Below are positions 1-64,000 of a DNA stretch of 64,000 nucleotides, in pieces. This DNA comes from Candidatus Coprenecus stercorigallinarum (GTDB lineage: Bacteria > Bacteroidota > Bacteroidia > Bacteroidales > UBA932): assembly GCA_018711305.1 (NCBI GenBank), contig DVIL01000014.1, forward strand, positions 9,996-73,995, given 5' to 3'. The translations under genes and the position numbers were made by a program. The number at the start of each line of letters is the position of its first letter. The stretch's first letter is position 1. Below the pieces are notes generated by a model. It was given only the letters and a program-made list of their open reading frames with translations. It ran no database searches and was not told the DNA's origin.

Positions 1-1
1 A

Positions 2-382
2 GCGAAGGAACTGGACATTCCTGTGATAGCCCTGTCCCAGCTCAGCCGTGCCGTCGAGACCAGAGGAGGCAATAAGCGTCCGCAGCTCAGTGACTTGCGA
101 GAATCCGGAGCAATAGAGCAGGACGCCGATATAGTGATGTTCATCCACCGTCCTGAGTATTACGGAACTGAAAGCGAGACTTCCGTGCAGGGAGAGGCGC
201 AGGTGATCATCGCAAAGCACAGGAACGGCTCTACCGCCGACGTGCCTATGCGCTTCCGCGCGTCTGAGGCCCGCTTCGTGGATGCCAATGACGATGGCTT
301 TATAAGTCCCGACGATGATATAGAAGGGTACAGGGGAGTGGAGTCGAGTATGAACAATTCGGAATTCGATGCAGATTATTAG
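2..382 (+). CDS. dnaB: replicative DNA helicase DnaB, C-terminal end (5' part outside window)
   Basis: Frame is open to the window edge. [19 protein letters not shown]...[23 protein letters not shown] matches the DnaB RecA-like C-terminal motifs. Confidence 0.9.
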
Positions 383-1220
383 GTATATGGTTTTGTCCCT
401 GTTCCTGGGACTGTGCGCTCTTCCGCTCAGAGGCCAGTGTTTTCCGATACATCCAGACCTTGTGGAAGACCACGCTTTCCGCCAGGGGGAGAGACTGTCA
501 TATATCATTCATTACAAGTGGCTCGGCATACGTACTGACGTAGGCGAGGCCGAAGTGACGCTTGACGATGGTGGAGAGCGTGACGGCAGACATCTTCTGC
601 ATCCGGTCGCCGTTGGAAGGACCTACAGGTTCTGGGACGTCTTTTTCAAGGTCCGTGACAGGTACGAGTCCGTATTCTATGAGGACAGTGTCAGACCCGT
701 GTATTTCCAAAGGGATATCCACGAAGGGAAATACACAATCAGGAACTACTATCACTGGAATGACAGTACCCATGCAATCAGCGCCGAGGTGATAAAGACC
801 GACCGGACCATAGATACCCTTCTGCCAGGTCACGGATGTACCTTCGATATCCTGACTCTGTTCTACAATGCACGGAACATGGACCTCGAAGCTCTTGAGG
901 CCGGTGTCAACAATCCTGTCTCCTTCGCCATCGACGAGGAGATATTCGACATCTATTTCAGATATATCGGCAGGGAGGAGAAGCGTATCCCGGGGCTCGG
1001 AGTGTGCAGGACCTTGAAGTTTGCAGCCAAGGTGGTTGCAGGCGAGGTGTTTTCCGGGGAGCAGGAGATGCTTATCTGGGTGTCCGACGATATGAACCGG
1101 GTGCCGCTGCTGTTCGAGTCGCCCATCATCGTCGGCTCTGTTTTCGGACGCTTGTCAGCCTGGGACGGGCTGCGGTATCCTCTGGAGGAATGTAAAGTGA
1201 CAAAAAATAAAAGGAAATGA
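369..1220 (+). CDS. DUF3108 domain-containing protein with N-terminal signal peptide
   Basis: 283-aa ORF with a hydrophobic N-terminus. [25 protein letters not shown] is the typical DUF3108 opening strand pattern. Confidence 0.65.
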
Positions 1221-1645
1221 AACAACAGGAGACAGTAATAAGGCATGCAGGAAAGGTACTTTCAGTAACTTCAGTCCAGACAAAGGTCGAGATATCTGCC
1301 CAGACAGCATGCGCCGCCTGTCAGGCAAAGGCCGTATGCGGGGCCTCTTCCGGAGAGAGCCGCATCATCACAGTACGCCGTCAGGATGACGGTTCTGTAA
1401 AGCCCGGAGACGAGGTCAATGTGCTTATCCGCCAGGGACAGGGATTCAAGGCTGTTTTTATCGCTTATCTTATTCCTTTGTTCATTTTATTGGTTTTATT
1501 ATTAACTTTGCCTATGTTTTTTGAAAATGAACTGGTGACGGGGCTTGGAGCGATAGGTTTCGTGGCTTTGTACTACCTCGTACTGGCTCAGTTCAGGGAC
1601 AGGCTCAACAGTGGATTTGTATTTACAGTGGAAAAAATTAACTAA
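1217..1645 (+). CDS. RseC/MucC-family (SoxR-reducing system) small membrane protein preceding rnf
   Basis: 142 aa. Has an N-terminal Cys motif (CAACQAKAVCG) and two C-terminal TM helices. 4-nt overlap with the upstream gene; sits directly upstream of rnfB. Confidence 0.7.
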   Translation: MKQQETVIRHAGKVLSVTSVQTKVEISAQTACAACQAKAVCGASSGESRIITVRRQDDGSVKPGDEVNVLIRQGQGFKAVFIAYLIPLFILLVLLLTLPMFFENELVTGLGAIGFVALYYLVLAQFRDRLNSGFVFTVEKIN

Positions 1646-1654
1646 CAACAGCAG

Positions 1655-2533
1655 ATGGGTACAACATTTATTTTTACTGTCGTCATTTTCAGCGTGTTGG
1701 GATTACTCCTCGCAGTAGTTCTCTTTCTTGTTGCAAAGAAGTTCAAGGTGGAGGAGGATCCGCTCATCGACATAGTTGAGGCGACCATGCCCGGAGCCAA
1801 CTGCGGAGGCTGCGGTTTTGCAGGATGCAGGGCTTTTGCCGAGGCTTGTGTCAAGACCAGGTCCCTTGAAGGCAAGTTCTGTCCCGTAGGCGGCAATGCG
1901 GTAATGCAGAAAGTAGCCGCCCATCTTGGGGTCACGGTCGAGGAAAAGGCTCCCATGACAGCGGTGGTAAGGTGTAACGGTACATGTACCAACAGGGTCA
2001 GGACCAACGAATACGACGGTTCGGTATCCTGCCGTATCATGAGTTCGCTCTATAGCGGGGATACCGGTTGCCGTTACGGCTGTCTTGGCGGCGGGGACTG
2101 CGAGAAGGCCTGCCAGTTCGGAGCTATCAAGGTCAACCCCGAAACTCTTATCCCCGAGGTGGATGAAGAAAAGTGTACTGCCTGCGGAGCGTGTGTCAGG
2201 GCATGCCCGAAGGGTATCATCGAACTGCGTAACAAGGGTCCCAAGAACCGTCGTGTATATGTTTCCTGCATGAATCAGGACAAGGGCGGAGTGGCACGCA
2301 AGGCATGTTCCGCCGCCTGCATCGGCTGCCGCAAATGCGAGAAAGTATGTCCTTTCGGTGCCATTACAGTCGAGAACAATCTGTCATACATAGATTTCAA
2401 CAAATGCAAGCTCTGCCGTAAGTGTGTGGCCGAGTGTCCCACCGGAGCCATCCATGCCGTGAATTTCCCTCCCAAACCGGCAGCGGCTCCTGCCGCCCCT
2501 GCTGCAGACGAACCTAAAAACCAGACCGCATGA
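1655..2533 (+). CDS. rnfB: Rnf electron transport complex subunit B (Fe-S)
   Basis: N-terminal TM helix, CGGCGFAGC motif and several CxxCxxCxxxCP ferredoxin motifs. First gene of the rnfBCDGEA block. Confidence 0.9.
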   Translation: MGTTFIFTVVIFSVLGLLLAVVLFLVAKKFKVEEDPLIDIVEATMPGANCGGCGFAGCRAFAEACVKTRSLEGKFCPVGGNAVMQKVAAHLGVTVEEKAPMTAVVRCNGTCTNRVRTNEYDGSVSCRIMSSLYSGDTGCRYGCLGGGDCEKACQFGAIKVNPETLIPEVDEEKCTACGACVRACPKGIIELRNKGPKNRRVYVSCMNQDKGGVARKACSAACIGCRKCEKVCPFGAITVENNLSYIDFNKCKLCRKCVAECPTGAIHAVNFPPKPAAAPAAPAADEPKNQTA

Positions 2534-3867
2534 GACGTACGTTTTCAATGGGTGGTGTCCACCCTCACGACTGCAAGATATCAGCAGATTCAGCGATTGA
2601 GATATTTCCTCTGCCCCAGAGGATGTACATTTCCATGTCCCAGCATCTCGGTGCCCCTGCGAAGCCTCTTGTGCAGAAGGGCGACAAGGTCAGGACGGGA
2701 CAGATGATAGGGGCTTCGGCCGGTTTCATATCTGCAAACATCCACAGTTCAGTGTCCGGAACGGTAGCTGCCGTAGAGCCTTATGCCGATCTTGCCGGCA
2801 ATCCTGTGATGCATGTGATAATCGATGTGGAAGGAGACGAGTGGGTGGAGACAATCGACCGCACTCCCGATATAGTACGGGAGATCACTCTCGGTCCGGC
2901 CGAGATTATCAAAAGGATTGCGGACTGTGGCATTGTCGGTATGGGAGGAGCTTCCTTCCCGACCCATGTGAAACTTTCCCCTCCTCCGGGGAAAAAGGCC
3001 GAATTCCTGATTATCAACGGTGCAGAGTGCGAGCCTTACCTTACCTCCGACTACCGGCTGATGGTGGAGCACGGAGAAGAGGTGCTGCTCGGAGCCAGGA
3101 TTATGATGAAGGCCCTCGGTGTGACAAAAGGCTTCATCGGTATCGAGGACAACAAGCCGGCAGCCATTGCGGCCATGAAGAAGCTTACAGCCACTTCCTA
3201 TCCGGAGATAGAAGTGGTGTCCCTCAAGAAGAAATATCCGCAGGGCGGTGAAAAGCAGCTGATCGACGCAGTCACCGGACGGCAGGTGCCTTCCATGGGA
3301 CTTCCCATAGATACCGGAGTCGTGGTCCAGAATGTGGGGACTTCGTTTGCAGTATACGAGGCTGTGCAGAAGAACAAGCCTCTTTTCGAAGGAGTCATGA
3401 CAATAACCGGCGAGTGTCTGGAGAAACAGCACAACTTCCTTATCCGCACAGGTACTACATTTGACCGCATACTCGAATATGTGGGCGGGGTGCCTCAGAG
3501 TGCTGCAAAGATCATCAGCGGCGGTCCCATGATGGGAAAGGCGGTGTCCAATCTCGCTGCAGCCACGGTAAAGAGTTCTTCCTCCCTGTTGCTCCTCACC
3601 GAAGAGCAGACCAGACGTCGTGCCGAGGGCGAGTGCATCCGTTGCGGCAAGTGCGTGCAGGCATGCCCGATGGGACTCGAGCCGTACCTGCTTAACAAGC
3701 TGGCCCGGGCTTCCAGGATGGATGATCTCGAGATGCACAGGGTATATGACTGCATAGAATGCGGATCATGTATGTTCACTTGTCCGGCATATATCCCCCT
3801 GTTGGACTATATCCGTATGGCAAAGGCCGATGTGATGAGAATCATGCGAAGCCGTCCTAAAAAGTAA
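2530..3867 (+). CDS. rnfC: Rnf electron transport complex subunit C
   Basis: 445 aa. GMGGASFPTHVKL and INGAECEPYLTSDYRLM motifs plus two C-terminal 4Fe-4S motifs. Confidence 0.93.
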   Translation: MRRTFSMGGVHPHDCKISADSAIEIFPLPQRMYISMSQHLGAPAKPLVQKGDKVRTGQMIGASAGFISANIHSSVSGTVAAVEPYADLAGNPVMHVIIDVEGDEWVETIDRTPDIVREITLGPAEIIKRIADCGIVGMGGASFPTHVKLSPPPGKKAEFLIINGAECEPYLTSDYRLMVEHGEEVLLGARIMMKALGVTKGFIGIEDNKPAAIAAMKKLTATSYPEIEVVSLKKKYPQGGEKQLIDAVTGRQVPSMGLPIDTGVVVQNVGTSFAVYEAVQKNKPLFEGVMTITGECLEKQHNFLIRTGTTFDRILEYVGGVPQSAAKIISGGPMMGKAVSNLAAATVKSSSSLLLLTEEQTRRRAEGECIRCGKCVQACPMGLEPYLLNKLARASRMDDLEMHRVYDCIECGSCMFTCPAYIPLLDYIRMAKADVMRIMRSRPKK

Positions 3868-3888
3868 CCGATTAAAACCAGATAGAAT

Positions 3889-4893
3889 ATGAGAAAGCTG
3901 ATAGTTTCTCCCGCACCCCATGTTCACGGCAGTGAGAGCACCCGGAAGATAATGCTGGATGTTGTCATCGCCCTGGCACCGTCGATGCTCGTGGCCGTTT
4001 ATTTCTTCGGTCTGAGCGCCATACAGCTGCTTGCCGTATCAGTGGTCGCCTGCGTGGGTCTGGAGTACCTCATTCAGAAATATCTGCTCAGACAGAAACC
4101 CTCTGTGTCGGATCTGTCTGCAGTGGTGACCGGTGTGCTTCTGGCGCTCAACCTGCCGCCTGCGGCTCCATGGTGGATTGCCGTGATAGGTGCTGTAGTC
4201 GCTATAGGCATTACCAAGATGACATTCGGAGGCCTGGGTCACAATATCTTCAATCCGGCTCTCGTGGGACGTGTTTTCCTGCTTGTCTCTTTTCCTGTGA
4301 TTATGACTGACTGGACAGTGCCCGAGTCCATATTCCGACCTGGAGTCGATGCCGTTTCCGGAGCCACTCCTCTTGCGATGGTAAAGGAAGGACTGGCCCA
4401 GGGGCAGACTGTGGAGCAGATCCTGGCCGCAAATCCGGACCTGAGTTACGGTCAGATGCTGTTTGCGCGTGCAGGCGGCTCGGCCGGAGAGGCTTCCGCG
4501 CTGGCACTGATTATAGGATTCATCTACCTGCTGGTGCGCAGGGTTATCCGTCCCCATATCCCGGTTACCATTATCCTTACGGTAGCGGTGATGTCCGGTA
4601 TTTTCTGGCTGATTGACCCCGGACAGTATACTGATCCTCTGTTCAACATTCTCACCGGAGGTCTGCTGCTCGGCTCCATCTTCATGGCCACCGATTATGT
4701 CACCTCTCCCATGGCGACAAAGGGTATGGTCATATACGGTATAGGAATAGGCGTGCTGACAGTCCTTATCCGTTACTTCGGATCATATCCTGAAGGTGTG
4801 TCCTTCGCGATACTGATCATGAACTCTATTGTTCCCCTGCTCAATAAATACATAAAGCCCGCAAGGTTCGGGAAGGAGGTAAAACATGCCTAA
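3889..4893 (+). CDS. rnfD: Rnf electron transport complex subunit D
   Basis: 334-aa polytopic membrane protein. SGATPL flavinylation-site motif; position in the operon. Confidence 0.92.
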   Translation: MRKLIVSPAPHVHGSESTRKIMLDVVIALAPSMLVAVYFFGLSAIQLLAVSVVACVGLEYLIQKYLLRQKPSVSDLSAVVTGVLLALNLPPAAPWWIAVIGAVVAIGITKMTFGGLGHNIFNPALVGRVFLLVSFPVIMTDWTVPESIFRPGVDAVSGATPLAMVKEGLAQGQTVEQILAANPDLSYGQMLFARAGGSAGEASALALIIGFIYLLVRRVIRPHIPVTIILTVAVMSGIFWLIDPGQYTDPLFNILTGGLLLGSIFMATDYVTSPMATKGMVIYGIGIGVLTVLIRYFGSYPEGVSFAILIMNSIVPLLNKYIKPARFGKEVKHA

Positions 4894-5461
4894 AGAATCC
4901 ACGCTCCGCAGTATGGCCGTATGCCTTTTACTGGTGTGTCTGGCCTGCTCCGCATTGCTCGGAGGTGTCTATGTCCTGACATTGGACAAGATCAACCAGG
5001 AGGTCGTAAAGAAGACCAACAACGCCATAGCTCTCGTGACTCCGGATTTCGACAACGAGCCTTCCTCGGAGAGCATGTCCGTCGAGCTGGACGGGGAGTC
5101 CGTTACTGTCTACCCCGCCAAGAAGGGAGGACAGACTGTAGGCTATGCCGTCGAGTCCTTTACATCCAAGGGTTTCAGCGGAACCATCGATATCATGGTT
5201 GGTTTCGATATGGACGGGAATATCACCGGCACATCAGTCATCTCCCATTCGGAGACCCCGGGACTTGGAGCCAAGATGACCGAGCCCTCCTTCTATTCCC
5301 AGTTTGTAGGCAAGAATCCCGCATCCTTCCGTCTGGCCGTATCCAAGGACGGTGGAGACGTGGATGCCATAACCGCTTCCACCATTACCTCCAGAGCATA
5401 CTGCGATGCGGTGGACAGGGCCTACAGGGTATACCAGAAAGTAGTCAACTCATCTAAATAA
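4886..5461 (+). CDS. rnfG: Rnf electron transport complex subunit G (FMN-binding)
   Basis: 191 aa with an N-terminal TM helix. FMN-binding motif region DAITASTITSRA. Confidence 0.9.
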   Translation: MPKESTLRSMAVCLLLVCLACSALLGGVYVLTLDKINQEVVKKTNNAIALVTPDFDNEPSSESMSVELDGESVTVYPAKKGGQTVGYAVESFTSKGFSGTIDIMVGFDMDGNITGTSVISHSETPGLGAKMTEPSFYSQFVGKNPASFRLAVSKDGGDVDAITASTITSRAYCDAVDRAYRVYQKVVNSSK

Positions 5462-5469
5462 TTGCGGAT

Positions 5470-6060
5470 ATGAGTAGTAAACTGAGAATTATAACTAACG
5501 GCATCATAAAGGACAATCCCACCTTTATCCTCGTGCTCGGCATGTGCCCTACCATCGGCACCACCACTTCCGCGATCAACGGCATGGGAATGGGACTTGC
5601 CACGACATTTGTCCTGATCCTGTCCAATGTGTTCATCTCCCTGTTTGCCAAGATGATTCCGGATAAAGTGAGGATTCCGGCATACATTGTGATAATAGCC
5701 TCTTTCGTGACTGTCCTGCAGCTGCTTATGCAGGCATACGTGCCTGACCTCTACGCGGCCCTGGGTCTGTTCATCCCTCTTATTGTGGTCAACTGCATCA
5801 TCCTCGGCCGTGCCGAAGCCTTTGCCAACAAGAATACTCCCGGGGATTCCGCCCTCGACGGTATCGGTATCGGCCTCGGTTTTACAATAGCCCTTACATT
5901 CATCGGTCTGGTCCGCGAGCTGCTTGGAAGTATGTCATTGTTCGGTATGAAACTGGCAGAAGGTGACGGCATGCTGGCGTTTGTCCTTGCACCGGGAGGC
6001 TTCCTTGTGCTGGGCTATCTGATGGTGGTTTTCAGGAAACTTATTAACAAAAAGGCTTAA
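5470..6060 (+). CDS. rnfE: Rnf electron transport complex subunit E
   Basis: 196 aa. [20 protein letters not shown] is typical of RnfE/NqrD-like proteins. Confidence 0.92.
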
Positions 6061-6065
6061 TCGTT

Positions 6066-6665
6066 ATGGAATATCTGATAATTATCATATCGGCGGTATT
6101 CGTCAACAATATTGTACTGGCGCAGTTTCTCGGTATCTGTCCTTTCCTTGGTGTATCCAACAAGGTCAGCACCGCTACGGGAATGTCTGCGGCAGTGGTA
6201 TTCGTGATCACTCTGTCAACCTTAGTGACCTACCTTCTCCACTATTACGTGCTGGTCCCCCTCGGGATCGAGTTCATGATGACGATAGTCTTTATTCTCG
6301 TCATTGCGGCGCTCGTGCAGATGGTGGAGATTATCCTGAAGAAGATATCCCCCTCGCTGTATCAGGCCCTCGGAATCTTCCTGCCGCTGATTACCACCAA
6401 CTGTACCGTGCTTGGAGTCGCCATCAACGTGGTGACAAAGGAATTTACCTTCGGAGGCGAAGCGCATCTGCTGAATCTTGGAGAGACCGTGGTCTATGCT
6501 GCGTCAAGTGCCCTCGGTTTCGGAGTGGCGATGATCCTTTTCGCCGGTATCCGCGAGCAGATGGAGATGGTGGGAGTGCCCAAGGCTTTCAAAGGGACTC
6601 CCATAGCATTGATAACGGCCGGTATTCTGGCCATGGCCTTCATGGGATTCAGCGGTTTGGTATAA
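6066..6665 (+). CDS. rnfA: Rnf electron transport complex subunit A
   Basis: 199 aa. [20 protein letters not shown] is typical of RnfA/NqrE-like proteins. Confidence 0.92.
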
Positions 6666-6671
6666 GATAGT

Positions 6672-6944
6672 ATGCTTACACTGACAGAGATAGAGAAATT
6701 GGTGGCTTCGGGGCATCTGGACGATGCGCGGGAAGAACTGGACCGTCTTCTTAAATCGGAGCCGGACAATGCCCAGGCATGGTTCCTTCTCGGAGGTATC
6801 TACCGCAGGCACGAAATGTGGGGCGATGCTATAAATGCCTACAACAGGGCGAAACTTATAGAGCCGGAAGGACCGGCTGCAGCAGCCGTGGAGTCGATTT
6901 ACGATATCCTGCGCTTCGTGAACGTGGATCTGATGAATCCTTAG
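6672..6944 (+). CDS. small tetratricopeptide-repeat protein
   Basis: 90 aa. PDNAQAWFLLGGIYRRHEMWGDAINAYNRAKLIEP is a TPR-like pattern. Confidence 0.6.
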   Translation: MLTLTEIEKLVASGHLDDAREELDRLLKSEPDNAQAWFLLGGIYRRHEMWGDAINAYNRAKLIEPEGPAAAAVESIYDILRFVNVDLMNP

Positions 6945-7480
6945 CGCGGAGTAAGGACGTAGAGGACTATTCCGACAGCCACTGAAACATTGAGTGAGTG
7001 TTTGGTGCCCCATTGCGGGATTTCGAGAGTCCAGTCGCACATGTCCACCGCTTCCTGAGATATGCCGTGAACTTCATTTCCGAAGATCACGGCATACTTC
7101 TTTTCCGGATCCAGCTTACGCTCCCCGCGCAGGAAGCAGTCCGTTGAGATCGAGTTCTCGGTCTGTTCCACACCGATGATGATGTATCCTTCTTCTTTCA
7201 GCTCCCGGAGTGCATCTACGGTGCTTTCCCTGTATGTCCAGTCTACGGAAAATTCGGCTCCGAGGGCGGACTTGTGGATCTCAGGGGACGGAGGGGTGGA
7301 ACTTATGCCGCACAGGATTATGCCGGAGGCACGGAATGCATCGCTGGTGCGGAAGGCCGAACCTATGTTGTGGCGGCTGCGGACATTGTCCAGAACGACG
7401 GTTACAGGGCTTTTTGAGAGGCTCTTATACTCTTCGACGGCGGGGCGTCCGAGTTCGCTGTTCAATAATTTCCTAAACAT
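6941..7480 (-). CDS. TrmH/SpoU-family RNA 2'-O-methyltransferase
   Basis: 179 aa. NIGSAFRTSDAF, FGNEVHGIS and SLNVSVAVGIVLY are SpoU methylase motifs 1-3. Confidence 0.85.
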   Translation of the reverse strand: MFRKLLNSELGRPAVEEYKSLSKSPVTVVLDNVRSRHNIGSAFRTSDAFRASGIILCGISSTPPSPEIHKSALGAEFSVDWTYRESTVDALRELKEEGYIIIGVEQTENSISTDCFLRGERKLDPEKKYAVIFGNEVHGISQEAVDMCDWTLEIPQWGTKHSLNVSVAVGIVLYVLTPR

Positions 7481-7511
7481 TTGTCAGAAGATAAAATTTT
7501 GCGTACATTCG

Positions 7512-7519
7512 CAAAGTTA
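7512..7519 (-). promoter_or_regulatory. candidate -7 promoter box (TAACTTTG) for the trmH-family gene
   Basis: Perfect TAnnTTTG on the minus strand, 32 nt upstream of ATG 7480. Confidence 0.4.
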
Positions 7520-7549
7520 AACTGAATTGAATAATTTTAACAAAATATT

Positions 7550-8830
7550 ATGAAACAGGATCTTCAAATATCTGAACTCATTAAGAAGGAAGAGAGCCGC
7601 CAGCTTCACGGCATCGAGCTCATCGCTTCTGAAAACTTTGTCAGCAACAACGTTCTGGCCGCACTCGGTTCATGCCTGACCAACAAGTATGCCGAGGGTT
7701 ACCCCGGAGCCCGTTACTACGGTGGCTGCGAGGTGGTTGACCAGGTGGAGCAGTTGGCTATCGACCGTCTCAAAGAGCTTTACGGTGCCGAGTTTGCCAA
7801 TGTACAGCCTCACTCCGGCGCACAGGCCAACATGGCTGTCTTCATGGCATGCCTCAAGCCCGGTGACACCTTCATGGGTCTTGACCTGGCTCACGGCGGA
7901 CACCTCACACACGGCTCGCCCGTCAACATGTCCGGTATCAACTATCATCCCGTAGCCTACAAGCTCAACGAGGAAACCGGCCGTGTGGACTACGACCAGA
8001 TGGAGAAGACCGCTCTTGAGACCAAACCCAAACTGATTGTCGGCGGAGCCTCCGCATACTCCCGTGAGTGGGATTGGAAGAGGATGCGTCAGATAGCCGA
8101 CGAGGTAGGTGCTATCTTTATGGTGGATATGGCCCATCCTGCAGGACTTATCGCAGCAGGTCTGCTGGACAACCCTGTAAAATATGCCCATATCGTAACC
8201 ACTACCACCCACAAGACTCTCCGTGGACCCCGCGGCGGTGCAATCATCATCGGTAAGGACTTCGAGAACCCTTGGGGACTCAAGACTCCGAAAGGCCAGA
8301 TCAAGATGATGTCCCAGCTTATCAATTCTGCCGTATTCCCCGGTATTCAGGGTGGTCCCCTCGAGCACTGCATCGGTGCAAAGGCCGTCGCCTTCTACGA
8401 GGCACTGCAGCCTGAGTTCAAGGAGTATCAGATGCAGGTCAAGAAGAATGCTGCAGCGATGGCACAGGCATTCCTCGACAGGGGCTACAAGATCGTGTCC
8501 GGCGGTACAGACAACCACCTGATGCTGATCGACCTCCGCACCAAGTTCCCCGATCTGACCGGTAAGGTGGCCGAGAAGACTCTCGTACGTGCCGATATCA
8601 CCGTCAACAAGAACATGGTGCCTTTCGACAGCCGTACTCCTTTCACGACTTCAGGTATCCGCGTAGGAACACCTGCAATTACATCCAGAGGCCTGGTTGA
8701 GAAGGATATGGAGACTATCGTCGACATGATCGACGAGGTGCTCTCCGATGTCGAGAACGAGGCAGTAATCGAGAAGGTAAAGAATGCAGCCCACACCCTT
8801 GTTGCCGGACGTCCTCTGAACGTATGGTAG
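7550..8830 (+). CDS. glyA: serine hydroxymethyltransferase
   Basis: 426 aa. [22 protein letters not shown] and the [17 protein letters not shown]-lysine motif. Confidence 0.97.
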
Positions 8831-8853
8831 CAGCCGGACCTGCAATTTGAATC

Positions 8854-8895
8854 ATTGCGGTGGATTTCTCATCTGAAATCCACCGCAATTTTTTA
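8854..8895 (+). terminator. intrinsic terminator after glyA
   Basis: Perfect 15-bp stem (ATTGCGGTGGATTTC / GAAATCCACCGCAAT), 6-nt loop, then a T-run. Confidence 0.8.
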
Positions 8896-8901
8896 TATTT
8901 G
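8894..8901 (+). promoter_or_regulatory. candidate -7 box (TATATTTG) for thiD; implies a near-leaderless mRNA
   Basis: Perfect TAnnTTTG ending 4 nt before ATG 8906. Confidence 0.35.
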
Positions 8902-8905
8902 AACC

Positions 8906-9697
8906 ATGAAAGATTATCCTATAGTATTGTCGATAGCCGGATCCGACCCCTCGGGCGGAGCCGGAATCCAGGCCGATATCAAGGCTGTTTCTGCTTGCGG
9001 AGGCTATGCCGCTGCGGCGATTACTGCGGTGACGGTCCAGAATACCCTCGGTGTGTCCGGAGTGGAATATCTGCCAGCCGACCTGGTGGAGCGTCAGATA
9101 GACGCCGTAATGTCAGACCTGGCCGTGGATGCTGTTAAAATAGGAATGACCGGGACTGCGCCCGTCGTTGAGGCGATAGCCCGTCAGCTGTCCAGGCATC
9201 CGGTACTGTATGTGGTCACCGATCCGGTGATGGTTTCCACCAGCAAGGACGCACTGACCATGCCTGAAGCCGTGGAGGCCCTCTGCACCTGTATTTTCCC
9301 TAAATCCCATATCGTCACGCCGAACATAGACGAGGCTTCCCGTCTTGCCGGTTTCCGCATAGCTTCCGTGGATGATATGGACCGTGCTGCGGTGATGCTG
9401 CGTGACCGTTACAGCTGTGCGTTTCTGGTCAAGGGCGGGGATATGGGCGGGGATTCCACCTCTACTGACGTGCTGTGCGACATAGACGGTCTCGTGCATT
9501 TTACTTCTGACCGTATTGCCACTGAAAACCTGCACGGTACAGGTTGTACGCTGTCTTCTTCAATAGCCACGTTCCTCGGAGCCGGCCGCCCTTTGCGGGA
9601 GGCAGTGCATTCGGCCGTGACATATGTGCACAGGGCGATCCTTGCAGCGGCTCAGCTGAGGATAGGTCATGGACACGGACCGCTGCGCCATATGTAG
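8906..9697 (+). CDS. thiD: bifunctional hydroxymethylpyrimidine / phosphomethylpyrimidine kinase
   Basis: 263 aa. VLSIAGSDPSGGAGIQADIK opening and LHGTGCTLSSSIA motif. Confidence 0.93.
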   Translation: MKDYPIVLSIAGSDPSGGAGIQADIKAVSACGGYAAAAITAVTVQNTLGVSGVEYLPADLVERQIDAVMSDLAVDAVKIGMTGTAPVVEAIARQLSRHPVLYVVTDPVMVSTSKDALTMPEAVEALCTCIFPKSHIVTPNIDEASRLAGFRIASVDDMDRAAVMLRDRYSCAFLVKGGDMGGDSTSTDVLCDIDGLVHFTSDRIATENLHGTGCTLSSSIATFLGAGRPLREAVHSAVTYVHRAILAAAQLRIGHGHGPLRHM

Positions 9698-9716
9698 AAA
9701 ATTGGAATATTATACG

Positions 9717-9724
9717 TATCTTTG
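9717..9724 (+). promoter_or_regulatory. candidate -7 box (TATCTTTG) for lgt
   Basis: Perfect TAnnTTTG, 30 nt upstream of ATG 9754. Confidence 0.45.
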
Positions 9725-9753
9725 CTAAGATAAAATTAGAAAACGGATAATTT

Positions 9754-10686
9754 ATGTTAGATCTGTTAACGGTTACATGGAATGTCAATCCTGATATTTT
9801 ATCCATAGGCGGATTCCATCTGAGGTGGTACAGCGTTCTTTTCGTGGCCGGACTTTTCCCTGTGGGCTATTATATCATGCGCTCCTTCTACAAGCGGGAG
9901 GGTATTCCTGTAGAAAGTCTTGATGCGCTGCTCTTTGCCCTGTTCATCGGCACACTTGTGGGTGCGCGTCTGGGACATTGCCTCTTTTATGACCCTGTCT
10001 ACTACCTTTCGCATCCATGGAAGATACTGATGACATGGGAGGGGGGGCTGGCCTCCCACGGCGGTGCGATAGGCGTGCTCCTGGCTATATGGTGGTATGT
10101 GCACAAGTACGGTAAGAAATACGGCTTCGGCTATATCCAGCTCATAGACCGCCTCGTGATACCCATCTGTTTTGCGGGTATGATGATCCGTCTCGGCAAT
10201 CTGATGAATTCTGAAATTTACGGTGTGCACACTGACCTGCCGTGGGGTTTCATTTTCGTCCGCGATCCTCTCGGAGACGGTCTGCCTCACCATCCTACAC
10301 AGCTCTATGAGGCTCTGAGTTACTGTATTCTCGGTCTGGTCCTGCTGTGGCTGTACAGAACCAGACTCGACAGACTCCGTACCGGTACCATTTTCGGCAT
10401 CTTCCTGATAGTGCTTTTCGGCATGAGGTTCCTCATCGAGTTCATCAAGGAGGACCAGGTGGCGTTCGAGCAGGGAATGACTCTCAATATGGGACAATGG
10501 CTGAGCGTACCGTTCATTGTAGCGGGGATCCTGCTGCTCGTATGGAGCTTTACCAAGGCCGGGCCGGCTGCCATTCATGTCCCGGAGTCCGCCCTTAAGC
10601 AGCCGGGACAGCATCCCGACAGACAGACGCGTAAACCCAAGGAAAAGGTCCCGCTCGACCATGTCCATTCAAAGAATCATCTATAA
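9754..10686 (+). CDS. lgt: prolipoprotein diacylglyceryl transferase
   Basis: 310-aa polytopic protein. HLRWYSVLFVAG, GARLGHCLFY and GGLASHGGAIG motifs. Confidence 0.9.
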   Translation: MLDLLTVTWNVNPDILSIGGFHLRWYSVLFVAGLFPVGYYIMRSFYKREGIPVESLDALLFALFIGTLVGARLGHCLFYDPVYYLSHPWKILMTWEGGLASHGGAIGVLLAIWWYVHKYGKKYGFGYIQLIDRLVIPICFAGMMIRLGNLMNSEIYGVHTDLPWGFIFVRDPLGDGLPHHPTQLYEALSYCILGLVLLWLYRTRLDRLRTGTIFGIFLIVLFGMRFLIEFIKEDQVAFEQGMTLNMGQWLSVPFIVAGILLLVWSFTKAGPAAIHVPESALKQPGQHPDRQTRKPKEKVPLDHVHSKNHL

Positions 10687-10697
10687 ATCCCAACAAT

Positions 10698-11630
10698 ATG
10701 ACAGACGAAAGAATAAAGTTACTGATTATCGGCAGCGGTCCTGCCGGTTATACTGCGGCCATCTATGCGTGCCGCGCAAACATCAAGGCGGTGGTATATG
10801 AGGGAATCCAGCCTGGAGGACAGCTGACCCAGACCACTGAAGTGGAAAATTTCCCCGGTTATCCAAATGGTGTGCAGGGGCAGCAGATGATGGATGATTT
10901 CCGTGCCCAGGCCGAAAGGTTCGGGGCAGACATCCGCTTCGGCATAGTGACTAAGGCGGACTTCTCCGCCAGGCCTTTCAGGGCTCAGATAGACGATGAG
11001 AAATGGGTGGAGGCAGATGCAGTCATCATTGCCACCGGTGCTACGGCGCGTTATCTCGGACTTGAGTCTGAGGAAAAATTCAAGGGACAGGGTGTCTCTG
11101 CCTGCGCTACCTGCGACGGATTCTTCTATAGGGGCAAGGATGTGGCCGTGGTCGGCGGCGGCGACACCGCCTGCGAGGAAGCAACTTATCTGGCCTCGCT
11201 CTGCCGCAAGGTCTACATGATCGTGCGCCGCAATGTCTTCCGCGCCTCCAAGGCCATGCAGGACAGGGTGTTCAACACTCCCAATATCGAGGTTCTCTGG
11301 GAACATCAGACAAAGGAAATCCTCGGAAACGAGATGGGTGTTACCGGAGCGCTTCTGCGTCGTAACGACGGTGTAGAGAAGAAGATAGACATCGACGGTT
11401 TCTTCCTTGCCATAGGACACCATCCCAACTCAGACGTGTTCCGCGAGTGGGTGGACACAGATGCAGAGGGCTATATCATCACAGACGGCAAGAGCACCCG
11501 AACCTCCCGTCCCGGCATCTTTGCTGCAGGTGACGTGCAGGACCCGACTTACCGTCAGGCAGTCAATGCCGCCGCATCAGGATGCAGGGCTGCGATGGAT
11601 GCCGAAAAATATTTAGCAGAAACACGATAA
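10698..11630 (+). CDS. trxB: thioredoxin-disulfide reductase
   Basis: 310 aa. GSGPAGYTAAIYA FAD motif, CATCDG redox-active site and GGGDTACEEA NADPH motif. Confidence 0.96.
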   Translation: MTDERIKLLIIGSGPAGYTAAIYACRANIKAVVYEGIQPGGQLTQTTEVENFPGYPNGVQGQQMMDDFRAQAERFGADIRFGIVTKADFSARPFRAQIDDEKWVEADAVIIATGATARYLGLESEEKFKGQGVSACATCDGFFYRGKDVAVVGGGDTACEEATYLASLCRKVYMIVRRNVFRASKAMQDRVFNTPNIEVLWEHQTKEILGNEMGVTGALLRRNDGVEKKIDIDGFFLAIGHHPNSDVFREWVDTDAEGYIITDGKSTRTSRPGIFAAGDVQDPTYRQAVNAAASGCRAAMDAEKYLAETR

Positions 11631-11645
11631 AAAACAAAACTACCT

Positions 11646-12980
11646 ATGGATAACCGAACTTATACTGACATACTGGAGCTCCTGCACAGAGAGGTAAAGC
11701 CTGCCCTCGGCTGTACCGAGCCCATTGCCGTGGCCCTTGCGGTGGCAAAGGCCTGTTCTCTTCACAGACCGATGCGTCCCTCTCGGATAAGGGTACAGGT
11801 CAGTGCAAATATTCTGAAGAACGCCATGGGTGTCGGCATTCCCGGTACGGGCATGGTCGGACTCAATATTGCAGTTGCCCTGGCTATGGAATGCGGCAAT
11901 CCGGATTACGGCCTGGAGGTGCTGAAGGACCTGACTCCCGCCGACGTGGAAAAGGCCAAGGCTTACGCCTCAGAGGGCCGTGTCAAGATATCTCTGGCCA
12001 ATACTCCCAAGAAACTGTACATCGATGCCGAATGCCTTTACGGACCGGTTGAGAATCCCGAACATCGCTCCCGTACCGTCATACAGGATGACCATGACGC
12101 GATAGTCCTGGTATCCAAGGATACAGAGGTGCTGCTGGACAACATGTCATCGGCAGCGGATGGAGAGGATTCCGCATCAGGCCAGGAGGCTGTTTCGCAC
12201 AAGACCACTCTGGATTATCACCTGAATATGCGGAAAATCTTCGATTTTGCCACAAAGGAGGCCCGTTTGGAAGACATCGCCTTCCTGCTGGACGCCGCCA
12301 GGATGAACCGTGCCCTCGCCGAGGAGGGACTGGCCCGTCCGTACGGTCTGCAGGTGGGACGCACCATTCAGGACAATATCCACCGCAATGTGTTCGGCAA
12401 AGGGCTGCTGACCCACTGCATGGCCATGACAGCCGCGGCTTCGGACGCCCGTATGGCAGGATGCACCCTTCCCGCCATGAGCAACTCCGGCTCCGGCAAT
12501 CAGGGTATCACTGTAACGATGCCCGTAGTGGCTGCTGCAGAGCAGTTCGGTTCTTCCGAGGAACAGCTTATACGTGCCCTGACACTCAGTCACCTGACGG
12601 CTATCCATATCAAGGGGTATCTCGGAAAACTCTCGGCCCTGTGCGGCTGCGTGGTGGCTTCCACCGGATCGGCCTGCGGCATCGTCTGGCTCAGTGGCGG
12701 CAGTTTCGACCAGGTGTGCAGCGCAATCAAGAACATGATCGGCAATATAACAGGCATGGTCTGCGACGGAGCGAAGGTGGGCTGCGCCCTCAAGGTGGCC
12801 TCCGGTGTCTCCTCCGCAGTGCAGTCTGCCGTCCTTGCGCTGGACAACCACTGCGTGACCGGCAATGACGGCATCATCGAGGACGATGTGGAGAAATCCA
12901 TACGCAATCTCGGGACCATAGGGTCGAAGGGGATGCAGGTTACTGATGAGATGATTCTCAATATTATGGTCTGCAAATAA
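11646..12980 (+). CDS. UPF0597 / L-cysteine desulfidase family protein
   Basis: 444 aa. The LGCTEPIAVALAVAKA opening and serine-dehydratase-alpha-like core are typical of the YhaM/UPF0597 family. Confidence 0.75.
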   Translation: MDNRTYTDILELLHREVKPALGCTEPIAVALAVAKACSLHRPMRPSRIRVQVSANILKNAMGVGIPGTGMVGLNIAVALAMECGNPDYGLEVLKDLTPADVEKAKAYASEGRVKISLANTPKKLYIDAECLYGPVENPEHRSRTVIQDDHDAIVLVSKDTEVLLDNMSSAADGEDSASGQEAVSHKTTLDYHLNMRKIFDFATKEARLEDIAFLLDAARMNRALAEEGLARPYGLQVGRTIQDNIHRNVFGKGLLTHCMAMTAAASDARMAGCTLPAMSNSGSGNQGITVTMPVVAAAEQFGSSEEQLIRALTLSHLTAIHIKGYLGKLSALCGCVVASTGSACGIVWLSGGSFDQVCSAIKNMIGNITGMVCDGAKVGCALKVASGVSSAVQSAVLALDNHCVTGNDGIIEDDVEKSIRNLGTIGSKGMQVTDEMILNIMVCK

Positions 12981-13036
12981 ATGTCCATAAAATGGTGATT
13001 TCTGCGTAAATGATAGAAACTTTTAATTTTATATAA

Positions 13037-16000
13037 ATGAAACGGATTTTTAGAATTTTTCTGGGTGCGGCCATGCTGCTGTCAGCATCAACCCTGACGG
13101 CTGTGGCTCAGGAGCCTTCTGAGGCCCCCCTCTGGATGAGATACAGTGCTGTCTCTCCGGATGGCAGTACCATTGCGTTCGCCTACAAGGGCGATATATT
13201 CACGGTTCCGGTGACCGGAGGCGAAGCCCGTCAGATCACCTCCAACGCAGCCTTCGACTCCCGCCCCGTGTGGAGTCCGGACGGCAGCCTCATAGCCTTC
13301 GCATCCTATAGGATGGGTAGTGCCGATGTGTTCACCGTTTCCAGGGACGGCGGAGAGCCCAAGCGGCTTACCACACATTCCGCCAATGAGTTCCCTATTG
13401 TTTTCAAGGATGACTCCACAATTCTTTATTCTGCTTACATCCAGCCTTCGGCCGAAAGTATGCAGTTCCCTTCTTCTACATTTGCCCAGGTGTATGCAGT
13501 CAGCACAGAAGGCGGACGCCCGGTGATGTTCTCCTCACTTCCACTGGAGAATATCTCTTTCAGTCCTGACGGCAGGACCTTCCTTTACAATGACAAGAAG
13601 GGATACGAGGATGAGTGGCGCAAGCATCATACATCCTCCATTACCCGTGATATCTGGAGCTGCACGTTTGAAGGCAACAATGTCAACGGCGCAGAGTTCG
13701 CCAAGGTCACTTCTTTTAACGGTGAGGACCGCGATCCGGTCTATTCTCCCGACGGCAGATCTTTCTACTGGCTCAGCGAGCAGGACGGGACCTTCAACGT
13801 CTGGAAGCACTCTCTTGACGGTGGCGAAGACATGCAGATTACTCATTTCAAGGGTAATCCCGTGCGTTTCCTCTCCATCGCGCAGAACGGAACTCTGTGC
13901 TTCGGGTACGACGGTGAGATCTATACTGTCAGGGACGGCGCAGAACCGGTGAAGGTCAATATCGAAATCGTGGCAGACAAGCAGGACCGTGACCTTGTCA
14001 AACGTAATGTCAGCTATGCAGACGAGATTGCTGTCAGCAAGGACGGAAAGCAGGTAGCATTCATATACCGTGGCGATGTATATGTGACCATGACCGATTA
14101 TGCCACTACCAAGCGTATTACAAATACTGCAGAGCAGGAGCGCAACCTTGATTTCGCTCCCGACGGACGTTCGCTGATCTACTCTTCCGAGCGTGACGGC
14201 CTGTGGCAGGTATATATGGCATCCATCGTAAATGAGAATGAGAAGTACTTCCCCTATGCCACTGAGATCGGCGAGGAAAGGGTGACCAATTCAGACAAGG
14301 TATCCTTCCAGCCTCTGTACAGCCCGGACGGCAAGGAGATAGCCTTCCTGGAGAACCGTACTGCTATCCGTGTGATCAATCTTGCTACCAAGGAGGTGCG
14401 CACTGTGATGGACGGCAAGTACGAATACTCTTATTCGGACGGTGACCAGTGGTATCAGTGGTCTCCCGACGGCAAGTGGATCCTCTCGAACTGCATCTTC
14501 ATAGGCGGATGGAACAACAAGGATGTGGCTCTGATCAACGCCTCAGGCAATGGCGAGATGTACGACCTGACCAAGAGCGGCTACACTGACGGCAATGCCA
14601 AGTGGGTGCTTGACGGCAAGGCAATGATCTGGTTCAGCGACCGCGCCGGTTACCGCAGCCACGGCAGCTGGGGTGCGGAGATGGACGTGTACATCATGTT
14701 CTTCGATCTCGAGGCATACGAGAAGTTCATGATGGATGAGGAGGAGCTTGCACTGTATGAGGAGCAGCAGAAAGAGAAGAAGGAGGCAGAGGAAAAGGCA
14801 GAGGCCGAAAAGGACAAGAAGGCTTCCAGGAAGGGAAAGAAATCCGATGGGGAAGAGAAGGAAGATGCCGTCGAGCCTCTCAAACTGGATCTCGAGAATG
14901 CAGAGTACAGGGTCGTACGTCTGACAGTCAATTCCTCCAACCTCGGTGACGCAGTCCTGAGCAAGGAAGGAGACAAACTCTACTACATTACCTCGTTCGA
15001 GGGTGGAATGGATCTGTGGGTTCATGACCTGAAAGAGGACGAGACCAAGATTCTGTCCAAGGGCGTAGGCTACGGCTCGCTTATACTTTCCGATGACGGA
15101 AAGAATATCTTCATGTGTACCGGTTCCATCAAGAAGATAGACGTGGCCACAGGCCAGATTACTCCTGTCGAGATGGAGGGAATCTTCGAGTACAAGCCCT
15201 ATGCAGAGCGTGCCTACATGTTCGACCATGCCTGGAGACAGGTCAAGGAGAAATTCTATGATCCTGATATCCACGGTGTAGACTGGGAAGGCTACAAGGC
15301 CGAATACGAGAAATTCCTGCCTTATATCAACAATAATTTCGACTTCGCGGAGATGTTAGGCGAGATGCTCGGTGAGCTCAACGGCTCGCACACCGGAGCA
15401 CGTTACTATGCTTCGGGAGCAGCATATCCGACCGCTTATCTTGGAGTATTCTATGATGATACCTATACTGGAGACGGTTTGAAGATCAAGGAAATCATCA
15501 AGCGCAGCCCGCTTACCCTCGTGAAGTCCGATGTAAGGCCCGGCTGTATCATCGAGAAGATAGACGGTGAGGCCATTCTTGCCGGCCAGGATTACTTCCC
15601 CCTGCTTGAAGGCAAGGGCGGCAAGGACGTGCGTCTTTCCATCTACGATCCTCAAAGCGGTGAGCGCTATGACGTGACAGTCAAGGCTCTGCGCTCGGAG
15701 AACGGAATACTCTACCAGCGTTGGGTTGAACGCAATAGGGCAATTGTGGATTCCCTCTCCGGTGGAAGAATCGGCTATGTGCATATCGAAGGTATGGACA
15801 GCCCCAGCTTCCGCGTGCTGTACAGCGAATTGCTCGGCCGTCTTCGTCAGAAAGAAGCCGTAGTGGTGGATACCCGTCACAATGGCGGCGGCTGGCTGCA
15901 CGACGATGTGGTAACCCTGCTTTCAGGCAAGGAGTATCAGCAGTTCCGTCCGCGCGGACAGTATATCGGAAGCGATCCGTTCAACAAGTGGCTCAAACCT

Positions 16001-16312
16001 TCCTGCATGCTCGTGTGCGAGGACAACTACAGTAATGCGCACGGCACCCCTTGGGTGTACAAGCACCTTGGTATCGGCAAGCTCGTCGGTGCGCCTGTTC
16101 CCGGTACCATGACAGCAGTATGGTGGGAGAACCAGATAGATCCGTCCATCGTATTCGGTATTCCTCAGGTAGGCTGCTGGGATATAGAGAACGGGGAGTA
16201 TATGGAGAACGTAGAGCTTCAGCCCGATATCCTTATCTACAACGATCCTGCTGATGTGCTCAGCGGTTATGACGCCCAGCTCAAGGCAGCCACAGAATCC
16301 CTGATGAAATAA
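13037..16312 (+). CDS. tricorn-like S41 family peptidase with TolB/WD40-like beta-propellers and a PDZ domain
   Basis: 1091 aa with a signal peptide. Repeated SPDG propeller motifs. C-terminal S41 region VVVDTRHNGGGW...CEDNYSNAHGTPW. Confidence 0.85.
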   Translation: MKRIFRIFLGAAMLLSASTLTAVAQEPSEAPLWMRYSAVSPDGSTIAFAYKGDIFTVPVTGGEARQITSNAAFDSRPVWSPDGSLIAFASYRMGSADVFTVSRDGGEPKRLTTHSANEFPIVFKDDSTILYSAYIQPSAESMQFPSSTFAQVYAVSTEGGRPVMFSSLPLENISFSPDGRTFLYNDKKGYEDEWRKHHTSSITRDIWSCTFEGNNVNGAEFAKVTSFNGEDRDPVYSPDGRSFYWLSEQDGTFNVWKHSLDGGEDMQITHFKGNPVRFLSIAQNGTLCFGYDGEIYTVRDGAEPVKVNIEIVADKQDRDLVKRNVSYADEIAVSKDGKQVAFIYRGDVYVTMTDYATTKRITNTAEQERNLDFAPDGRSLIYSSERDGLWQVYMASIVNENEKYFPYATEIGEERVTNSDKVSFQPLYSPDGKEIAFLENRTAIRVINLATKEVRTVMDGKYEYSYSDGDQWYQWSPDGKWILSNCIFIGGWNNKDVALINASGNGEMYDLTKSGYTDGNAKWVLDGKAMIWFSDRAGYRSHGSWGAEMDVYIMFFDLEAYEKFMMDEEELALYEEQQKEKKEAEEKAEAEKDKKASRKGKKSDGEEKEDAVEPLKLDLENAEYRVVRLTVNSSNLGDAVLSKEGDKLYYITSFEGGMDLWVHDLKEDETKILSKGVGYGSLILSDDGKNIFMCTGSIKKIDVATGQITPVEMEGIFEYKPYAERAYMFDHAWRQVKEKFYDPDIHGVDWEGYKAEYEKFLPYINNNFDFAEMLGEMLGELNGSHTGARYYASGAAYPTAYLGVFYDDTYTGDGLKIKEIIKRSPLTLVKSDVRPGCIIEKIDGEAILAGQDYFPLLEGKGGKDVRLSIYDPQSGERYDVTVKALRSENGILYQRWVERNRAIVDSLSGGRIGYVHIEGMDSPSFRVLYSELLGRLRQKEAVVVDTRHNGGGWLHDDVVTLLSGKEYQQFRPRGQYIGSDPFNKWLKPSCMLVCEDNYSNAHGTPWVYKHLGIGKLVGAPVPGTMTAVWWENQIDPSIVFGIPQVGCWDIENGEYMENVELQPDILIYNDPADVLSGYDAQLKAATESLMK

Positions 16313-16343
16313 TCCTATGTAGGGAAATCCTATACGTATCGCG

Positions 16344-16382
16344 AATCCCGGTCACATCCAGAAAGTGGCCGGGATTTTTTTT
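16344..16382 (+). terminator. intrinsic terminator after the tricorn-like protease gene
   Basis: 12-bp stem AATCCCGGTCAC / GTGGCCGGGATT (one G-T pair) followed by T8. Confidence 0.75.
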
Positions 16383-16415
16383 GGAGCACTTGGCCATTGT
16401 CCTTTATCCAATCGG

Positions 16416-16434
16416 CACTCCTTCGGAAGGAGTG
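16416..16434. repeat. small hairpin repeat CACTCCTTCGGAAGGAGTG
   Basis: Perfect 8-bp stem with a 3-nt loop. Related copies at 60012-60036 and 60051-60075. Confidence 0.6.
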
Positions 16435-16536
16435 AGGGGCTCCTTGAATTTGAAGTTGCTGCAGCAGTAACCGGATCTTAACAGGAAATTAATATTTAAA
16501 CAGACTTGCTGTAATATTTATGAAATAGTGCCGGAA

Positions 16537-16544
16537 TACTTTTG
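16537..16544 (+). promoter_or_regulatory. candidate -7 box (TACTTTTG) for the TonB-dependent receptor operon
   Basis: Perfect TAnnTTTG, 19 nt upstream of ATG 16563. It overlaps the TTG start used by the ORF track, arguing for the later ATG. Confidence 0.45.
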
Positions 16545-16562
16545 CCGCCGAAAACAAAAGGT

Positions 16563-19250
16563 ATGAACGCGAAAGTATTTCTATTGACATTAGCACTTCT
16601 GTTACTACACTCTTCCGTCCTTATGGCTGAACCGGTGATCAGGGGAAAAGTCGTGGACGCTTCTACTGGAGAAGAAATAATAGGTGCGACAGTATTGCTT
16701 AAAGGTTCGACAGACCGCTGGACGGTAACAGGTCTGGACGGCAGTTTTTCCATAGATGCCGGGGTGTCTTCCGGTATACTGGTATGCAATCTTATCGGAT
16801 ACAAGGATATCGAAATCAGTTTTACGATACCTGTAGAAGAGTTGAGAATTTCTATGGAGCCGGATATAATAATGCTTGACGCTGCGGTGGTTACTGCGGT
16901 AGCCAACGGGCGGACGGAAGTTGCCGCGAGAAATATCGAGAGGAATTCGATAAATATGGTCAATGTGATGAGTGCAAAGGCGATGGAGATGTCCCCTGAC
17001 ATTACTGTGGCGAATGTCATCAAGAGGATGTCCGGAGTGACTGTAGAACGCAACAGCAGCGGTGAAGGCCAGTATGCCATACTGAGAGGCATGGACAAGC
17101 GTTACAACTACACCCTTGTCAATGGTATCAAGATCCCCAGTCCAGATAACAAGAACCGGTTTGTGCCGTTGGATATTTTCCCTTCAGAGATTCTGGACCG
17201 TATAGAAGTGACCAAATCCCTTACAGCAGATATGGAGGGGGACGGCATAGGCGGTGCCGTCAATCTTGTGATGAAGGACGCTCCGGAGAAAATGGAGATA
17301 TCCGCAAATCTGTCGACAGGCTACAGCGCCCTTTTTCTCGCACGGGACTTCCAGTCATTCAACCACAGGGCTATCAATCCCCTTTCTCCGAATGAAAGGC
17401 TCGGGCGTCCTGAGCTGCACGATGAAAACTATTCAGTGACGGCGGATGATTTCTCTATGGAGAACCTGCATGTGACTTCGCACAGGCCAAGGCCCGATAT
17501 CGTAGGCGGTTTCTCATATGGCGACCGCTTTTTCGGGGGTAGGCTCGGAGTCATCGCCGCATTCAGCTATCAGAATCTTTTCAGGGGCAAAAACAGTTCT
17601 CTCTACTATATCCCAGGGTCGAGCAGCGACGGTACCGAGAACAGGAACTATTCGTCGGAACAGAACCGTATGGGTGCCCACGCAAAGCTTGACTACCGTA
17701 TTTCCAACCGTCACAAGATTATGTTGTATGCCGGTTATATGGACCTCAGGGAAAGTGAGGTCAGGGACGGGGCCAATGACAGGGAGCGCATGGTCAGGAT
17801 GAAGTGGAATCACCAGTACATAGTCAACACCACACTCAAGGGCGAGCATTCATTCCTGAGTGCGGAAAGGCTGAAACTCGACTGGACAGGAGTATTCTCA
17901 AAAGCCTACAGTACTACTCCTGACAATACCCGCATATACATCAACGGAGACCACCTCTACAATACAGATTCGGCCGACCGCCGCTGGGAACACAACAGCG
18001 ACAGGGATGTGGCCGGATATGTAAACCTGTCGTACCGCTTTGACTTTTCGAACGGTTCCAGCCTGGACCTAAAGGCAGGAGGAATGTACAGGGACAAGGT
18101 GCGCAGCAGCCTTTTCAATGAGTATACCTTCGATTCCCCTACAGGGATATACGACCTCCAGATATACGGTGAGGATTGGACAAACTTCGATGAACTCGAG
18201 CTGGTTCCGCGTTCCTACGGCAATGTGGGCGACCCTCTCAATTATGACGCTTTCGAACGTATAGGTGCGGCATATCTGATGGGGACCTATGACTGGGACC
18301 GTCTGGAGGTGATAGCTGGTCTCAGACTCGAGCATACCGACCAGGGATATACTCTGCTGTTCCCCCGTAAAACCGATGCAGAGGGCCGTCAGGTCTATAC
18401 GGACCTGCTTCCGAGCGTGCATCTGAAATACAATGTCCACAGAAATGCATTTCTGCGTCTGGCCTACGGACGATCCATCAACCGTCCCGGTTTTTTTGAG
18501 ATAGTGCCCTACACTATTCTCAATGAGGATTACGATGAACAGGGTAATCCGGACCTGCAGCATACAACGGCCGACAATATCGACCTCAGGTACGAATTTT
18601 TCCCGAAATCCTCCGAGCAGTTTATGGTGGGACTGTTTTGGAAGAAACTCCATAACCCGATAGAGTACGGACTGATTTCCGAGGGCCAGGCCACATACCT
18701 GACACCGATGAACTTCGGGGATGCAGTCAATGCCGGTGTGGAGGTCGATATCATGAAATATCTCAACTGGTTCGGAGTCAAGGCGAACTATACCTATACC
18801 CATTCATCCATAAGTACGACAAAACGTGCGATGGAAGGAACAGAGGTGGTGGCCGTAACCCAGACCAGACCTCTTTACGGCCAGGCCGCCCATGTGGCCA
18901 ATCTCTCCCTGCTCTTCAAGTTCGCCAAGGCCGGGGTCGAGGCACAGGTGTCCGGAAGCTATACCGGCCGCAGGCTCAGCGAGATTTCCAACTGGGTGGA
19001 CAATGACATCTGGGAGGCCGGTTACGTCCAGCTGGACGCTTCGGTGGAAAAGAGTTTCAGGTGCGGCATCACCGTCTATGCCAAGGCCAACAACCTGCTG
19101 GATACTCCTGTGCTCCGCTATATCATCGACAATCCCCGCACGGAGAACCTTCATGACTACGAGCGTTATCACGGCGGTGTCATCGAACGCAGGGAGTGGC
19201 ACGGACAGTCCCTGATGATAGGCCTGAGGTACAATTTCAAGGAAAAATAG
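16563..19250 (+). CDS. TonB-dependent receptor with N-terminal carboxypeptidase-regulatory-like domain
   Basis: Signal peptide, IRGKVVDASTGEEIIGATVLLKG...TGLDGSFSI CarbopepD_reg pattern, plug region, and a C-terminal beta-barrel ending ...GLRYNF. Confidence 0.9.
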   Translation: MNAKVFLLTLALLLLHSSVLMAEPVIRGKVVDASTGEEIIGATVLLKGSTDRWTVTGLDGSFSIDAGVSSGILVCNLIGYKDIEISFTIPVEELRISMEPDIIMLDAAVVTAVANGRTEVAARNIERNSINMVNVMSAKAMEMSPDITVANVIKRMSGVTVERNSSGEGQYAILRGMDKRYNYTLVNGIKIPSPDNKNRFVPLDIFPSEILDRIEVTKSLTADMEGDGIGGAVNLVMKDAPEKMEISANLSTGYSALFLARDFQSFNHRAINPLSPNERLGRPELHDENYSVTADDFSMENLHVTSHRPRPDIVGGFSYGDRFFGGRLGVIAAFSYQNLFRGKNSSLYYIPGSSSDGTENRNYSSEQNRMGAHAKLDYRISNRHKIMLYAGYMDLRESEVRDGANDRERMVRMKWNHQYIVNTTLKGEHSFLSAERLKLDWTGVFSKAYSTTPDNTRIYINGDHLYNTDSADRRWEHNSDRDVAGYVNLSYRFDFSNGSSLDLKAGGMYRDKVRSSLFNEYTFDSPTGIYDLQIYGEDWTNFDELELVPRSYGNVGDPLNYDAFERIGAAYLMGTYDWDRLEVIAGLRLEHTDQGYTLLFPRKTDAEGRQVYTDLLPSVHLKYNVHRNAFLRLAYGRSINRPGFFEIVPYTILNEDYDEQGNPDLQHTTADNIDLRYEFFPKSSEQFMVGLFWKKLHNPIEYGLISEGQATYLTPMNFGDAVNAGVEVDIMKYLNWFGVKANYTYTHSSISTTKRAMEGTEVVAVTQTRPLYGQAAHVANLSLLFKFAKAGVEAQVSGSYTGRRLSEISNWVDNDIWEAGYVQLDASVEKSFRCGITVYAKANNLLDTPVLRYIIDNPRTENLHDYERYHGGVIERREWHGQSLMIGLRYNFKEK

Positions 19251-19283
19251 AATAAGAATAACCAATAATCAGTATTTACACAC

Positions 19284-20684
19284 ATGAAAACAAAAGCAAT
19301 TTTTGTCATTGCTGCGGCAATGGTATTTTCTCTCGCATCCTGCGAGAAAAATCCTGGTCAACAAGAAGAGACTGAGACGGAGCCTGTAGAGGCCGCCGGA
19401 GAAGTGTCCGGAGTATGGGAAGCCGGTTCAACGGTCTATGTTGACGGTCATATTGTAGTTCCCGAAGGTGAGAGCCTCACCATCGAGGAGGGTGTGACCG
19501 TCATCTTCAGTGATGCAGGAGTAGGTGTGAACCATACTGCCATCGAGTTTTCCGTAGACGGCAACCTGTATTGTCTCGGAACAGCCGAGAACCCTGTACG
19601 CCTGACCGTGGACGAGAGCCTCAGAACGGCCGATAATACATTTGCAGGTCTTTGGGGCGGTATCGTTGCCGGTGCCACCTGTGAGGAGATGCTTATCGAC
19701 CACACCATCATAGAGTACTGCGGCGGCCAGGTAATCGAGGGCTCGCCCGCAGCCGAGAACGGCTATTACACCGCCGGTGACGACGCCTATCCCCACATTA
19801 CCACCAACAACGTGAACGGCCGCTATGTCATCACCAATTCCATCCTGCGCAACGGCTGGTCCGATGCCATCTACATGATGGGCGGCAATGCCATCATCGC
19901 CGACAATATTTTCAGTGCCATCGGCTATGACGGAGCCGAGGCGGTCAATGTGAAGTCCGGCTGCACCGTGGACGTGACCCGCAATATCATGTTCAGCGCC
20001 AATACCAACGGTCTGAAGCTCTCCAGCTCCGACCAGAGCGAGGTTCGCCATCAGGCTCAGATATGCGCCTACAACAACACCATCATCGGCTCCGGATGGA
20101 GACGTGACGGCGAGAAGGGCGGCGGAATCTATGCTGAGGAGAATGTCAATGCAGGAGTGTTCAACAACCTGCTGGTGAACTGCAAGTTCCGCGCCACCAC
20201 ACCTGCATGGGAGGAGCCCGGCTCCGAGGACTGCTACGACGGAGTGCATTCCATGATAGACTACAACTACTACGCTTCCGGAACAGTGGAAAGCTCGATA
20301 GTGTTCAGCGGCGAGTATGAGGATGACGGCGAGATGCTGCTCTACTCCGGCGTGAAGTTCCCCTACGAGGGCTATGCCTTCAACCATGAGTGGTATGATA
20401 CGGAGAAGGTGGATGTACACAGCGTGATGGCTAAGACAGCTGAGGAAGCCGTCTCCTTCGATCCCAAGTTTGTCAATTTTGACCTCAATATGGATCCTGC
20501 AAGCTACACCTTCGATGACAGCTGGGACTTCCATCTCCAGGCCGGCTCTCCTGCCCTCGATGCTTCGAAGACCTATACCGCCGGTGGCCGCCAGCCCTAT
20601 TTCGGAACAACCGGACTCCAGATCAACGGACAGACCTACACCTCTCCCGCCATCGGCAACTGGTTCGGTGCATACGGTGAATAA
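19284..20684 (+). CDS. lipoprotein of unknown function, possibly parallel beta-helix fold
   Basis: Lipobox LASC at the N-terminus. Repetitive G/N/I-rich turns. Tightly follows the TonB receptor. Confidence 0.6.
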   Translation: MKTKAIFVIAAAMVFSLASCEKNPGQQEETETEPVEAAGEVSGVWEAGSTVYVDGHIVVPEGESLTIEEGVTVIFSDAGVGVNHTAIEFSVDGNLYCLGTAENPVRLTVDESLRTADNTFAGLWGGIVAGATCEEMLIDHTIIEYCGGQVIEGSPAAENGYYTAGDDAYPHITTNNVNGRYVITNSILRNGWSDAIYMMGGNAIIADNIFSAIGYDGAEAVNVKSGCTVDVTRNIMFSANTNGLKLSSSDQSEVRHQAQICAYNNTIIGSGWRRDGEKGGGIYAEENVNAGVFNNLLVNCKFRATTPAWEEPGSEDCYDGVHSMIDYNYYASGTVESSIVFSGEYEDDGEMLLYSGVKFPYEGYAFNHEWYDTEKVDVHSVMAKTAEEAVSFDPKFVNFDLNMDPASYTFDDSWDFHLQAGSPALDASKTYTAGGRQPYFGTTGLQINGQTYTSPAIGNWFGAYGE

Positions 20685-20719
20685 TAGACACAGGTTAAAC
20701 TTTACAACAAGACAGCTTT

Positions 20720-21700
20720 ATGAAAAGAATCAACTTCCTTACCCTTACCGCCGCTGCGGTACTCTCCCTGTCAGCGGTGTCCTGCAACACTTCCGCGAGT
20801 GTGTCCTCCAGTGTGCCGGAGGACCGCTCCCAGGAGTGGAAGGCTCTTGAGCAGCCGCTTAATTTCTACATTGCCAACGACCTGGGCCGCAACGGCTATT
20901 ATGACCAGAAGCCGATAGCGGAGACTATGGGCAGGATGGCCGAGACCATTGACATCGAGTTTGTGGTAGCTGCCGGAGACGTGCATCACTTCGAGGGCGT
21001 GCAGAGTGTCAGCGACCCTCTGTGGATGACCAACTATGAGCTCATATACTCCCATCCCGACCTGATGACCCCCTGGTATGCCATCTGCGGCAACCACGAG
21101 TACCGCAGCAATACCCAGGCCTGCATCGATTACAGCCAGGTGAGCGCCCGCTGGAACATGCCTTCGCGCTACTACACCTTCGTAAAGGAGGAGGACGGCG
21201 TGGAGATACGTATCGTGATGATCGACACCACCCCGCTCATAGACAAGTACCGCGAGGAGACCGACAAGTATGCCGACGCTTCCAAGTCCGACTACCGCGA
21301 GCAGCTGGCATGGCTGGACAGGACCCTGTCGGAGGCGGATGAGGACTGGGTGATCGTGGTGGGCCACCATCCGATCTATGCCTACACGGACAAGGACGAG
21401 AGCGAGCGCACCGACATGCAGGAGCGCGTGAACTCCATCCTGCTCAGGCATGACAACGTGGATATGTACGTGTGCGGCCACCTGCATACTTTCCAGCATA
21501 TCCGCAAGGACGGCAGCGATATCGACTACGTGGTCAACACTTCCGGTTCGCTGAGCCGGGACGTGGAAGCCATCGAGGGTACCGTCTTCTGCAGCTCCGA
21601 GTCCGGCTGGTCCCTGGTGACCGTTTCCGCCGACACCCTGAGCCTGCACATGCTGGACAAGACAGGCAAGGTCCTCCATACTGTTACACGCACTAAGTAG
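20720..21700 (+). CDS. metallophosphoesterase, purple-acid-phosphatase (ACP5)-like, exported
   Basis: Signal peptide plus GDVHH, GNHEY, VVGHHPIY and GHLHTFQH metallophosphatase motifs. Confidence 0.85.
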   Translation: MKRINFLTLTAAAVLSLSAVSCNTSASVSSSVPEDRSQEWKALEQPLNFYIANDLGRNGYYDQKPIAETMGRMAETIDIEFVVAAGDVHHFEGVQSVSDPLWMTNYELIYSHPDLMTPWYAICGNHEYRSNTQACIDYSQVSARWNMPSRYYTFVKEEDGVEIRIVMIDTTPLIDKYREETDKYADASKSDYREQLAWLDRTLSEADEDWVIVVGHHPIYAYTDKDESERTDMQERVNSILLRHDNVDMYVCGHLHTFQHIRKDGSDIDYVVNTSGSLSRDVEAIEGTVFCSSESGWSLVTVSADTLSLHMLDKTGKVLHTVTRTK

Positions 21701-21721
21701 CATAAGCGGGCATAACGCGGC

Positions 21722-21824
21722 CCGTCAGGATATAAGAATACCTCCGGAAACTTTGGCTCCCGAAAAGGGAGGGGACCCGCCGCAGGTGGGGAGGATTTCC
21801 GGAGGTATTCTTATATCCTGACGG
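21722..21824. repeat. palindromic element: perfect 29-bp inverted repeat enclosing a 45-nt G-rich core
   Basis: Arms are 21722-21750 and 21796-21824, exact reverse complements. Loop is CTTTGGCTCCCGAAAAGGGAGGGGACCCGCCGCAGGTGGGGAGGA. Confidence 0.9.
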
Positions 21825-21973
21825 ATTGTCGGATGTACAGCGAGGTCTTTGTCCCGAACAGCACATTGACGTAAGGCACTTTCATGGCTTTACCCATAGC
21901 ACTGAGGCGAGGCCATTCCGACGAACCGCTACATGCCGGCTATTGGGGGCTATCGGCTATCCTATCCGGTCAC

Positions 21974-22019
21974 ATACCACAACGGCACCGATTCCCGCGA
22001 AATGCTGCCGTTGTGGTAT
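21974..22019 (+). repeat. REP-like hairpin, copy A1
   Basis: CCACAACGGCA / TGCCGTTGTGG 11-bp stem (extendable to 14 bp) with 18-nt loop CCGATTCCCGCGAAATGC. Confidence 0.7.
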
Positions 22020-22083
22020 TGTCGGTTTTCTTGTGGTGCTTCTACAGGTCGCTCTATGGCTGGTTCCCTATCCTGCCCCTTTC

Positions 22084-22121
22084 CGCACCGGCAGCAAATC
22101 CCACGATTCGGTGCCGGTGCG
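22084..22121 (-). repeat. REP-like hairpin, copy A2, inverted relative to A1
   Basis: The reverse complement reads CGCACCGGCA-CCGAATCGTGGGATTTGC-TGCCGGTGCG. Same architecture as A1, with compensated stem changes. Confidence 0.7.
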
Positions 22122-22165
22122 ACAGTCCCTGCCTCTAACATGTGTGAAAAGTGCAACTCTTATAT

Positions 22166-22341
22166 GTCACTAAAAAAGATAGTTAAATTCAAGAGCGTAA
22201 GTATCAGTTGTTTAACTGTAACGATATTGTTTAGTGGCTCAAATACACCGTACTATACGGCAAAGTGTACCCATATAGCAAATTACAGAATTGGAACTTA
22301 TTGACTATGAGGAGATTCTGTTTAACGAGATTGTTTAGTGG
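22166..22341 (+). repeat. 176-nt module A with three TTTAAC-N7-TTTAGTG motifs (one inverted, two direct)
   Basis: Motifs at 22166-22187 (inverted), 22211-22238 and 22321-22341. The paralogous module at 54916-55091 has identical 45-nt and 110-nt motif spacing. Confidence 0.65.
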
Positions 22342-22557
22342 ATTGATTTGGCTGAGCTGATGACACCGAATGCATACAGGACACTGATTACCCCAGAGAG
22401 CAGACAGGAAGGATAGACGTGCATCATCATAGCCAGAAGCCGCGCATCGTGATGGTACTTTGCCGGTGGCGATTCAGCGATTACGATGTTTGCATGGCTT
22501 ACAATGTTTACGTGGTTGACGGTGATAGTGTGTTCCTGATGCACAGTTTCTCTGACG

Positions 22558-23004
22558 TTATTCCGGAGAATAGCGGCGGAGGTCCTTTTCCTTGATGGAT
22601 TCGCGCTTGTCGTATTCTTTCTTGCCCCGTGCGAGGGCGATGTCAAGCTTGGCATAGCCGGTCTCGGAGATGAAGAGACGTCGGGTAACGATGGTCAGGC
22701 CCTTCTCCTTGACGGCGCGGGCCAGCTTGCGGAGCTCCTTGCGGGTGAGCAGCAGCTTCCGGTCCCGTTTCGGGTCATGGCGGTTGAAAGTGCCCCACCA
22801 GTACTCGGCAATGTGCATGTTCTTGACATAGAGCTCCCCTCCGGAAAAATAACACCAGCTGTCCACCAACGAGGCCTTACCTGCGCGGATGGATTTTATC
22901 TCAGTGCCGGTAAGAACTATTCCTGCGGTGTAGTTTTCCAGAAATTCGTATTCGTACGAAGCCTTTTTGTTGCGGATCTCTATTTTGCTTTTAGCTTTGG
23001 ACAT
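22558..23004 (-). CDS. smpB: SsrA-binding protein SmpB
   Basis: [12 protein letters not shown]...[13 protein letters not shown]...[12 protein letters not shown]. Start set at ATG 23004 because a -7 box lies at 23010-23017. Confidence 0.93.
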
Positions 23005-23009
23005 GGGCG

Positions 23010-23017
23010 CAAAGATA
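23010..23017 (-). promoter_or_regulatory. candidate -7 box (TATCTTTG) for smpB; implies a leaderless mRNA
   Basis: Perfect TAnnTTTG on the minus strand ending 5 nt before ATG 23004. Confidence 0.4.
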
Positions 23018-23123
23018 GCCAAAATTCCTTTTTTGCCTCAAAAAAGCCGGAAATTGAACATTAAAAGCAGGAATTTTAACATGTAAAATAATAGGATTGG
23101 CACACTACTTGGAATAATAATGA

Positions 23124-24906
<1,783 letters not shown>

Positions 24907-24934
<28 letters not shown>

Positions 24935-26022
24935 CGGTAATTGCGATGCTCGCGGCAGCCTTCCTGCTGTTTCCGGTGCATACGTCTGCAGCCATACCGG
25001 CCGGTAATCCTGCCGCTCCGGAGGAGGAAGTGGATGTCAAGTCCATTGTCCTGGAGCATCTGAACGACAGCTACTGGTGGCATATAGGCACTTTCGGAGG
25101 CCGCAGTGTCTCCCTGTGGCTGCCGGTGATCGTGCGCTCGTCGGATGGAGGATGGCACTGCTTTTCCTCCCGTCATCTGGCCGGTGGGGCATCATGGGAG
25201 GGGTTCAGCATCGCCTCTGACGGAAAGTATGAGGGGAAAGTCGTGGAGACTTTGTCCGACGGCAGTACCGTAAGACCCTTTGACCTGTCCATGACCAGGA
25301 CCGTGACGGCTCTCCTCCTCAACAGCGTGATTGTGCTGATGGTGATTCTTATCCCCGCGGGATGGTATCGCCGTCACAAGGATGTCCGGGAGCAGCCCAA
25401 GGGTTTCACCGCCTTTATGGAAATGGCCATCGAGGGTTTGCAGGACGATCTGATCAAGCCGTGCGTGGGAGAGAACTGGAAGAGATTCTCGCCGTTCCTC
25501 CTTACGGTATTCTTTTTCATCCTGGTATGCAACTTCATGAGTCTGATACCGTTCTTCCCCGGAGGAGTCAACGTGACCGGCAATATCGCCGTTACATTCG
25601 TGCTGGCTCTGGCGTCATTCCTTGTCATCAACATATTCGGAGGCAGGGCATACTGGAAGGACATATTCTGGCCTGACGTGCCTGTCTGGCTCAAGGTCCC
25701 CGTCCCTTTCATGCCGGTCATAGAGTTCATCGGCATATTCACCAAGCCGTTTGCGTTGATGATACGACTTTTCGCCAACATGGTGGGCGGTCATGCGGCT
25801 ATTCTCTGCCTGGTGTGCATCGTCTTTGTGACGGCCGGAATGGGAGTGGCGATGAACGCTTCGATGACTGTGGTGTCGGTGCTGTTTACAGTCTTCATGA
25901 ACTGCCTGGAGGTCCTTGTGGCTTTCCTGCAGGCATATGTGTTTACGATGCTCTCAGGCGTCTTTATAGGACTGGCACAGGAGGGCAAGAAAGAAACTAA
26001 AACGAAAAAAACCAAAAAGTAG
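24907..26022 (+). CDS. atpB: F0F1 ATP synthase subunit a with long N-terminal extension
   Basis: The C-terminal 200 aa carry the subunit-a pattern (LMIRLFANMVGGH). The N-terminal ~160 aa begin with a signal-like segment. Alternative start at ATG 24946. Confidence 0.85.
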
Positions 26023-26039
26023 AAAAATAAAACGTTTAA

Positions 26040-26267
<228 letters not shown>

Positions 26268-26279
26268 CGTATCCGGACT

Positions 26280-26786
26280 ATGGGACTGTTGCAACCGGAA
26301 CCGGGACTGCTTATCTGGATGACGCTGGCTTTTGCCGTCGTGTTCATCCTGCTGGCCAAATTCGGCTTCCCTGTAATCAGGAAGTCGGTGGAGCAGCGCA
26401 GGGAGTATATTGACTCCTCTCTGGCCGCTGCCGGTGAGGCCCGGAAAAAGCTGGATGACCTGCAGCAGGAGATGAATGCAGTGCGTCAGGATGCCGAGAG
26501 ACAGAAGACCGAGATACTCCGTTCGGCTGTCCAGACCAGGGAACAGCTTATAGCCGAGGCCCGCAGGAAAGCGGGGGAGGAGGGTGAGAAGATCATCGCC
26601 GCAGCCAAGGCGAGCGCCAGGCTCGAGAGCGATGCCATCATCCGTGAGGCCAGACATCAGGTAGCCCTGCTCTCCATTGCCGTCAGCGAGCGTCTGCTGC
26701 GGGAACGCCTGTCTTCCGACCCTAAGGGACAGACTGCTTTGGCTGAAAGACTGCTGGCAGAAATGGATCCTGAAAAGAAGGAGTAG
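26280..26786 (+). CDS. atpF: F0F1 ATP synthase subunit b
   Basis: 168 aa. One N-terminal TM helix followed by a long charged helix. Operon position. Confidence 0.88.
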   Translation: MGLLQPEPGLLIWMTLAFAVVFILLAKFGFPVIRKSVEQRREYIDSSLAAAGEARKKLDDLQQEMNAVRQDAERQKTEILRSAVQTREQLIAEARRKAGEEGEKIIAAAKASARLESDAIIREARHQVALLSIAVSERLLRERLSSDPKGQTALAERLLAEMDPEKKE

Positions 26787-26791
26787 AAGTT

Positions 26792-27346
26792 ATGGATACA
26801 GGATTGATATCGAGACGTTATGCCAAGGCTCTTGCGGAATATTCCGCATCCATCGGGGAAGAATCCCTGGTGTATGAGCAGTTGCGTCCTTTTGCAGGGC
26901 AGTTCGACTACCTGCCCCAGGTGCGGGAGGCCGTTCTGTCCCCTTCGTTGCCGATAGAAGAGAAGGCAGCCGTGATTTTCGGTATCTTCAAGGGCGGGCC
27001 GTGCCGCTCCCTGCGGGACTTCGTGCTGCTTGTGCTGCGTCATCATAGGGAATCCTGCTTTTTCATAATGCTCCACTCCTTTCTTGCCCTGTATCGCGAA
27101 AGGCACAACATCAGGGAGGCCCAGCTGATTACGGCGGTACCTCTCGGAAAGGAGGTGGAAGACATTATCCGTTCGAAGGTGCGGGATGTCGGCCATTGTA
27201 CCGTCAATATCACCGGTAAAGTGGATCCGGACATCATAGGGGGCTTCGTATTCCGTATGGGAGATCTGTTGATAGATGCCAGTATCGCATCCCAGATCAA
27301 GCTGCTGCGCAAGAAACTGGGTATGGAGCCTGTCAGGAAAATTTGA
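26792..27346 (+). CDS. atpH: F0F1 ATP synthase subunit delta
   Basis: 184 aa. RRYAKALAEY opening and IIGGFVFRMGDLLIDASI OSCP-like C-terminus. Confidence 0.9.
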   Translation: MDTGLISRRYAKALAEYSASIGEESLVYEQLRPFAGQFDYLPQVREAVLSPSLPIEEKAAVIFGIFKGGPCRSLRDFVLLVLRHHRESCFFIMLHSFLALYRERHNIREAQLITAVPLGKEVEDIIRSKVRDVGHCTVNITGKVDPDIIGGFVFRMGDLLIDASIASQIKLLRKKLGMEPVRKI

Positions 27347-27374
27347 ATGTTGTTTTATTGAATAAAGAACAGAA

Positions 27375-28964
27375 ATGAGTGATAAATCCAATAAGATAAA
27401 GCCTTCGGAGGTTCCGCAGATTCTGCTCTCCGAATTGCAGGGTATCGATCTCGGAGCCCAGTATGCCGAGGTCGGGACTGTCCTTCAGGTAAGCGACGGT
27501 GTGGTGCGTATTTTCGGTCTGCGCAATGCCGAGGCCAGTGAACTGTTGGAGTTTGACGGCGGAATGAAGGCTGTGGTGATGAATCTCGAAGAGGACAATG
27601 TCGGAGCCGTGCTGCTTGGTCCTACCGATCTGGTCAAGGAAGGGGATATGGTGCGGCGTACCGGCAGGACAGTGTCCATCGATGTGAGTGAGGCAATGCT
27701 CGGCAGGGTCATCAATCCGTTGGGAGACCCTATCGACGGAGGCGGTGAGATCGGAGGCGTGAAGACCGAGATGCCCTTGGACCGCAAGGCTCCCGGTGTC
27801 ATCTTCCGCCAGCCGGTCAGCGAGCCTCTGCAGACAGGTCTGAAGGCTATCGATGCGATGATACCTATCGGACGAGGACAGAGGGAGCTGATCATCGGTG
27901 ACCGCCAGACGGGAAAGACGGCGATAGCTGTGGATACGATTATCAACCAGAGGGCCTGCTATGAGGCAGGGGAACCTGTCTACTGCATTTACGTGGCCGT
28001 GGGTCAGAAGGCGTCGACAGTTGCGGCTTTGGTCGATACGTTGCGCAAATACGGGGCCATGGACTATACTGTGGTGGTAGCCGCTATGGCAGCCGATTCG
28101 GCAGCCATGCGTTACTATGCCCCCTTTACCGGTGCCGCTATAGGAGAGTATTTCCGTGATACCGGACGACATGCGCTGGTGGTGTATGACGATCTTTCAA
28201 AACAGGCAGTTGCCTATAGGGAGGTGTCTCTGATTCTGCGCAGACCTTCAGGGAGGGAGGCCTATCCGGGAGATATATTCTATCTGCATTCGCGTCTGCT
28301 GGAAAGGGCGGCCAGGATCATCTCCCAGGAGGAGGTGGCACGTCAGATGAACGATATCCCTCCGGCTCTGAAGGACAAGGTGCGCGGAGGCGGTTCGCTG
28401 ACTGCTCTGCCTATCATTGAAACCCAGGCAGGGGATGTCTCGGCCTATATTCCTACCAATGTGATTTCTATTACGGACGGACAGATATTCCTTGATACGG
28501 ACCTTTTCAATGAAGGGAATCTTCCGGCTGTAGATGTGGGAATCTCCGTATCCCGTGTAGGAGGCAACGCGCAGGTAAAGGCGATGAAGAAGGTGGCCGG
28601 TACACTGAAGATAGACCAGGCCCAGTACCGGGAGCTGGAGTCGTTCTCCAAGTTCAGCAGCGATATGGATCCTGTGACGGCCGCAGTCCTGGACCGCGGG
28701 CGCAAGAACACCCGTCTGCTGGTACAGCCCCAGTATGCTCCCATGCCGGTGGGCGAGCAGATAGCCGTGCTTTACTGTGGAACACACGGTCTGCTCAAGG
28801 ACGTACCGCTGGAGCATGTCCCCGATTTCGAAAGACTTCTGATAGAGGCGCTCAAACCTGTCGGAGTGTTCGAAACTCTGGCTTCCGACGGACTTACCGA
28901 AGAAGCTTGCAAGGCAATTGAAAATGCTGCCGCCGAAGTGGCCGGCTCACTTAAAATCTCGTAG
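27375..28964 (+). CDS. atpA: F0F1 ATP synthase subunit alpha
   Basis: 529 aa. [18 protein letters not shown] Walker A and ITDGQIFL motif. Confidence 0.97.
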
Positions 28965-28969
28965 GAACT

Positions 28970-29887
28970 ATGGCAGCGCTGAAAGAGTTGAAGGAGCGTA
29001 TCGCTTCCGTACAGAGTACCCTGAAGATTACCTCGGCGATGAAGATGGTCTCATCGGCCAAACTTTTGAGGGTGCAGTCCTCCATGGAGGCTCTGGCGGA
29101 ATACGAACGGCATTTCTCCGATATAGTGGCGGCTCTGGTCAGCGACCCGGATGTAGAGGTGGCTTCGCCTCTTACACTCGAGCACGGAGAAAAGAGCCGG
29201 GCCTGCATTGTGGCTTTTGCCTCTGACGGCTCGCTCTGCGGGGCTTTCAATGCAAATGCCCTGCGTGAGGCAGTAACGGCGGTGGAGGATCTTTTAGCGG
29301 AAGGTTTCAAGCGTGTGACAGTCTATCCTATAGGGGAAAAAATGGTGCAGGGGATGAACAGGTATACTGCCGCGCGCGTAGGAAAAGATGCCGGCAGCTA
29401 CGGAAGCGGTGAAGTCGATCTTTGCCTGGATTACAGGTATCTGGCCGGGAAACACTCCTTCGATGGGATTGTCCCTCTTGCAGACAGTCTTATGACAGAT
29501 TTCCTTGCGGGCAGGTGCGACAGAGTCTGCATCACCCGTTGCCATTTCCACTCGATGGGGCGTCAGACCCCTATGCGGGAGCAGTTGCTGCCGTTCAACC
29601 GCGTCAGCCGTGCAAATGTAGACCGTACGACAGCCGTTGACTACATTCTGGAGCCGGGCCCCGATACCCTGCTGGATGCCCTGTTGCCGTCCTCTATCCG
29701 TATCATCCTGTACAACGCACTCCTTGACAGCATTACTGCCGAGAACGCAGCAAGAATGGTGGCGATGCAGACAGCTACTGACAATGCCAAGGAACTTTCG
29801 GATGAACTGACACTCGAGTATAACAAAAGCCGCCAGCAGGCCATTACTTCCGAGCTGGCGGATATTACTTCCACTTCCGAAGGCTGA
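28970..29887 (+). CDS. atpG: F0F1 ATP synthase subunit gamma
   Basis: 305 aa. LKELKERIASVQSTLKITSAMKMVS opening and ITSELADI C-terminus. Confidence 0.93.
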   Translation: MAALKELKERIASVQSTLKITSAMKMVSSAKLLRVQSSMEALAEYERHFSDIVAALVSDPDVEVASPLTLEHGEKSRACIVAFASDGSLCGAFNANALREAVTAVEDLLAEGFKRVTVYPIGEKMVQGMNRYTAARVGKDAGSYGSGEVDLCLDYRYLAGKHSFDGIVPLADSLMTDFLAGRCDRVCITRCHFHSMGRQTPMREQLLPFNRVSRANVDRTTAVDYILEPGPDTLLDALLPSSIRIILYNALLDSITAENAARMVAMQTATDNAKELSDELTLEYNKSRQQAITSELADITSTSEG

Positions 29888-29923
29888 TAGTGTTGGGTGT
29901 TTTCCCCTGTGTCCGGACAGCCG

Positions 29924-30014
29924 TAAAATATATCTTCCTCTGAGGATCCTCCCCACCTTCGGTGGGTCCCCTCCCTTTTCGGGAGCCAAAGTCCTCAGAG
30001 GAAGATATATTTTA
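29924..30014. repeat. palindromic element: perfect 23-bp inverted repeat enclosing the same 45-nt core in opposite orientation
   Basis: Arms are 29924-29946 and 29992-30014. The reverse complement of the loop is 43/45 identical to the 21751-21795 core. Confidence 0.9.
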
Positions 30015-30037
30015 GGCCGGTTGAGCCTGAACGGAAC

Positions 30038-30628
30038 TTACAGCATGAGAGCTTTTGCTACGGTATGCGCTGTTTCGGCTCCTGCTATGTGCTCTAAAAT
30101 CTTCAGACCGAATGCCACCGCATGTCCCGGACCGCTGGCGGAGATGATGTTCCCGTCCTCGACAACGCCCTGGCGCGGGTCAATGACGGTGACACCCTTT
30201 TCTACGAGTGCGGATTCACAACCTTCGTAGGAGGCCATTGTGAGGCTTCCTTTTGTCCTGACCACTTCTTCCAGAGGAAGCTGTGAGAGGACGAAGCCGG
30301 GTGCTGCGCAGATGGCGGCTACTGTACCGCCTTCAGCGAAATGGCTTTGCATTTTGTTCATGAGAGGGCTGCATGCGGCAAGATTGGACGTGCCTGGCAT
30401 ACCGCCGGGGAAAATCATGACGTCTTCCTTGCGTATGTCATCGAGGGAGTACTGTCCCAGAGTGCATTCGGCGTTGACGCTGATGCGCTGGGCGCTGGTG
30501 ACCGACAGACTGTCACTGATGGAGATGAGGTTGAGCTCGACGCCTCCTCTGACGAGGATGTCGGCTGGGGCCATGGCTTCGGTAATCTCGAAACCTTCGG
30601 CCAGAAACAGAAATGCGCGTGAGTTCAT
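30038..30628 (-). CDS. DJ-1/PfpI family protein
   Basis: 196 aa with the AAICAAPG nucleophile-elbow motif. Confidence 0.88.
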   Translation of the reverse strand: MNSRAFLFLAEGFEITEAMAPADILVRGGVELNLISISDSLSVTSAQRISVNAECTLGQYSLDDIRKEDVMIFPGGMPGTSNLAACSPLMNKMQSHFAEGGTVAAICAAPGFVLSQLPLEEVVRTKGSLTMASYEGCESALVEKGVTVIDPRQGVVEDGNIISASGPGHAVAFGLKILEHIAGAETAHTVAKALML

Positions 30629-30646
30629 AATGTCGGAGTTAAAAGG

Positions 30647-30961
30647 TTACAATAATGTAGCAACAATGGCTGATGATACACCTGCCACGCCTATCGCTGC
30701 CGCTATCAGGGCGAATACGAAGAGTATCATGATGAGGCCCAGCAGGGAAATGACGAATCCGGCTATGGCCAGCCCTCTCGGGGCCTTGAACATGCCGATA
30801 AAGGAGAAGAGCAGCCCGAGGGCCCAGGTGAACCACCCGAAGACCGGTATCCAGCCCAGGAGCAGAGTCAGGACAGCCAGGACGAAACCCGCTGTCCCGA
30901 GGCCGTTGGTACGTCTTTCGACATACACCGTGCGGTTATATCTGTCGTCGTAAACTTCCAT
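30647..30961 (-). CDS. small membrane protein (about three TM helices), unknown function
   Basis: 104 aa from ATG 30961, very hydrophobic. A -7 box lies 36 nt upstream. Confidence 0.55.
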   Translation of the reverse strand: MEVYDDRYNRTVYVERRTNGLGTAGFVLAVLTLLLGWIPVFGWFTWALGLLFSFIGMFKAPRGLAIAGFVISLLGLIMILFVFALIAAAIGVAGVSSAIVATLL

Positions 30962-30996
30962 AGTATGGCAAATATACGCATAAGCCGGGAGTGGAG

Positions 30997-31004
30997 CAAA
31001 TTTA
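30997..31004 (-). promoter_or_regulatory. candidate -7 box (TAAATTTG) for the small membrane protein / DJ-1 genes
   Basis: Perfect TAnnTTTG on the minus strand upstream of ATG 30961. Confidence 0.4.
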
Positions 31005-31008
31005 TTTG

Positions 31009-32022
31009 CTAAGCCGAGGCTGCGCGTCGGGTGCAGACGTAGGAGCAGACGGAACCTGCCGCGAAGATGATGCCTGTCGTGCTCATTATGTTGCCCAGGC
31101 CTACGAGGGGGGAGACTATGCCGCCGGCGGCGAAACCGAGAGCTCCGAGGAGGGCGGATGCGGCCACCATTCCTATACTGCCGCATCGCAGTGCCCGGTC
31201 CGGAGTCCTGAACCTTACCGAGGCAGCTGCCGCCACTACGATGGCAACTGCATTGATCCCGAAACAGATACTGAACATCATCGGAGTGAATCCGAAGTGC
31301 TCCTGCATTATGAAGGGCGCGGATGATATGTTGGCGAAGAGGACAGCCTGTGCGAAGGCGAACTGGAGGACGCACCAGACGTAGACCTTGTTCCGGAACA
31401 GGGAACCGGCGCTACGGAATACGTTTTTCCAGCTGCCCTTCACCCTTTGTGCGGCAGGCAGGGACTCTGAAAAATGGATGCTTCCCGCGAGCAATATTGT
31501 CCCTAAGCCCATGAGAATCCAGAAAATGCCTTTCCATCCCCAGCTTCCGCTCACCATTCCTCCTATCATCGGGGCTGCCACAGGGGCGACCCCGTTGATG
31601 GCTCCGATGACTGCGAGCATCTTCGCAAGATCCTGTCCGCGGTATTTGTCCGCTGCTACTGACCTGGATATGACGATACTGCCGGCCCCGGCCACACCCT
31701 GGACCAGCCTCCAGGCTACGAACTGGAAGATGTCATGCGCGAAGATACACCCTAGAGTGGACAGCAGGAACAGGATCATGGCTGTAATCAGCGGCGGACG
31801 GCGGCCATATCTGTCGCTGACCGGACCGAAGAGGAGCTGTCCTGCAGCCAGTCCTATCATGCTGGCTGTCAAGCCTAACTGGACCATGGATGACGAGGTG
31901 GAGAAATAGCCGGTCATCTCCGGCAGGGTGGGCAGGTACATGTCGGTGACCAGAGGACCGAAGGCGGTCAGGGTACCGAGGAATATCAGCAGGAATGCTT
32001 TTGAATTGTATCTTTCTTTCAT
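31009..32022 (-). CDS. MFS transporter, Bcr/CflA-like drug:H+ antiporter family (short)
   Basis: LGTLTAFGPLVTDMYLP and GPVSDRYGRRP motifs. Start set at ATG 32022, downstream of the -7 box at 32047-32054. Confidence 0.8.
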   Translation of the reverse strand: MKERYNSKAFLLIFLGTLTAFGPLVTDMYLPTLPEMTGYFSTSSSMVQLGLTASMIGLAAGQLLFGPVSDRYGRRPPLITAMILFLLSTLGCIFAHDIFQFVAWRLVQGVAGAGSIVISRSVAADKYRGQDLAKMLAVIGAINGVAPVAAPMIGGMVSGSWGWKGIFWILMGLGTILLAGSIHFSESLPAAQRVKGSWKNVFRSAGSLFRNKVYVWCVLQFAFAQAVLFANISSAPFIMQEHFGFTPMMFSICFGINAVAIVVAAAASVRFRTPDRALRCGSIGMVAASALLGALGFAAGGIVSPLVGLGNIMSTTGIIFAAGSVCSYVCTRRAASA

Positions 32023-32046
32023 ATTTTTTTGCTGTTTTTGTGGCCG

Positions 32047-32054
32047 CAAAAGTA
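32047..32054 (-). promoter_or_regulatory. candidate -7 box (TACTTTTG) for the MFS gene
   Basis: Perfect TAnnTTTG on the minus strand, 25 nt upstream of ATG 32022. Confidence 0.45.
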
Positions 32055-32140
32055 TTGAATATGTTCGTAATCCTTGTGCGCTTTAAAGTCCGGTGCTGTG
32101 CATTTTGAGAATCAACTGCGGATTTTTTGCCAAAAAACAT

Positions 32141-32148
32141 TAGTTTTG
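32141..32148 (+). promoter_or_regulatory. candidate -7 box (TAGTTTTG) for the AraC-miaA unit
   Basis: Perfect TAnnTTTG, 20 nt upstream of ATG 32168. Confidence 0.45.
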
Positions 32149-32167
32149 TGACCGAAACAGAATAACG

Positions 32168-33016
32168 ATGAATAAAGCCTTCTATTCAGATACACCGTGC
32201 GTACAGTACGGAGAGACGGACATGTCCGAGCTAATGCGCAATCCATGCAGGTTCGGCTGCGATGTTCAGATAGTCTGCACTGACGGGACCGCTGAGATAT
32301 CCACTGGAATACAGAGCTATACCATGCGTACAGGAACGGAACTGTTTCTGCTCGGAGGCAGCCTGGTGCAGGTGTGCGGCATGAGCCGGGATTTCAGGGC
32401 GAGGATGCTGCTGTATCCCAAGGATGTGGTGTTCAAGGCACTGCTTCCGCTCGATGCGTCATTTCTCAACTATATTCACGAATATCCTTTCTTCGATCAC
32501 CTTAGGCCCGGTGCCTTGGATGATGAGTGGAGTGACATCATGCAGTGGATGGACATGGCCCGTATGCTGTTCGGCCGGGCTCTGCCCAGTTTCCGAAAGC
32601 AGATTGAACAGAATTTCCTGCAGAGCATGCTCATGTACCTGTACAATAGGATTCCGCATAGGGAGATAGTCGGGTCCAGGGAAATCAGCCGCAGGCAGGT
32701 GCTCTGCCACCAGTTCGTGCGCCTTATCAGGGAAAACAGCGCTCATGAGCATCAGGTACCGTTCTATGCCGACAGACTCTGCATATCTTCAAGGTATTTG
32801 GGGGATATCGTCGCCGAAAATTTCGGAGGATTGACGCCGAAACAGCTGATCGACAAGCAGCTGATATCGGAGATAAAGGTCCAGCTGGACAATCCTCTGC
32901 TGTCCGTGAGCGAGATAGCCCAATATTTCAATTTCCCCGAGCATACTTCGATGAGCCGCTTCTTCAAGCGCAATACCGGAATGTCGCCCAAGGAGTACCG
33001 GGCTTCACGCAAATAG
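32168..33016 (+). CDS. AraC family transcriptional regulator
   Basis: 282 aa. C-terminal HTH_18 pattern ...SVSEIAQYFNFPEHTSMSRFFKRNTGMSPKEYR. Confidence 0.88.
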   Translation: MNKAFYSDTPCVQYGETDMSELMRNPCRFGCDVQIVCTDGTAEISTGIQSYTMRTGTELFLLGGSLVQVCGMSRDFRARMLLYPKDVVFKALLPLDASFLNYIHEYPFFDHLRPGALDDEWSDIMQWMDMARMLFGRALPSFRKQIEQNFLQSMLMYLYNRIPHREIVGSREISRRQVLCHQFVRLIRENSAHEHQVPFYADRLCISSRYLGDIVAENFGGLTPKQLIDKQLISEIKVQLDNPLLSVSEIAQYFNFPEHTSMSRFFKRNTGMSPKEYRASRK

Positions 33017-33018
33017 AT

Positions 33019-33954
33019 ATGAGTGCAATGAGTAGTGATCTGGACAAATACCGGTTGACTGTGGTTTTAGGGCCGACGGCCTCGGGCAAGACCCGCTATG
33101 CGGTGCGGATGGCAGGGGAGGCAGGAGCTGAGATTATCTCGGCGGACTCCCGTCAGATATACCGCGGAATGGACATAGGTACGGGTAAGGACCTGGACGA
33201 GTACATGTACGGGGGCCGGCCTGTGCCGTATCACCTGATAGACATCGTGGATGCCGGAGTCCGGTACGATATCTTCCGCTATCAGCGGGATTTCGCGGCG
33301 GCTTACAACGATATCGTATCGCGGGGCCGGCCGGTGATTCTCTGCGGAGGTTCCGGGCTGTACATCGAGTCGGTGACGCGGAACTATGCGATACCGGAGG
33401 TGCCTTCCAATCCGGCTCTCCGCGCAGAGCTGGAACAGTATTCGGACGAATATCTGATAGGTATGCTCAAGTCGCTGACAGTCCCGCACAATACTACCGA
33501 CTACGATACCCGCAAGCGGCTCATCCGGGCCATCGAGATAGCGGTGTACCAGAAGGAGCATCCGGAGGATGCGGGGGTGTTCGGGAAGAACAATGCCGGC
33601 GGTGAGAACTCAGGCTCTCTGGCCAGTTTTGCGCCGGAGGAAGTGCATTACATCGGACTGTCCGTCTCGCGGGACGAGCGCAATGCCCGTATCGACCGCC
33701 GTCTGGACGCCCGCCTGCAGGAGGGCATGATAGAGGAGGTCCGGCGCCTGCTGGACAGCGGCCTTTCGCCTGACGACCTTATCTATTACGGCCTGGAGTA
33801 TAAGTTCGTGACCCTGTACCTTACCGGTCAGATGAGCTATGACGAGATGCGCAGCCGCCTTGCCATCGCCATCCACCAGTTCGCGAAAAGGCAGATGACC
33901 TGGTTCCGGGGCATGGAGCGGCGCGGCATCCATATCGACTGGGTGACAGTCTGA
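33019..33954 (+). CDS. miaA: tRNA dimethylallyltransferase
   Basis: 311 aa. GPTASGKT P-loop, SADSRQIYRGMDIGTGK and QFAKRQMTWFR motifs. Confidence 0.95.
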   Translation: MSAMSSDLDKYRLTVVLGPTASGKTRYAVRMAGEAGAEIISADSRQIYRGMDIGTGKDLDEYMYGGRPVPYHLIDIVDAGVRYDIFRYQRDFAAAYNDIVSRGRPVILCGGSGLYIESVTRNYAIPEVPSNPALRAELEQYSDEYLIGMLKSLTVPHNTTDYDTRKRLIRAIEIAVYQKEHPEDAGVFGKNNAGGENSGSLASFAPEEVHYIGLSVSRDERNARIDRRLDARLQEGMIEEVRRLLDSGLSPDDLIYYGLEYKFVTLYLTGQMSYDEMRSRLAIAIHQFAKRQMTWFRGMERRGIHIDWVTV

Positions 33955-33975
33955 CCTTATTTTCGGAAACATATC

Positions 33976-34106
33976 AGCTGTAGAGAAGGCATAGCCCTGA
34001 AAAGTACGCGCTTCGCGCTATCCCTCCCACTGCTTGGCAGTGGGCCCCTCCCGTTCACGGAATCACGGGCGATTACGCTTTTCAGGGCTATGACTTCTCT
34101 ACAGCT
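33976..34106. repeat. palindromic element: 29-bp inverted repeat (1 mismatch) enclosing a variant G/C-rich core
   Basis: Arms are 33976-34004 and 34078-34106. The loop holds TCCCTCCCACTGCTTGGCAGTGGGCCCCTCCC. The right arm overlaps the stop codon of the ybaK-like gene. Confidence 0.85.
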
Positions 34107-34593
34107 CCTCCCATTCGCCGCCCCACAGCTGGATGAAGCGGTACATGTCGTCGCGGGAGATTTCCAGCGAGGCGGTATTGTCGTTGGGGTGGAATGTCAC
34201 TCTCTCCGCCTGCCGCAGGTCCTTGTCCAGATAGAGTTTGACCTGATGGTCCGGGTCGTTGATCAGCCCGAAGAGGGAGACCGAGCCGGGGACTGTGCCG
34301 AGGTACTTCTCCATCCTCTGCTCCGAGGCGAAGGACAGCTTGCCCTGATGCAACTGATGCTCCAGTCCGTGGATGTCCATCTGCTTGTGGCACTCGAGTA
34401 TCACCAGATAGTGCCGGTTCCCCTTGTGGTTCCTGAAAAACAGGTTCTTGCAATGCGTCGAATCGAAGTCCTTCCAGTACTTCATCGCCTCCTCGATCGT
34501 AGGAAGGGGCGGATGCTCGTGGATTACGTAGCCTATATTCCATTCTTTAAGTTTGTCCAGCACTTTCTGCCGTCTTTCTTCTGCTGTCTCCAT
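34099..34593 (-). CDS. YbaK/ProX-like aminoacyl-tRNA editing domain protein
   Basis: Reads as a prolyl-tRNA-synthetase-associated editing-domain family member (HCKNLFFRNHKGNRHYLVI). Start set at ATG 34593, downstream of the -7 box. Confidence 0.75.
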   Translation of the reverse strand: METAEERRQKVLDKLKEWNIGYVIHEHPPLPTIEEAMKYWKDFDSTHCKNLFFRNHKGNRHYLVILECHKQMDIHGLEHQLHQGKLSFASEQRMEKYLGTVPGSVSLFGLINDPDHQVKLYLDKDLRQAERVTFHPNDNTASLEISRDDMYRFIQLWGGEWEEL

Positions 34594-34615
34594 GTCTGAT
34601 TCTTTTATCGGGCCG

Positions 34616-34623
34616 CAAATATA
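34616..34623 (-). promoter_or_regulatory. candidate -7 box (TATATTTG) for the ybaK-like gene
   Basis: Perfect TAnnTTTG on the minus strand, 23 nt upstream of ATG 34593. Confidence 0.45.
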
Positions 34624-34646
34624 GTCCATTCTCTCCGGATCTTGTG

Positions 34647-34654
34647 TATTTTTG
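34647..34654 (+). promoter_or_regulatory. candidate -7 box (TATTTTTG) for glsA
   Basis: Perfect TAnnTTTG, 19 nt upstream of ATG 34673. Confidence 0.45.
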
Positions 34655-34672
34655 CAGTTTTAAAGTCAGAAT

Positions 34673-35587
34673 ATGGATTATCAGAATGTGATTGACGGGA
34701 TTCATTCCCGGTTGAAGGATCTGTGGGGTCAGGGTCGTGTGGCGGATTACATTCCGGCGTTGGCGGAAGTGGATCCGAGGCAGTTCGGGATCGCGGTGGC
34801 GGCTCTTGACGGCAGTGAGTACAGATGCGGGGATGCGCAGGTGTGCTTTTCGATCCAGAGTATCTCGAAGGTGTTTACCCTGGCGATGGTGATCCAGCGC
34901 CTCGGGGACGATATCTGGAAGTCGGTGGGACGCGAGCCTTCAGGCAACCCTTTCAATTCGCTGGTGCAGCTTGAGTATGAGCATGGCATTCCGCGCAATC
35001 CTTTCATCAATGCGGGTGCGCTGGTGGTCACTGACCGCCTGATATCGCTGTATTCTCACCCGAAGGATGCGGTACTCGAGTTTGTCCGGGGGCTGTGCGG
35101 CAACGATGACATTTATTACAACAAGGAGATAGCCCGTTCGGAACGGCTCAATGCCGACCGCAACATGGCACTGGCTTATTTTATGAAGAGTTTCGGCAAT
35201 ATCGTCAATGACGTGGATACTCTTCTCGATGTCTATTGCCACCAGTGCGCCATATCGATGTCGTGCGTGGATCTGGCGCGGGCTTTTCTCTTTCTGAGCA
35301 ACCGTGGAGTGAATCAGTCGGACGGTACCCGTATCCTGACAGTCAGCCAGGCGAAGCGGCTCGGGGCCCTGATGCTTACCTGCGGCTTCTACGATGAGTC
35401 GGGTGACTTTGCCTTCCGTGTCGGACTTCCCGGCAAGAGCGGTGTCGGCGGAGGGATTGCGGCCTATATCCCGGGCAGTCTCGCCATTACCGTATGGAGT
35501 CCTGAGTTGAACCGTCACGGCAACTCTCTCGTCGGGATGGCCGCCCTCGAGCAGTTCACCACTGACATCGGCAACTCTATCTTCTAA
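34673..35587 (+). CDS. glsA: glutaminase A
   Basis: 304 aa. GRVADYIPALA, FSIQSISKVF and LPGKSGVGGGI motifs. Confidence 0.95.
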   Translation: MDYQNVIDGIHSRLKDLWGQGRVADYIPALAEVDPRQFGIAVAALDGSEYRCGDAQVCFSIQSISKVFTLAMVIQRLGDDIWKSVGREPSGNPFNSLVQLEYEHGIPRNPFINAGALVVTDRLISLYSHPKDAVLEFVRGLCGNDDIYYNKEIARSERLNADRNMALAYFMKSFGNIVNDVDTLLDVYCHQCAISMSCVDLARAFLFLSNRGVNQSDGTRILTVSQAKRLGALMLTCGFYDESGDFAFRVGLPGKSGVGGGIAAYIPGSLAITVWSPELNRHGNSLVGMAALEQFTTDIGNSIF

Positions 35588-35693
35588 CCCTTTAGCGTTG
35601 CTGCCAGATTTTCCGTCCGGCCCATTTTGCCAGGGGAAGGTGCGTTGTTTCTGTCGCGATTCCGGTTTGCTTTTTCCTTTGTGATGTGCTTAT

Positions 35694-35797
35694 GGAAAAT
35701 CCGGCAGTCGAAAAGACCAGGCCCTCCCACCGCTTTGCGGCGGGCCCCTCCCTCTAGAGCCGAGGGCGGCTAGTCTTTTCTCGTTGCTGGATTTTCC
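35694..35797. repeat. palindromic element (imperfect arms) with GGGAGGG-type core, copy 4
   Basis: GGAAAATCCGGCAGTCGAAAAGACC...CCCTCCCACCGCTTTGCGGCGGGCCCCTCCC...CTGGATTTTCC. Near-identical to 54294-54397. Confidence 0.85.
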
Positions 35798-35822
35798 ATC
35801 CGGTCCCATTTCAGGCTCCCTT

Positions 35823-35862
35823 CCGCAATGGCAGGGAATTCCGTGGTTCGGTGCCGTTATGG
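35823..35862 (-). repeat. REP-like hairpin, copy C1
   Basis: The reverse complement reads CCATAACGGCA-CCGAACCACGGAATTCCC-TGCCATTGCGG. Same 11+18+11 layout as the copies at 21977 and 22084. Confidence 0.6.
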
Positions 35863-35890
35863 TAAGCGTTAGTGTGTAATTAGCTGTTCA

Positions 35891-35928
35891 GAGTTCTTCT
35901 CGAAAGTTTTTTAAGGGCTTGGGAGAAC
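35891..35928 (+). repeat. 38-nt hairpin-forming repeat upstream of the RAYT-like gene
   Basis: GAGTTCTTCTCGAAAGTTTTTTAAGGGCTTGGGAGAAC. A direct copy lies at 37010-37047. Confidence 0.65.
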
Positions 35929-36052
35929 GTGGCTAAGATGTTATATTTTGATTGTCCGGTGGTTGCGTGTGTGAAAAGGTGTTTGTAAATTCAGATTATG
36001 CGTGCGGATGAAGTGATGGTATGAAATTGATGGGTTGAAGAGGAAAATTGTG

Positions 36053-36060
36053 TATATTTG
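36053..36060 (+). promoter_or_regulatory. candidate -7 box (TATATTTG) for the RAYT-like gene
   Basis: Perfect TAnnTTTG, 32 nt upstream of ATG 36092. Confidence 0.45.
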
Positions 36061-36091
36061 CCGGGAAGTCTTATAAACAAGTGGGTGAGAG

Positions 36092-36949
36092 ATGAAGGGA
36101 TATTGGCATGTATGTACTGATGGACTGGAGAAAGGTCTGATCTTCAAGGATAAGGATGATTTTATTTTCGGGATGAACGGTGTCCCGGTATGTGCGCTGA
36201 GGCATGGTGTCTATGTCTTGGCCTTTTGTTTGATGGACAATCATGTTCACTTTATTCTGGCGGGTGATGAATTCTCGTGCCGGAATTTTATTCTGTCGTA
36301 CAAGCGGCGCTTGTTCTCTCTGGCTGATCTTGACGGTGTGGATGTGTGTGTGAAGAAGATAGGGGATAAGGAATACCTGCTTAAGGCTATTGCATATGTC
36401 CTTCGTAATCCGTTGACTTCCAGGCAGAAGATATTGCCTTATCTTTACAGATGGAGCTCAGGGGCTGTCTGTTTTGGCGGAGAATGCTCAAGTCGCGGCA
36501 GCGGGGAGCTAACAGTGGCTGATGTGGGTGTCAGAAGGATGCGTAGTGTACTCCGTTCCAATTTCATACTTCCCGGGCACTATAGGCTGACATCGGACGG
36601 TATGGTGATGCCTGAGAATTATGTCAGGGCTGATATTGTAGAGCGCCTGTTCGGTTCGCCAGTTCAGATGATGTATTATGTGCTTCGGAATGATGTGGTT
36701 GAGATGGCGCTGGCAGGTGGTGTGCTAAAAAAGGTGCGTTACGATGATTCAGATCTTGTCAGTTCAGTTCTGAGTATCTGTAAAAAGCAGTTCCATGTAG
36801 CATCGTTGGAGAACCTCTGTATGGAGGATAAATGCCGTTTGGCCGGTATCCTGAGGAAGAAATACGGGATAGGCGTCAAGCAGATAGCCAGATTGACAGG
36901 TCTTAGTCCGGAACTGGTCAGAAAGGTCCTGGAGGGTGAAGGATTCTAA
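36092..36949 (+). CDS. IS200-like / REP-associated tyrosine transposase (RAYT)-like HUH Y1 protein with C-terminal HTH
   Basis: 285 aa. HUH motif in LMDNHVHFIL, Tyr motif AIAYVLRNP, and a C-terminal helix-turn-helix (GVKQIARLTGLSPELVRKVL). Confidence 0.7.
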   Translation: MKGYWHVCTDGLEKGLIFKDKDDFIFGMNGVPVCALRHGVYVLAFCLMDNHVHFILAGDEFSCRNFILSYKRRLFSLADLDGVDVCVKKIGDKEYLLKAIAYVLRNPLTSRQKILPYLYRWSSGAVCFGGECSSRGSGELTVADVGVRRMRSVLRSNFILPGHYRLTSDGMVMPENYVRADIVERLFGSPVQMMYYVLRNDVVEMALAGGVLKKVRYDDSDLVSSVLSICKKQFHVASLENLCMEDKCRLAGILRKKYGIGVKQIARLTGLSPELVRKVLEGEGF

Positions 36950-37009
36950 TTCGCAAGCACAGGGGAGATTGTGTAAGTGTCAGTAAACAAAGAAGATACT
37001 CCTTATAGC

Positions 37010-37047
37010 GAGTTCTTCTCGAAAGGTTTTTAAGGTCCGAGAAGAAC
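37010..37047 (+). repeat. 38-nt hairpin repeat downstream of the RAYT-like gene
   Basis: GAGTTCTTCTCGAAAGGTTTTTAAGGTCCGAGAAGAAC with a perfect 10-bp stem (GTTCTTCTCG / CGAGAAGAAC). Confidence 0.7.
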
Positions 37048-37148
37048 CGCTGGAGTCGTGTAACTGTCTGGTTTTTAGGTTGCAGTGCTTAAATGGCTGT
37101 GTTTCTGAATTCAAGTTTGTTGTGGTCGAGGGGAGGAGGCTGTGTGGA

Positions 37149-38165
37149 TTAAAGTTTTATGGCAAACCGCTTGAGTCTGGAGTCGAGCATCTCTTCCGGG
37201 ACAATGTGCTTGATGCAGCCGGCGATGACGTTGAGCAGCCGCTCGCGGACGTAGTCCTCCCGGATGACGAGGGAGACTTCGCGGACGGGGATGCAGGTGG
37301 GGCAGTCCGGGGTGCCGGAGGGGCCGGACTTTCGGACGATAGGGCGGAGGTTCCTGCGCTGCTCCTCGGTGAGGAAGGCGGTGTGCAGTTCCGGAATGAC
37401 GGTGTAGCCTCCGTTGGTATCTACGATGCGTACGAGCGTGTCGATGCTGCCGGCCTGGTACTCGGTGTGGGTGTGCCGGTGACTGTGGCAGAAGTTGAAG
37501 ACCTGGCTGCGTAGGCAGTGGCCTTCTTCCAGTATCCACAGCCGGTCGGATGCCAGGCTGTCGGCCGGAATCTCGCTCAGTGCGTACAGTTCGTCGGCGG
37601 GGGAGATGTAGGCAGCGAATTTCTCGTAGTAGAGCGGAATCTCCAGCAGGCCTTTCTGCTCCAGCGGTGTGGCTAAGATGGCCATGTCAATCTCGGCTGA
37701 CAGCAGCTTCCCGATGATGAATTTGGTGCGCATCTCGGAGACTTTCAGGTGTACTGCGGGGAAATCGGAATGTATACGCTTGAAAAGCCCCGGCAGTATG
37801 TACGGTGCGATGGTCGGAATGATGCCCATGGAGGCTTCTCCGCCCTCGTCCCCTTTTTCTGCTGCGACCAGTTCTTGCAGCATGGAGGCGTTGTGCAGGG
37901 TCACCCGGGCCTGGGCGATGATCTTCTCCCCAAGGGCGGTGGGCCGGACGGGATGTGCTCCCCGGTCGAATATGCTTACGTCCAGGGCAGTCTCTATGCT
38001 GCGTATGCCGGCGCTCAGGGTCGGCTGGGTGACACCGCAGGCCTCGGCTGCCCTGACGAAGTTGCGGTGGGTGTCCACGGCTACGATGTAGCGCAGGGCG
38101 GTAAGGCTCAGATTGAGTTCGGCCGGAGTGCTTCCGGTGTTTGCGGGGGAGGTCTGTGTTTTCAT
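37149..38165 (-). CDS. oxyR: LysR family regulator, OxyR-like (hydrogen peroxide-inducible genes activator)
   Basis: LTALRYIVAVDTHRNFVRAAEACGVTQPTLSAGIRSIE HTH. Divergent from a peroxiredoxin gene. Start at ATG 38165, downstream of the -7 box. Confidence 0.8.
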   Translation of the reverse strand: MKTQTSPANTGSTPAELNLSLTALRYIVAVDTHRNFVRAAEACGVTQPTLSAGIRSIETALDVSIFDRGAHPVRPTALGEKIIAQARVTLHNASMLQELVAAEKGDEGGEASMGIIPTIAPYILPGLFKRIHSDFPAVHLKVSEMRTKFIIGKLLSAEIDMAILATPLEQKGLLEIPLYYEKFAAYISPADELYALSEIPADSLASDRLWILEEGHCLRSQVFNFCHSHRHTHTEYQAGSIDTLVRIVDTNGGYTVIPELHTAFLTEEQRRNLRPIVRKSGPSGTPDCPTCIPVREVSLVIREDYVRERLLNVIAGCIKHIVPEEMLDSRLKRFAIKL

Positions 38166-38200
38166 TGTACCTTGTATTCTTGCCGGTGATTGCCGGTGGA

Positions 38201-38208
38201 CAAATATA
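38201..38208 (-). promoter_or_regulatory. candidate -7 box (TATATTTG) for oxyR
   Basis: Perfect TAnnTTTG on the minus strand, 36 nt upstream of ATG 38165. Confidence 0.45.
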
Positions 38209-38266
38209 TAGAAAATTTCAATAATGATATAAAAATTATCGATTTGATTTATAAAAACCGCTGCCG

Positions 38267-38274
38267 TATCTTTG
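38267..38274 (+). promoter_or_regulatory. candidate -7 box (TATCTTTG) for prx-trx
   Basis: Perfect TAnnTTTG, 51 nt upstream of ATG 38325. An AT-rich dyad region at 38225-38256 could be the OxyR operator. Confidence 0.45.
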
Positions 38275-38324
38275 CACCGTAAAACAAAAACAAACGGAAT
38301 ATTAATCATTAAAAATCAATAATT

Positions 38325-39062
38325 ATGGACAACAGCAACAACATCCAGACCCAGAACCAGCAGCAGTTTTATCCGATGCCCCGTATAGGCGACCAGGCCC
38401 CCGCTTTCGAGGCCGTAACCACCCAGGGCAAGATCCGTTTCCCCGAGGATTTCAAGGGCAAGTGGAAGATTCTCTTCAGCCATCCCGCTGATTTCACCCC
38501 TGTCTGCACCTCCGAGTTCATGACCTTCGCCTCCCGCGCCGCCGAGTTCGAGGCTCTCAACACCCAGCTCATCGGTCTCTCCGTGGACGGTCTCTACAGC
38601 CACATTGCATGGCTGCGCACCATTCAGGAGAAGATAGAGTACAAGGGCATGAAGAATGTCGAGGTACGCTTCCCCCTCATCGAGGACATCACCATGGATA
38701 TTGCCCGCAAGTACGGCATGATCCAGCCCGGCGAGAGCGCTACACAGGCAGTAAGAGCCGTATTCTTCATTGACCCGAAGAACGTCATCCGTACCATTAT
38801 CTACTATCCCCTCTCGCTTGGCAGGAATTTTGATGAGCTCAAGAGAGTGCTCATAGGCCTGCAGACCGCAGATGAGTTCGGAGTGGCCCTGCCCGCCGAC
38901 TGGCAGCCCGGAGACGAGGTTATCGTGCCTACGGCCGGTTCCTGCGGAGTGGCCAAGAGCCGTATGGACGGAGAGGAAGGTGACATGAAGTGCTACGACT
39001 GGTTCTTCTGCACCCGCCAGCTCCCCAAGGACAGGATAGAGGATAAAATTTACAGGAAATAA
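38325..39062 (+). CDS. peroxiredoxin (Prx6-like subfamily)
   Basis: 245 aa. Peroxidatic Cys motif FSHPADFTPVCTSE; also SVDGLYSHIAW. Confidence 0.9.
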   Translation: MDNSNNIQTQNQQQFYPMPRIGDQAPAFEAVTTQGKIRFPEDFKGKWKILFSHPADFTPVCTSEFMTFASRAAEFEALNTQLIGLSVDGLYSHIAWLRTIQEKIEYKGMKNVEVRFPLIEDITMDIARKYGMIQPGESATQAVRAVFFIDPKNVIRTIIYYPLSLGRNFDELKRVLIGLQTADEFGVALPADWQPGDEVIVPTAGSCGVAKSRMDGEEGDMKCYDWFFCTRQLPKDRIEDKIYRK

Positions 39063-39532
39063 TGAAACGCATAACAACACTACTATTAACAGCCGGAATC
39101 CTGCTTCTGTCCGCTGTCCCGAACGGGGCGGCCGGGCAGGAGAGGGGAGCCGGGAAAAACGACGAAGGTATGGGAAAAGTACAGCATATAACGAAAGCGG
39201 AATTTCTGCAGAAAGTGTATAATTACGAATCCAATCCCCAGGAATGGAAATACGAGGGCGAGGGTCCTGCCATTGTGGATTTCTTCGCGACCTGGTGCGG
39301 ACCGTGCAAGGCTCTCGGTCCTGTCCTGGACGAACTTGCGGCCGAGTACGGAGACAAGCTGACGATTTACAAGGTGGACGTGGACCAGGAGCGCGAACTG
39401 GCCGGAGCCTTCGGTATCCGCTCGGTGCCTACGCTGCTCTTCATCCCCGCCAACGGGGATCCGTCGATGAGTCCCGGTGCGCCTTCCAAGTCCCAGCTTA
39501 AACAGATTATCGACGAGCATCTGCTGAAATAG
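39062..39532 (+). CDS. thioredoxin with N-terminal signal peptide
   Basis: 156 aa. Hydrophobic leader and WCGPC active site. Confidence 0.88.
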   Translation: MKRITTLLLTAGILLLSAVPNGAAGQERGAGKNDEGMGKVQHITKAEFLQKVYNYESNPQEWKYEGEGPAIVDFFATWCGPCKALGPVLDELAAEYGDKLTIYKVDVDQERELAGAFGIRSVPTLLFIPANGDPSMSPGAPSKSQLKQIIDEHLLK

Positions 39533-39569
39533 CCTTTCCAAAGTAATTTTGTGAGAGAAGATTTAGAGA

Positions 39570-39606
39570 GGACGGCCCGGAAAATCCGGATGGGCCGCCC
39601 TTTTTT
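39570..39606. terminator. hairpin plus T-run between convergent trx and beta-propeller genes
   Basis: GGACGGCCCGGAAAATCCGGATGGGCCGCCC followed by TTTTTT. Confidence 0.6.
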
Positions 39607-39687
39607 GTTTGCAACGGTAAGCAGTGTTGCCCTCTGATTGCCCATCCGGTTGCGGTTCCGACGTTCCCCGACAGCAGTTTCCCGGTC

Positions 39688-40758
39688 TCACAGCTGCAGC
39701 CTCCCGAGCCGCAGCCTGCCGTCCCTGTCCTTGGTCACGGCATAGACGGTATTCTCCTTTTCGTCGCAGCACAGCCGTCCGATCTCCATGCCTGTGGAAA
39801 TCAGCTCTATCGGCTGTCCGTCCCATCCGAATACGGCCACTCGGGTGAACATGGGAGCGTCTTCCGGCATATATTTGACCTTGTTGATGCCGTCGTAGGC
39901 AGTGTAGATCCTGTCATTCCCGGCGAAGATGTCCCGAAAGCCCAGTCTGGACTGCTCCATGTGCTCATAGTGGTGGCTGCGGTGATTGTGCCTCAGGAGT
40001 ATTTTGACCAGCGGCTCGATGTACCTGTTCAGGCTTATGAGCCGGATGGAGTCCCTGATGCTGTAGGTCTCCAGAATGGCTCCCCTCCATGTCCCGAAGA
40101 CGGCTTTGCTTCCGTCCGGGGAGACATCGCCGCTGACCGTGCTGTAGACACATTCTCCCAGATAGGGATTTTCTATCGGACGGATATCGGAGGCGGAGAC
40201 GATCCGGCCGAGGCTTTTGTCATAAAGTTCCAGCCGGGACGTGCCTGAGAGCGAATCTGTGTAGGTGTTGTTGAGGTACAGGTACCGTTCTCCGAAATCC
40301 CATATCAGGGTGTTGCTCCACGGTCTTACTATCATGCTCTGACTCACTGTGGGTACGTCCTCCCTCAGCATGTCGTCTACGCTGAAACGCAGCACCTTGT
40401 TGTCAAGCCGGTCCATATAGGACATGGTTCCCTTCATAAACGTGGTCATCTCGTATCCGGTGTATGTCCTCCCCGGAGCACCTCCGAACTGGATGGAACT
40501 CATGAGCCTTTCGCCGCTCTCCTTGCTGTAGACGTGGAAGGTGTTGCCGCTGACGGTGTCGTGTCCGCAGACGAGGATGCAATCTCCGTAAATGTGGATG
40601 TCACCGATCGAACTCATGGGCAGCGGCTCGCCGATAAGCTCGAAGCCGGCGGTGCGTTCCGAGAGGAATTCCGGCTCGCGGTACCCGTTGCCGTCCTCGC
40701 AGGAAAGGCATGCCGCGGCGGCTAAAATGGGCAGTATGGGCTTTGCAAAAGTTCTCAT
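39688..40758 (-). CDS. 6-bladed beta-propeller lipoprotein (BF3164-like family)
   Basis: Lipobox AACLSC. Composition resembles Bacteroidales 6-bladed propeller lipoproteins. Start at ATG 40758, just after the -7 box. Confidence 0.6.
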   Translation of the reverse strand: MRTFAKPILPILAAAACLSCEDGNGYREPEFLSERTAGFELIGEPLPMSSIGDIHIYGDCILVCGHDTVSGNTFHVYSKESGERLMSSIQFGGAPGRTYTGYEMTTFMKGTMSYMDRLDNKVLRFSVDDMLREDVPTVSQSMIVRPWSNTLIWDFGERYLYLNNTYTDSLSGTSRLELYDKSLGRIVSASDIRPIENPYLGECVYSTVSGDVSPDGSKAVFGTWRGAILETYSIRDSIRLISLNRYIEPLVKILLRHNHRSHHYEHMEQSRLGFRDIFAGNDRIYTAYDGINKVKYMPEDAPMFTRVAVFGWDGQPIELISTGMEIGRLCCDEKENTVYAVTKDRDGRLRLGRLQL

Positions 40759-40762
40759 TTGC

Positions 40763-40770
40763 CAAATATA
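40763..40770 (-). promoter_or_regulatory. candidate -7 box (TATATTTG) for the beta-propeller lipoprotein gene; leaderless geometry
   Basis: Perfect TAnnTTTG on the minus strand ending 4 nt before ATG 40758. Confidence 0.4.
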
Positions 40771-40809
40771 CGGTTTTCTCTCCACAATGAAAAATGCTAT
40801 TTTCGCGGT

Positions 40810-41703
40810 ATGAAAAGAGGTCTGCTGATATATCCCTCCACGACTCCGAGGGGGAACAATGCCTTCGGCTGGTTCCGGGAGGCGGCAGCCCGTTACGGGA
40901 TGGAACTCGAAGTGCTGTTCTATGACTCTTCCGGGGCGGGTGCACTTGCCGGTGCTCCTGCGTGGACTCCGGATTTCGTGCTGATGCGCGGGTACAATAC
41001 CGCATTGTCGCGGTGGTACGAGGCTCAGGGGGTGACGGTGGTCAATTCCACGGACTCGATGATTCTGTGCCGGGACAAATACCGCTGCTCGGAGGTTTTA
41101 GCCGCAGCGGGAGTCCCGGTGCCAGGGGTATTGTCCCTGGCGGAGGCAGAGGGCGGTGCGGCATTTCCATTTATCCTGAAACTCAATTACGGCTCCAAGG
41201 GGGAGAATGTCTTTCTCATCGGCGACGAGCGGGAGTACAGGGAGGCTCTGGAGGCCTGCCGCATGGAGAAACAGCACCGTCTGGAGGAATTGTCGCGGGG
41301 CATAACCGAATTCGGGGAGACTCCGGAGGAAGTGGCTTACGGCTGCACTCCGGTGCTGCAGGAGTTCATAGCATCCAGCCGGGGCCGGGACATCCGGGTG
41401 TGGGTGACCGGAGACGAGGTTGCCGGGCACGTGCTCCGCTACAACGACCGCAGTTTCAAGTCCAATTTCGCCGCCGGCGGGTCCTTCCGCCAGATCCCGC
41501 TGCCGCCTGAAGCCGCTTCGACGGCCCTTGCCGCTGCCCGTGCCGCCGGCCTGTTCTTCGCCGGAGTGGACCTGCTCTTTGACGGACACGGCGGTTTCAA
41601 GGTCTGCGAGATCAACGGCAATGCCGGCTTCCGCACCGCCTCCTCCGACATCCCCGATGCACTGTTCAGAGCCCTGAGCCGGGCTTCAGGTCAGTCGGCG
41701 TGA
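40810..41703 (+). CDS. RimK-family ATP-grasp protein
   Basis: About 297 aa. ATP-grasp pattern (FPFILKLNYGSKGENVFLI ... FAGVDLLF ... VCEINGNAGF). Confidence 0.75.
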   Translation: MKRGLLIYPSTTPRGNNAFGWFREAAARYGMELEVLFYDSSGAGALAGAPAWTPDFVLMRGYNTALSRWYEAQGVTVVNSTDSMILCRDKYRCSEVLAAAGVPVPGVLSLAEAEGGAAFPFILKLNYGSKGENVFLIGDEREYREALEACRMEKQHRLEELSRGITEFGETPEEVAYGCTPVLQEFIASSRGRDIRVWVTGDEVAGHVLRYNDRSFKSNFAAGGSFRQIPLPPEAASTALAAARAAGLFFAGVDLLFDGHGGFKVCEINGNAGFRTASSDIPDALFRALSRASGQSA

Positions 41704-41757
41704 AATATTCGCCCGTGAAAAATTTCCCCATTGTTTCTTTTGATGGAAACAAAATGT

Positions 41758-41765
41758 TATATTTG
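41758..41765 (+). promoter_or_regulatory. candidate -7 box (TATATTTG) for the toxin-antitoxin pair
   Basis: Perfect TAnnTTTG, 29 nt upstream of ATG 41794. Confidence 0.45.
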
Positions 41766-41793
41766 CACCTGGATACAGATAAAAGCAAGGCTG

Positions 41794-42132
41794 ATGAAAC
41801 TTAAAGTAGTGTTGATGGAAGAGGCGGATGCCTTTATGTATTCGCTTCCGCGAAAGGCATATCAGAAAGTTGTGTATAACCTGCTTAAGGTAGAGAATGG
41901 AATCTTGGACAAAGAATTGTTCAAGAAGTTGGAAAATACGGAGATATGGGAATTGCGTACTTTGTTCAAGGGTCTCCAGTACAGGCTGTTTGCTTTTTGG
42001 GACACGGAAGAGTGTGCTCTTGTCATTGCCACACACGGTATTGTCAAGAAAACGCAGAAAACGCCGGCCAAAGAGATAGCAAAGGCGGAAAAGATACGGA
42101 AAGAATATTTTTATCACAAAAGACAAAAATAA
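41794..42132 (+). CDS. type II toxin, RelE/ParE superfamily (Gp49/HigB-like)
   Basis: 112 aa. IWELRTLFKGLQYRLFAFWD...VIATHGIVKKTQKTPAKEI is the Gp49-like pattern. Followed after 4 nt by an XRE HTH gene. Confidence 0.8.
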   Translation: MKLKVVLMEEADAFMYSLPRKAYQKVVYNLLKVENGILDKELFKKLENTEIWELRTLFKGLQYRLFAFWDTEECALVIATHGIVKKTQKTPAKEIAKAEKIRKEYFYHKRQK

Positions 42133-42136
42133 GAAG

Positions 42137-42469
42137 ATGGCACAGATGAAACTTACCCCTTTGAGTGAGCACATAGATAGGGCCTTCGGCAAACCAGGCA
42201 CTCCCGAACGCGATGCGATGGAGGCACAGCTGCAGGAGGATGTCCACGCCTACATGGTCGGAGAGGCCATCAGGAAGGCGCGTCAGGAGCAGCACCTGAC
42301 GCAAGAGGAACTGGGAGAGCGCATCGGTGTGCAGCGGGCACAGATATCCCGGCTGGAAAAGGGCAAAAGCGTCATTACCCTGCCCACAATGAGTCGGGTG
42401 TTCAAGGCCCTTGGTATAGATACGGGCATACTCGACTTGGGCAGTGCAGGCAAGGTGGCTCTGTGGTGA
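42137..42469 (+). CDS. XRE-family HTH antitoxin (HigA-like)
   Basis: 110 aa. IRKARQEQHLTQEELGERIGVQRAQISRLEKG HTH_3 pattern. Confidence 0.85.
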   Translation: MAQMKLTPLSEHIDRAFGKPGTPERDAMEAQLQEDVHAYMVGEAIRKARQEQHLTQEELGERIGVQRAQISRLEKGKSVITLPTMSRVFKALGIDTGILDLGSAGKVALW

Positions 42470-42473
42470 GCAT

Positions 42474-43580
42474 TCAGAAGCCCACCTGAAGCTGCGTGAT
42501 GAGCATGTGTGAGGACGGGATGCCGCTGTAGATGCCTTCGCTCTTACTGGAGCGCTGCTGATAGACGTATTGTGCCTGGAGGCGGCATTTGCGGTAGATG
42601 TTCCACTGCAGTCCGAAGATGTAGTTGCACTGCCAGTCGCTCAGGGCGACGTTCCGGTCCAGCCAGTCGACCGATGCCACGATGTCGAGAAAACGGGCAG
42701 GGGAGCCCACGAGGGTGGCGTATGCCCCCCGGCTTCTGACATCAGCGTCAAGTCCCTCCATGTATTCGCTCCGGAGATATACCGGCCCGGCCTTCAGTTC
42801 CGCACCTGCACTCCATCTGTTCCTCCGGTATGTCTCGCCTTCCCTGAAGCAGCCGTAGGGACTGTCCGCTTTGGCGGTACCTTCTCCGATGTAAACGGAA
42901 CCGTGCAGTTTGAGGAAGCTCACCGGCCTGAGAGCCAGGCTCGCGACGACATCCTTCCGGTTGTTGGTCTCGGCCGTATTGTACGGCTCTCCGCTGAACA
43001 CTCCGATGCGGTACTCGAAAAGATGGCGGCCGTCCTTCCCTATTTTCAGAAATGCACCTCCCGCTTCCAGACCCAGGTCCCTGCCGGCTCCTCCGCCGAA
43101 GCAGATGTCCGAGCCGTCGATGCCCGCGAGATACTGGACTGCCTGCGCTCCCTTTATGATTTCCAGGACGGAGGGAGACATATTGCTCTCGATAGAGAAG
43201 GGCGTCTTGTACTGCCCGAGCCGGATGTAGAACGCATCCACGGGGCGGTATCTGACGAACAGCTCGTGCAGTTTGAATTTGGACAAGTCGGCCATGAAAT
43301 AGAGGTCGAGATGTCTGACGGGCCTGATGTCGGCGATGATCATTGCCCTGTACAGATTGAACTTGTTGAAGGCTCCGTCATGCGCCATGTCGTAGGTGTC
43401 GTATTGGTAGCCGATCTGGGCATAGCCGCTTACGCTTACATTTTCCGAAAGGAAACGGAGAATCCCGCTGTACTTTGATCCGTTTGCATTATAGGTGCCG
43501 AGGGTGTCTGTTGCAGCCGAAGAGCTGAGGCATGCAGCTGCGGTCAGGATGAGGGAGATTACGGTGGCCTTGAGGTGCAT
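42474..43580 (-). CDS. outer-membrane porin (phosphate-selective porin O/P-like)
   Basis: 368 aa with a signal peptide. Alternating beta-strand pattern ending ...ITQLQVGF. Confidence 0.7.
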   Translation of the reverse strand: MHLKATVISLILTAAACLSSSAATDTLGTYNANGSKYSGILRFLSENVSVSGYAQIGYQYDTYDMAHDGAFNKFNLYRAMIIADIRPVRHLDLYFMADLSKFKLHELFVRYRPVDAFYIRLGQYKTPFSIESNMSPSVLEIIKGAQAVQYLAGIDGSDICFGGGAGRDLGLEAGGAFLKIGKDGRHLFEYRIGVFSGEPYNTAETNNRKDVVASLALRPVSFLKLHGSVYIGEGTAKADSPYGCFREGETYRRNRWSAGAELKAGPVYLRSEYMEGLDADVRSRGAYATLVGSPARFLDIVASVDWLDRNVALSDWQCNYIFGLQWNIYRKCRLQAQYVYQQRSSKSEGIYSGIPSSHMLITQLQVGF

Positions 43581-43632
43581 GGCTGTAGGTGTTGAGTCAG
43601 TTGTCCGGTTTTAGTGTCTGTTTAACAGGCGG

Positions 43633-43640
43633 CAAAAATA
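43633..43640 (-). promoter_or_regulatory. candidate -7 box (TATTTTTG) for the porin gene
   Basis: Perfect TAnnTTTG on the minus strand, 53 nt upstream of ATG 43580. Confidence 0.4.
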
Positions 43641-43803
43641 GCAAAACCTCCGGAATATGCAACTGCCATTTGGGCCCTTGTTTGCCTAAGTGCCGGAATG
43701 AGGGGTCGCGCAGCAGCGGGTGTCGGAAGGTGCCGATGAAATGCCGCTTTAGTCGGCACCTTCTTGGAAAGGATGCGGTGGATATTCAGGTGATACTTTT
43801 TCT

Positions 43804-43811
43804 TATCTTTG
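43804..43811 (+). promoter_or_regulatory. candidate -7 box (TATCTTTG)
   Basis: Perfect TAnnTTTG, 28 nt upstream of ATG 43839. Confidence 0.45.
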
Positions 43812-43838
43812 CCACCCGAAAACTTAAAATGATTTTGT

Positions 43839-44642
43839 ATGAAACTAAAATGTATCTTTGCCGCCTTATTGCTGGGCGGAAACCTTTTCGCGCAAACACC
43901 TGCCGACAGCGTGACGATTCAGGGTACGGTAACTGATTTCAATGGCGTTCCAGCCAAAGGTTGCACCGTGATGTGGCAAGACCCTTCCTTCAACGACGTG
44001 ATTCAAGTCTTGACCGATTCGCGAGGACGTTATTCCGCCCGTATTCCCAAAGGAAAATATCAAAGTATGGCAGCTTGCCCGATGGATGTTTATCCTCATA
44101 CAGCCAAGGCGGATGTTCCCGATGCAGACCAACGGCTGGAGTTTTGGGCCTGGGATTTTATCGCCGACCGTGACACCACGCTTGATATCCGTTTCCACAG
44201 AATGGAAGTGTATGGTCTGCGTGCTTTTCATATTCCCGGCGGTATGCCGACTTACCAAATCTTTGTACGCCCGATGAGCTTGACCCGATTCCAGCAGATT
44301 ATGAAACAAGGCTATAATGCCAAGCACGGGGAAGACCTGAGCGGTATTCAGCAGGAAACCTCACGTAAGGATGCGCAAGGTGTCTTTACGGCTCCACACA
44401 CCGACCGGTTGCGAGTCACCGTATGGATAGACGGCGAGGAAGTGCCCGTGCTGATGAAGCAGGAAATCAAAGAATATTACGGAGCCGATGAATACGGAAA
44501 CGCCTACCTGCTGACCGTGGACCGTCCCAAACACACGACCGACCTGCCTTACCACGTATTCAAGGTGGAGTTGGAAGACATGGAATACGGCGAGCGAGGC
44601 GAAGGCTTATATTATATGGAGAAAGATTCGTATGTGAAATAA
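43839..44642 (+). CDS. exported protein with carboxypeptidase-regulatory-like domain
   Basis: 267 aa. Signal peptide, then VTIQGTVTDFNGVPAKGCTVMW. Confidence 0.65.
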   Translation: MKLKCIFAALLLGGNLFAQTPADSVTIQGTVTDFNGVPAKGCTVMWQDPSFNDVIQVLTDSRGRYSARIPKGKYQSMAACPMDVYPHTAKADVPDADQRLEFWAWDFIADRDTTLDIRFHRMEVYGLRAFHIPGGMPTYQIFVRPMSLTRFQQIMKQGYNAKHGEDLSGIQQETSRKDAQGVFTAPHTDRLRVTVWIDGEEVPVLMKQEIKEYYGADEYGNAYLLTVDRPKHTTDLPYHVFKVELEDMEYGERGEGLYYMEKDSYVK

Positions 44643-44649
44643 AATAGCT

Positions 44650-45077
44650 GTCCGAGGCTCCGACAGCACAAATCAGAATCCGTTGACCCTGAAGGCCGGC
44701 AACCCTTACCTGATGCCTGAGAAAGTACATTCGCTGGAGGCAGGCTATCAGTGGAAAAACGGAGGCACGATCATTCTCGGTTCGCTTTATTACCGCTATG
44801 TGACCGATAAGCTGACAACCGTGACCCGTTATGTGGACAACAACGTGCTGCTGACCACGACTGAGAATCTCGACAACAGTATGGCTGCAGGTGCGGAGGT
44901 GATAGTCGATGCCGAAGTGGGCAAGTGGCTGACATTCAACTTCAGCGGCAATCTGTTCTACAACCGGATAGATGCCTCCCGCCTCGGTTACGGCAGCGGC
45001 TGGAGCAGCGCTCTGACACCCGGGTGCTGTATTTTGGCGTGCAGTGGAATTTCGGTACGGCCGGCCGTCGTTTCTGA
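44650..45077 (+). pseudogene. C-terminal remnant of a TonB-dependent / outer-membrane beta-barrel receptor, frameshifted
   Basis: ...LKAGNPYLMPEKVHSLEAGYQW...FNFSGNLFYNRIDAS, then a frame change to ...VLYFGVQWNF. Plug and N-terminal barrel are absent. Confidence 0.7.
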
Positions 45078-45273
45078 TGTCCGGGAAAGGCCCTCCGGCT
45101 TTCTTCAAAATTCCTACAGAATCCTGCTCTATCTTTGCGCTGTTACGATAACTTTGCACCGAATTTGGAAATAGGCGCACTGACCGCCATTTTCGCCAAG
45201 GTGGGCGTGAAGGACATCAATTTCCACAAGGGACCGGTCAGTCCGAGTGTAGTGGCGGGCGAATAAACACGAG

Positions 45274-45990
45274 TCAGCTATTGTGGGTAATCCGTTCTTT
45301 TACTTTGTTCCATGCATTCGTATGGAAGAGGCAACAACGCTCCATTGTCCGGCACATTTCTTTGAAACGGCTTGCCGGAATCACAAAACTCAGCACATTG
45401 CTTTCTACATAGGGGCGCACGGAAGAGTCGAGCAGGCCTATAAACGTGCGGCGGCCGCCTATTCTGTTTTCTCTTACGGCCTGGGCCACGACCGATGAGC
45501 AGCCTGAACCGAAAATGCATGAGACCGCATCATCGGCGTTGTTGTCGAAGAATGCCCAAGTTGCCAGTCCTGACAGCATGTCGGGAGTAGCAAAGAACAA
45601 TATTCCTTCCATGGGCTCAAAACTCTTTGCGCGGTCAATCCGTATGAAATTGAGATATTTTTTAGTGGCCGGCCGTATATCAAGCCGTTCAATGCACGTT
45701 ATCACATCTTCCGGAGAAGCCTTGTAGCGTTCTTTCTGCGATACGAAGCCGGGAACATGCTCAGGCATCGGAGCAAAGGCGGTATAGAGCTTGCCTCCGC
45801 CACAACCGATGGTCTCGGCACTCAGGCTAAGCCCTTCCCCTTTTCTCGCAGCATCCATGCCCTTAAAGAGACAACCGTTTATCTTATCTGTATCTGCCAC
45901 CGGTTCGTTATCATAATAGAACAGAAGCGGAAGTTCCGCCGTTTCACCAAAAGCCTGACGGTACTTGCTGATGAATGTCTGAGTATCCAT
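45274..45990 (-). CDS. DUF169 domain-containing protein
   Basis: 238 aa from ATG 45990. ...IGCGGGKLY... and overall DUF169-like pattern. Confidence 0.65.
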   Translation of the reverse strand: MDTQTFISKYRQAFGETAELPLLFYYDNEPVADTDKINGCLFKGMDAARKGEGLSLSAETIGCGGGKLYTAFAPMPEHVPGFVSQKERYKASPEDVITCIERLDIRPATKKYLNFIRIDRAKSFEPMEGILFFATPDMLSGLATWAFFDNNADDAVSCIFGSGCSSVVAQAVRENRIGGRRTFIGLLDSSVRPYVESNVLSFVIPASRFKEMCRTMERCCLFHTNAWNKVKERITHNS

Positions 45991-46022
45991 ATCTTTTTTA
46001 GAATAAGTTGTTTTGTGCCGTA

Positions 46023-46461
46023 TCAGGCCGCTCTCTTGAACCGCATCCAGGTCCATTTGTGCCACAAGGTCTCCGGTGGGCCCTGTCTGTGGCGTGACAG
46101 CCACCATCTGCTCAGCAGCACCTGCAGCAGGAATACGGCGATTCCGATGAGCAGGCTGACCGTATCCTCCACAGAAATCTCCAGCCGAAATCCTTCCCTT
46201 CTCTTTTCTGCCTGTCATTCTGCAGGAAAAAGGTCAGACCGAAGAGCAGGGCGAAAATGGCGTAGGCCTTTCCCGCGAAAAGGGAGAAGGTCCCGTCCGC
46301 ACTATCCGGTCGAGCGTACCGAGCCATGCCGGTGCGTCCGTCGGATACACCGGATAGATAAAATGCTCCAGGTTGTGGACCAGTACAATGGCCATAACCG
46401 CGAATCCCCTCAGAGCGTCCACCGACTCAATCCGGGAAGAATTGTTTGCGGGATGTTTCAT
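46023..46461 (-). pseudogene. YeiB/DUF418-like acyltransferase-family membrane protein, N-terminal remnant with at least two frameshifts
   Basis: RIESVDALRGFAVMAIVLVHNLEHF continues in other frames (FAGKAYAIFALLFGLTFFL, then SLLIGIAVFLLQ) and stops after about 145 codons. Confidence 0.65.
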
Positions 46462-46620
46462 AGGTCTGCAAAGATAATCCTTTTGCCATATAGGTCGTCG
46501 CTTTGTCGCTGCCGGCCTCTTCCTCTTTCCGCAACGGCGGCGATTCCCGCGATTTAGTGCCGTTGTGGCAGGAGTAGTCTAATGGCATCGGTGTCGGCAG
46601 GTCGACTGACATGAGCAGGT

Positions 46621-47358
46621 TCACGGATTGAGCATGATGGTGTTGACGGTGCGTCCGCAGGAGGGGCCTTCGCGACGGGCGGAGAAGAAGCCGGGGTGGG
46701 TGTAGGTGTCGATACTGGCGGTGAGGATATGGCTGTCGGGGACACCGGCCCGGACCAGTGTCAGGCGGACGGCTTCCCAGAGGTCGATGTGGAAGCCTCC
46801 CTGCATCGTGCCGGGTATCTTAGGGCCACGGTCGGAGATAATCGGTCTGTCGGAGGAGTATATTCCGGAAAGTCCGGCTTCCGGAAAGCCTGCGTCGAGG
46901 AAGGCCCGGGCGACTTCGGGACCGACCTGGAAGCTGTCGGGGCCTATGCCGGGACCGATAACCGCTAAGATGTCGGCAGGGCGGGTTCCGAACTCGCTGG
47001 ACATCGCAGACAGGGTCTTCGCCGCGATTTTCAGCACCGTTCCCTTCCATCCGGAATGTACTGCGGCTACTGCCCGACGGATAGGATCGCACATCAGAAC
47101 CGGGATGCAGTCGGCAGTCCTGGCACCGATGGCAACCCCCGGCACGTCGGTTATCAGCGCATCAAAGCCTTCGAGGTCTTCCCGCGTGAGATCCGCCGAC
47201 TCCACCACGGCCACCCGGTCCCCGTGTACCTGATGTGCCTGCACCACATGCATGGGAAGCACGGCGTCCCTGAGCGGGGAGAATGCCGTCACGTCCGGGC
47301 TGATGCCGTAGCGCAGGAAGCCGGACAGGTCGTTGGACTTTATGCTGCTGATATTCAT
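46621..47358 (-). CDS. pgeF: peptidoglycan editing factor PgeF (YfiH / DUF152)
   Basis: 245 aa. AHQVHGDRV, ADCIPVL and HSGWKGT motifs. Confidence 0.9.
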   Translation of the reverse strand: MNISSIKSNDLSGFLRYGISPDVTAFSPLRDAVLPMHVVQAHQVHGDRVAVVESADLTREDLEGFDALITDVPGVAIGARTADCIPVLMCDPIRRAVAAVHSGWKGTVLKIAAKTLSAMSSEFGTRPADILAVIGPGIGPDSFQVGPEVARAFLDAGFPEAGLSGIYSSDRPIISDRGPKIPGTMQGGFHIDLWEAVRLTLVRAGVPDSHILTASIDTYTHPGFFSARREGPSCGRTVNTIMLNP

Positions 47359-47521
47359 GCTGCTGCTGTTAAATTATGCGGATTGGCGGTATTGCATTTA
47401 CATTTGCTTTGCTGTATGACTCCCAAATGAGACTTTATTATGTTGTCTTGTATGCTCATATTTTGTCTGTTGTTATCGCCATTATTCTATTTCTACATGT
47501 AATGTTTTCTTGCAAGGCTTG

Positions 47522-47926
47522 TTATTTCTTTCGGTACTTTTGATTACTGGCGTTAGGGTTATCAGGATTTGTCATTTCCAAATATCCGGCTTCAACCAAT
47601 GATGTTACATATTTTTCTCTGTTTTTGGTGTGCGAAGAAACTCCTACACGGTTTAAAATTTCTTTAGCACTTCTTGGAACGCTGCAAAATTGAATTATAT
47701 CTTTTTCTTTATTGGTTAATTTCCTTCGTTGAGGACTAGTGTCTAAGTCAGTGTCAGGGTTTGTCCTGATGGTGTCTAAGTCAGTGTCAGAATTTGCCTG
47801 GATAGTGTCTAAGTTTCCCTTTCTGGCTATCGTAATCAGAAACTCATGTGTCCTTTCGTCATTCTTGAACTCTACCTTGCTCATTTCGCCACGGTCTCTG
47901 AGTTGTAATATATCTTCTGTTGTCAT
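47522..47926 (-). pseudogene. internally deleted AlbA_2 / winged-helix putative DNA-binding protein
   Basis: The AlbA_2-like opening (EMSKVEFK) joins directly to a DTDLDT repeat linker and the C-terminal wHTH (EKDIIQFC...AKEILNRVG...YVTSLVEAGYLEM). At 134 aa it seems far shorter than full-length family members as I recall them. Confidence 0.55.
47739..47813. repeat. 33-bp tandem repeat, about 2.3 copies
   Basis: GTGTCTAAGTCAGTGTCAGGGTTTGTCCTGATG, repeated from 47772 and 47805. Encodes the DTDLDTI(R/Q)(T/A)N(P/S) repeats. Confidence 0.9.
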
Positions 47927-48113
47927 AATAATCAATTCTGGATTAGATGTGCCGCATAAACCCACACCCGGTCATAGCCGCCGTATAGGGGCTTTTAATG
48001 TCCGTATTCATCTTGCGTCTGTAAATTCTGAATTTACTGCAAAGTAACATAAAAATCCGGATAGACAGTCGTGGATTCACGAATAAAATATTTGCTCCTG
48101 GAAAAATAAGTTC

Positions 48114-48121
48114 TATCTTTG
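48114..48121 (+). promoter_or_regulatory. candidate -7 box (TATCTTTG) for the Met/Thr operon leader
   Basis: Perfect TAnnTTTG, 8 nt upstream of the leader ORF ATG and about 200 nt upstream of metX. Confidence 0.45.
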
Positions 48122-48129
48122 TCTCCGCA

Positions 48130-48210
48130 ATGAGAAAGCACTCCAACATATCCATGATGTCCATGCGAATGCATCGCTCTACGATGCATGGCTTTCTCTA
48201 TTGCCGGTAA
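48130..48210 (+). CDS. candidate Met-rich leader peptide (26 aa): MRKHSNISMMSMRMHRSTMHGFLYCR
   Basis: ATG...TAA ORF with 5 internal ATG codons out of 25. It overlaps a perfect 8-bp hairpin and sits upstream of metX-thrA-metY-asd. Confidence 0.4.
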   Translation: MRKHSNISMMSMRMHRSTMHGFLYCR

Positions 48211-48321
48211 GTCAGGCGGGATGCCGGCTCCGGCGCATTAAATCCAAAAATACATATCAAGTATTCCACAGGTCCGGATTCTGCCCCCGGGACTGGTTTG
48301 GATTTATCGTTACGGGCATCA

Positions 48322-49386
48322 ATGGAGCATCACGCGATGACAAGAGAAGAATATGTCCACAATGGACCGTTCCGGTGTGAGGCCGGAGGCACAATCAGCA
48401 ATCTGAAAATAGTGTACCACATCTCCTGTCCGGAGGGACTGCCGGCATGCAGTAGCCTGGACCATGATTCAGAGAACCGCACAAATGGGAAGGTGATATG
48501 GATCTGCCATGCGCTGACGGCCAATTCGGATCCGGAGGAATGGTGGCCGGAGATGGTCGGACCGGGCCGGCCCATAGACACTGAAAGGTACACGGTGGTC
48601 TGTGCCAATATGCTCTGCTCGGCCTACGGCTCTTCCGGCCCGGCGGACGGGGCTTTTCTGGATTTCCCGAAAGTGACGGTCCGGGATATTGTCCGCACCG
48701 AGATTCTCCTGTGCCGGCATTTAGGCATCGGTAGGATAGACCTGCTGATAGGCAGCTCCATCGGCGGCTTCCAGGCCCTGGAGTGGGCGGTGATGGAGCC
48801 GGAGGTGATAGGCCGTGCCGCGATTATGGCCTGCGGTCCCAGAGTTACACCCTGGCTCACTGCGTCCAACGAGGCCCAGAGGATGGCGATCGAGGCCGAC
48901 CCTACCTTCCGTGAGTGCCGGAGCCTCAGCGACGGAGAGGCCGGACTGAGGGCGGCAAGAGCTATAGCGCTGATTTCCTACCGCAGCTATCGGGGCTACA
49001 ACACCACTCAGAATGAGGAGGATCCCGACACCCTTTTCGCCACCCGCGCCGCCTCCTACGAGCGCTATCAGGGCCGCAAGCTTTCCGACCGTTTCGACGC
49101 CTATTCCTATTGGTATCTGACTCATTCCGTGGACAGTCACAATGTGGGCCGGGGACGAGGAGGTGTGGAGGCGGCTCTCCGGGGCATCAGGACCCGCTGC
49201 ATCATCGTAGGCATAGACAGCGACGCCCTTTTCCCGACAGAGGAACAGCGGTATATGGCCGACCACATCCCCGGGGCGGAATACCACGAGATAACCTCCG
49301 CATTCGGCCACGACGGCTTCCTGCTCGAATACGGCCAGATATCGGAGATTCTCAGGCCGGAGTTAGAGGCTCTGGGACAATTTTAA
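48322..49386 (+). CDS. metX: homoserine O-acetyltransferase
   Basis: Alpha/beta hydrolase with GSSIGGFQALEW nucleophile motif and SAFGHDGFLLE C-terminus. Start could be ATG 48322 or 48337. Confidence 0.9.
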   Translation: MEHHAMTREEYVHNGPFRCEAGGTISNLKIVYHISCPEGLPACSSLDHDSENRTNGKVIWICHALTANSDPEEWWPEMVGPGRPIDTERYTVVCANMLCSAYGSSGPADGAFLDFPKVTVRDIVRTEILLCRHLGIGRIDLLIGSSIGGFQALEWAVMEPEVIGRAAIMACGPRVTPWLTASNEAQRMAIEADPTFRECRSLSDGEAGLRAARAIALISYRSYRGYNTTQNEEDPDTLFATRAASYERYQGRKLSDRFDAYSYWYLTHSVDSHNVGRGRGGVEAALRGIRTRCIIVGIDSDALFPTEEQRYMADHIPGAEYHEITSAFGHDGFLLEYGQISEILRPELEALGQF

Positions 49387-49409
49387 GTAAAATCAATAAA
49401 ATCAAGTAT

Positions 49410-51896
49410 ATGCAGGTATTGAAATTCGGCGGCACATCTGTCGCAAACGCAGAGAATATGTCAAGGGTCGCGGATATCGTGACCAAGGCTGTGGACCGGG
49501 ACAGGACCATTCTGGTCTGTTCTGCCATCAGCGGCTTTACCGACGCCCTCATCCGGACCGGCCGTATGGCTGCGGCGCGGGACGAGGCTTACAAGAGTAT
49601 CATAGACGAGTATCAGGAGAAGCATTACCGGATCATTCACAGCCTGATCCAGGCTGACAAGCAGCGCGGTACCCTAGAGGCGTGCGATGCGGTGTTCGAG
49701 TCGCTCAGAGGCATCGCCAGGGGAGTCTGCCTGTTGGGCGAGCTGAGCGAGGCCAGCTTAGATGCGATACAGGGCTGCGGAGAACTCCTGTCAACCAGGA
49801 TAATGGCCGTCCGCCTGGCCTCGGAGGGCATTCCGGTAAAATGGGTGGATTCCCGCGAGATAATCCGGACAGTGCGCAAGGACGGGGTGAATGTGGTGGA
49901 TACGGCTGTCAGCTACGCCAATATGGTTGCAATGCTGGAGCGCAATCCGGTGACTTCGCTGTTTGTCCTGCCCGGCTTCATCGCCTCTGACAGTCAGGGA
50001 CGTACCACGACTCTCGGGCGGGGCGGCTCCGACTATTCGGCTTCCCTGCTGGCCGTGGGTTGCGGGGTACGGCGCCTGGAAATCTGGACCGACGTGCCAG
50101 GAATGATGACGGCCAATCCCAAGACCGTCCCCACGGCCCGTACCATCAGCAACATCTCCTACCGTGCCGCATTGGAACTGTCTCATTTCGGTGCCAAGGT
50201 CATCTATCCTCCCACCATCCAGCCGGTGGTCTCCGAAGGCATTCCCATCTACGTCAAGGACACTTTTGACCCGGACGCGCCGGGAACCCTTATCGAGAAG
50301 AACCCGCCCCGGAGCAAGGAGAGGCTGGTGGGTATTTCCAATTCGGACAATATTGCCCTCATATCCCTGGAAGGCAGCGGCATGGTAGGTGTACCCGGCT
50401 TCTCGGCCCGCCTCTTCGAGGCCCTCAGCCGCAGCGGTATCAACATCATACTCATCACCCAGGCCTCTTCGGTCCACACCATGTGCGTGGCCATCCCGGA
50501 GAAGGACGCGGAGAAGGCCAGGGAGGCGGCGGACAGCTGTTTTGCCTACGAGATATCGTTGGGCAAGCTCAATCCCCTGAAAGTCGAGCAAGGCTATTCG
50601 ATAGTATGCCTCGTAGGGGACGACATTCTCAGCCAATGCGGTACGACGGGCCGGATGCTCGATGCCCTCGGCCGTCACGGGATACCTATCAGGGCCACGG
50701 CCCAGGGCTCGTCCGAGCGCAATATCTCAGTGGTGGTGCGCTCCTCCGAGGCGGACCGGGCCATACGCTACATCCACAATGAGTTTTTCGACAGGTCGCC
50801 GCTGAAGGACATCAATCTGTTCATCACCGGCTACGGCACTGTGGGCAAGGCCCTTGTGGACATCATCCAGCACAATGGGGATGCGGTGGCGGCCCGGACC
50901 GGGAAGCGGCTGCGCATAGCGGGGATAGCCAACAGCCGCCGCTACGTGCTGGATCCGGAGGGAATTGCCCCGGAGAGGGCAGGGGAGCTGCTTGCCCAGG
51001 GCCTCAGCGCGGCTGACGATGCCTGGACGGAGGCCCTTGCCCACACCTCTTTGGAGAATTCCGTATTTGTCGACAGTACCGCGAGTGCGGACATAGCCTG
51101 CCGGTACGCCTCCCTCTTCCGTCACGGGTATTCGGTCGTGGCCTGCAACAAGATCGCCTTCTCCGCCCCGTTGGCCCAGTACCGGGCGTTGAGGAAGGCT
51201 GCCTTGGAGAGCGGTGCGGGGCTGAGGTACGAGACGACGGTCGGAGCGGCCCTGCCGGTGCTGGAGTCCGTGGCCCGCTGTGTCTGCAGCGGAGACCGCA
51301 TCCACCGGGTCGAGGCCGTGCTGTCCGGGACACTCAACTACATCTATAGCACATACGACGGCGGAAAATCGGTGACATTTGCCGAGGTGGTGCGTCAGGC
51401 CGTGGAGAAAGGCTATGCCGAGCCGGATCCGAGGATAGACCTCAGCGGACGGGACGTTCTGCGCAAGCTGTTGATTTTAGGCAGGGAAGCCGGAGCCGCA
51501 CTGGAGGAGGGGGACGTGGAGGCGGAGCCGCTGCTGCCGCAGGAGTACTTCCGGGGGAGCGTGGAGGATTTCTACAAGGCATTGGAGGACAATGAAAAAT
51601 CCTTTGCGGAGCAATACCATCAGGCGACTTCCCGGGGGCTGCGCCTCCGTTTCGAGGCCTCCCTGGAGAGGGTTCCGCTCTCTGGGGATGAATCCTCCGG
51701 AGCCTCCCCTTGCCGCTGGAAAGCCCGCATTGCATTGGAGGCATTGTCCCCCGAGCATCCGCTTTATTCGCTTGAAGGGACCGACAACGCCGTGATTCTG
51801 ACCACGGATTTCTATCCCTCGCCCTTGGTCATACGGGGTGCGGGTGCCGGAGCGTACCAGACGGCCTCCGGAGTATTGAACGATATTTTAAAGTAA
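49410..51896 (+). CDS. thrA: bifunctional aspartate kinase / homoserine dehydrogenase
   Basis: MQVLKFGGTSVANAENM kinase opening, ACT region and a C-terminal HSD domain. The ORF-track extension from 49110 overlaps metX and is not used. Confidence 0.93.
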   Translation: MQVLKFGGTSVANAENMSRVADIVTKAVDRDRTILVCSAISGFTDALIRTGRMAAARDEAYKSIIDEYQEKHYRIIHSLIQADKQRGTLEACDAVFESLRGIARGVCLLGELSEASLDAIQGCGELLSTRIMAVRLASEGIPVKWVDSREIIRTVRKDGVNVVDTAVSYANMVAMLERNPVTSLFVLPGFIASDSQGRTTTLGRGGSDYSASLLAVGCGVRRLEIWTDVPGMMTANPKTVPTARTISNISYRAALELSHFGAKVIYPPTIQPVVSEGIPIYVKDTFDPDAPGTLIEKNPPRSKERLVGISNSDNIALISLEGSGMVGVPGFSARLFEALSRSGINIILITQASSVHTMCVAIPEKDAEKAREAADSCFAYEISLGKLNPLKVEQGYSIVCLVGDDILSQCGTTGRMLDALGRHGIPIRATAQGSSERNISVVVRSSEADRAIRYIHNEFFDRSPLKDINLFITGYGTVGKALVDIIQHNGDAVAARTGKRLRIAGIANSRRYVLDPEGIAPERAGELLAQGLSAADDAWTEALAHTSLENSVFVDSTASADIACRYASLFRHGYSVVACNKIAFSAPLAQYRALRKAALESGAGLRYETTVGAALPVLESVARCVCSGDRIHRVEAVLSGTLNYIYSTYDGGKSVTFAEVVRQAVEKGYAEPDPRIDLSGRDVLRKLLILGREAGAALEEGDVEAEPLLPQEYFRGSVEDFYKALEDNEKSFAEQYHQATSRGLRLRFEASLERVPLSGDESSGASPCRWKARIALEALSPEHPLYSLEGTDNAVILTTDFYPSPLVIRGAGAGAYQTASGVLNDILK

Positions 51897-51905
51897 ACAT
51901 ATTTT

Positions 51906-53204
51906 ATGGAAAGAAATTACAGATTCGAGACCCTGCAGGTCAGGGCAGGACAGGAGATCGACCCTGTCTCCAAAGGCACGGCGGTGCCCATCTACCAGAG
52001 TACGGCGTATGTCTTCGACGACATGCAGTACGGCAAAGAGCTTTTCGAACTCAAGAAACCGGGCAATATCTACACCCGCATCACCAACACCACCAACGAG
52101 GTATTCGAGAAGCGTATGGCGGCCCTCGAGAACGGGGTGGCGGCCACGGCTACGGCTTCGGGCCAGTCAGCGGTGCTGCTCAGTATCCTGAACATTGCCG
52201 GACCGGGGGACAATGTGGTGACCTCTCCCTTCCTCTACGGCGGCACCTTCACCATGTTTGCCATTACCCTCAGGGACATGGGGATAGAGATGCGTTTTGC
52301 GGCCAGTGACTCTCCGGAGGACTTGGAGGCGCTGGTGGACGGCAGGACCAAGGGTATTTTCATAGAGAACCTGGCCAATCCGGCTTTCAGCATCCCGGAT
52401 TTCGAGCCGATCGTGGAGATGGCCCGCCGCCGCGGTATCTGCGTGCTGGTGGACAATACTTTCGGCATGGCCGGCTGGCTGCTGCGTCCGGTGGACTGGG
52501 GCTGCAATGTGGTGATTCATTCGGCTACCAAATGGATCTGCGGACACGGTACGGCCCTCGGCGGGGTGGTAGTGGACGGAGGCAATTTCGATTGGGATCC
52601 TGAGAAATATCCTTTGCTCGCGGCCCCTTCGGAGAGCTATCACGGGGTGGTCTACACCGATGTGTTCGGGAAGGCGGCCTTCGCCGGACGTGTGAGGGTG
52701 GACGGGCTGCGCAATCTCGGGCCGGCTCCCTCGCCGTTCAACTCCTTCCTGATGCTGCAGGGGCTGGAGACCCTCTCGCTCAGGGCGGAGCGGTGCTGTG
52801 ACAATACCCTCGAGGTGGCCCGTTTCCTGACCTCGCATCCGGCGGTGGAGAGTGTCAACTATCCCGGTCTGGAGGACAATCCCTATCATGCCCTTGGCTG
52901 CAAATACCTCAGGCACGGCTTCGGCGGAGTGCTCACCTTCAGGGTGAGAGGCGGATTTGATGCCGCGGCGGCCTTGGTGGACCGGCTGGAACTGATCCTG
53001 CACGTGGGCAGCGTAGGGGATGCCAAGTCGCTGATAGTGCATCCGGCTTCCACGACCCATTCGCAGCTCAGCCCGTCCGAGCAGGTGGCCGCCGGGGTCT
53101 ATCCCAACATGCTGCGCCTGTCGGTGGGCATTGAGAATGTGGATGACCTGATTTACGATCTGGAGAATGCCTTGGATTCTTTGCAGGGGAGGGCAGGACT
53201 ATGA
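51906..53204 (+). CDS. metY: O-acetylhomoserine aminocarboxypropyltransferase (sulfhydrylase), PLP-dependent
   Basis: 432 aa. HSATKWICGHGTALGG PLP-lysine region; Cys/Met metabolism PLP family. Confidence 0.92.
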   Translation: MERNYRFETLQVRAGQEIDPVSKGTAVPIYQSTAYVFDDMQYGKELFELKKPGNIYTRITNTTNEVFEKRMAALENGVAATATASGQSAVLLSILNIAGPGDNVVTSPFLYGGTFTMFAITLRDMGIEMRFAASDSPEDLEALVDGRTKGIFIENLANPAFSIPDFEPIVEMARRRGICVLVDNTFGMAGWLLRPVDWGCNVVIHSATKWICGHGTALGGVVVDGGNFDWDPEKYPLLAAPSESYHGVVYTDVFGKAAFAGRVRVDGLRNLGPAPSPFNSFLMLQGLETLSLRAERCCDNTLEVARFLTSHPAVESVNYPGLEDNPYHALGCKYLRHGFGGVLTFRVRGGFDAAAALVDRLELILHVGSVGDAKSLIVHPASTTHSQLSPSEQVAAGVYPNMLRLSVGIENVDDLIYDLENALDSLQGRAGL

Positions 53205-54205
53205 GAGTGGCGGTTGTAGGAGCTACCGGGCTGGTCGGCTCGGTGATGCTGAAAGTCTTGGAGGAAAGGCATTTTCCTGTGACGGAGCTGCTGCCGGTGG
53301 CTTCGGAGAAGTCGGTGGGAAGGTCAGTGCGCTTTGCCGGCTCGGATGTGCAGGTGGTGGGAGCTGAGACAGCTCTGGCAGCGCGTCCCGACATTGCCCT
53401 GTTCTCGGCCGGGGCCTCCGTCTCCCGGGAGCTGGCTCCCCGTTTCGCTGCCGTAGGCTGCCGGGTGGTGGACAATTCCTCCTGCTGGAGGATGGAGCCC
53501 GGCGTGCCGTTGGTGGTACCCGAGATCAACGGCAATGTGCTGGGCCCCGGGGATATGATCATCGCCAATCCCAACTGCTCCACGATACAGATGCTCATGC
53601 CTCTTGCCCCGCTGCACCGCCGCTGGGGCATACGCCGCATCGTGGTCTCCACCTACCAGTCCGTTTCCGGGTCAGGCTACAAGGCCTTGGCCCAGATGCA
53701 GGCGGAAAGGGCCGGAGGCAGGTGGGGAGAATATCCGGCGGCCTATCCCCATCCCATTGACCTGAACATCCTGCCGCATATTGACAGTTTCCTCGACAGC
53801 GGCTACACGAAGGAGGAGATGAAGATGGTGAACGAGACGCACAAGATATTGGGGGACGAGGGCATTACCGTGTCGCCCACGACGGTGCGGGTACCTGTGA
53901 CCGGAGGCCATTCGGAATCGGTCAACGTGGAACTGTCCAGGGAGTTCGACCTTGGGGAGGTCCGTGCCGTCATTGCTTCCACCCCGGGCTGTGTCCTGCA
54001 GGATGACCCGTCTGCCGCTGTCTATCCCATGCCGTTGTATGCCCAGGGCAGGGACGAGGTCTTCGTCGGCCGCATCCGCCGCGACCCCACCGTCCCCCAC
54101 GGCCTCAACCTCTGGTGCGTCGCCGACAACCTCCGCAAGGGAGCCGCCACCAATGCCGTCCAGATTGCGGAGCTGCTGCTGCCGTTCCTTCCGCTGCAGT
54201 CCTGA
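53201..54205 (+). CDS. asd: aspartate-semialdehyde dehydrogenase
   Basis: 334 aa. VVGATGLVG NAD motif, active-site ANPNCSTI and SVSGSG. Confidence 0.95.
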   Translation: MRVAVVGATGLVGSVMLKVLEERHFPVTELLPVASEKSVGRSVRFAGSDVQVVGAETALAARPDIALFSAGASVSRELAPRFAAVGCRVVDNSSCWRMEPGVPLVVPEINGNVLGPGDMIIANPNCSTIQMLMPLAPLHRRWGIRRIVVSTYQSVSGSGYKALAQMQAERAGGRWGEYPAAYPHPIDLNILPHIDSFLDSGYTKEEMKMVNETHKILGDEGITVSPTTVRVPVTGGHSESVNVELSREFDLGEVRAVIASTPGCVLQDDPSAAVYPMPLYAQGRDEVFVGRIRRDPTVPHGLNLWCVADNLRKGAATNAVQIAELLLPFLPLQS

Positions 54206-54293
54206 CGGAGCAGCAGGGTAATTTCCACCCCCGGGAAAAGTGCCGGGCTTTTTCACGATTCCGGTGCACTTTTCCCCGCGGCTTGCAGACGCA

Positions 54294-54397
54294 TGAAAAT
54301 CCAGCAGTCGAAAAGACCAGGCCCTCCCACCGCTTCGCGGCGGGTCCCTCCCTCTAGAGCCGAGGGCGGCTAGTCTTTTCTCGTTGCTGGATTTTCA
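54294..54397. repeat. palindromic element with GGGAGGG-type core, copy 5
   Basis: Near-identical to 35694-35797. Flank homology starts about 38 nt upstream (54256 versus 35657). Confidence 0.85.
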
Positions 54398-54659
54398 TTG
54401 AGTCATCTGATTGGAATCTGAGAATTGCAGGTCCTTTTGCAGATATTTGATTCTTAGCGAGTTATAAATCGGGGCGCAATTTTCGCGGTCTCACGAGGAC
54501 TCGAAAATCGCACCTTGTTTTGTAAGTGCTTGGTTGTCAGTGCGTCCGAAAACATGCTGCATTTTCCGCCTGCACCGCTTTGCCATACCGGCACCGGAGC
54601 TTTGCAGGCATCGGCGTATCCCGCGATTTCGGCTCACTTTTCTTCTTGTGGTGTGCCCA

Positions 54660-54738
54660 TGAAAACTCCGCAACGAGAAAAGCTGGCCGCCTTTGGCTCT
54701 GGAGGGAGAGCCTGGTCTTTTCGACTGCGGGATTTTCA
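54660..54738. repeat. inverted, centrally deleted copy of the 54294-54397 element
   Basis: TGAAAACTCCGCAACGAGAAAAGCTGGCCGCCTTTGGCTCTGGAGGGAGAGCCTGGTCTTTTCGACTGCGGGATTTTCA matches the reverse complement of copy 5 minus about 24 nt of central hairpin. Confidence 0.75.
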
Positions 54739-54915
54739 TTGCTTCATCTATGCTGTCATGCCCTGAAACTAAACTTTTGAGGACCGGTCCTTGGATGTGT
54801 CATTGGAGTTCGCAGACATTCAATGCTGATGCAACCTGAGAAATGGCTATCAGTAAACATTACCATGACTTATACACACCAGCATTAACATTGGCGAATC
54901 CCGTAAAGCACCTAT

Positions 54916-55091
54916 GCCACTAAACATTTTAGTTGTGTACAAGACTCTGGATAGCACGCCTTTACACGTGACGAAGCTTTTTAGTGGCTCCAGAAAGTAC
55001 ATTATGGGCAGTTTTTGCCGCCACATAACATTTTCCGATTTCACGAGGCTCTGGAAATCAGGAGATTTCTTTTAACGAATGTGTTTAGTGA
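54916..55091 (+). repeat. 176-nt module B, paralog of 22166-22341
   Basis: Motifs at 54916-54937 (inverted), 54961-54988 and 55071-55091. Spacing is identical to module A. Confidence 0.65.
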
Positions 55092-55409
55092 AGATACGGA
55101 TAAAAATATCCACTGATCAGGTATCCGCCAGAAGCAGGAGAGCAGGGTGACTGCGACTCTCCGAAGGAATATATGCCGATATGTGCCGCCTTTTGTTCTG
55201 CCGTCTTTCTGCTCGCGCAAGGCCTTCAGGAGGGGTGATATTTTCTTCCGTGCGTTCTTCCTTTGCGGCAGAGGGACATTGGCCGGCACGTTCCATGTCT
55301 TTCCGACGAGCTGTGCTCCCTGTAGTTTGCCCTGCCGGCAGTAGTTCCGGACCGTACGTTCTGCTATGCCGTGATTGGCGGCATACTCTTTCGTTGATAT
55401 GAAATCCAT
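55041..55409 (-). pseudogene. N-terminal fragment of an HTH-Fic family protein
   Basis: MDFISTKEYAANHGIAERTVRNYCRQGKLQGAQLVGKTWNVP (HTH_17-like), then ...LLKALREQKDGRTKGGTYRHI. Similarity ends near codon 80 and no Fic core (HxFx[D/E]GNGR) follows. Confidence 0.6.
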
Positions 55410-55432
55410 TTCTATCGGCAAGAAATGCGGGC

Positions 55433-56332
55433 TCAGGCATTCATCCCGCGGTATTCTTTCGGCGTGTATCCTGTCACTTTCTTGAACATCCGGCTCAGGT
55501 GGTGGGGATACTGGAATCCGATTTCGTAGGCGATCTCGCTTACAGTCTTGTCCGATCCGGCCAGCAGGTCCTTGACGCGGTTGATGACGGAGAGGTGGAT
55601 GTATTCGATGGCGGATTTGCCTGTCTCTTTCTTGATGAGGTCTCCGAAATAGTTGGCGGAGAAGTGGAGCTGGTCTGCGCACCACGCCACTGTGGGCAGT
55701 CCGAGCACTTCCGGCTTGTCTGAGTCGAAATAGCCGGTCATCAGCTCTTCGAAGCGCGTGAGGACATCGCGGTTGATGGCTTCGCGGGTTGCGAACTGGC
55801 GGTCATAGAAGCGGAGGCAGTGGTTGAGCAGGACTTCGATGTTGGAGGTGATGATGCTGCGGCTGTGCCTGTCGATGCTGTGGTGCAGTTCTTCCTGTAT
55901 CTCGGAGAAACAGTTGAGGATGGTCTGCCGTTCGCGTTCGGACATGTGCAGGGCCTCGTTCACTTCGTAGGAGAAAAAAGTGTATTCCTTCATCCTGCGG
56001 GCCAGGGAGGTTCCACGGATAAGGTCAGGATGGAACAGCAGGGCATAACCTTGCGGGTGCGGCGTCTCGCCGTCATCGTTGATGCCTCCTACCTGGCCCG
56101 GAGCTATGAAGAGAAGTGTCCCTTCCTGATAGTCGTATTTGTTGCGTCCGTAAGTAATGGGCCCGTGGATATTCTCTTTCAGGAAGATGGCGTAGAAACC
56201 GAAATATTTGCAGCGGTGTTTCAGTACGTCCACTTTCGAAAAGTCCACAAAACTCACAAGCGGATTGAGCGTTTCCAGCCCCAGGAACTCGTTGTAGTCG
56301 TGTATCGTCTTCAGATTCAGAATTTCTCCCAT
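55433..56332 (-). CDS. AraC family transcriptional regulator
   Basis: 299 aa. C-terminal HTH ...TVSEIAYEIGFQYPHHLSRMFKKVTGYTPKEYR. Confidence 0.88.
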   Translation of the reverse strand: MGEILNLKTIHDYNEFLGLETLNPLVSFVDFSKVDVLKHRCKYFGFYAIFLKENIHGPITYGRNKYDYQEGTLLFIAPGQVGGINDDGETPHPQGYALLFHPDLIRGTSLARRMKEYTFFSYEVNEALHMSERERQTILNCFSEIQEELHHSIDRHSRSIITSNIEVLLNHCLRFYDRQFATREAINRDVLTRFEELMTGYFDSDKPEVLGLPTVAWCADQLHFSANYFGDLIKKETGKSAIEYIHLSVINRVKDLLAGSDKTVSEIAYEIGFQYPHHLSRMFKKVTGYTPKEYRGMNA

Positions 56333-56358
56333 ACATGTCCGTTTTTAGTATGCTTGAC

Positions 56359-56366
56359 CAAAAGTA
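56359..56366 (-). promoter_or_regulatory. candidate -7 box (TACTTTTG) for the AraC gene
   Basis: Perfect TAnnTTTG on the minus strand, 27 nt upstream of ATG 56332. Confidence 0.45.
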
Positions 56367-56485
56367 CGGAAATCTTCCGGAAGGCGGAACCATACCCCAG
56401 CCCTTTCGGTAAAATCGGTATAAGATTCTGTGAAATGGGTGTGCCGGGCAGTAATCTGTGTATGGACGGGCATTCCAAGGCACAG

Positions 56486-56493
56486 TAGCTTTG
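56486..56493 (+). promoter_or_regulatory. candidate -7 box (TAGCTTTG) for the transporter gene
   Basis: Perfect TAnnTTTG, 26 nt upstream of ATG 56519. Confidence 0.45.
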
Positions 56494-56518
56494 CAGCAGG
56501 AATTCAAATTATACAGAT

Positions 56519-57502
56519 ATGGCATCAGGCGCTTTTAGGATATGGAACAGATTCATCCGTTTTCTCAAGACGTGGACCTTGCCGCTCGGCATGTTCGCCG
56601 GGGTTGGTATCTATCTGATGTTCCATTATATTCCATTGCTGAGTCCACTCAAGGTGCTGGCCAAGGGTGCGGAAGACTACGTCATGCCGCTGATGGTGTT
56701 TATCCAGCTGTTCACCACTTTCTGCAAGGTCAATCCTCGTGAAATGAGGATCTGCAGGTGGCATATCGTGATGATATCCGTGCAGCTGGCATGCTGTCTG
56801 GCGGTGGCGTTACCCATACATTTTTTCCCGGATTTCAAGTACGGTATCGTGGAGCAGGGAGCTCTGGTCTGCCTGATTGTACCCACCGGAACGGCTGCGG
56901 CAGTCATGACCGGACGGTTGGGCGGAAACGAGACCACGCTGACGACCTACACGATTCTCAGCAACCTCGTGGCGGCCGTGATGATTCCCTCCGTGTTCCC
57001 GCTGGTGGAGATGCAGTCGGCCGGATCATTCGGCCATCAGTTCCTGCTCATCCTGCGGCACGTGTTCCCTCTGCTCATTATCCCTTTCCTTATGGTGTGG
57101 GCACTGCGGGAGTTCCTGCCGAAAGCCCATGCGGTGGTCGTGCGGCTGTGCGGAAACCTTGCATTTTACCTATGGGGCATTTCTCTGATAATAGCTATCG
57201 GACTTACCCTCCGATCTGTGGTGAACAGCCACTTTGACCCGCACGTGATGTGGATGCTTGCCCTCTCGGCACTGGTGGCGTGCGCCTGGCAGTTCGGTAT
57301 CGGAAAATTCGTGGGCAGACGCTGCAACGACTATATAAGCTGCGGGCAGGGCTTCGGGCAGAAGAACACGATACTGGCCATCTGGGTATCGTACACGTAC
57401 CTTACTCCGGTCATTTCCGTGGCGCCGAGCTGCTACATTGTATGGCAGAATATCGTGAACTCATGGCAACTGTGGAGGAAGGGCAGGGCAGCACGGACAT
57501 AA
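56519..57502 (+). CDS. bile acid:sodium symporter (SBF-like) family transporter
   Basis: 327 aa with about 9-10 TM helices. The N-terminal pattern resembles the Bacteroidales SBF-like/DUF4137 transporters. Confidence 0.6.
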   Translation: MASGAFRIWNRFIRFLKTWTLPLGMFAGVGIYLMFHYIPLLSPLKVLAKGAEDYVMPLMVFIQLFTTFCKVNPREMRICRWHIVMISVQLACCLAVALPIHFFPDFKYGIVEQGALVCLIVPTGTAAAVMTGRLGGNETTLTTYTILSNLVAAVMIPSVFPLVEMQSAGSFGHQFLLILRHVFPLLIIPFLMVWALREFLPKAHAVVVRLCGNLAFYLWGISLIIAIGLTLRSVVNSHFDPHVMWMLALSALVACAWQFGIGKFVGRRCNDYISCGQGFGQKNTILAIWVSYTYLTPVISVAPSCYIVWQNIVNSWQLWRKGRAART

Positions 57503-57561
57503 TCCGCAAAAACTGCAAATCCTCCCGAATTATCTGTAAGACTGCTCCGGCAGGCATCTTC

Positions 57562-57569
57562 TAACTTTG
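57562..57569 (+). promoter_or_regulatory. candidate -7 box (TAACTTTG)
   Basis: Perfect TAnnTTTG, 19 nt upstream of ATG 57588. Confidence 0.45.
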
Positions 57570-57587
57570 CAATCATTAGGAAAAAGT

Positions 57588-58163
57588 ATGAAAACTGACA
57601 ACAGAATCAGCCGCAGGACGGCATTGAAACGGATGGGAATGGCTGCGCTCGGCGGTGCGGCCGTCGCCTCAGGCCTGGTGCAGCTCACTTCGTGCGACGC
57701 TCCGAAAGCCAGGCGCATCATCCTCTATTTCACCGGGACAGGCAACTGCCTGTATGTCGCCAGAGAGCTGGCGGATGAGAGCACCGAGCTGCTCAGCATT
57801 CCGCAACTGGTGAAGAAGGGACGCTATACGCTTGAGGCGTACGAAATCGGCATCGTCTATCCCGTCTACGGGCACATGCCGCCCAATATGGTGCGGGAGT
57901 TCATCGGGAAGGCGCACCTGAAGGCCGGATACAAGTTCGCCGTCCTGACCTACGGCAACCGCAAATGCAGCTCCGTAGAGATATGGGACGACGTCTCCCG
58001 GAAGGCGGGGTGCCCCTTCGACTACATCACCACGATGATAATGGTGGACAACTGGCTGCCCAACTTCGACATGAACGAGCAGATAAAGGAGGTGAACCCC
58101 AACGCCCGCTACCGCAACGAGCATGTGTCGCTGTGGAGCATCAAGGAGTCCAACCGGCAATAA
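57588..58163 (+). CDS. flavodoxin-like (EFR1-family N-terminal domain) protein with twin-arginine signal and lipobox
   Basis: SRRTALKRMG...LTSC leader, then ILYFTGTGNCLYVAREL flavodoxin-like opening. No C-terminal 4Fe-4S motifs. Confidence 0.55.
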   Translation: MKTDNRISRRTALKRMGMAALGGAAVASGLVQLTSCDAPKARRIILYFTGTGNCLYVARELADESTELLSIPQLVKKGRYTLEAYEIGIVYPVYGHMPPNMVREFIGKAHLKAGYKFAVLTYGNRKCSSVEIWDDVSRKAGCPFDYITTMIMVDNWLPNFDMNEQIKEVNPNARYRNEHVSLWSIKESNRQ

Positions 58164-58185
58164 TCCGACTAAAAACAATAAGAGT

Positions 58186-59136
58186 ATGAAATCATTTACA
58201 AGACTTATGATGATGGCCGCCCTGGTCCTGTGCGGCAGTATAAGTGCTTCCAGTGCACAAGAGAAAACGACCGTGGCGGGCGTGCCTATGGTCAAGTTGA
58301 ACAACGGCGTGTGGATGCCCCGCTTCGGACTCGGCACTTTCCTGCAGCCATCCAACGATGTGTGCAGGCAGTCATGCCTTACAGCCCTGCGTGCCGGCTA
58401 CCGCCACATCGATACGGCGCATGCCTATTACGATGAGGAAGGTGTGGGCGAGGCAGTCAGGGAAAGCGGCATACCCCGTGAGGAAATCTGGATAACCAGC
58501 AAGCTCTGGCCTACGGAGTATGGCGAAGGCAAGACGCTGAAAGCCATCGATGAGATGCTGGAGAGGATGCAGCTGGACTATATCGACCTGCTCTACGTCC
58601 ACCAGCCTGTCGGCGACTTCGTGGGCGCCTGGAAAGACATGGAGAAGGCAGTGAGGATGGGTAAGGTGCGCGCCCTAGGTATCAGCAACTTCGATGCAAA
58701 CGATGAGGTGTGGGACACGATTATGGAAGAAGCGGAAATCAAGCCCGCCGTCCTGCAGATAGAGTGTCATCCTTATGCCCAGCGTCTGGAAATGCGCAAG
58801 AAAGCCGCAGCAGAGGGTATCCAGGTGGAATGCTGGTTCCCTTTGGGAGGGGCAATGTCGGACGGTGCGCTGCTCAAAGACCCAGTGATCATGAAAATAG
58901 CCGAGGCCCATGGCAAGACTCCTGCACAGGTCATCCTGCGCTGGCACATCCAGGAAGGTTTCTCCGTCATCCCCGGTGCTTCTAATCCTGACTACATCAA
59001 GGAGAACATCCGGATCTTCGACTTCGCCCTGACCGACGGGGAGATGGAGCAGATGCGCTCGCTCAACAAGGAACAGCGCTTCTTCAACGCCACCTTGGAG
59101 GATGTGGAGAAGATGGTCTGGGGTGCGGAGCTGTAG
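58186..59136 (+). CDS. aldo/keto reductase with N-terminal signal peptide
   Basis: Signal peptide, then GYRHIDTAHAY, LWPT, LDYIDLLYVHQP and IPGASNPDYIKEN AKR motifs. Confidence 0.88.
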   Translation: MKSFTRLMMMAALVLCGSISASSAQEKTTVAGVPMVKLNNGVWMPRFGLGTFLQPSNDVCRQSCLTALRAGYRHIDTAHAYYDEEGVGEAVRESGIPREEIWITSKLWPTEYGEGKTLKAIDEMLERMQLDYIDLLYVHQPVGDFVGAWKDMEKAVRMGKVRALGISNFDANDEVWDTIMEEAEIKPAVLQIECHPYAQRLEMRKKAAAEGIQVECWFPLGGAMSDGALLKDPVIMKIAEAHGKTPAQVILRWHIQEGFSVIPGASNPDYIKENIRIFDFALTDGEMEQMRSLNKEQRFFNATLEDVEKMVWGAEL

Positions 59137-59151
59137 ACCGGCAGCCGCCGG

Positions 59152-59970
59152 TTACCACCCTGCCAAAGGAATCTTGTGTTTGGGAGCCGGAAATGCCTTG
59201 TCGATCTCGTGCAGGTCTTCCTCTGTCAGAGAAATGTCAAGGCTTCCGGCATTTTCCTCTACATGAGCGGCGCTACTTGCCTTAGGGATGGCGATGACAT
59301 TCTGCGTCCGCATCACCCATGCCAGCATGATCTGCGTGGGAGTGGCATTATGTCTGCGGGCTATCTCTGTCAACGTCCTGTGGCCCCGCAGCCGTCCTTC
59401 GCCAAGAGGAGTGTAGGCCATGACAGGAATTTTATGCTCCTCGCTCCACGGGATAAGGTCATATTCTATGCCGCGGTCTTTCAGGTTGTAGAGCACCTGG
59501 TTGGCCGCACATTCTCCGCCATGCGGCAAGGTAAGAATATGCTCCATGTCCGCCACATCGAGGTTGCTCATGCCCCATTGCAGGATTTTCCCTTCCTGCT
59601 GCAGCTCTGCCAAGGCGCGGACTGTCTCGGCGAACGGGTAACGTCCGATCCAGTGCAGCAGATAAAGGTCGATGTAATCCGTGCCGAGCCGCATAAGGCT
59701 TCGTTCGCAGGCGCGTTTTGTCCCCTCATAACTGGCGTTGCCGGGCAACACCTTGCTGACGATGAAGGCCTTGTCGCGGCAATCGCGCACGGCTTCACCG
59801 ACAAGGTCTTCCGTACCGTACATTTCTGCGGTATCTATCAGTGTCAAGCCTAAGTCGATGCCACGGCGCAGGGCCTGTATCTCCTCGTTGCGCCGCCGTC
59901 CCATCTGGTAAGTGCCTTGTCCGAGCGGGCAGACCTGCCGCCCGTCCCGGAAAGAAATCAGTCGCTTCAT
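59152..59970 (-). CDS. aldo/keto reductase (cytoplasmic type)
   Basis: 272 aa. LIDTAEMYG, DYIDLYLLHW and AIPKASSAAHVEEN motifs. Confidence 0.88.
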   Translation of the reverse strand: MKRLISFRDGRQVCPLGQGTYQMGRRRNEEIQALRRGIDLGLTLIDTAEMYGTEDLVGEAVRDCRDKAFIVSKVLPGNASYEGTKRACERSLMRLGTDYIDLYLLHWIGRYPFAETVRALAELQQEGKILQWGMSNLDVADMEHILTLPHGGECAANQVLYNLKDRGIEYDLIPWSEEHKIPVMAYTPLGEGRLRGHRTLTEIARRHNATPTQIMLAWVMRTQNVIAIPKASSAAHVEENAGSLDISLTEEDLHEIDKAFPAPKHKIPLAGW

Positions 59971-60011
59971 TGTAATTGTATCTTTTTAGATTCGTGTACC
60001 GGTCACCCCTT

Positions 60012-60075
60012 CACTCCTTCGGAAAGAGTAGGGTTTCCCGGCATTTTCCGTACTCCTTTGGAAGGAGTCGGGTTT
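60012..60075. repeat. two tandem copies of the CACTCCTT-GG-AAGGAGT hairpin repeat
   Basis: CACTCCTTCGGAAAGAGTAGGGTTT (60012-60036) and TACTCCTTTGGAAGGAGTCGGGTTT (60051-60075). Related to 16416-16434. Confidence 0.6.
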
Positions 60076-61135
60076 ATTCCTGGACAAATGGCTTGAGCCC
60101 CTTCACGGCTTCGGCAGCGGTGATGCGTTTGCCTCCGTTGTCCAGATCTATGAGGATGTAGCGGTTGTTGCCCATGCCCAACTCTTTCATGTAGGAGAGC
60201 TGGCGCAGGCCGTGGCGGGTCTCGATACGTTCCACCAGATCGTGATGCTCTGCTTCGGTCATGGCGTATATCAGATCCACGCATGCCTGGTCGAGGGCAA
60301 GGATGTCGGTGGATGACAGGATGCCGACATTGGGTGTCACGACAGGGGCGGCGTTCACACCTTCACAGTCGCACGATACCGACATGTTGCGCATGACGTT
60401 CACGTATGTAATGTGTTTGCCGAAATAGTCCATGACTGCTTTCGTGGATTCGGTCATGCGCTCCATAAATTCTTCCTTGGCGATGTCCCACTGGTTGTCC
60501 TGTCCCGGCGTGGTGTGTATCCAGGCCTTGCCGATGCGGCCGTCAGCGCAGCCGATGCCGATGTTCTTGTTGCTGCCTCCGAAACCGCCCTGGGTATGTC
60601 CCTTGAAATGGGTCAGTACGACAAGTGAGTTGTAGTCGGTTATGTGGCTGCCCATAGACATTCTCTCAAACCATTTTCCGCCATGGACAGGCAAGGTCAA
60701 AGTGTCCTCCTCGTCCATGATGTCCACGGGGCAGAATGTCCATCCGTTCACTTCCAAAGTCTTGCGGTGCTGCTCCGTCGTGTACCGGTCGCCTGTATAG
60801 TAGGTGTTGGTTTCCACAATACTGGCTTCCGGCAGGTCTTTCTGAAGCAGGGCTTTCACCCATTCGCTCGGAATGATGTTCGGTCCGTTCTGCTCTCCGG
60901 TGTGCAGCTTCACCCCGACATTCCCTTCGATGTTCCCGCAAACCTGCTCGTATGCCTTGATAAGGCCCTCCGGACTAAGATTGCGTGTGAAATATACGAT
61001 GGATTCGTTGCCTGTGCGCTCCTCATAAGGCACATATTTGTTCCCGTCTTTCCCCGGTACGGGATTCGGTTGTGCGACAGCTGTCGCCCCAAAGGCAAAC
61101 AGACATGTCATTGCTATAATTGCTGTGCGTTTCAT
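60074..61135 (-). CDS. DUF362 domain-containing protein with signal peptide
   Basis: 353 aa. VVLTHFKGHTQGGFGGSNKNIGIGCA is the DUF362 core pattern. Has an N-terminal signal peptide. Confidence 0.7.
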   Translation of the reverse strand: MKRTAIIAMTCLFAFGATAVAQPNPVPGKDGNKYVPYEERTGNESIVYFTRNLSPEGLIKAYEQVCGNIEGNVGVKLHTGEQNGPNIIPSEWVKALLQKDLPEASIVETNTYYTGDRYTTEQHRKTLEVNGWTFCPVDIMDEEDTLTLPVHGGKWFERMSMGSHITDYNSLVVLTHFKGHTQGGFGGSNKNIGIGCADGRIGKAWIHTTPGQDNQWDIAKEEFMERMTESTKAVMDYFGKHITYVNVMRNMSVSCDCEGVNAAPVVTPNVGILSSTDILALDQACVDLIYAMTEAEHHDLVERIETRHGLRQLSYMKELGMGNNRYILIDLDNGGKRITAAEAVKGLKPFVQE

Positions 61136-61160
61136 GATTTTATATTATCTGTTCCGGATG

Positions 61161-61168
61161 CAAAAATA
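61161..61168 (-). promoter_or_regulatory. candidate -7 box (TATTTTTG) for the DUF362 gene
   Basis: Perfect TAnnTTTG on the minus strand, 26 nt upstream of ATG 61135. Confidence 0.45.
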
Positions 61169-61220
61169 GCAAATCTGACTATGACGGCGGATACCCGGAA
61201 GACGGATATGATTACCCCGG

Positions 61221-61420
61221 CTACGGATTTCTGCGAATGGACTGACGTAGCTGTTCCAGCGTTTCGCCGCTCCAGAAACCTTCGCCCACGGGAAAAATCA
61301 CCCGCCCCAGTCGCCGAAAGCCGGGCCGTTCATCACGTCGCTGATGCGGGTGGCTACATTTTTGCGGTTAGTTGCAAGGTCCGGATACGCTTCACATATC
61401 CACGGATTCTTATACCATAA
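61221..61420 (-). pseudogene. start-less, frameshifted coding remnant of unknown family
   Basis: ...KNPWICEAYPDLATNRKNVATRISDVMNGPAFGDWG, then a frame change to ...RVIFPVGEGFWSGETLEQLRQSIRRNP-stop. No start codon in frame. Confidence 0.35.
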
Positions 61421-61424
61421 TTTC

Positions 61425-61724
61425 TTACACTACTTCAATCCTCATCTTGCAATCCGGTTCGCCTTGCAAAATGGAATGGCAGAGTTTCACCTGAAAATCC
61501 CGCCCTTTCTCCGCGACCTCGCCTTTTACTTCCGGCAATCCGTTCGCCAGCTGAAAGAAAACATCCATGTCCCCTCCAGCATCCTCATAGAGTTTCCTAT
61601 AAATGGAAAGCGTGCTGCCGTCCACGCAGTTCTTGCTACATTCCGAAAAGAAAGCACTCCGCTGCTCCGGCGAGAGGCGGGCTATGCCTTTCTCAAATCC
61701 TTTGAACCAATCTGATAGTTCCAT
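61425..61724 (-). CDS. small Cys-containing hypothetical protein (99 aa)
   Basis: From ATG 61724: MELSDWFKGFEKGIARLSPEQRSAFFSECSKNCVDG...GEPDCKMRIEVV. 4-nt gap to the upstream gene. Confidence 0.5.
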   Translation of the reverse strand: MELSDWFKGFEKGIARLSPEQRSAFFSECSKNCVDGSTLSIYRKLYEDAGGDMDVFFQLANGLPEVKGEVAEKGRDFQVKLCHSILQGEPDCKMRIEVV

Positions 61725-61728
61725 AAAT

Positions 61729-62409
61729 TCAGATGTCGGAGTGAGAAAATTCGCCGTTAATCCAGAAGGTGGCTTCCTTGCCGACGAAGTGAAGAAGCAC
61801 ATAATTCGGGTCACCCGGTCCGCCGGGGAAATGATGAACGAACCAGTCCTGCCACATTTCCTTGCGGATGGCATCGTCCGTAATAACCTCTACTGTTCCG
61901 CGTAGGGCAACCCCGTCTCCGTAATGGTCATAACAAAGACCCGCCTTGTTGTTCGCCTTAAAATCATTGACCTTTACAGAGTCGGCACTTGTCGCCATCC
62001 ATACCTCATGAAAACCTTTTGCTCCAATCTTTGACATCTGCACAGGCCGGGGATAACCGTTGGCATCAATGGAAGCGACCGTCACGTTTTCGCATTGGGC
62101 AAGCAAATGGGTGGCTTTTTCCGCCAATGTCCGTTCATCTTTTTCTTTCCACCGTTTCAGACGCGGAAAGTACCGGAACATCTGTTCCTTGGCCTGTATA
62201 TGAGTCAGGTTGCATCCGGCCTGTGTGTTCCATTGATCTAAGAATTGCAGGCAGAACTCAATCATTTGCCCCATCGTGAAATCCTGGGTAAACGCACCGT
62301 TCTTGTAACAGTACATGCAATAATCCTCGCTGCGGCTTCCATCGGCATTGAGCCCTCTGTTCTCATCGTTCAGGGGCATGCCGCAACTTTGACAAAACTG
62401 TTGTTCCAT
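61729..62409 (-). CDS. zinc-ribbon domain fused to a pyridoxamine 5'-phosphate oxidase-like (FMN-binding split barrel) domain
   Basis: N-terminal CQSCGMPL...YCMYC zinc ribbon. C-terminal ...ASIDANGYPRPVQM...GVALRGTVEVITD PNPOx-like pattern. Confidence 0.6.
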   Translation of the reverse strand: MEQQFCQSCGMPLNDENRGLNADGSRSEDYCMYCYKNGAFTQDFTMGQMIEFCLQFLDQWNTQAGCNLTHIQAKEQMFRYFPRLKRWKEKDERTLAEKATHLLAQCENVTVASIDANGYPRPVQMSKIGAKGFHEVWMATSADSVKVNDFKANNKAGLCYDHYGDGVALRGTVEVITDDAIRKEMWQDWFVHHFPGGPGDPNYVLLHFVGKEATFWINGEFSHSDI

Positions 62410-62457
62410 ATGTATCCTGTTTGATGCTTGTCAGTTCCTTTATAGATAAAACGATCC

Positions 62458-63264
62458 TCAGCCCCGGTACTCAGTCGGGCTTACCCCCAGATGCTGCTGC
62501 ACGTAACGGCTGAAATAGGCGGGTGACGAGAAGGCGAACATGTCGGAAATGCTGACGAAGGTCAGGGACTTGTCGCGGAGCAGGCGGGAGATGTCGAGGA
62601 CGGTGTAGCGGTGTATCCAGTAGTTGGCGGCGTAACCGCTTATCTTGCGGGAGATTTCGGACAGGTATTTGGGAGTCACGCACAGCTTGTCGGCATACCA
62701 GTTCACTTCGCGGTGTCTGCGGTATGTCCCGTTCTCCAGCATGTTGAGGAATCGGCTCATGATGGCGGCGCTTTGCAGCGGGATGTTGTCTACTCCATAC
62801 AGATGGGAATGGAAGTCGAAGAAATCAATTATCAGCATCTGTATGGAGGCTATCAGCAGGTCCTTGCGGAAATGGTGACCGGTCTGCGCCAGCCGCGCTT
62901 CCACCATCTCGAAGTCCCGGCGGCACAGTTCCTGCTGTCCGGCGTCCAGTTTCATGATGGGATTGCGGAACAGAGCCAGCTGACCTTTCATGCCATAGTT
63001 ACTGAGCGGCGTCGAGAGCACGATGAATTCGGAGGTGACGTATATCACCTTCACCCGGAAATCGTCTGCCGGACGGATGCACTCCACTAACTTGCCTTTG
63101 CGGACAATCATCAGGTCACCCGCCTGCAGCTCGCGTTCCTCGCCATTGTATTTCAGCCTGCATGAACCGGCCAGACAAAGGGCGTGGGCCAGATAGTCGC
63201 TGTAGGCATCCGTTCCCAGTCCGTCAAGGGTGTCCTTTATGATAATATTTTCCTTGTCTGCCAT
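62458..63264 (-). CDS. AraC family transcriptional regulator
   Basis: 268 aa. C-terminal HTH ...FVSISDMFAFSSPAYFSRYVQQHLGVSPTEYR. Confidence 0.88.
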   Translation of the reverse strand: MADKENIIIKDTLDGLGTDAYSDYLAHALCLAGSCRLKYNGEERELQAGDLMIVRKGKLVECIRPADDFRVKVIYVTSEFIVLSTPLSNYGMKGQLALFRNPIMKLDAGQQELCRRDFEMVEARLAQTGHHFRKDLLIASIQMLIIDFFDFHSHLYGVDNIPLQSAAIMSRFLNMLENGTYRRHREVNWYADKLCVTPKYLSEISRKISGYAANYWIHRYTVLDISRLLRDKSLTFVSISDMFAFSSPAYFSRYVQQHLGVSPTEYRG

Positions 63265-63310
63265 AGCCAGCTCTTTTCTCTGCGAAGATACGCAGAAGCC
63301 GGGAGCAGAG

Positions 63311-63318
63311 CAAATTTA
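63311..63318 (-). promoter_or_regulatory. candidate -7 box (TAAATTTG) for the AraC gene
   Basis: Perfect TAnnTTTG on the minus strand, 47 nt upstream of ATG 63264. Confidence 0.4.
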
Positions 63319-63438
63319 TTTGCTCTATGCCTTGACGACCGGAAAAAGGAAAAAGGAAACCGCTTGCCTCTTGCGGCCGTTCGCTAAGGGCAAGCGGAAT
63401 AATGGGGATTTCGTAAGAGTGCAATATGAATGCAGCAA

Positions 63439-64000
63439 TCATTTCAAGAGCTTGCGCCCTCCTGTCAGATCTTCCAGAACTTGCATCTGCTGTATGGCGA
63501 TGCGGTTCAGGCGGATGAGCCGTTCCCGCTGGGGTATGCCCTCTTGTATGAACACCGCATTCAGGCTCTCCATGTTCGACAGGCATATCAGTTCGTTGAT
63601 GGAAGCATAGTCGCGGATGTTGCCTTTCAGGTCGGGATGCTTGTCGCGCCAATCCAAGGCGGTCATTCCGAAGAGTGCCATGTTCAGCACATCGGCTTCG
63701 TTGGCATAAATGCGTGAGGCTTGTGCCGGGGTTATCTCCTGCGGGATGAGGTTATGCTTGATGGCATCGGTGTGGATGCGGTAGTTGATTTTCGACAGTT
63801 CCCGCTTTGCGTTCCAGCCTATCTGTGCCTGTTCCTGCTCTTTCAGCCGTTGGAACTCTTCTATCAGATAGAGCTTGAAAGGAACGCTGATGGCAGTGCC
63901 AAACTCGAAAGCGATGTCTTTATAGGCGTATGTACCGCCATACCGTCCTTTCCTGACCACGATGCCAATGGCATTGGTGCTATCTATCCATTCGGATGCA
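63439..64000 (-). CDS. KilA-N domain-containing protein (5' end outside window)
   Basis: ...TNAIGIVVRKGRYGGTYAYKDIAFEFGTAISVPFKLYLIEEFQRLK. The frame stays open to the window edge. Confidence 0.75.
   Translation of the reverse strand, partial: ASEWIDSTNAIGIVVRKGRYGGTYAYKDIAFEFGTAISVPFKLYLIEEFQRLKEQEQAQIGWNAKRELSKINYRIHTDAIKHNLIPQEITPAQASRIYANEADVLNMALFGMTALDWRDKHPDLKGNIRDYASINELICLSNMESLNAVFIQEGIPQRERLIRLNRIAIQQMQVLEDLTGGRKLLK

Follow-up and report, generated by a model that had tools for sequence, protein, structure and literature searches.

The amino acids with known leader-peptide attenuation are Trp, His, Phe, Leu, Thr and Ile/Val, to which Cys has been added more recently. Methionine is, to our knowledge, not among the amino acids sensed in this way, and our search of the literature on methionine leader peptides and on leader peptides in Bacteroidetes found no methionine leader peptide. 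Methionine genes are usually controlled by SAM riboswitches, T-boxes and MetJ/MetR-type proteins; of these, T-boxes are, as far as we know, essentially absent from the Bacteroidota.

In the mycobacterial poly-Cys leaderless ORFs, Cys-responsive translational attenuation has been established experimentally (Canestrari et al., bioRxiv 10.1101/834739). They share with the candidate methionine leader described here a short ORF at the extreme 5' end of the transcript (in our case by prediction), a place ahead of a biosynthetic operon, and a cluster of codons for the end product. The logic that we propose is also the same, in that a stalled ribosome blocks a duplex masking the start of the next gene, and no intrinsic terminator is needed. 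The differences are that the amino acid is methionine and not cysteine, that the hosts are Bacteroidota and not Actinobacteria, and that the target is a start region lacking a Shine-Dalgarno (SD) sequence instead of an SD. The M-R-M-H-R / hairpin module of our element has no counterpart in the mycobacterial system.

The E. coli leaders trpL, hisL, thrL, pheL and leuL (Rfam Trp_leader, His_leader, Thr_leader) also have a short ORF with codons for the regulated amino acid, the number of which varies between species, together with a hairpin extending from the end of the regulatory codons and alternative pairings that depend on the position of the ribosome. Unlike them, the present element has no conserved U-run terminator hairpin, no demonstrable antiterminator and no Rfam match, and its ORF would start almost at the 5' end of the transcript, with no SD. 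The ermCL and catA86L systems resemble our proposal in that an arrested leader ribosome remodels mRNA pairing and frees a downstream start region; their arrest depends on drug and peptide and concerns resistance genes, whereas the presumed trigger here is a shortage of charged tRNA. Within the Bacteroidetes, the Bacteroid-trp motif is interpreted as a Trp leader-peptide attenuator. Like our element, that motif (RF01692; Weinberg et al. 2010, PMC2864571) is a cis-regulatory candidate ahead of amino acid biosynthesis genes, but it concerns another amino acid, has another sequence and gave no match by cmscan. SAM riboswitches (SAM-I, SAM-II including its long-loop Bacteroidetes variant, SAM-III to SAM-VI, and SAM/SAH) occupy the same 5' leader position and do the same physiological job; they bind SAM directly through an aptamer, whereas no such aptamer is detectable here.

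The locus lies in a 64,000-nucleotide stretch of DNA from Candidatus Coprenecus stercorigallinarum, which we call the window. Its features are as follows.

48091-48094, forward strand: TTTG, a possible -33 promoter element (direct reading; spacing to the -7 box).
48114-48121, forward strand: -7 promoter box TATCTTTG, consensus TAnnTTTG (direct reading; family conservation).
48127-48139, forward strand: 5' strand of helix P1 (GCAAUGAGAAAGC), which includes the leader start codon and pairs with 48191-48204 (-18.4 kcal/mol).
48130-48210, forward strand: leader ORF of 26 codons plus stop, MRKHSNISMMSMRMHRSTMHGFLYCR (reading; type-A comparison).
48151-48162, forward strand: core (UCCAUGAUGUCC), complementary to the metX start region (helix prediction).
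48154-48171, forward strand: putative regulatory Met codons 9, 10, 12 and 14, ATG ATG TCC ATG CGA ATG (type-A alignment).
48163-48177, forward strand: module AUG CGA AUG CAU CGC, encoding M-R-M-H-R, near-invariant in the family.
48169-48189, forward strand: hairpin P2 (AUGCAUCG / CGAUGCAU), starting at the last Met codon and kept in the family.
48191-48204, forward strand: 3' strand of P1, a pyrimidine tract (GCUUUCUCUAUUGC) (pairing; variant comparison).
48216-48234, forward strand: conserved GCGGGAUGC element, then hairpin GCCGG-CU-CCGGC.
48239-48306, forward strand: clade-specific structured insert with a 10-bp outer stem and a bulged inner hairpin.
48314-48326, forward strand: anti-core (GGGCAUCAAUGGA), 11-23 nt upstream of the metX ATG and containing ATG 48322.
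48337-49386, forward strand: metX (homoserine O-acetyltransferase), the first gene after the leader, with an in-frame alternative start at 48322.
49410-51896, forward strand: thrA (aspartokinase / homoserine dehydrogenase).
51906-53204, forward strand: metY (O-acetylhomoserine sulfhydrylase).
53201-54205, forward strand: asd (aspartate-semialdehyde dehydrogenase).

The initial annotation of this DNA had proposed a methionine-sensing leader ORF ahead of genes of the Met/Thr branch, and its description of the 5' region holds: the -7 box is present, an ATG follows 8 nt 3' of it, and this opens the 26-codon ORF, which ends with a stop codon at 48208-48210 and has Met at codons 9, 10, 12, 14 and 19 and a single Thr codon (18). 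The perfect 8-bp hairpin that it reported (48169-48176 with 48182-48189) was also found; Met codon 14 lies in the 5' arm of this AUGCAU palindrome, and Met codon 19 arises from the 3' arm. The downstream genes are indeed those encoding MetX, an aspartokinase/homoserine dehydrogenase, an O-acetylhomoserine sulfhydrylase and Asd. The MetX alignment places the start of metX by conservation at ATG 48337, with ATG 48322 as an in-frame alternative further upstream. The spacing of TTTG to the -7 box fits the Bacteroides promoter consensus, from which the TAnnTTTG form of the box is also taken (PMC7366714), and on this consensus transcription would start a few nucleotides past the box. One copy of the core motif is found in the 64 kb window, where 0.01 would be expected, and when folded the 220-nt leader is more stable than 200 of 200 shuffled sequences (z = -2.86).

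About 30 distinct Bacteroidales sequences have this element at the head of a metX or a metY-metX-thrA operon, and the versions ahead of metY-metX-thrA differ in architecture. Of the 80 MetX loci taken from GTDB genomes, 12 have the ORF with its promoter box, which are also present in 24 hits from metagenomes; metagenome hits such as L102, L088, L089 and L092 were rejected as chance matches within unrelated coding sequence. All 43 occurrences of the module among the fetched loci are upstream of metX or metY, with none elsewhere in the approximately 1 Mb of fetched DNA. A Proteiniphilum-like locus was searched for a Met-rich leader and none was found, and a protein database search with a leader peptide of 39-43 aa gave no candidates. 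The family is recognisable by ATGCGAATGCATCG a few dozen nucleotides past the TAnnTTTG box, and can be described by the pattern ATGCGAATGCAWCG-N3-9-GWTGC. It is worth adding that all of the hosts seen here are apparently uncultured.

Across the family, the TAnnTTTG box is found 5-19 nt ahead of the leader start codon. It ends 8-9 nt before the ATG in nearly all of the type-A leaders and 5-19 nt before it in the other variants, and takes the variant form TAAATTGC/TACATTGC in one lineage (L081/L114). The start codon, at the 5' end, is strictly conserved and its flanks are variable. The frame that follows has 16-49 codons and is open in every member: the 17 distinct type-A ORF heads have neither an indel in nt 1-48 nor an in-frame stop, and the longer variants have 0 stops in 374 in-frame codons, compared to 46 and 13 in the other two frames. 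The ancestral ORF of the window's clade has 16 codons (13/17 distinct ORFs), the 26-codon form being derived from it by a 2-nt insertion in the hairpin loop. In type A, Met is found at codons 9, 10 and 14 without exception, and codon 12 encodes M, K or T. There are between 2 and 9 Met codons per leader in a variable arrangement, with in-frame variation in the length of the runs (MMM, MMMM, MMMMMM), and in one leader (L125) the Met run is swapped for a Thr/Ile-rich tract resembling thrL. A codon-position bias in substitutions was sought in the long variants and none was found, so that there is no positive signature of selection on the peptide; a variable part lacking selection at the amino acid level is what would be expected if the peptide itself has no function. 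Judged by its conservation, the leader ORF is more than a chance occurrence.

This comparison across Bacteroidales, in which the ORF, the promoter box and the Met codons are kept in some 30 distinct sequences, thus bears out the initial idea of a Met-sensing leader ORF as far as a comparative test can, while the length of 26 codons and the details of the proposed attenuator are not general. Sister species that lack the leader carry in its place a gene for a divergent Lrp/AsnC-like regulator, which suggests that the leader is an exchangeable regulatory module.

The module AUG CGA AUG CAU CGC is found in 32/32 sequences, in both architectural types, and its sole variant (CAU to CAA) is accompanied by a matching change in the hairpin partner. 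The corresponding end of the ORF, S-M-R-M-H/Q-R, encoded by AUG CGA AUG CAU CG, is almost invariant, and is followed by the stop codon either immediately or after 3 or 10 further codons. P2 has 96% of cells paired in 24 sequences, with a loop of 4-7 nt, although the covariation is thin, consisting of one compensatory pair (U-A to A-U). Its 3' arm is read as M-H in some members and as D-A in others, or is located past the stop codon, and is therefore conserved as RNA and not as peptide. The RNAalifold consensus of the 5' domain contains nothing beyond P2 and a mini-hairpin of 5 bp, each of which hardly varies. Both CGAAUGCAUCG and, in their synonymous positions, the codons AUA7 and CGA13 are nearly invariant to a degree that exceeds what sensing by Met codons needs.

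The second helix, P1, is formed by the region of the leader start codon and the pyrimidine tract. Among 18 leaders, the cognate pairs are more stable than non-cognate ones (permutation p = 0.0009), and since the sequences are phylogenetically related this and the Wilcoxon p-values are optimistic. Its place after P2 gives the pyrimidine tract the look of a terminator tail, but in the longer variants the tract is upstream of the Met codons, and it is therefore better read as a helix strand. Further downstream, GC-GGGAU-GC is the loop of a covarying hairpin in most type-A leaders, with related GGAUC/GGAUGC elements in other variants; the idea that the GGGAU loop pairs with the P2 5' arm was considered and rejected, there being no covariation in the three AUGCAAC sequences, and the L126 comparison being all that speaks for it. 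The structured insert at 48239-48306 is confined to close relatives of the window (the L001-L003 group). The attenuator details of the initial annotation can all be found in the window, and none of them extends beyond its small clade. They are the competing GCCGG/CCGGC pairings (48203-07, 48223-27 and 48230-34), the 9-bp long-range stem (48239/40-48248 with 48297-48305/06) and the bulged hairpin at about 48271-48294, taken with its T-run as a terminator. The classical terminator/antiterminator layout which these details were thought to make up is likewise not conserved.

What is conserved instead is the pairing of the Met-codon core with the region of the metX start, and this points to translational control and away from classical transcriptional attenuation. 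In the window, core and anti-core are predicted to form a helix of 12 bp interrupted by one bulge (-17.8 to -20.9 kcal/mol), and the ensemble pair probability is about 0.65. In type-A leaders the core duplexes have energies between -14 and -21 kcal/mol, with z values of -2.3 to -4.3 relative to shuffled sequences, and the partner lies within -39 to +7 of the metX AUG in 12-13 of the 18. Compensatory C-G to A-U changes between species are seen at ORF nt 24 and 33, which are variable positions of the core. The helix was not detectable in 5-6 of the 18 type-A leaders, nor in 9 of the 12 longer variants, and the output mechanism therefore cannot be universal.

The effect of a ribosome on the start region was estimated from opening energies, the mean unpaired probability having proved uninformative, and a footprint of -12 to +15 around the P site was assumed. 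A stalled ribosome at the regulatory codons would by its geometry overlap one strand of the duplex. In the window, opening the start region of metX is predicted to cost 8.9 kcal/mol if a ribosome sits on Met codons 9-14 and 14.7 if it sits at the stop codon; the ribosome-free leader gives 9.0, no predicted difference from the stalled state, so that the contrast arises only against a ribosome at the end of the ORF. Over the family the mean difference in opening cost is 3.0 kcal/mol, and it is positive in 16/18 leaders. When nt 10-40 are blocked, opening becomes cheaper by a mean of 2.9 kcal/mol, compared to -0.2 for a control block.

We give an even chance to the proposal that the element is a methionine-responsive leader-peptide attenuator acting mainly on metX translation. 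What the comparison shows is that the ORF, its Met codons, P2 and the long-range pairing are conserved; on the model that we propose, events would run as follows. Transcription would begin a few nucleotides past the -7 box, placing AUG 48130 almost at the 5' end of the mRNA, and the short ORF would be translated. When charged Met-tRNA is scarce, the ribosome would stall with Met codon 9, 10, 12 or 14 in the A site, its footprint masking the core (48151-48162). The anti-core (48314-48326) would then be unpaired and metX would be translated; initiation in Bacteroidetes relies on an unstructured start region and not on an SD sequence. When methionine is plentiful, the ribosome would read on through P2 and the P1 3' strand until it reaches the stop codon, and the core, emerging behind it, would pair with the anti-core and close the metX start region. 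The lower translation of metX might also reduce the thrA-metY-asd message by polarity, though this is speculation. Two further points weigh on the proposal. The ORF would need leaderless or near-leaderless initiation, whereas 5' UTRs of less than 10 nt make up only about 3.7% of those in B. thetaiotaomicron (PMC7366714), which counts against the attenuator model. Methionine starvation should also deplete initiator fMet-tRNA, which complicates a sensor based on Met codons.

Several other readings of the same features were weighed. A classical ribosome-mediated transcription attenuator, in which stalling swaps a terminator for an antiterminator fold or prevents the loading of Rho, so that read-through is regulated and not metX initiation, seems to us rather unlikely. 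The layout is that of trpL or hisL, with a short ORF, regulatory codons and a possible pause hairpin from the last of them, and in most long variants the start region is open and AU-rich and not sequestered by the Met-codon run. One leader (L126) has a canonical terminator, GCGGC-AUUUUAA-GCCGC-CUUUUUAU, 45 nt past the ORF, although in constrained folds this is retained for every ribosome position tried. Complementarity exists between the conserved GGAUGC element and the P2 5' arm, and the change from CGC/GCG to CGG/CCG between type A and L126 hints at an alternative pairing. Two alternatives were found, one in which the 5' arm of P2 pairs with GCGGGAUGC and one in which the long-range helix is set against P1, and neither is in competition with a terminator. 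A terminator scan of 18 type-A and four type-B leaders found no site beyond P2 with the pyrimidine tract. That combination was rejected as an intrinsic terminator, because the tract is a strand of P1 and precedes the Met codons in the long variants, and because the stop codon is in the P2 loop, where a ribosome would block termination when methionine is abundant, which is the wrong logic. The candidate at 48271-48305 in the window was also rejected, being clade-specific and non-canonical and failing the scan. Turning to the 5' domain itself, the core, P2 and the GGGAU loop could be a riboswitch or protein site for SAM, methionine or a regulator, with the ORF incidental or serving only in the expression platform. 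A stretch of about 30 nt hardly varies, synonymous sites at AUA7, CGA13 and CAU15 included, and the one freely varying wobble position, Ser8, is in a predicted 3-nt loop or covaries with the anti-core; the unbiased substitutions and the significant folding of the leader agree with this, and SAM riboswitches are the usual regulators of such genes in other phyla (PMC2864571). Such an RNA-only sensor is nevertheless improbable: the start codon is strictly kept between variable flanks, the frame stays open in divergent sequences in which the other frames contain stops, the Met runs vary in frame and can be replaced by a Thr/Ile run, and the two architectures have no complex fold in common beyond one 7-bp hairpin. 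The Rfam searches also speak against it. The cmscan of the window returned nothing for the leader at gathering score or at E <= 10 (no T-box, SAM/SAH or leader family), and the window and 32 related loci, at gathering and permissive thresholds, gave only tRNAs and chance-level matches. SAM riboswitches were undetectable in the window, in 16 sister loci that lack the leader and in 16 loci that have it. No known riboswitch thus accounts for the leader.

The conservation of the peptide motif can be read in a further way, as that of an arrest peptide in which nascent S-M-R-M-H/Q-R stalls the ribosome on methionine or SAM sensed in the exit tunnel, and not through a shortage of Met-tRNA. Arrest peptides of this kind include TnaC, which senses tryptophan, and SpeFL, which senses ornithine. 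The motif is present in every member, including those with just two Met codons (L125, L126), Arg16 varies synonymously only, the sole replacement is H to Q, and the Met codons alone leave the conservation of S, R, H and R unaccounted for. We consider it very unlikely even so, since the nucleotides of the motif may be conserved because they make up the P2 5' arm and contribute to the long-range helix, and since invariant synonymous sites such as CGA point to a constraint on the RNA. The position of the stop codon relative to the motif also varies, unlike the arrest of TnaC at its stop codon, and, short of an inverted downstream logic, a stall induced by a ligand would turn expression on at high levels of that ligand. 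In a broader form, AUG-CGA-AUG-CAU-CG with P2 would be a dedicated sensor embedded in a translated ORF, either as a nascent-peptide/RNA element through which methionine or SAM would directly cause the ribosome to arrest, or as a minimal ligand- or protein-binding hairpin that needs to be read by a ribosome; this is doubtful, and if true it would be a new class of metabolite sensor in the Bacteroidota, coupling a leaderless mini-ORF to an SD-less start region. Finally, the palindrome ATGCATCG...CGATGCAT might be a DNA operator for a dimeric repressor just past the promoter, with the ORF irrelevant. It has perfect dyad symmetry at +40 to +60, and three sequences show the symmetric double change ATGCAAC/GTTGCAT. 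The spacing of its half-sites varies (ATGCAT-N6, -N7 and -N9-ATGCAT), as is normal among hairpin loops and unusual among operators, and the ORF, the Met codons and the long-range complementarity are left unexplained, making this reading barely credible.

If the leader-peptide attenuator acting on metX translation is real, methionine would join the amino acids sensed by means of stalled ribosomes, and the question would arise how sensing by Met codons can work when initiator Met-tRNA is needed at the same time. It would also be the first worked example in the Bacteroidota of metabolic control by masking of a start region, in a setting where initiation is not led by a Shine-Dalgarno sequence. 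The element could be annotated across metagenomes by its motif. Many abundant gut Bacteroidales are uncultured and show no SAM riboswitch at these loci, and for them it would explain how the branch from homoserine to homocysteine is controlled.

The leader upstream of metX and the operon that it heads contain the following features, all on the forward strand.

48114-48121, +: -7-type promoter box TATCTTTG, read in the sequence
48130-48210, +: leader ORF MRKHSNISMMSMRMHRSTMHGFLYCR of 26 codons, its ATG lying 8 nt past the box, read in the sequence
Codons 9, 10, 12, 14 and 19 of the leader ORF, +: Met codons, read in the sequence
48169-48176 / 48182-48189, +: perfect 8-bp hairpin, read in the sequence
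49410, +: start of thrA, downstream of metX

The perfect box with its ATG, the ORF with its five Met codons, the GCCGG/CCGGC repeats, the AAATCCAAA/TTTGGATTT stem and the bulged hairpin reported in the initial annotation are all present in the window where that annotation placed them, and the downstream genes are indeed metX, thrA, metY and asd. Conservation (alignment A1) places the MetX start at the ATG at 48337, with the ATG at 48322 being an alternative start in the same frame. The 220-nt leader has a fold better than all of 200 shuffled sequences (z = -2.86). A known riboswitch had been named as an explanation to exclude, and Rfam returned no family for the window at the gathering score, and none for the leader alone even at E <= 10.

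A MetX profile search using one genome per GTDB species gave 80 Bacteroidales loci, 12 of which carry the same ORF, with clustered Met codons, ahead of metX. Scanning metagenome contigs with a DNA pattern yielded 24 more true matches, every one upstream of metX; about ten other matches were due to chance, being sited in unrelated sequence. The 17 distinct ORF heads of the leaders built like that of the window (type A) have the consensus M-x5-(F/Y/N)-I-S-M-M-S-(M/K/T)-R-M-(H/Q)-R, with no indels and no in-frame stops in nt 1-48. Thirteen of them end at codon 17 and three at codon 20. In the window's clade the stop comes at codon 27; here a 2-nt insertion within the hairpin loop indicates that the 26-codon form is derived, and Met19 exists since the AUGCAU palindrome has its 3' arm in the reading frame. 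The ORF is thus conserved. At synonymous positions the codons AUA (Ile7; 48148-48150) and CGA (Arg13; 48166-48168) are fixed in all 17 type-A ORFs, and CGA in 32/32 family members examined. In other bacteria these two codons are typically decoded slowly. Methionine sensing does not account for this invariance.

All fetched loci were screened for a short ORF following a -7-like box and having at least three internal Met codons. In distant Bacteroidales this revealed a second architecture, in which the ORF (for example MNRENIIQIHSGRTSSASLSVMSAAMMMMMMRMHRQMHQ) lies about 1.5 kb upstream of metX, immediately 5' of metY. Further variants were obtained from the fetched loci of MetY homologues.

MetY-homologue loci, leader peptide ...SLSMMMMRMHRKMHS
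MetY-homologue loci, leader peptide ...FSMMMRMHRRMHQ
MetY-homologue loci, leader peptide MQEKTYILLLDRRDNLSPMMVSCMSMMMMRMHR*
MetY-homologue loci, leader peptide MHRHSHINLSMRITMMRMHRCDA...
MetY-homologue loci, leader peptide ...SSSMMMNKRMHRHDA...
MetY-homologue loci, leader peptide MIKTSTHNLLISITGNNSVVSVCMVSLMEMCMRMHRKMHLFYS
Relative locus L126:1234-1360, GTG-start leader MKEKSFILISALSMRMHR*
Ahead of an operon containing thrA, Thr/Ile-rich leader MHNKSIIEDLICGTTTASISFCMTTTLNTGITSNITTSATTIASMRMHR*, reminiscent of thrL

In the L126 variant the start codon comes 5 nt past the -7 box, and only two of the internal codons are Met. The leader at L125:1235-1384 (…CMTTTLNTGITSNITTSATTIASMRMHR*), upstream of metY-metX-thrA, is rich in Thr (12 codons) and has several codons for Ile; it looks like a thrL-type leader fused to the SMRMHR module, which suggests dual Thr/Met sensing. 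No cultured host was identified for any family member.

Common to all members is the module UCN AUG CGA AUG CAU/A CGN. After it come a loop of 4-7 nt and G(A/U)UGCA(U), and together these form the hairpin P2. The module occurs 43 times in the roughly 1 Mb of DNA fetched, each time upstream of metX or metY. Between start codon and module the ORF frame has no stop in 374 codons, the other two frames having 46 and 13. No codon-position bias of substitutions was detected in the variable part of the ORF, implying that its peptide sequence is not under selection, as expected for a leader peptide. A frame that is always open, that carries codons for the end-product amino acid in varying number and arrangement, and that heads the operon making this amino acid is what marks out a sensory leader ORF. 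The element is almost certainly a real, conserved cis-regulatory leader, and is probably a translated Met-sensing ORF.

A TAnnTTTG-like box ends 8-9 nt ahead of the ATG in nearly all type-A ORFs, with a variant box in one lineage (L081/L114). This -7 motif matches the consensus of the primary Bacteroides sigma factor (PMC7366714), so that the transcript 5' end should fall within a few nt before the ORF start. Among the 5' UTRs of B. thetaiotaomicron, those of less than 10 nt make up only about 3.7% (PMC7366714).

Several helices recur in the type-A leaders. P1 pairs 48127-48139, including the leader AUG, with a pyrimidine tract at 48191-48204 downstream of P2 (-18.4 kcal/mol); across 18 leaders, cognate P1 pairs are more stable than non-cognate ones (p = 0.0009, which is optimistic because the sequences are related). 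The Met-codon core is complementary to a region that overlaps the metX start or sits immediately 5' of it: in the window, 48151-48162 pairs with the anti-core 48314-48326 through 12 bp and a single bulge (-17.8 kcal/mol). In 12/18 leaders the best core partner falls within -36 to +4 of the metX AUG (z -2.3 to -4.3 against shuffles), and variable core positions covary with their partners, ORF nt 24 being C-G in 3 and A-U in 8, nt 33 C-G in 10 and A-U in 2, and nt 17 and nt 35/36 behaving likewise. The window's minimum free energy fold consists of P1 and P2; a fold with the core/anti-core helix is less than 2 kcal/mol above it, and this helix has a probability of about 0.65 in the ensemble. A hairpin loop GC-GGGAU-GC (48216-48224) is kept in most type-A leaders (positions in L004-L099), and the other variants have related GGAUC/GGAUGC elements. 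The loop and the P2 5' arm (GCAUCGC) are complementary, with covariation solely in the comparison with L126.

The palindromic ATGCAT arms of P2 could be read as a DNA operator, but the spacing of the half-sites varies (N6, N7, N9), which favours an RNA hairpin. The P2 3' arm is read as Met-His or Asp-Ala depending on lineage, and lies past the stop codon in most type-A leaders; it is therefore conserved as RNA. Covariation in P2 is thin, consisting of a single U-A to A-U change in three sequences, the remainder being invariant. As to output, the initial annotation proposed a ribosome-stalling leader-peptide attenuator. The leaders have no canonical terminator in common, and the stem 48239-48306 with its inner hairpin is confined to the window's closest relatives. 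The sole terminator-like site, P2 with the pyrimidine tract, uses a strand of P1, and with a stop codon sited in the P2 loop its logic would be inverted. Translational attenuation is therefore the favoured model. If a ribosome is taken to occupy -12 to +15 about the P site, one awaiting Met-tRNA at codon 9, 10, 12 or 14 would cover the core, while one that has gone on to codon 19 or to the stop would expose it and keep P2 and P1 open. For the window's metX start region the predicted opening costs, which are thermodynamic and not kinetic, are 8.9 kcal/mol with a ribosome stalled at Met codons 9-14, 14.5-15.8 kcal/mol with one at codon 19 or the stop codon, and 9.0-9.1 kcal/mol with no ribosome. 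The stop-codon state is on average 3.0 kcal/mol dearer than the stalled state (positive in 16/18 type-A leaders), and with nt 10-40 blocked the cost falls by 2.9 kcal/mol (control block, -0.2).

The sequestering helix is undetectable in 5-6 of 18 type-A leaders and in 9/12 long variants, and L126 carries a canonical terminator after its ORF (GCGGC-AUUUUAA-GCCGC-CUUUUUAU), with a U-tail complementary to its purine-rich 5' end. The output may therefore vary by lineage, or there may be a transcriptional or Rho component. That the window's copy acts through unmasking of the metX start region is about as likely as not. Methionine limitation also affects the initiator tRNA, and the sensor would need to operate regardless.

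At L002:3960-4010, in the L002/L003 clade, the anti-core AUG begins a 6-codon ORF (MDIDNQ*) whose UGA overlaps the metX AUG (AUGA); in the window (48322-48339) it shares the metX frame (MEHHA-MTRE). Regulated initiation may take place at this upstream AUG. Within the clade-specific insert, ACATATCAAGT (48252-48262) resembles the leader core ACATATCCATG (48146-48156), and may be a duplicated fragment of it.

In the 300 nt ahead of metX, the Cryptobacteroides sister loci lacking the leader (L008, L011, L013, L017-L022, L024, L026) show an Lrp/AsnC-like gene transcribed divergently, two TAnnTTTG boxes, and a short 5' UTR containing a small covarying hairpin (AAUCGG/CCGAUU, UCGGU/ACCGA, UCAG/CUGA) immediately before UUGAUUAUAUG; Rfam gave no match upstream of metX. 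This gene and hairpin suggest that one form of regulation has replaced another, and the hairpin may be a separate undescribed control element of the same operon.

It is worth adding that a small divergent minus-strand ORF (47522-47965), whose C-terminus matches Pfam Fic-like_C (PF21247), contains about 2.3 copies of a 33-nt tandem repeat (GTGTCTAAGTCAGTGTCAG..., 47737-47814), predicting an 11-residue protein repeat. A 14-nt inverted repeat (47913-47926 / 48337-48350, 13/14 identical) makes the first codons of this ORF (ATGACAACAGAAGA) and of metX (ATGACAAGAGAAGA) near-identical when each is read in its own direction; chance or a common start context could account for this.

Full-text searches aimed at a methionine leader peptide, or at studies of leader peptides in Bacteroidetes, turned up no methionine leader peptide. 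Short ORFs in long 5' UTRs are described, unvalidated, in the B. thetaiotaomicron transcriptome (PMC7366714). Weinberg et al. described the Bacteroidetes RNAs Bacteroid-trp and SAM-II long-loop (PMC2864571), neither of which matches the window leader. Compared with known leader-ORF attenuators, what would be new here is the amino-acid specificity, the phylum-specific SD-less output, and the invariant module.
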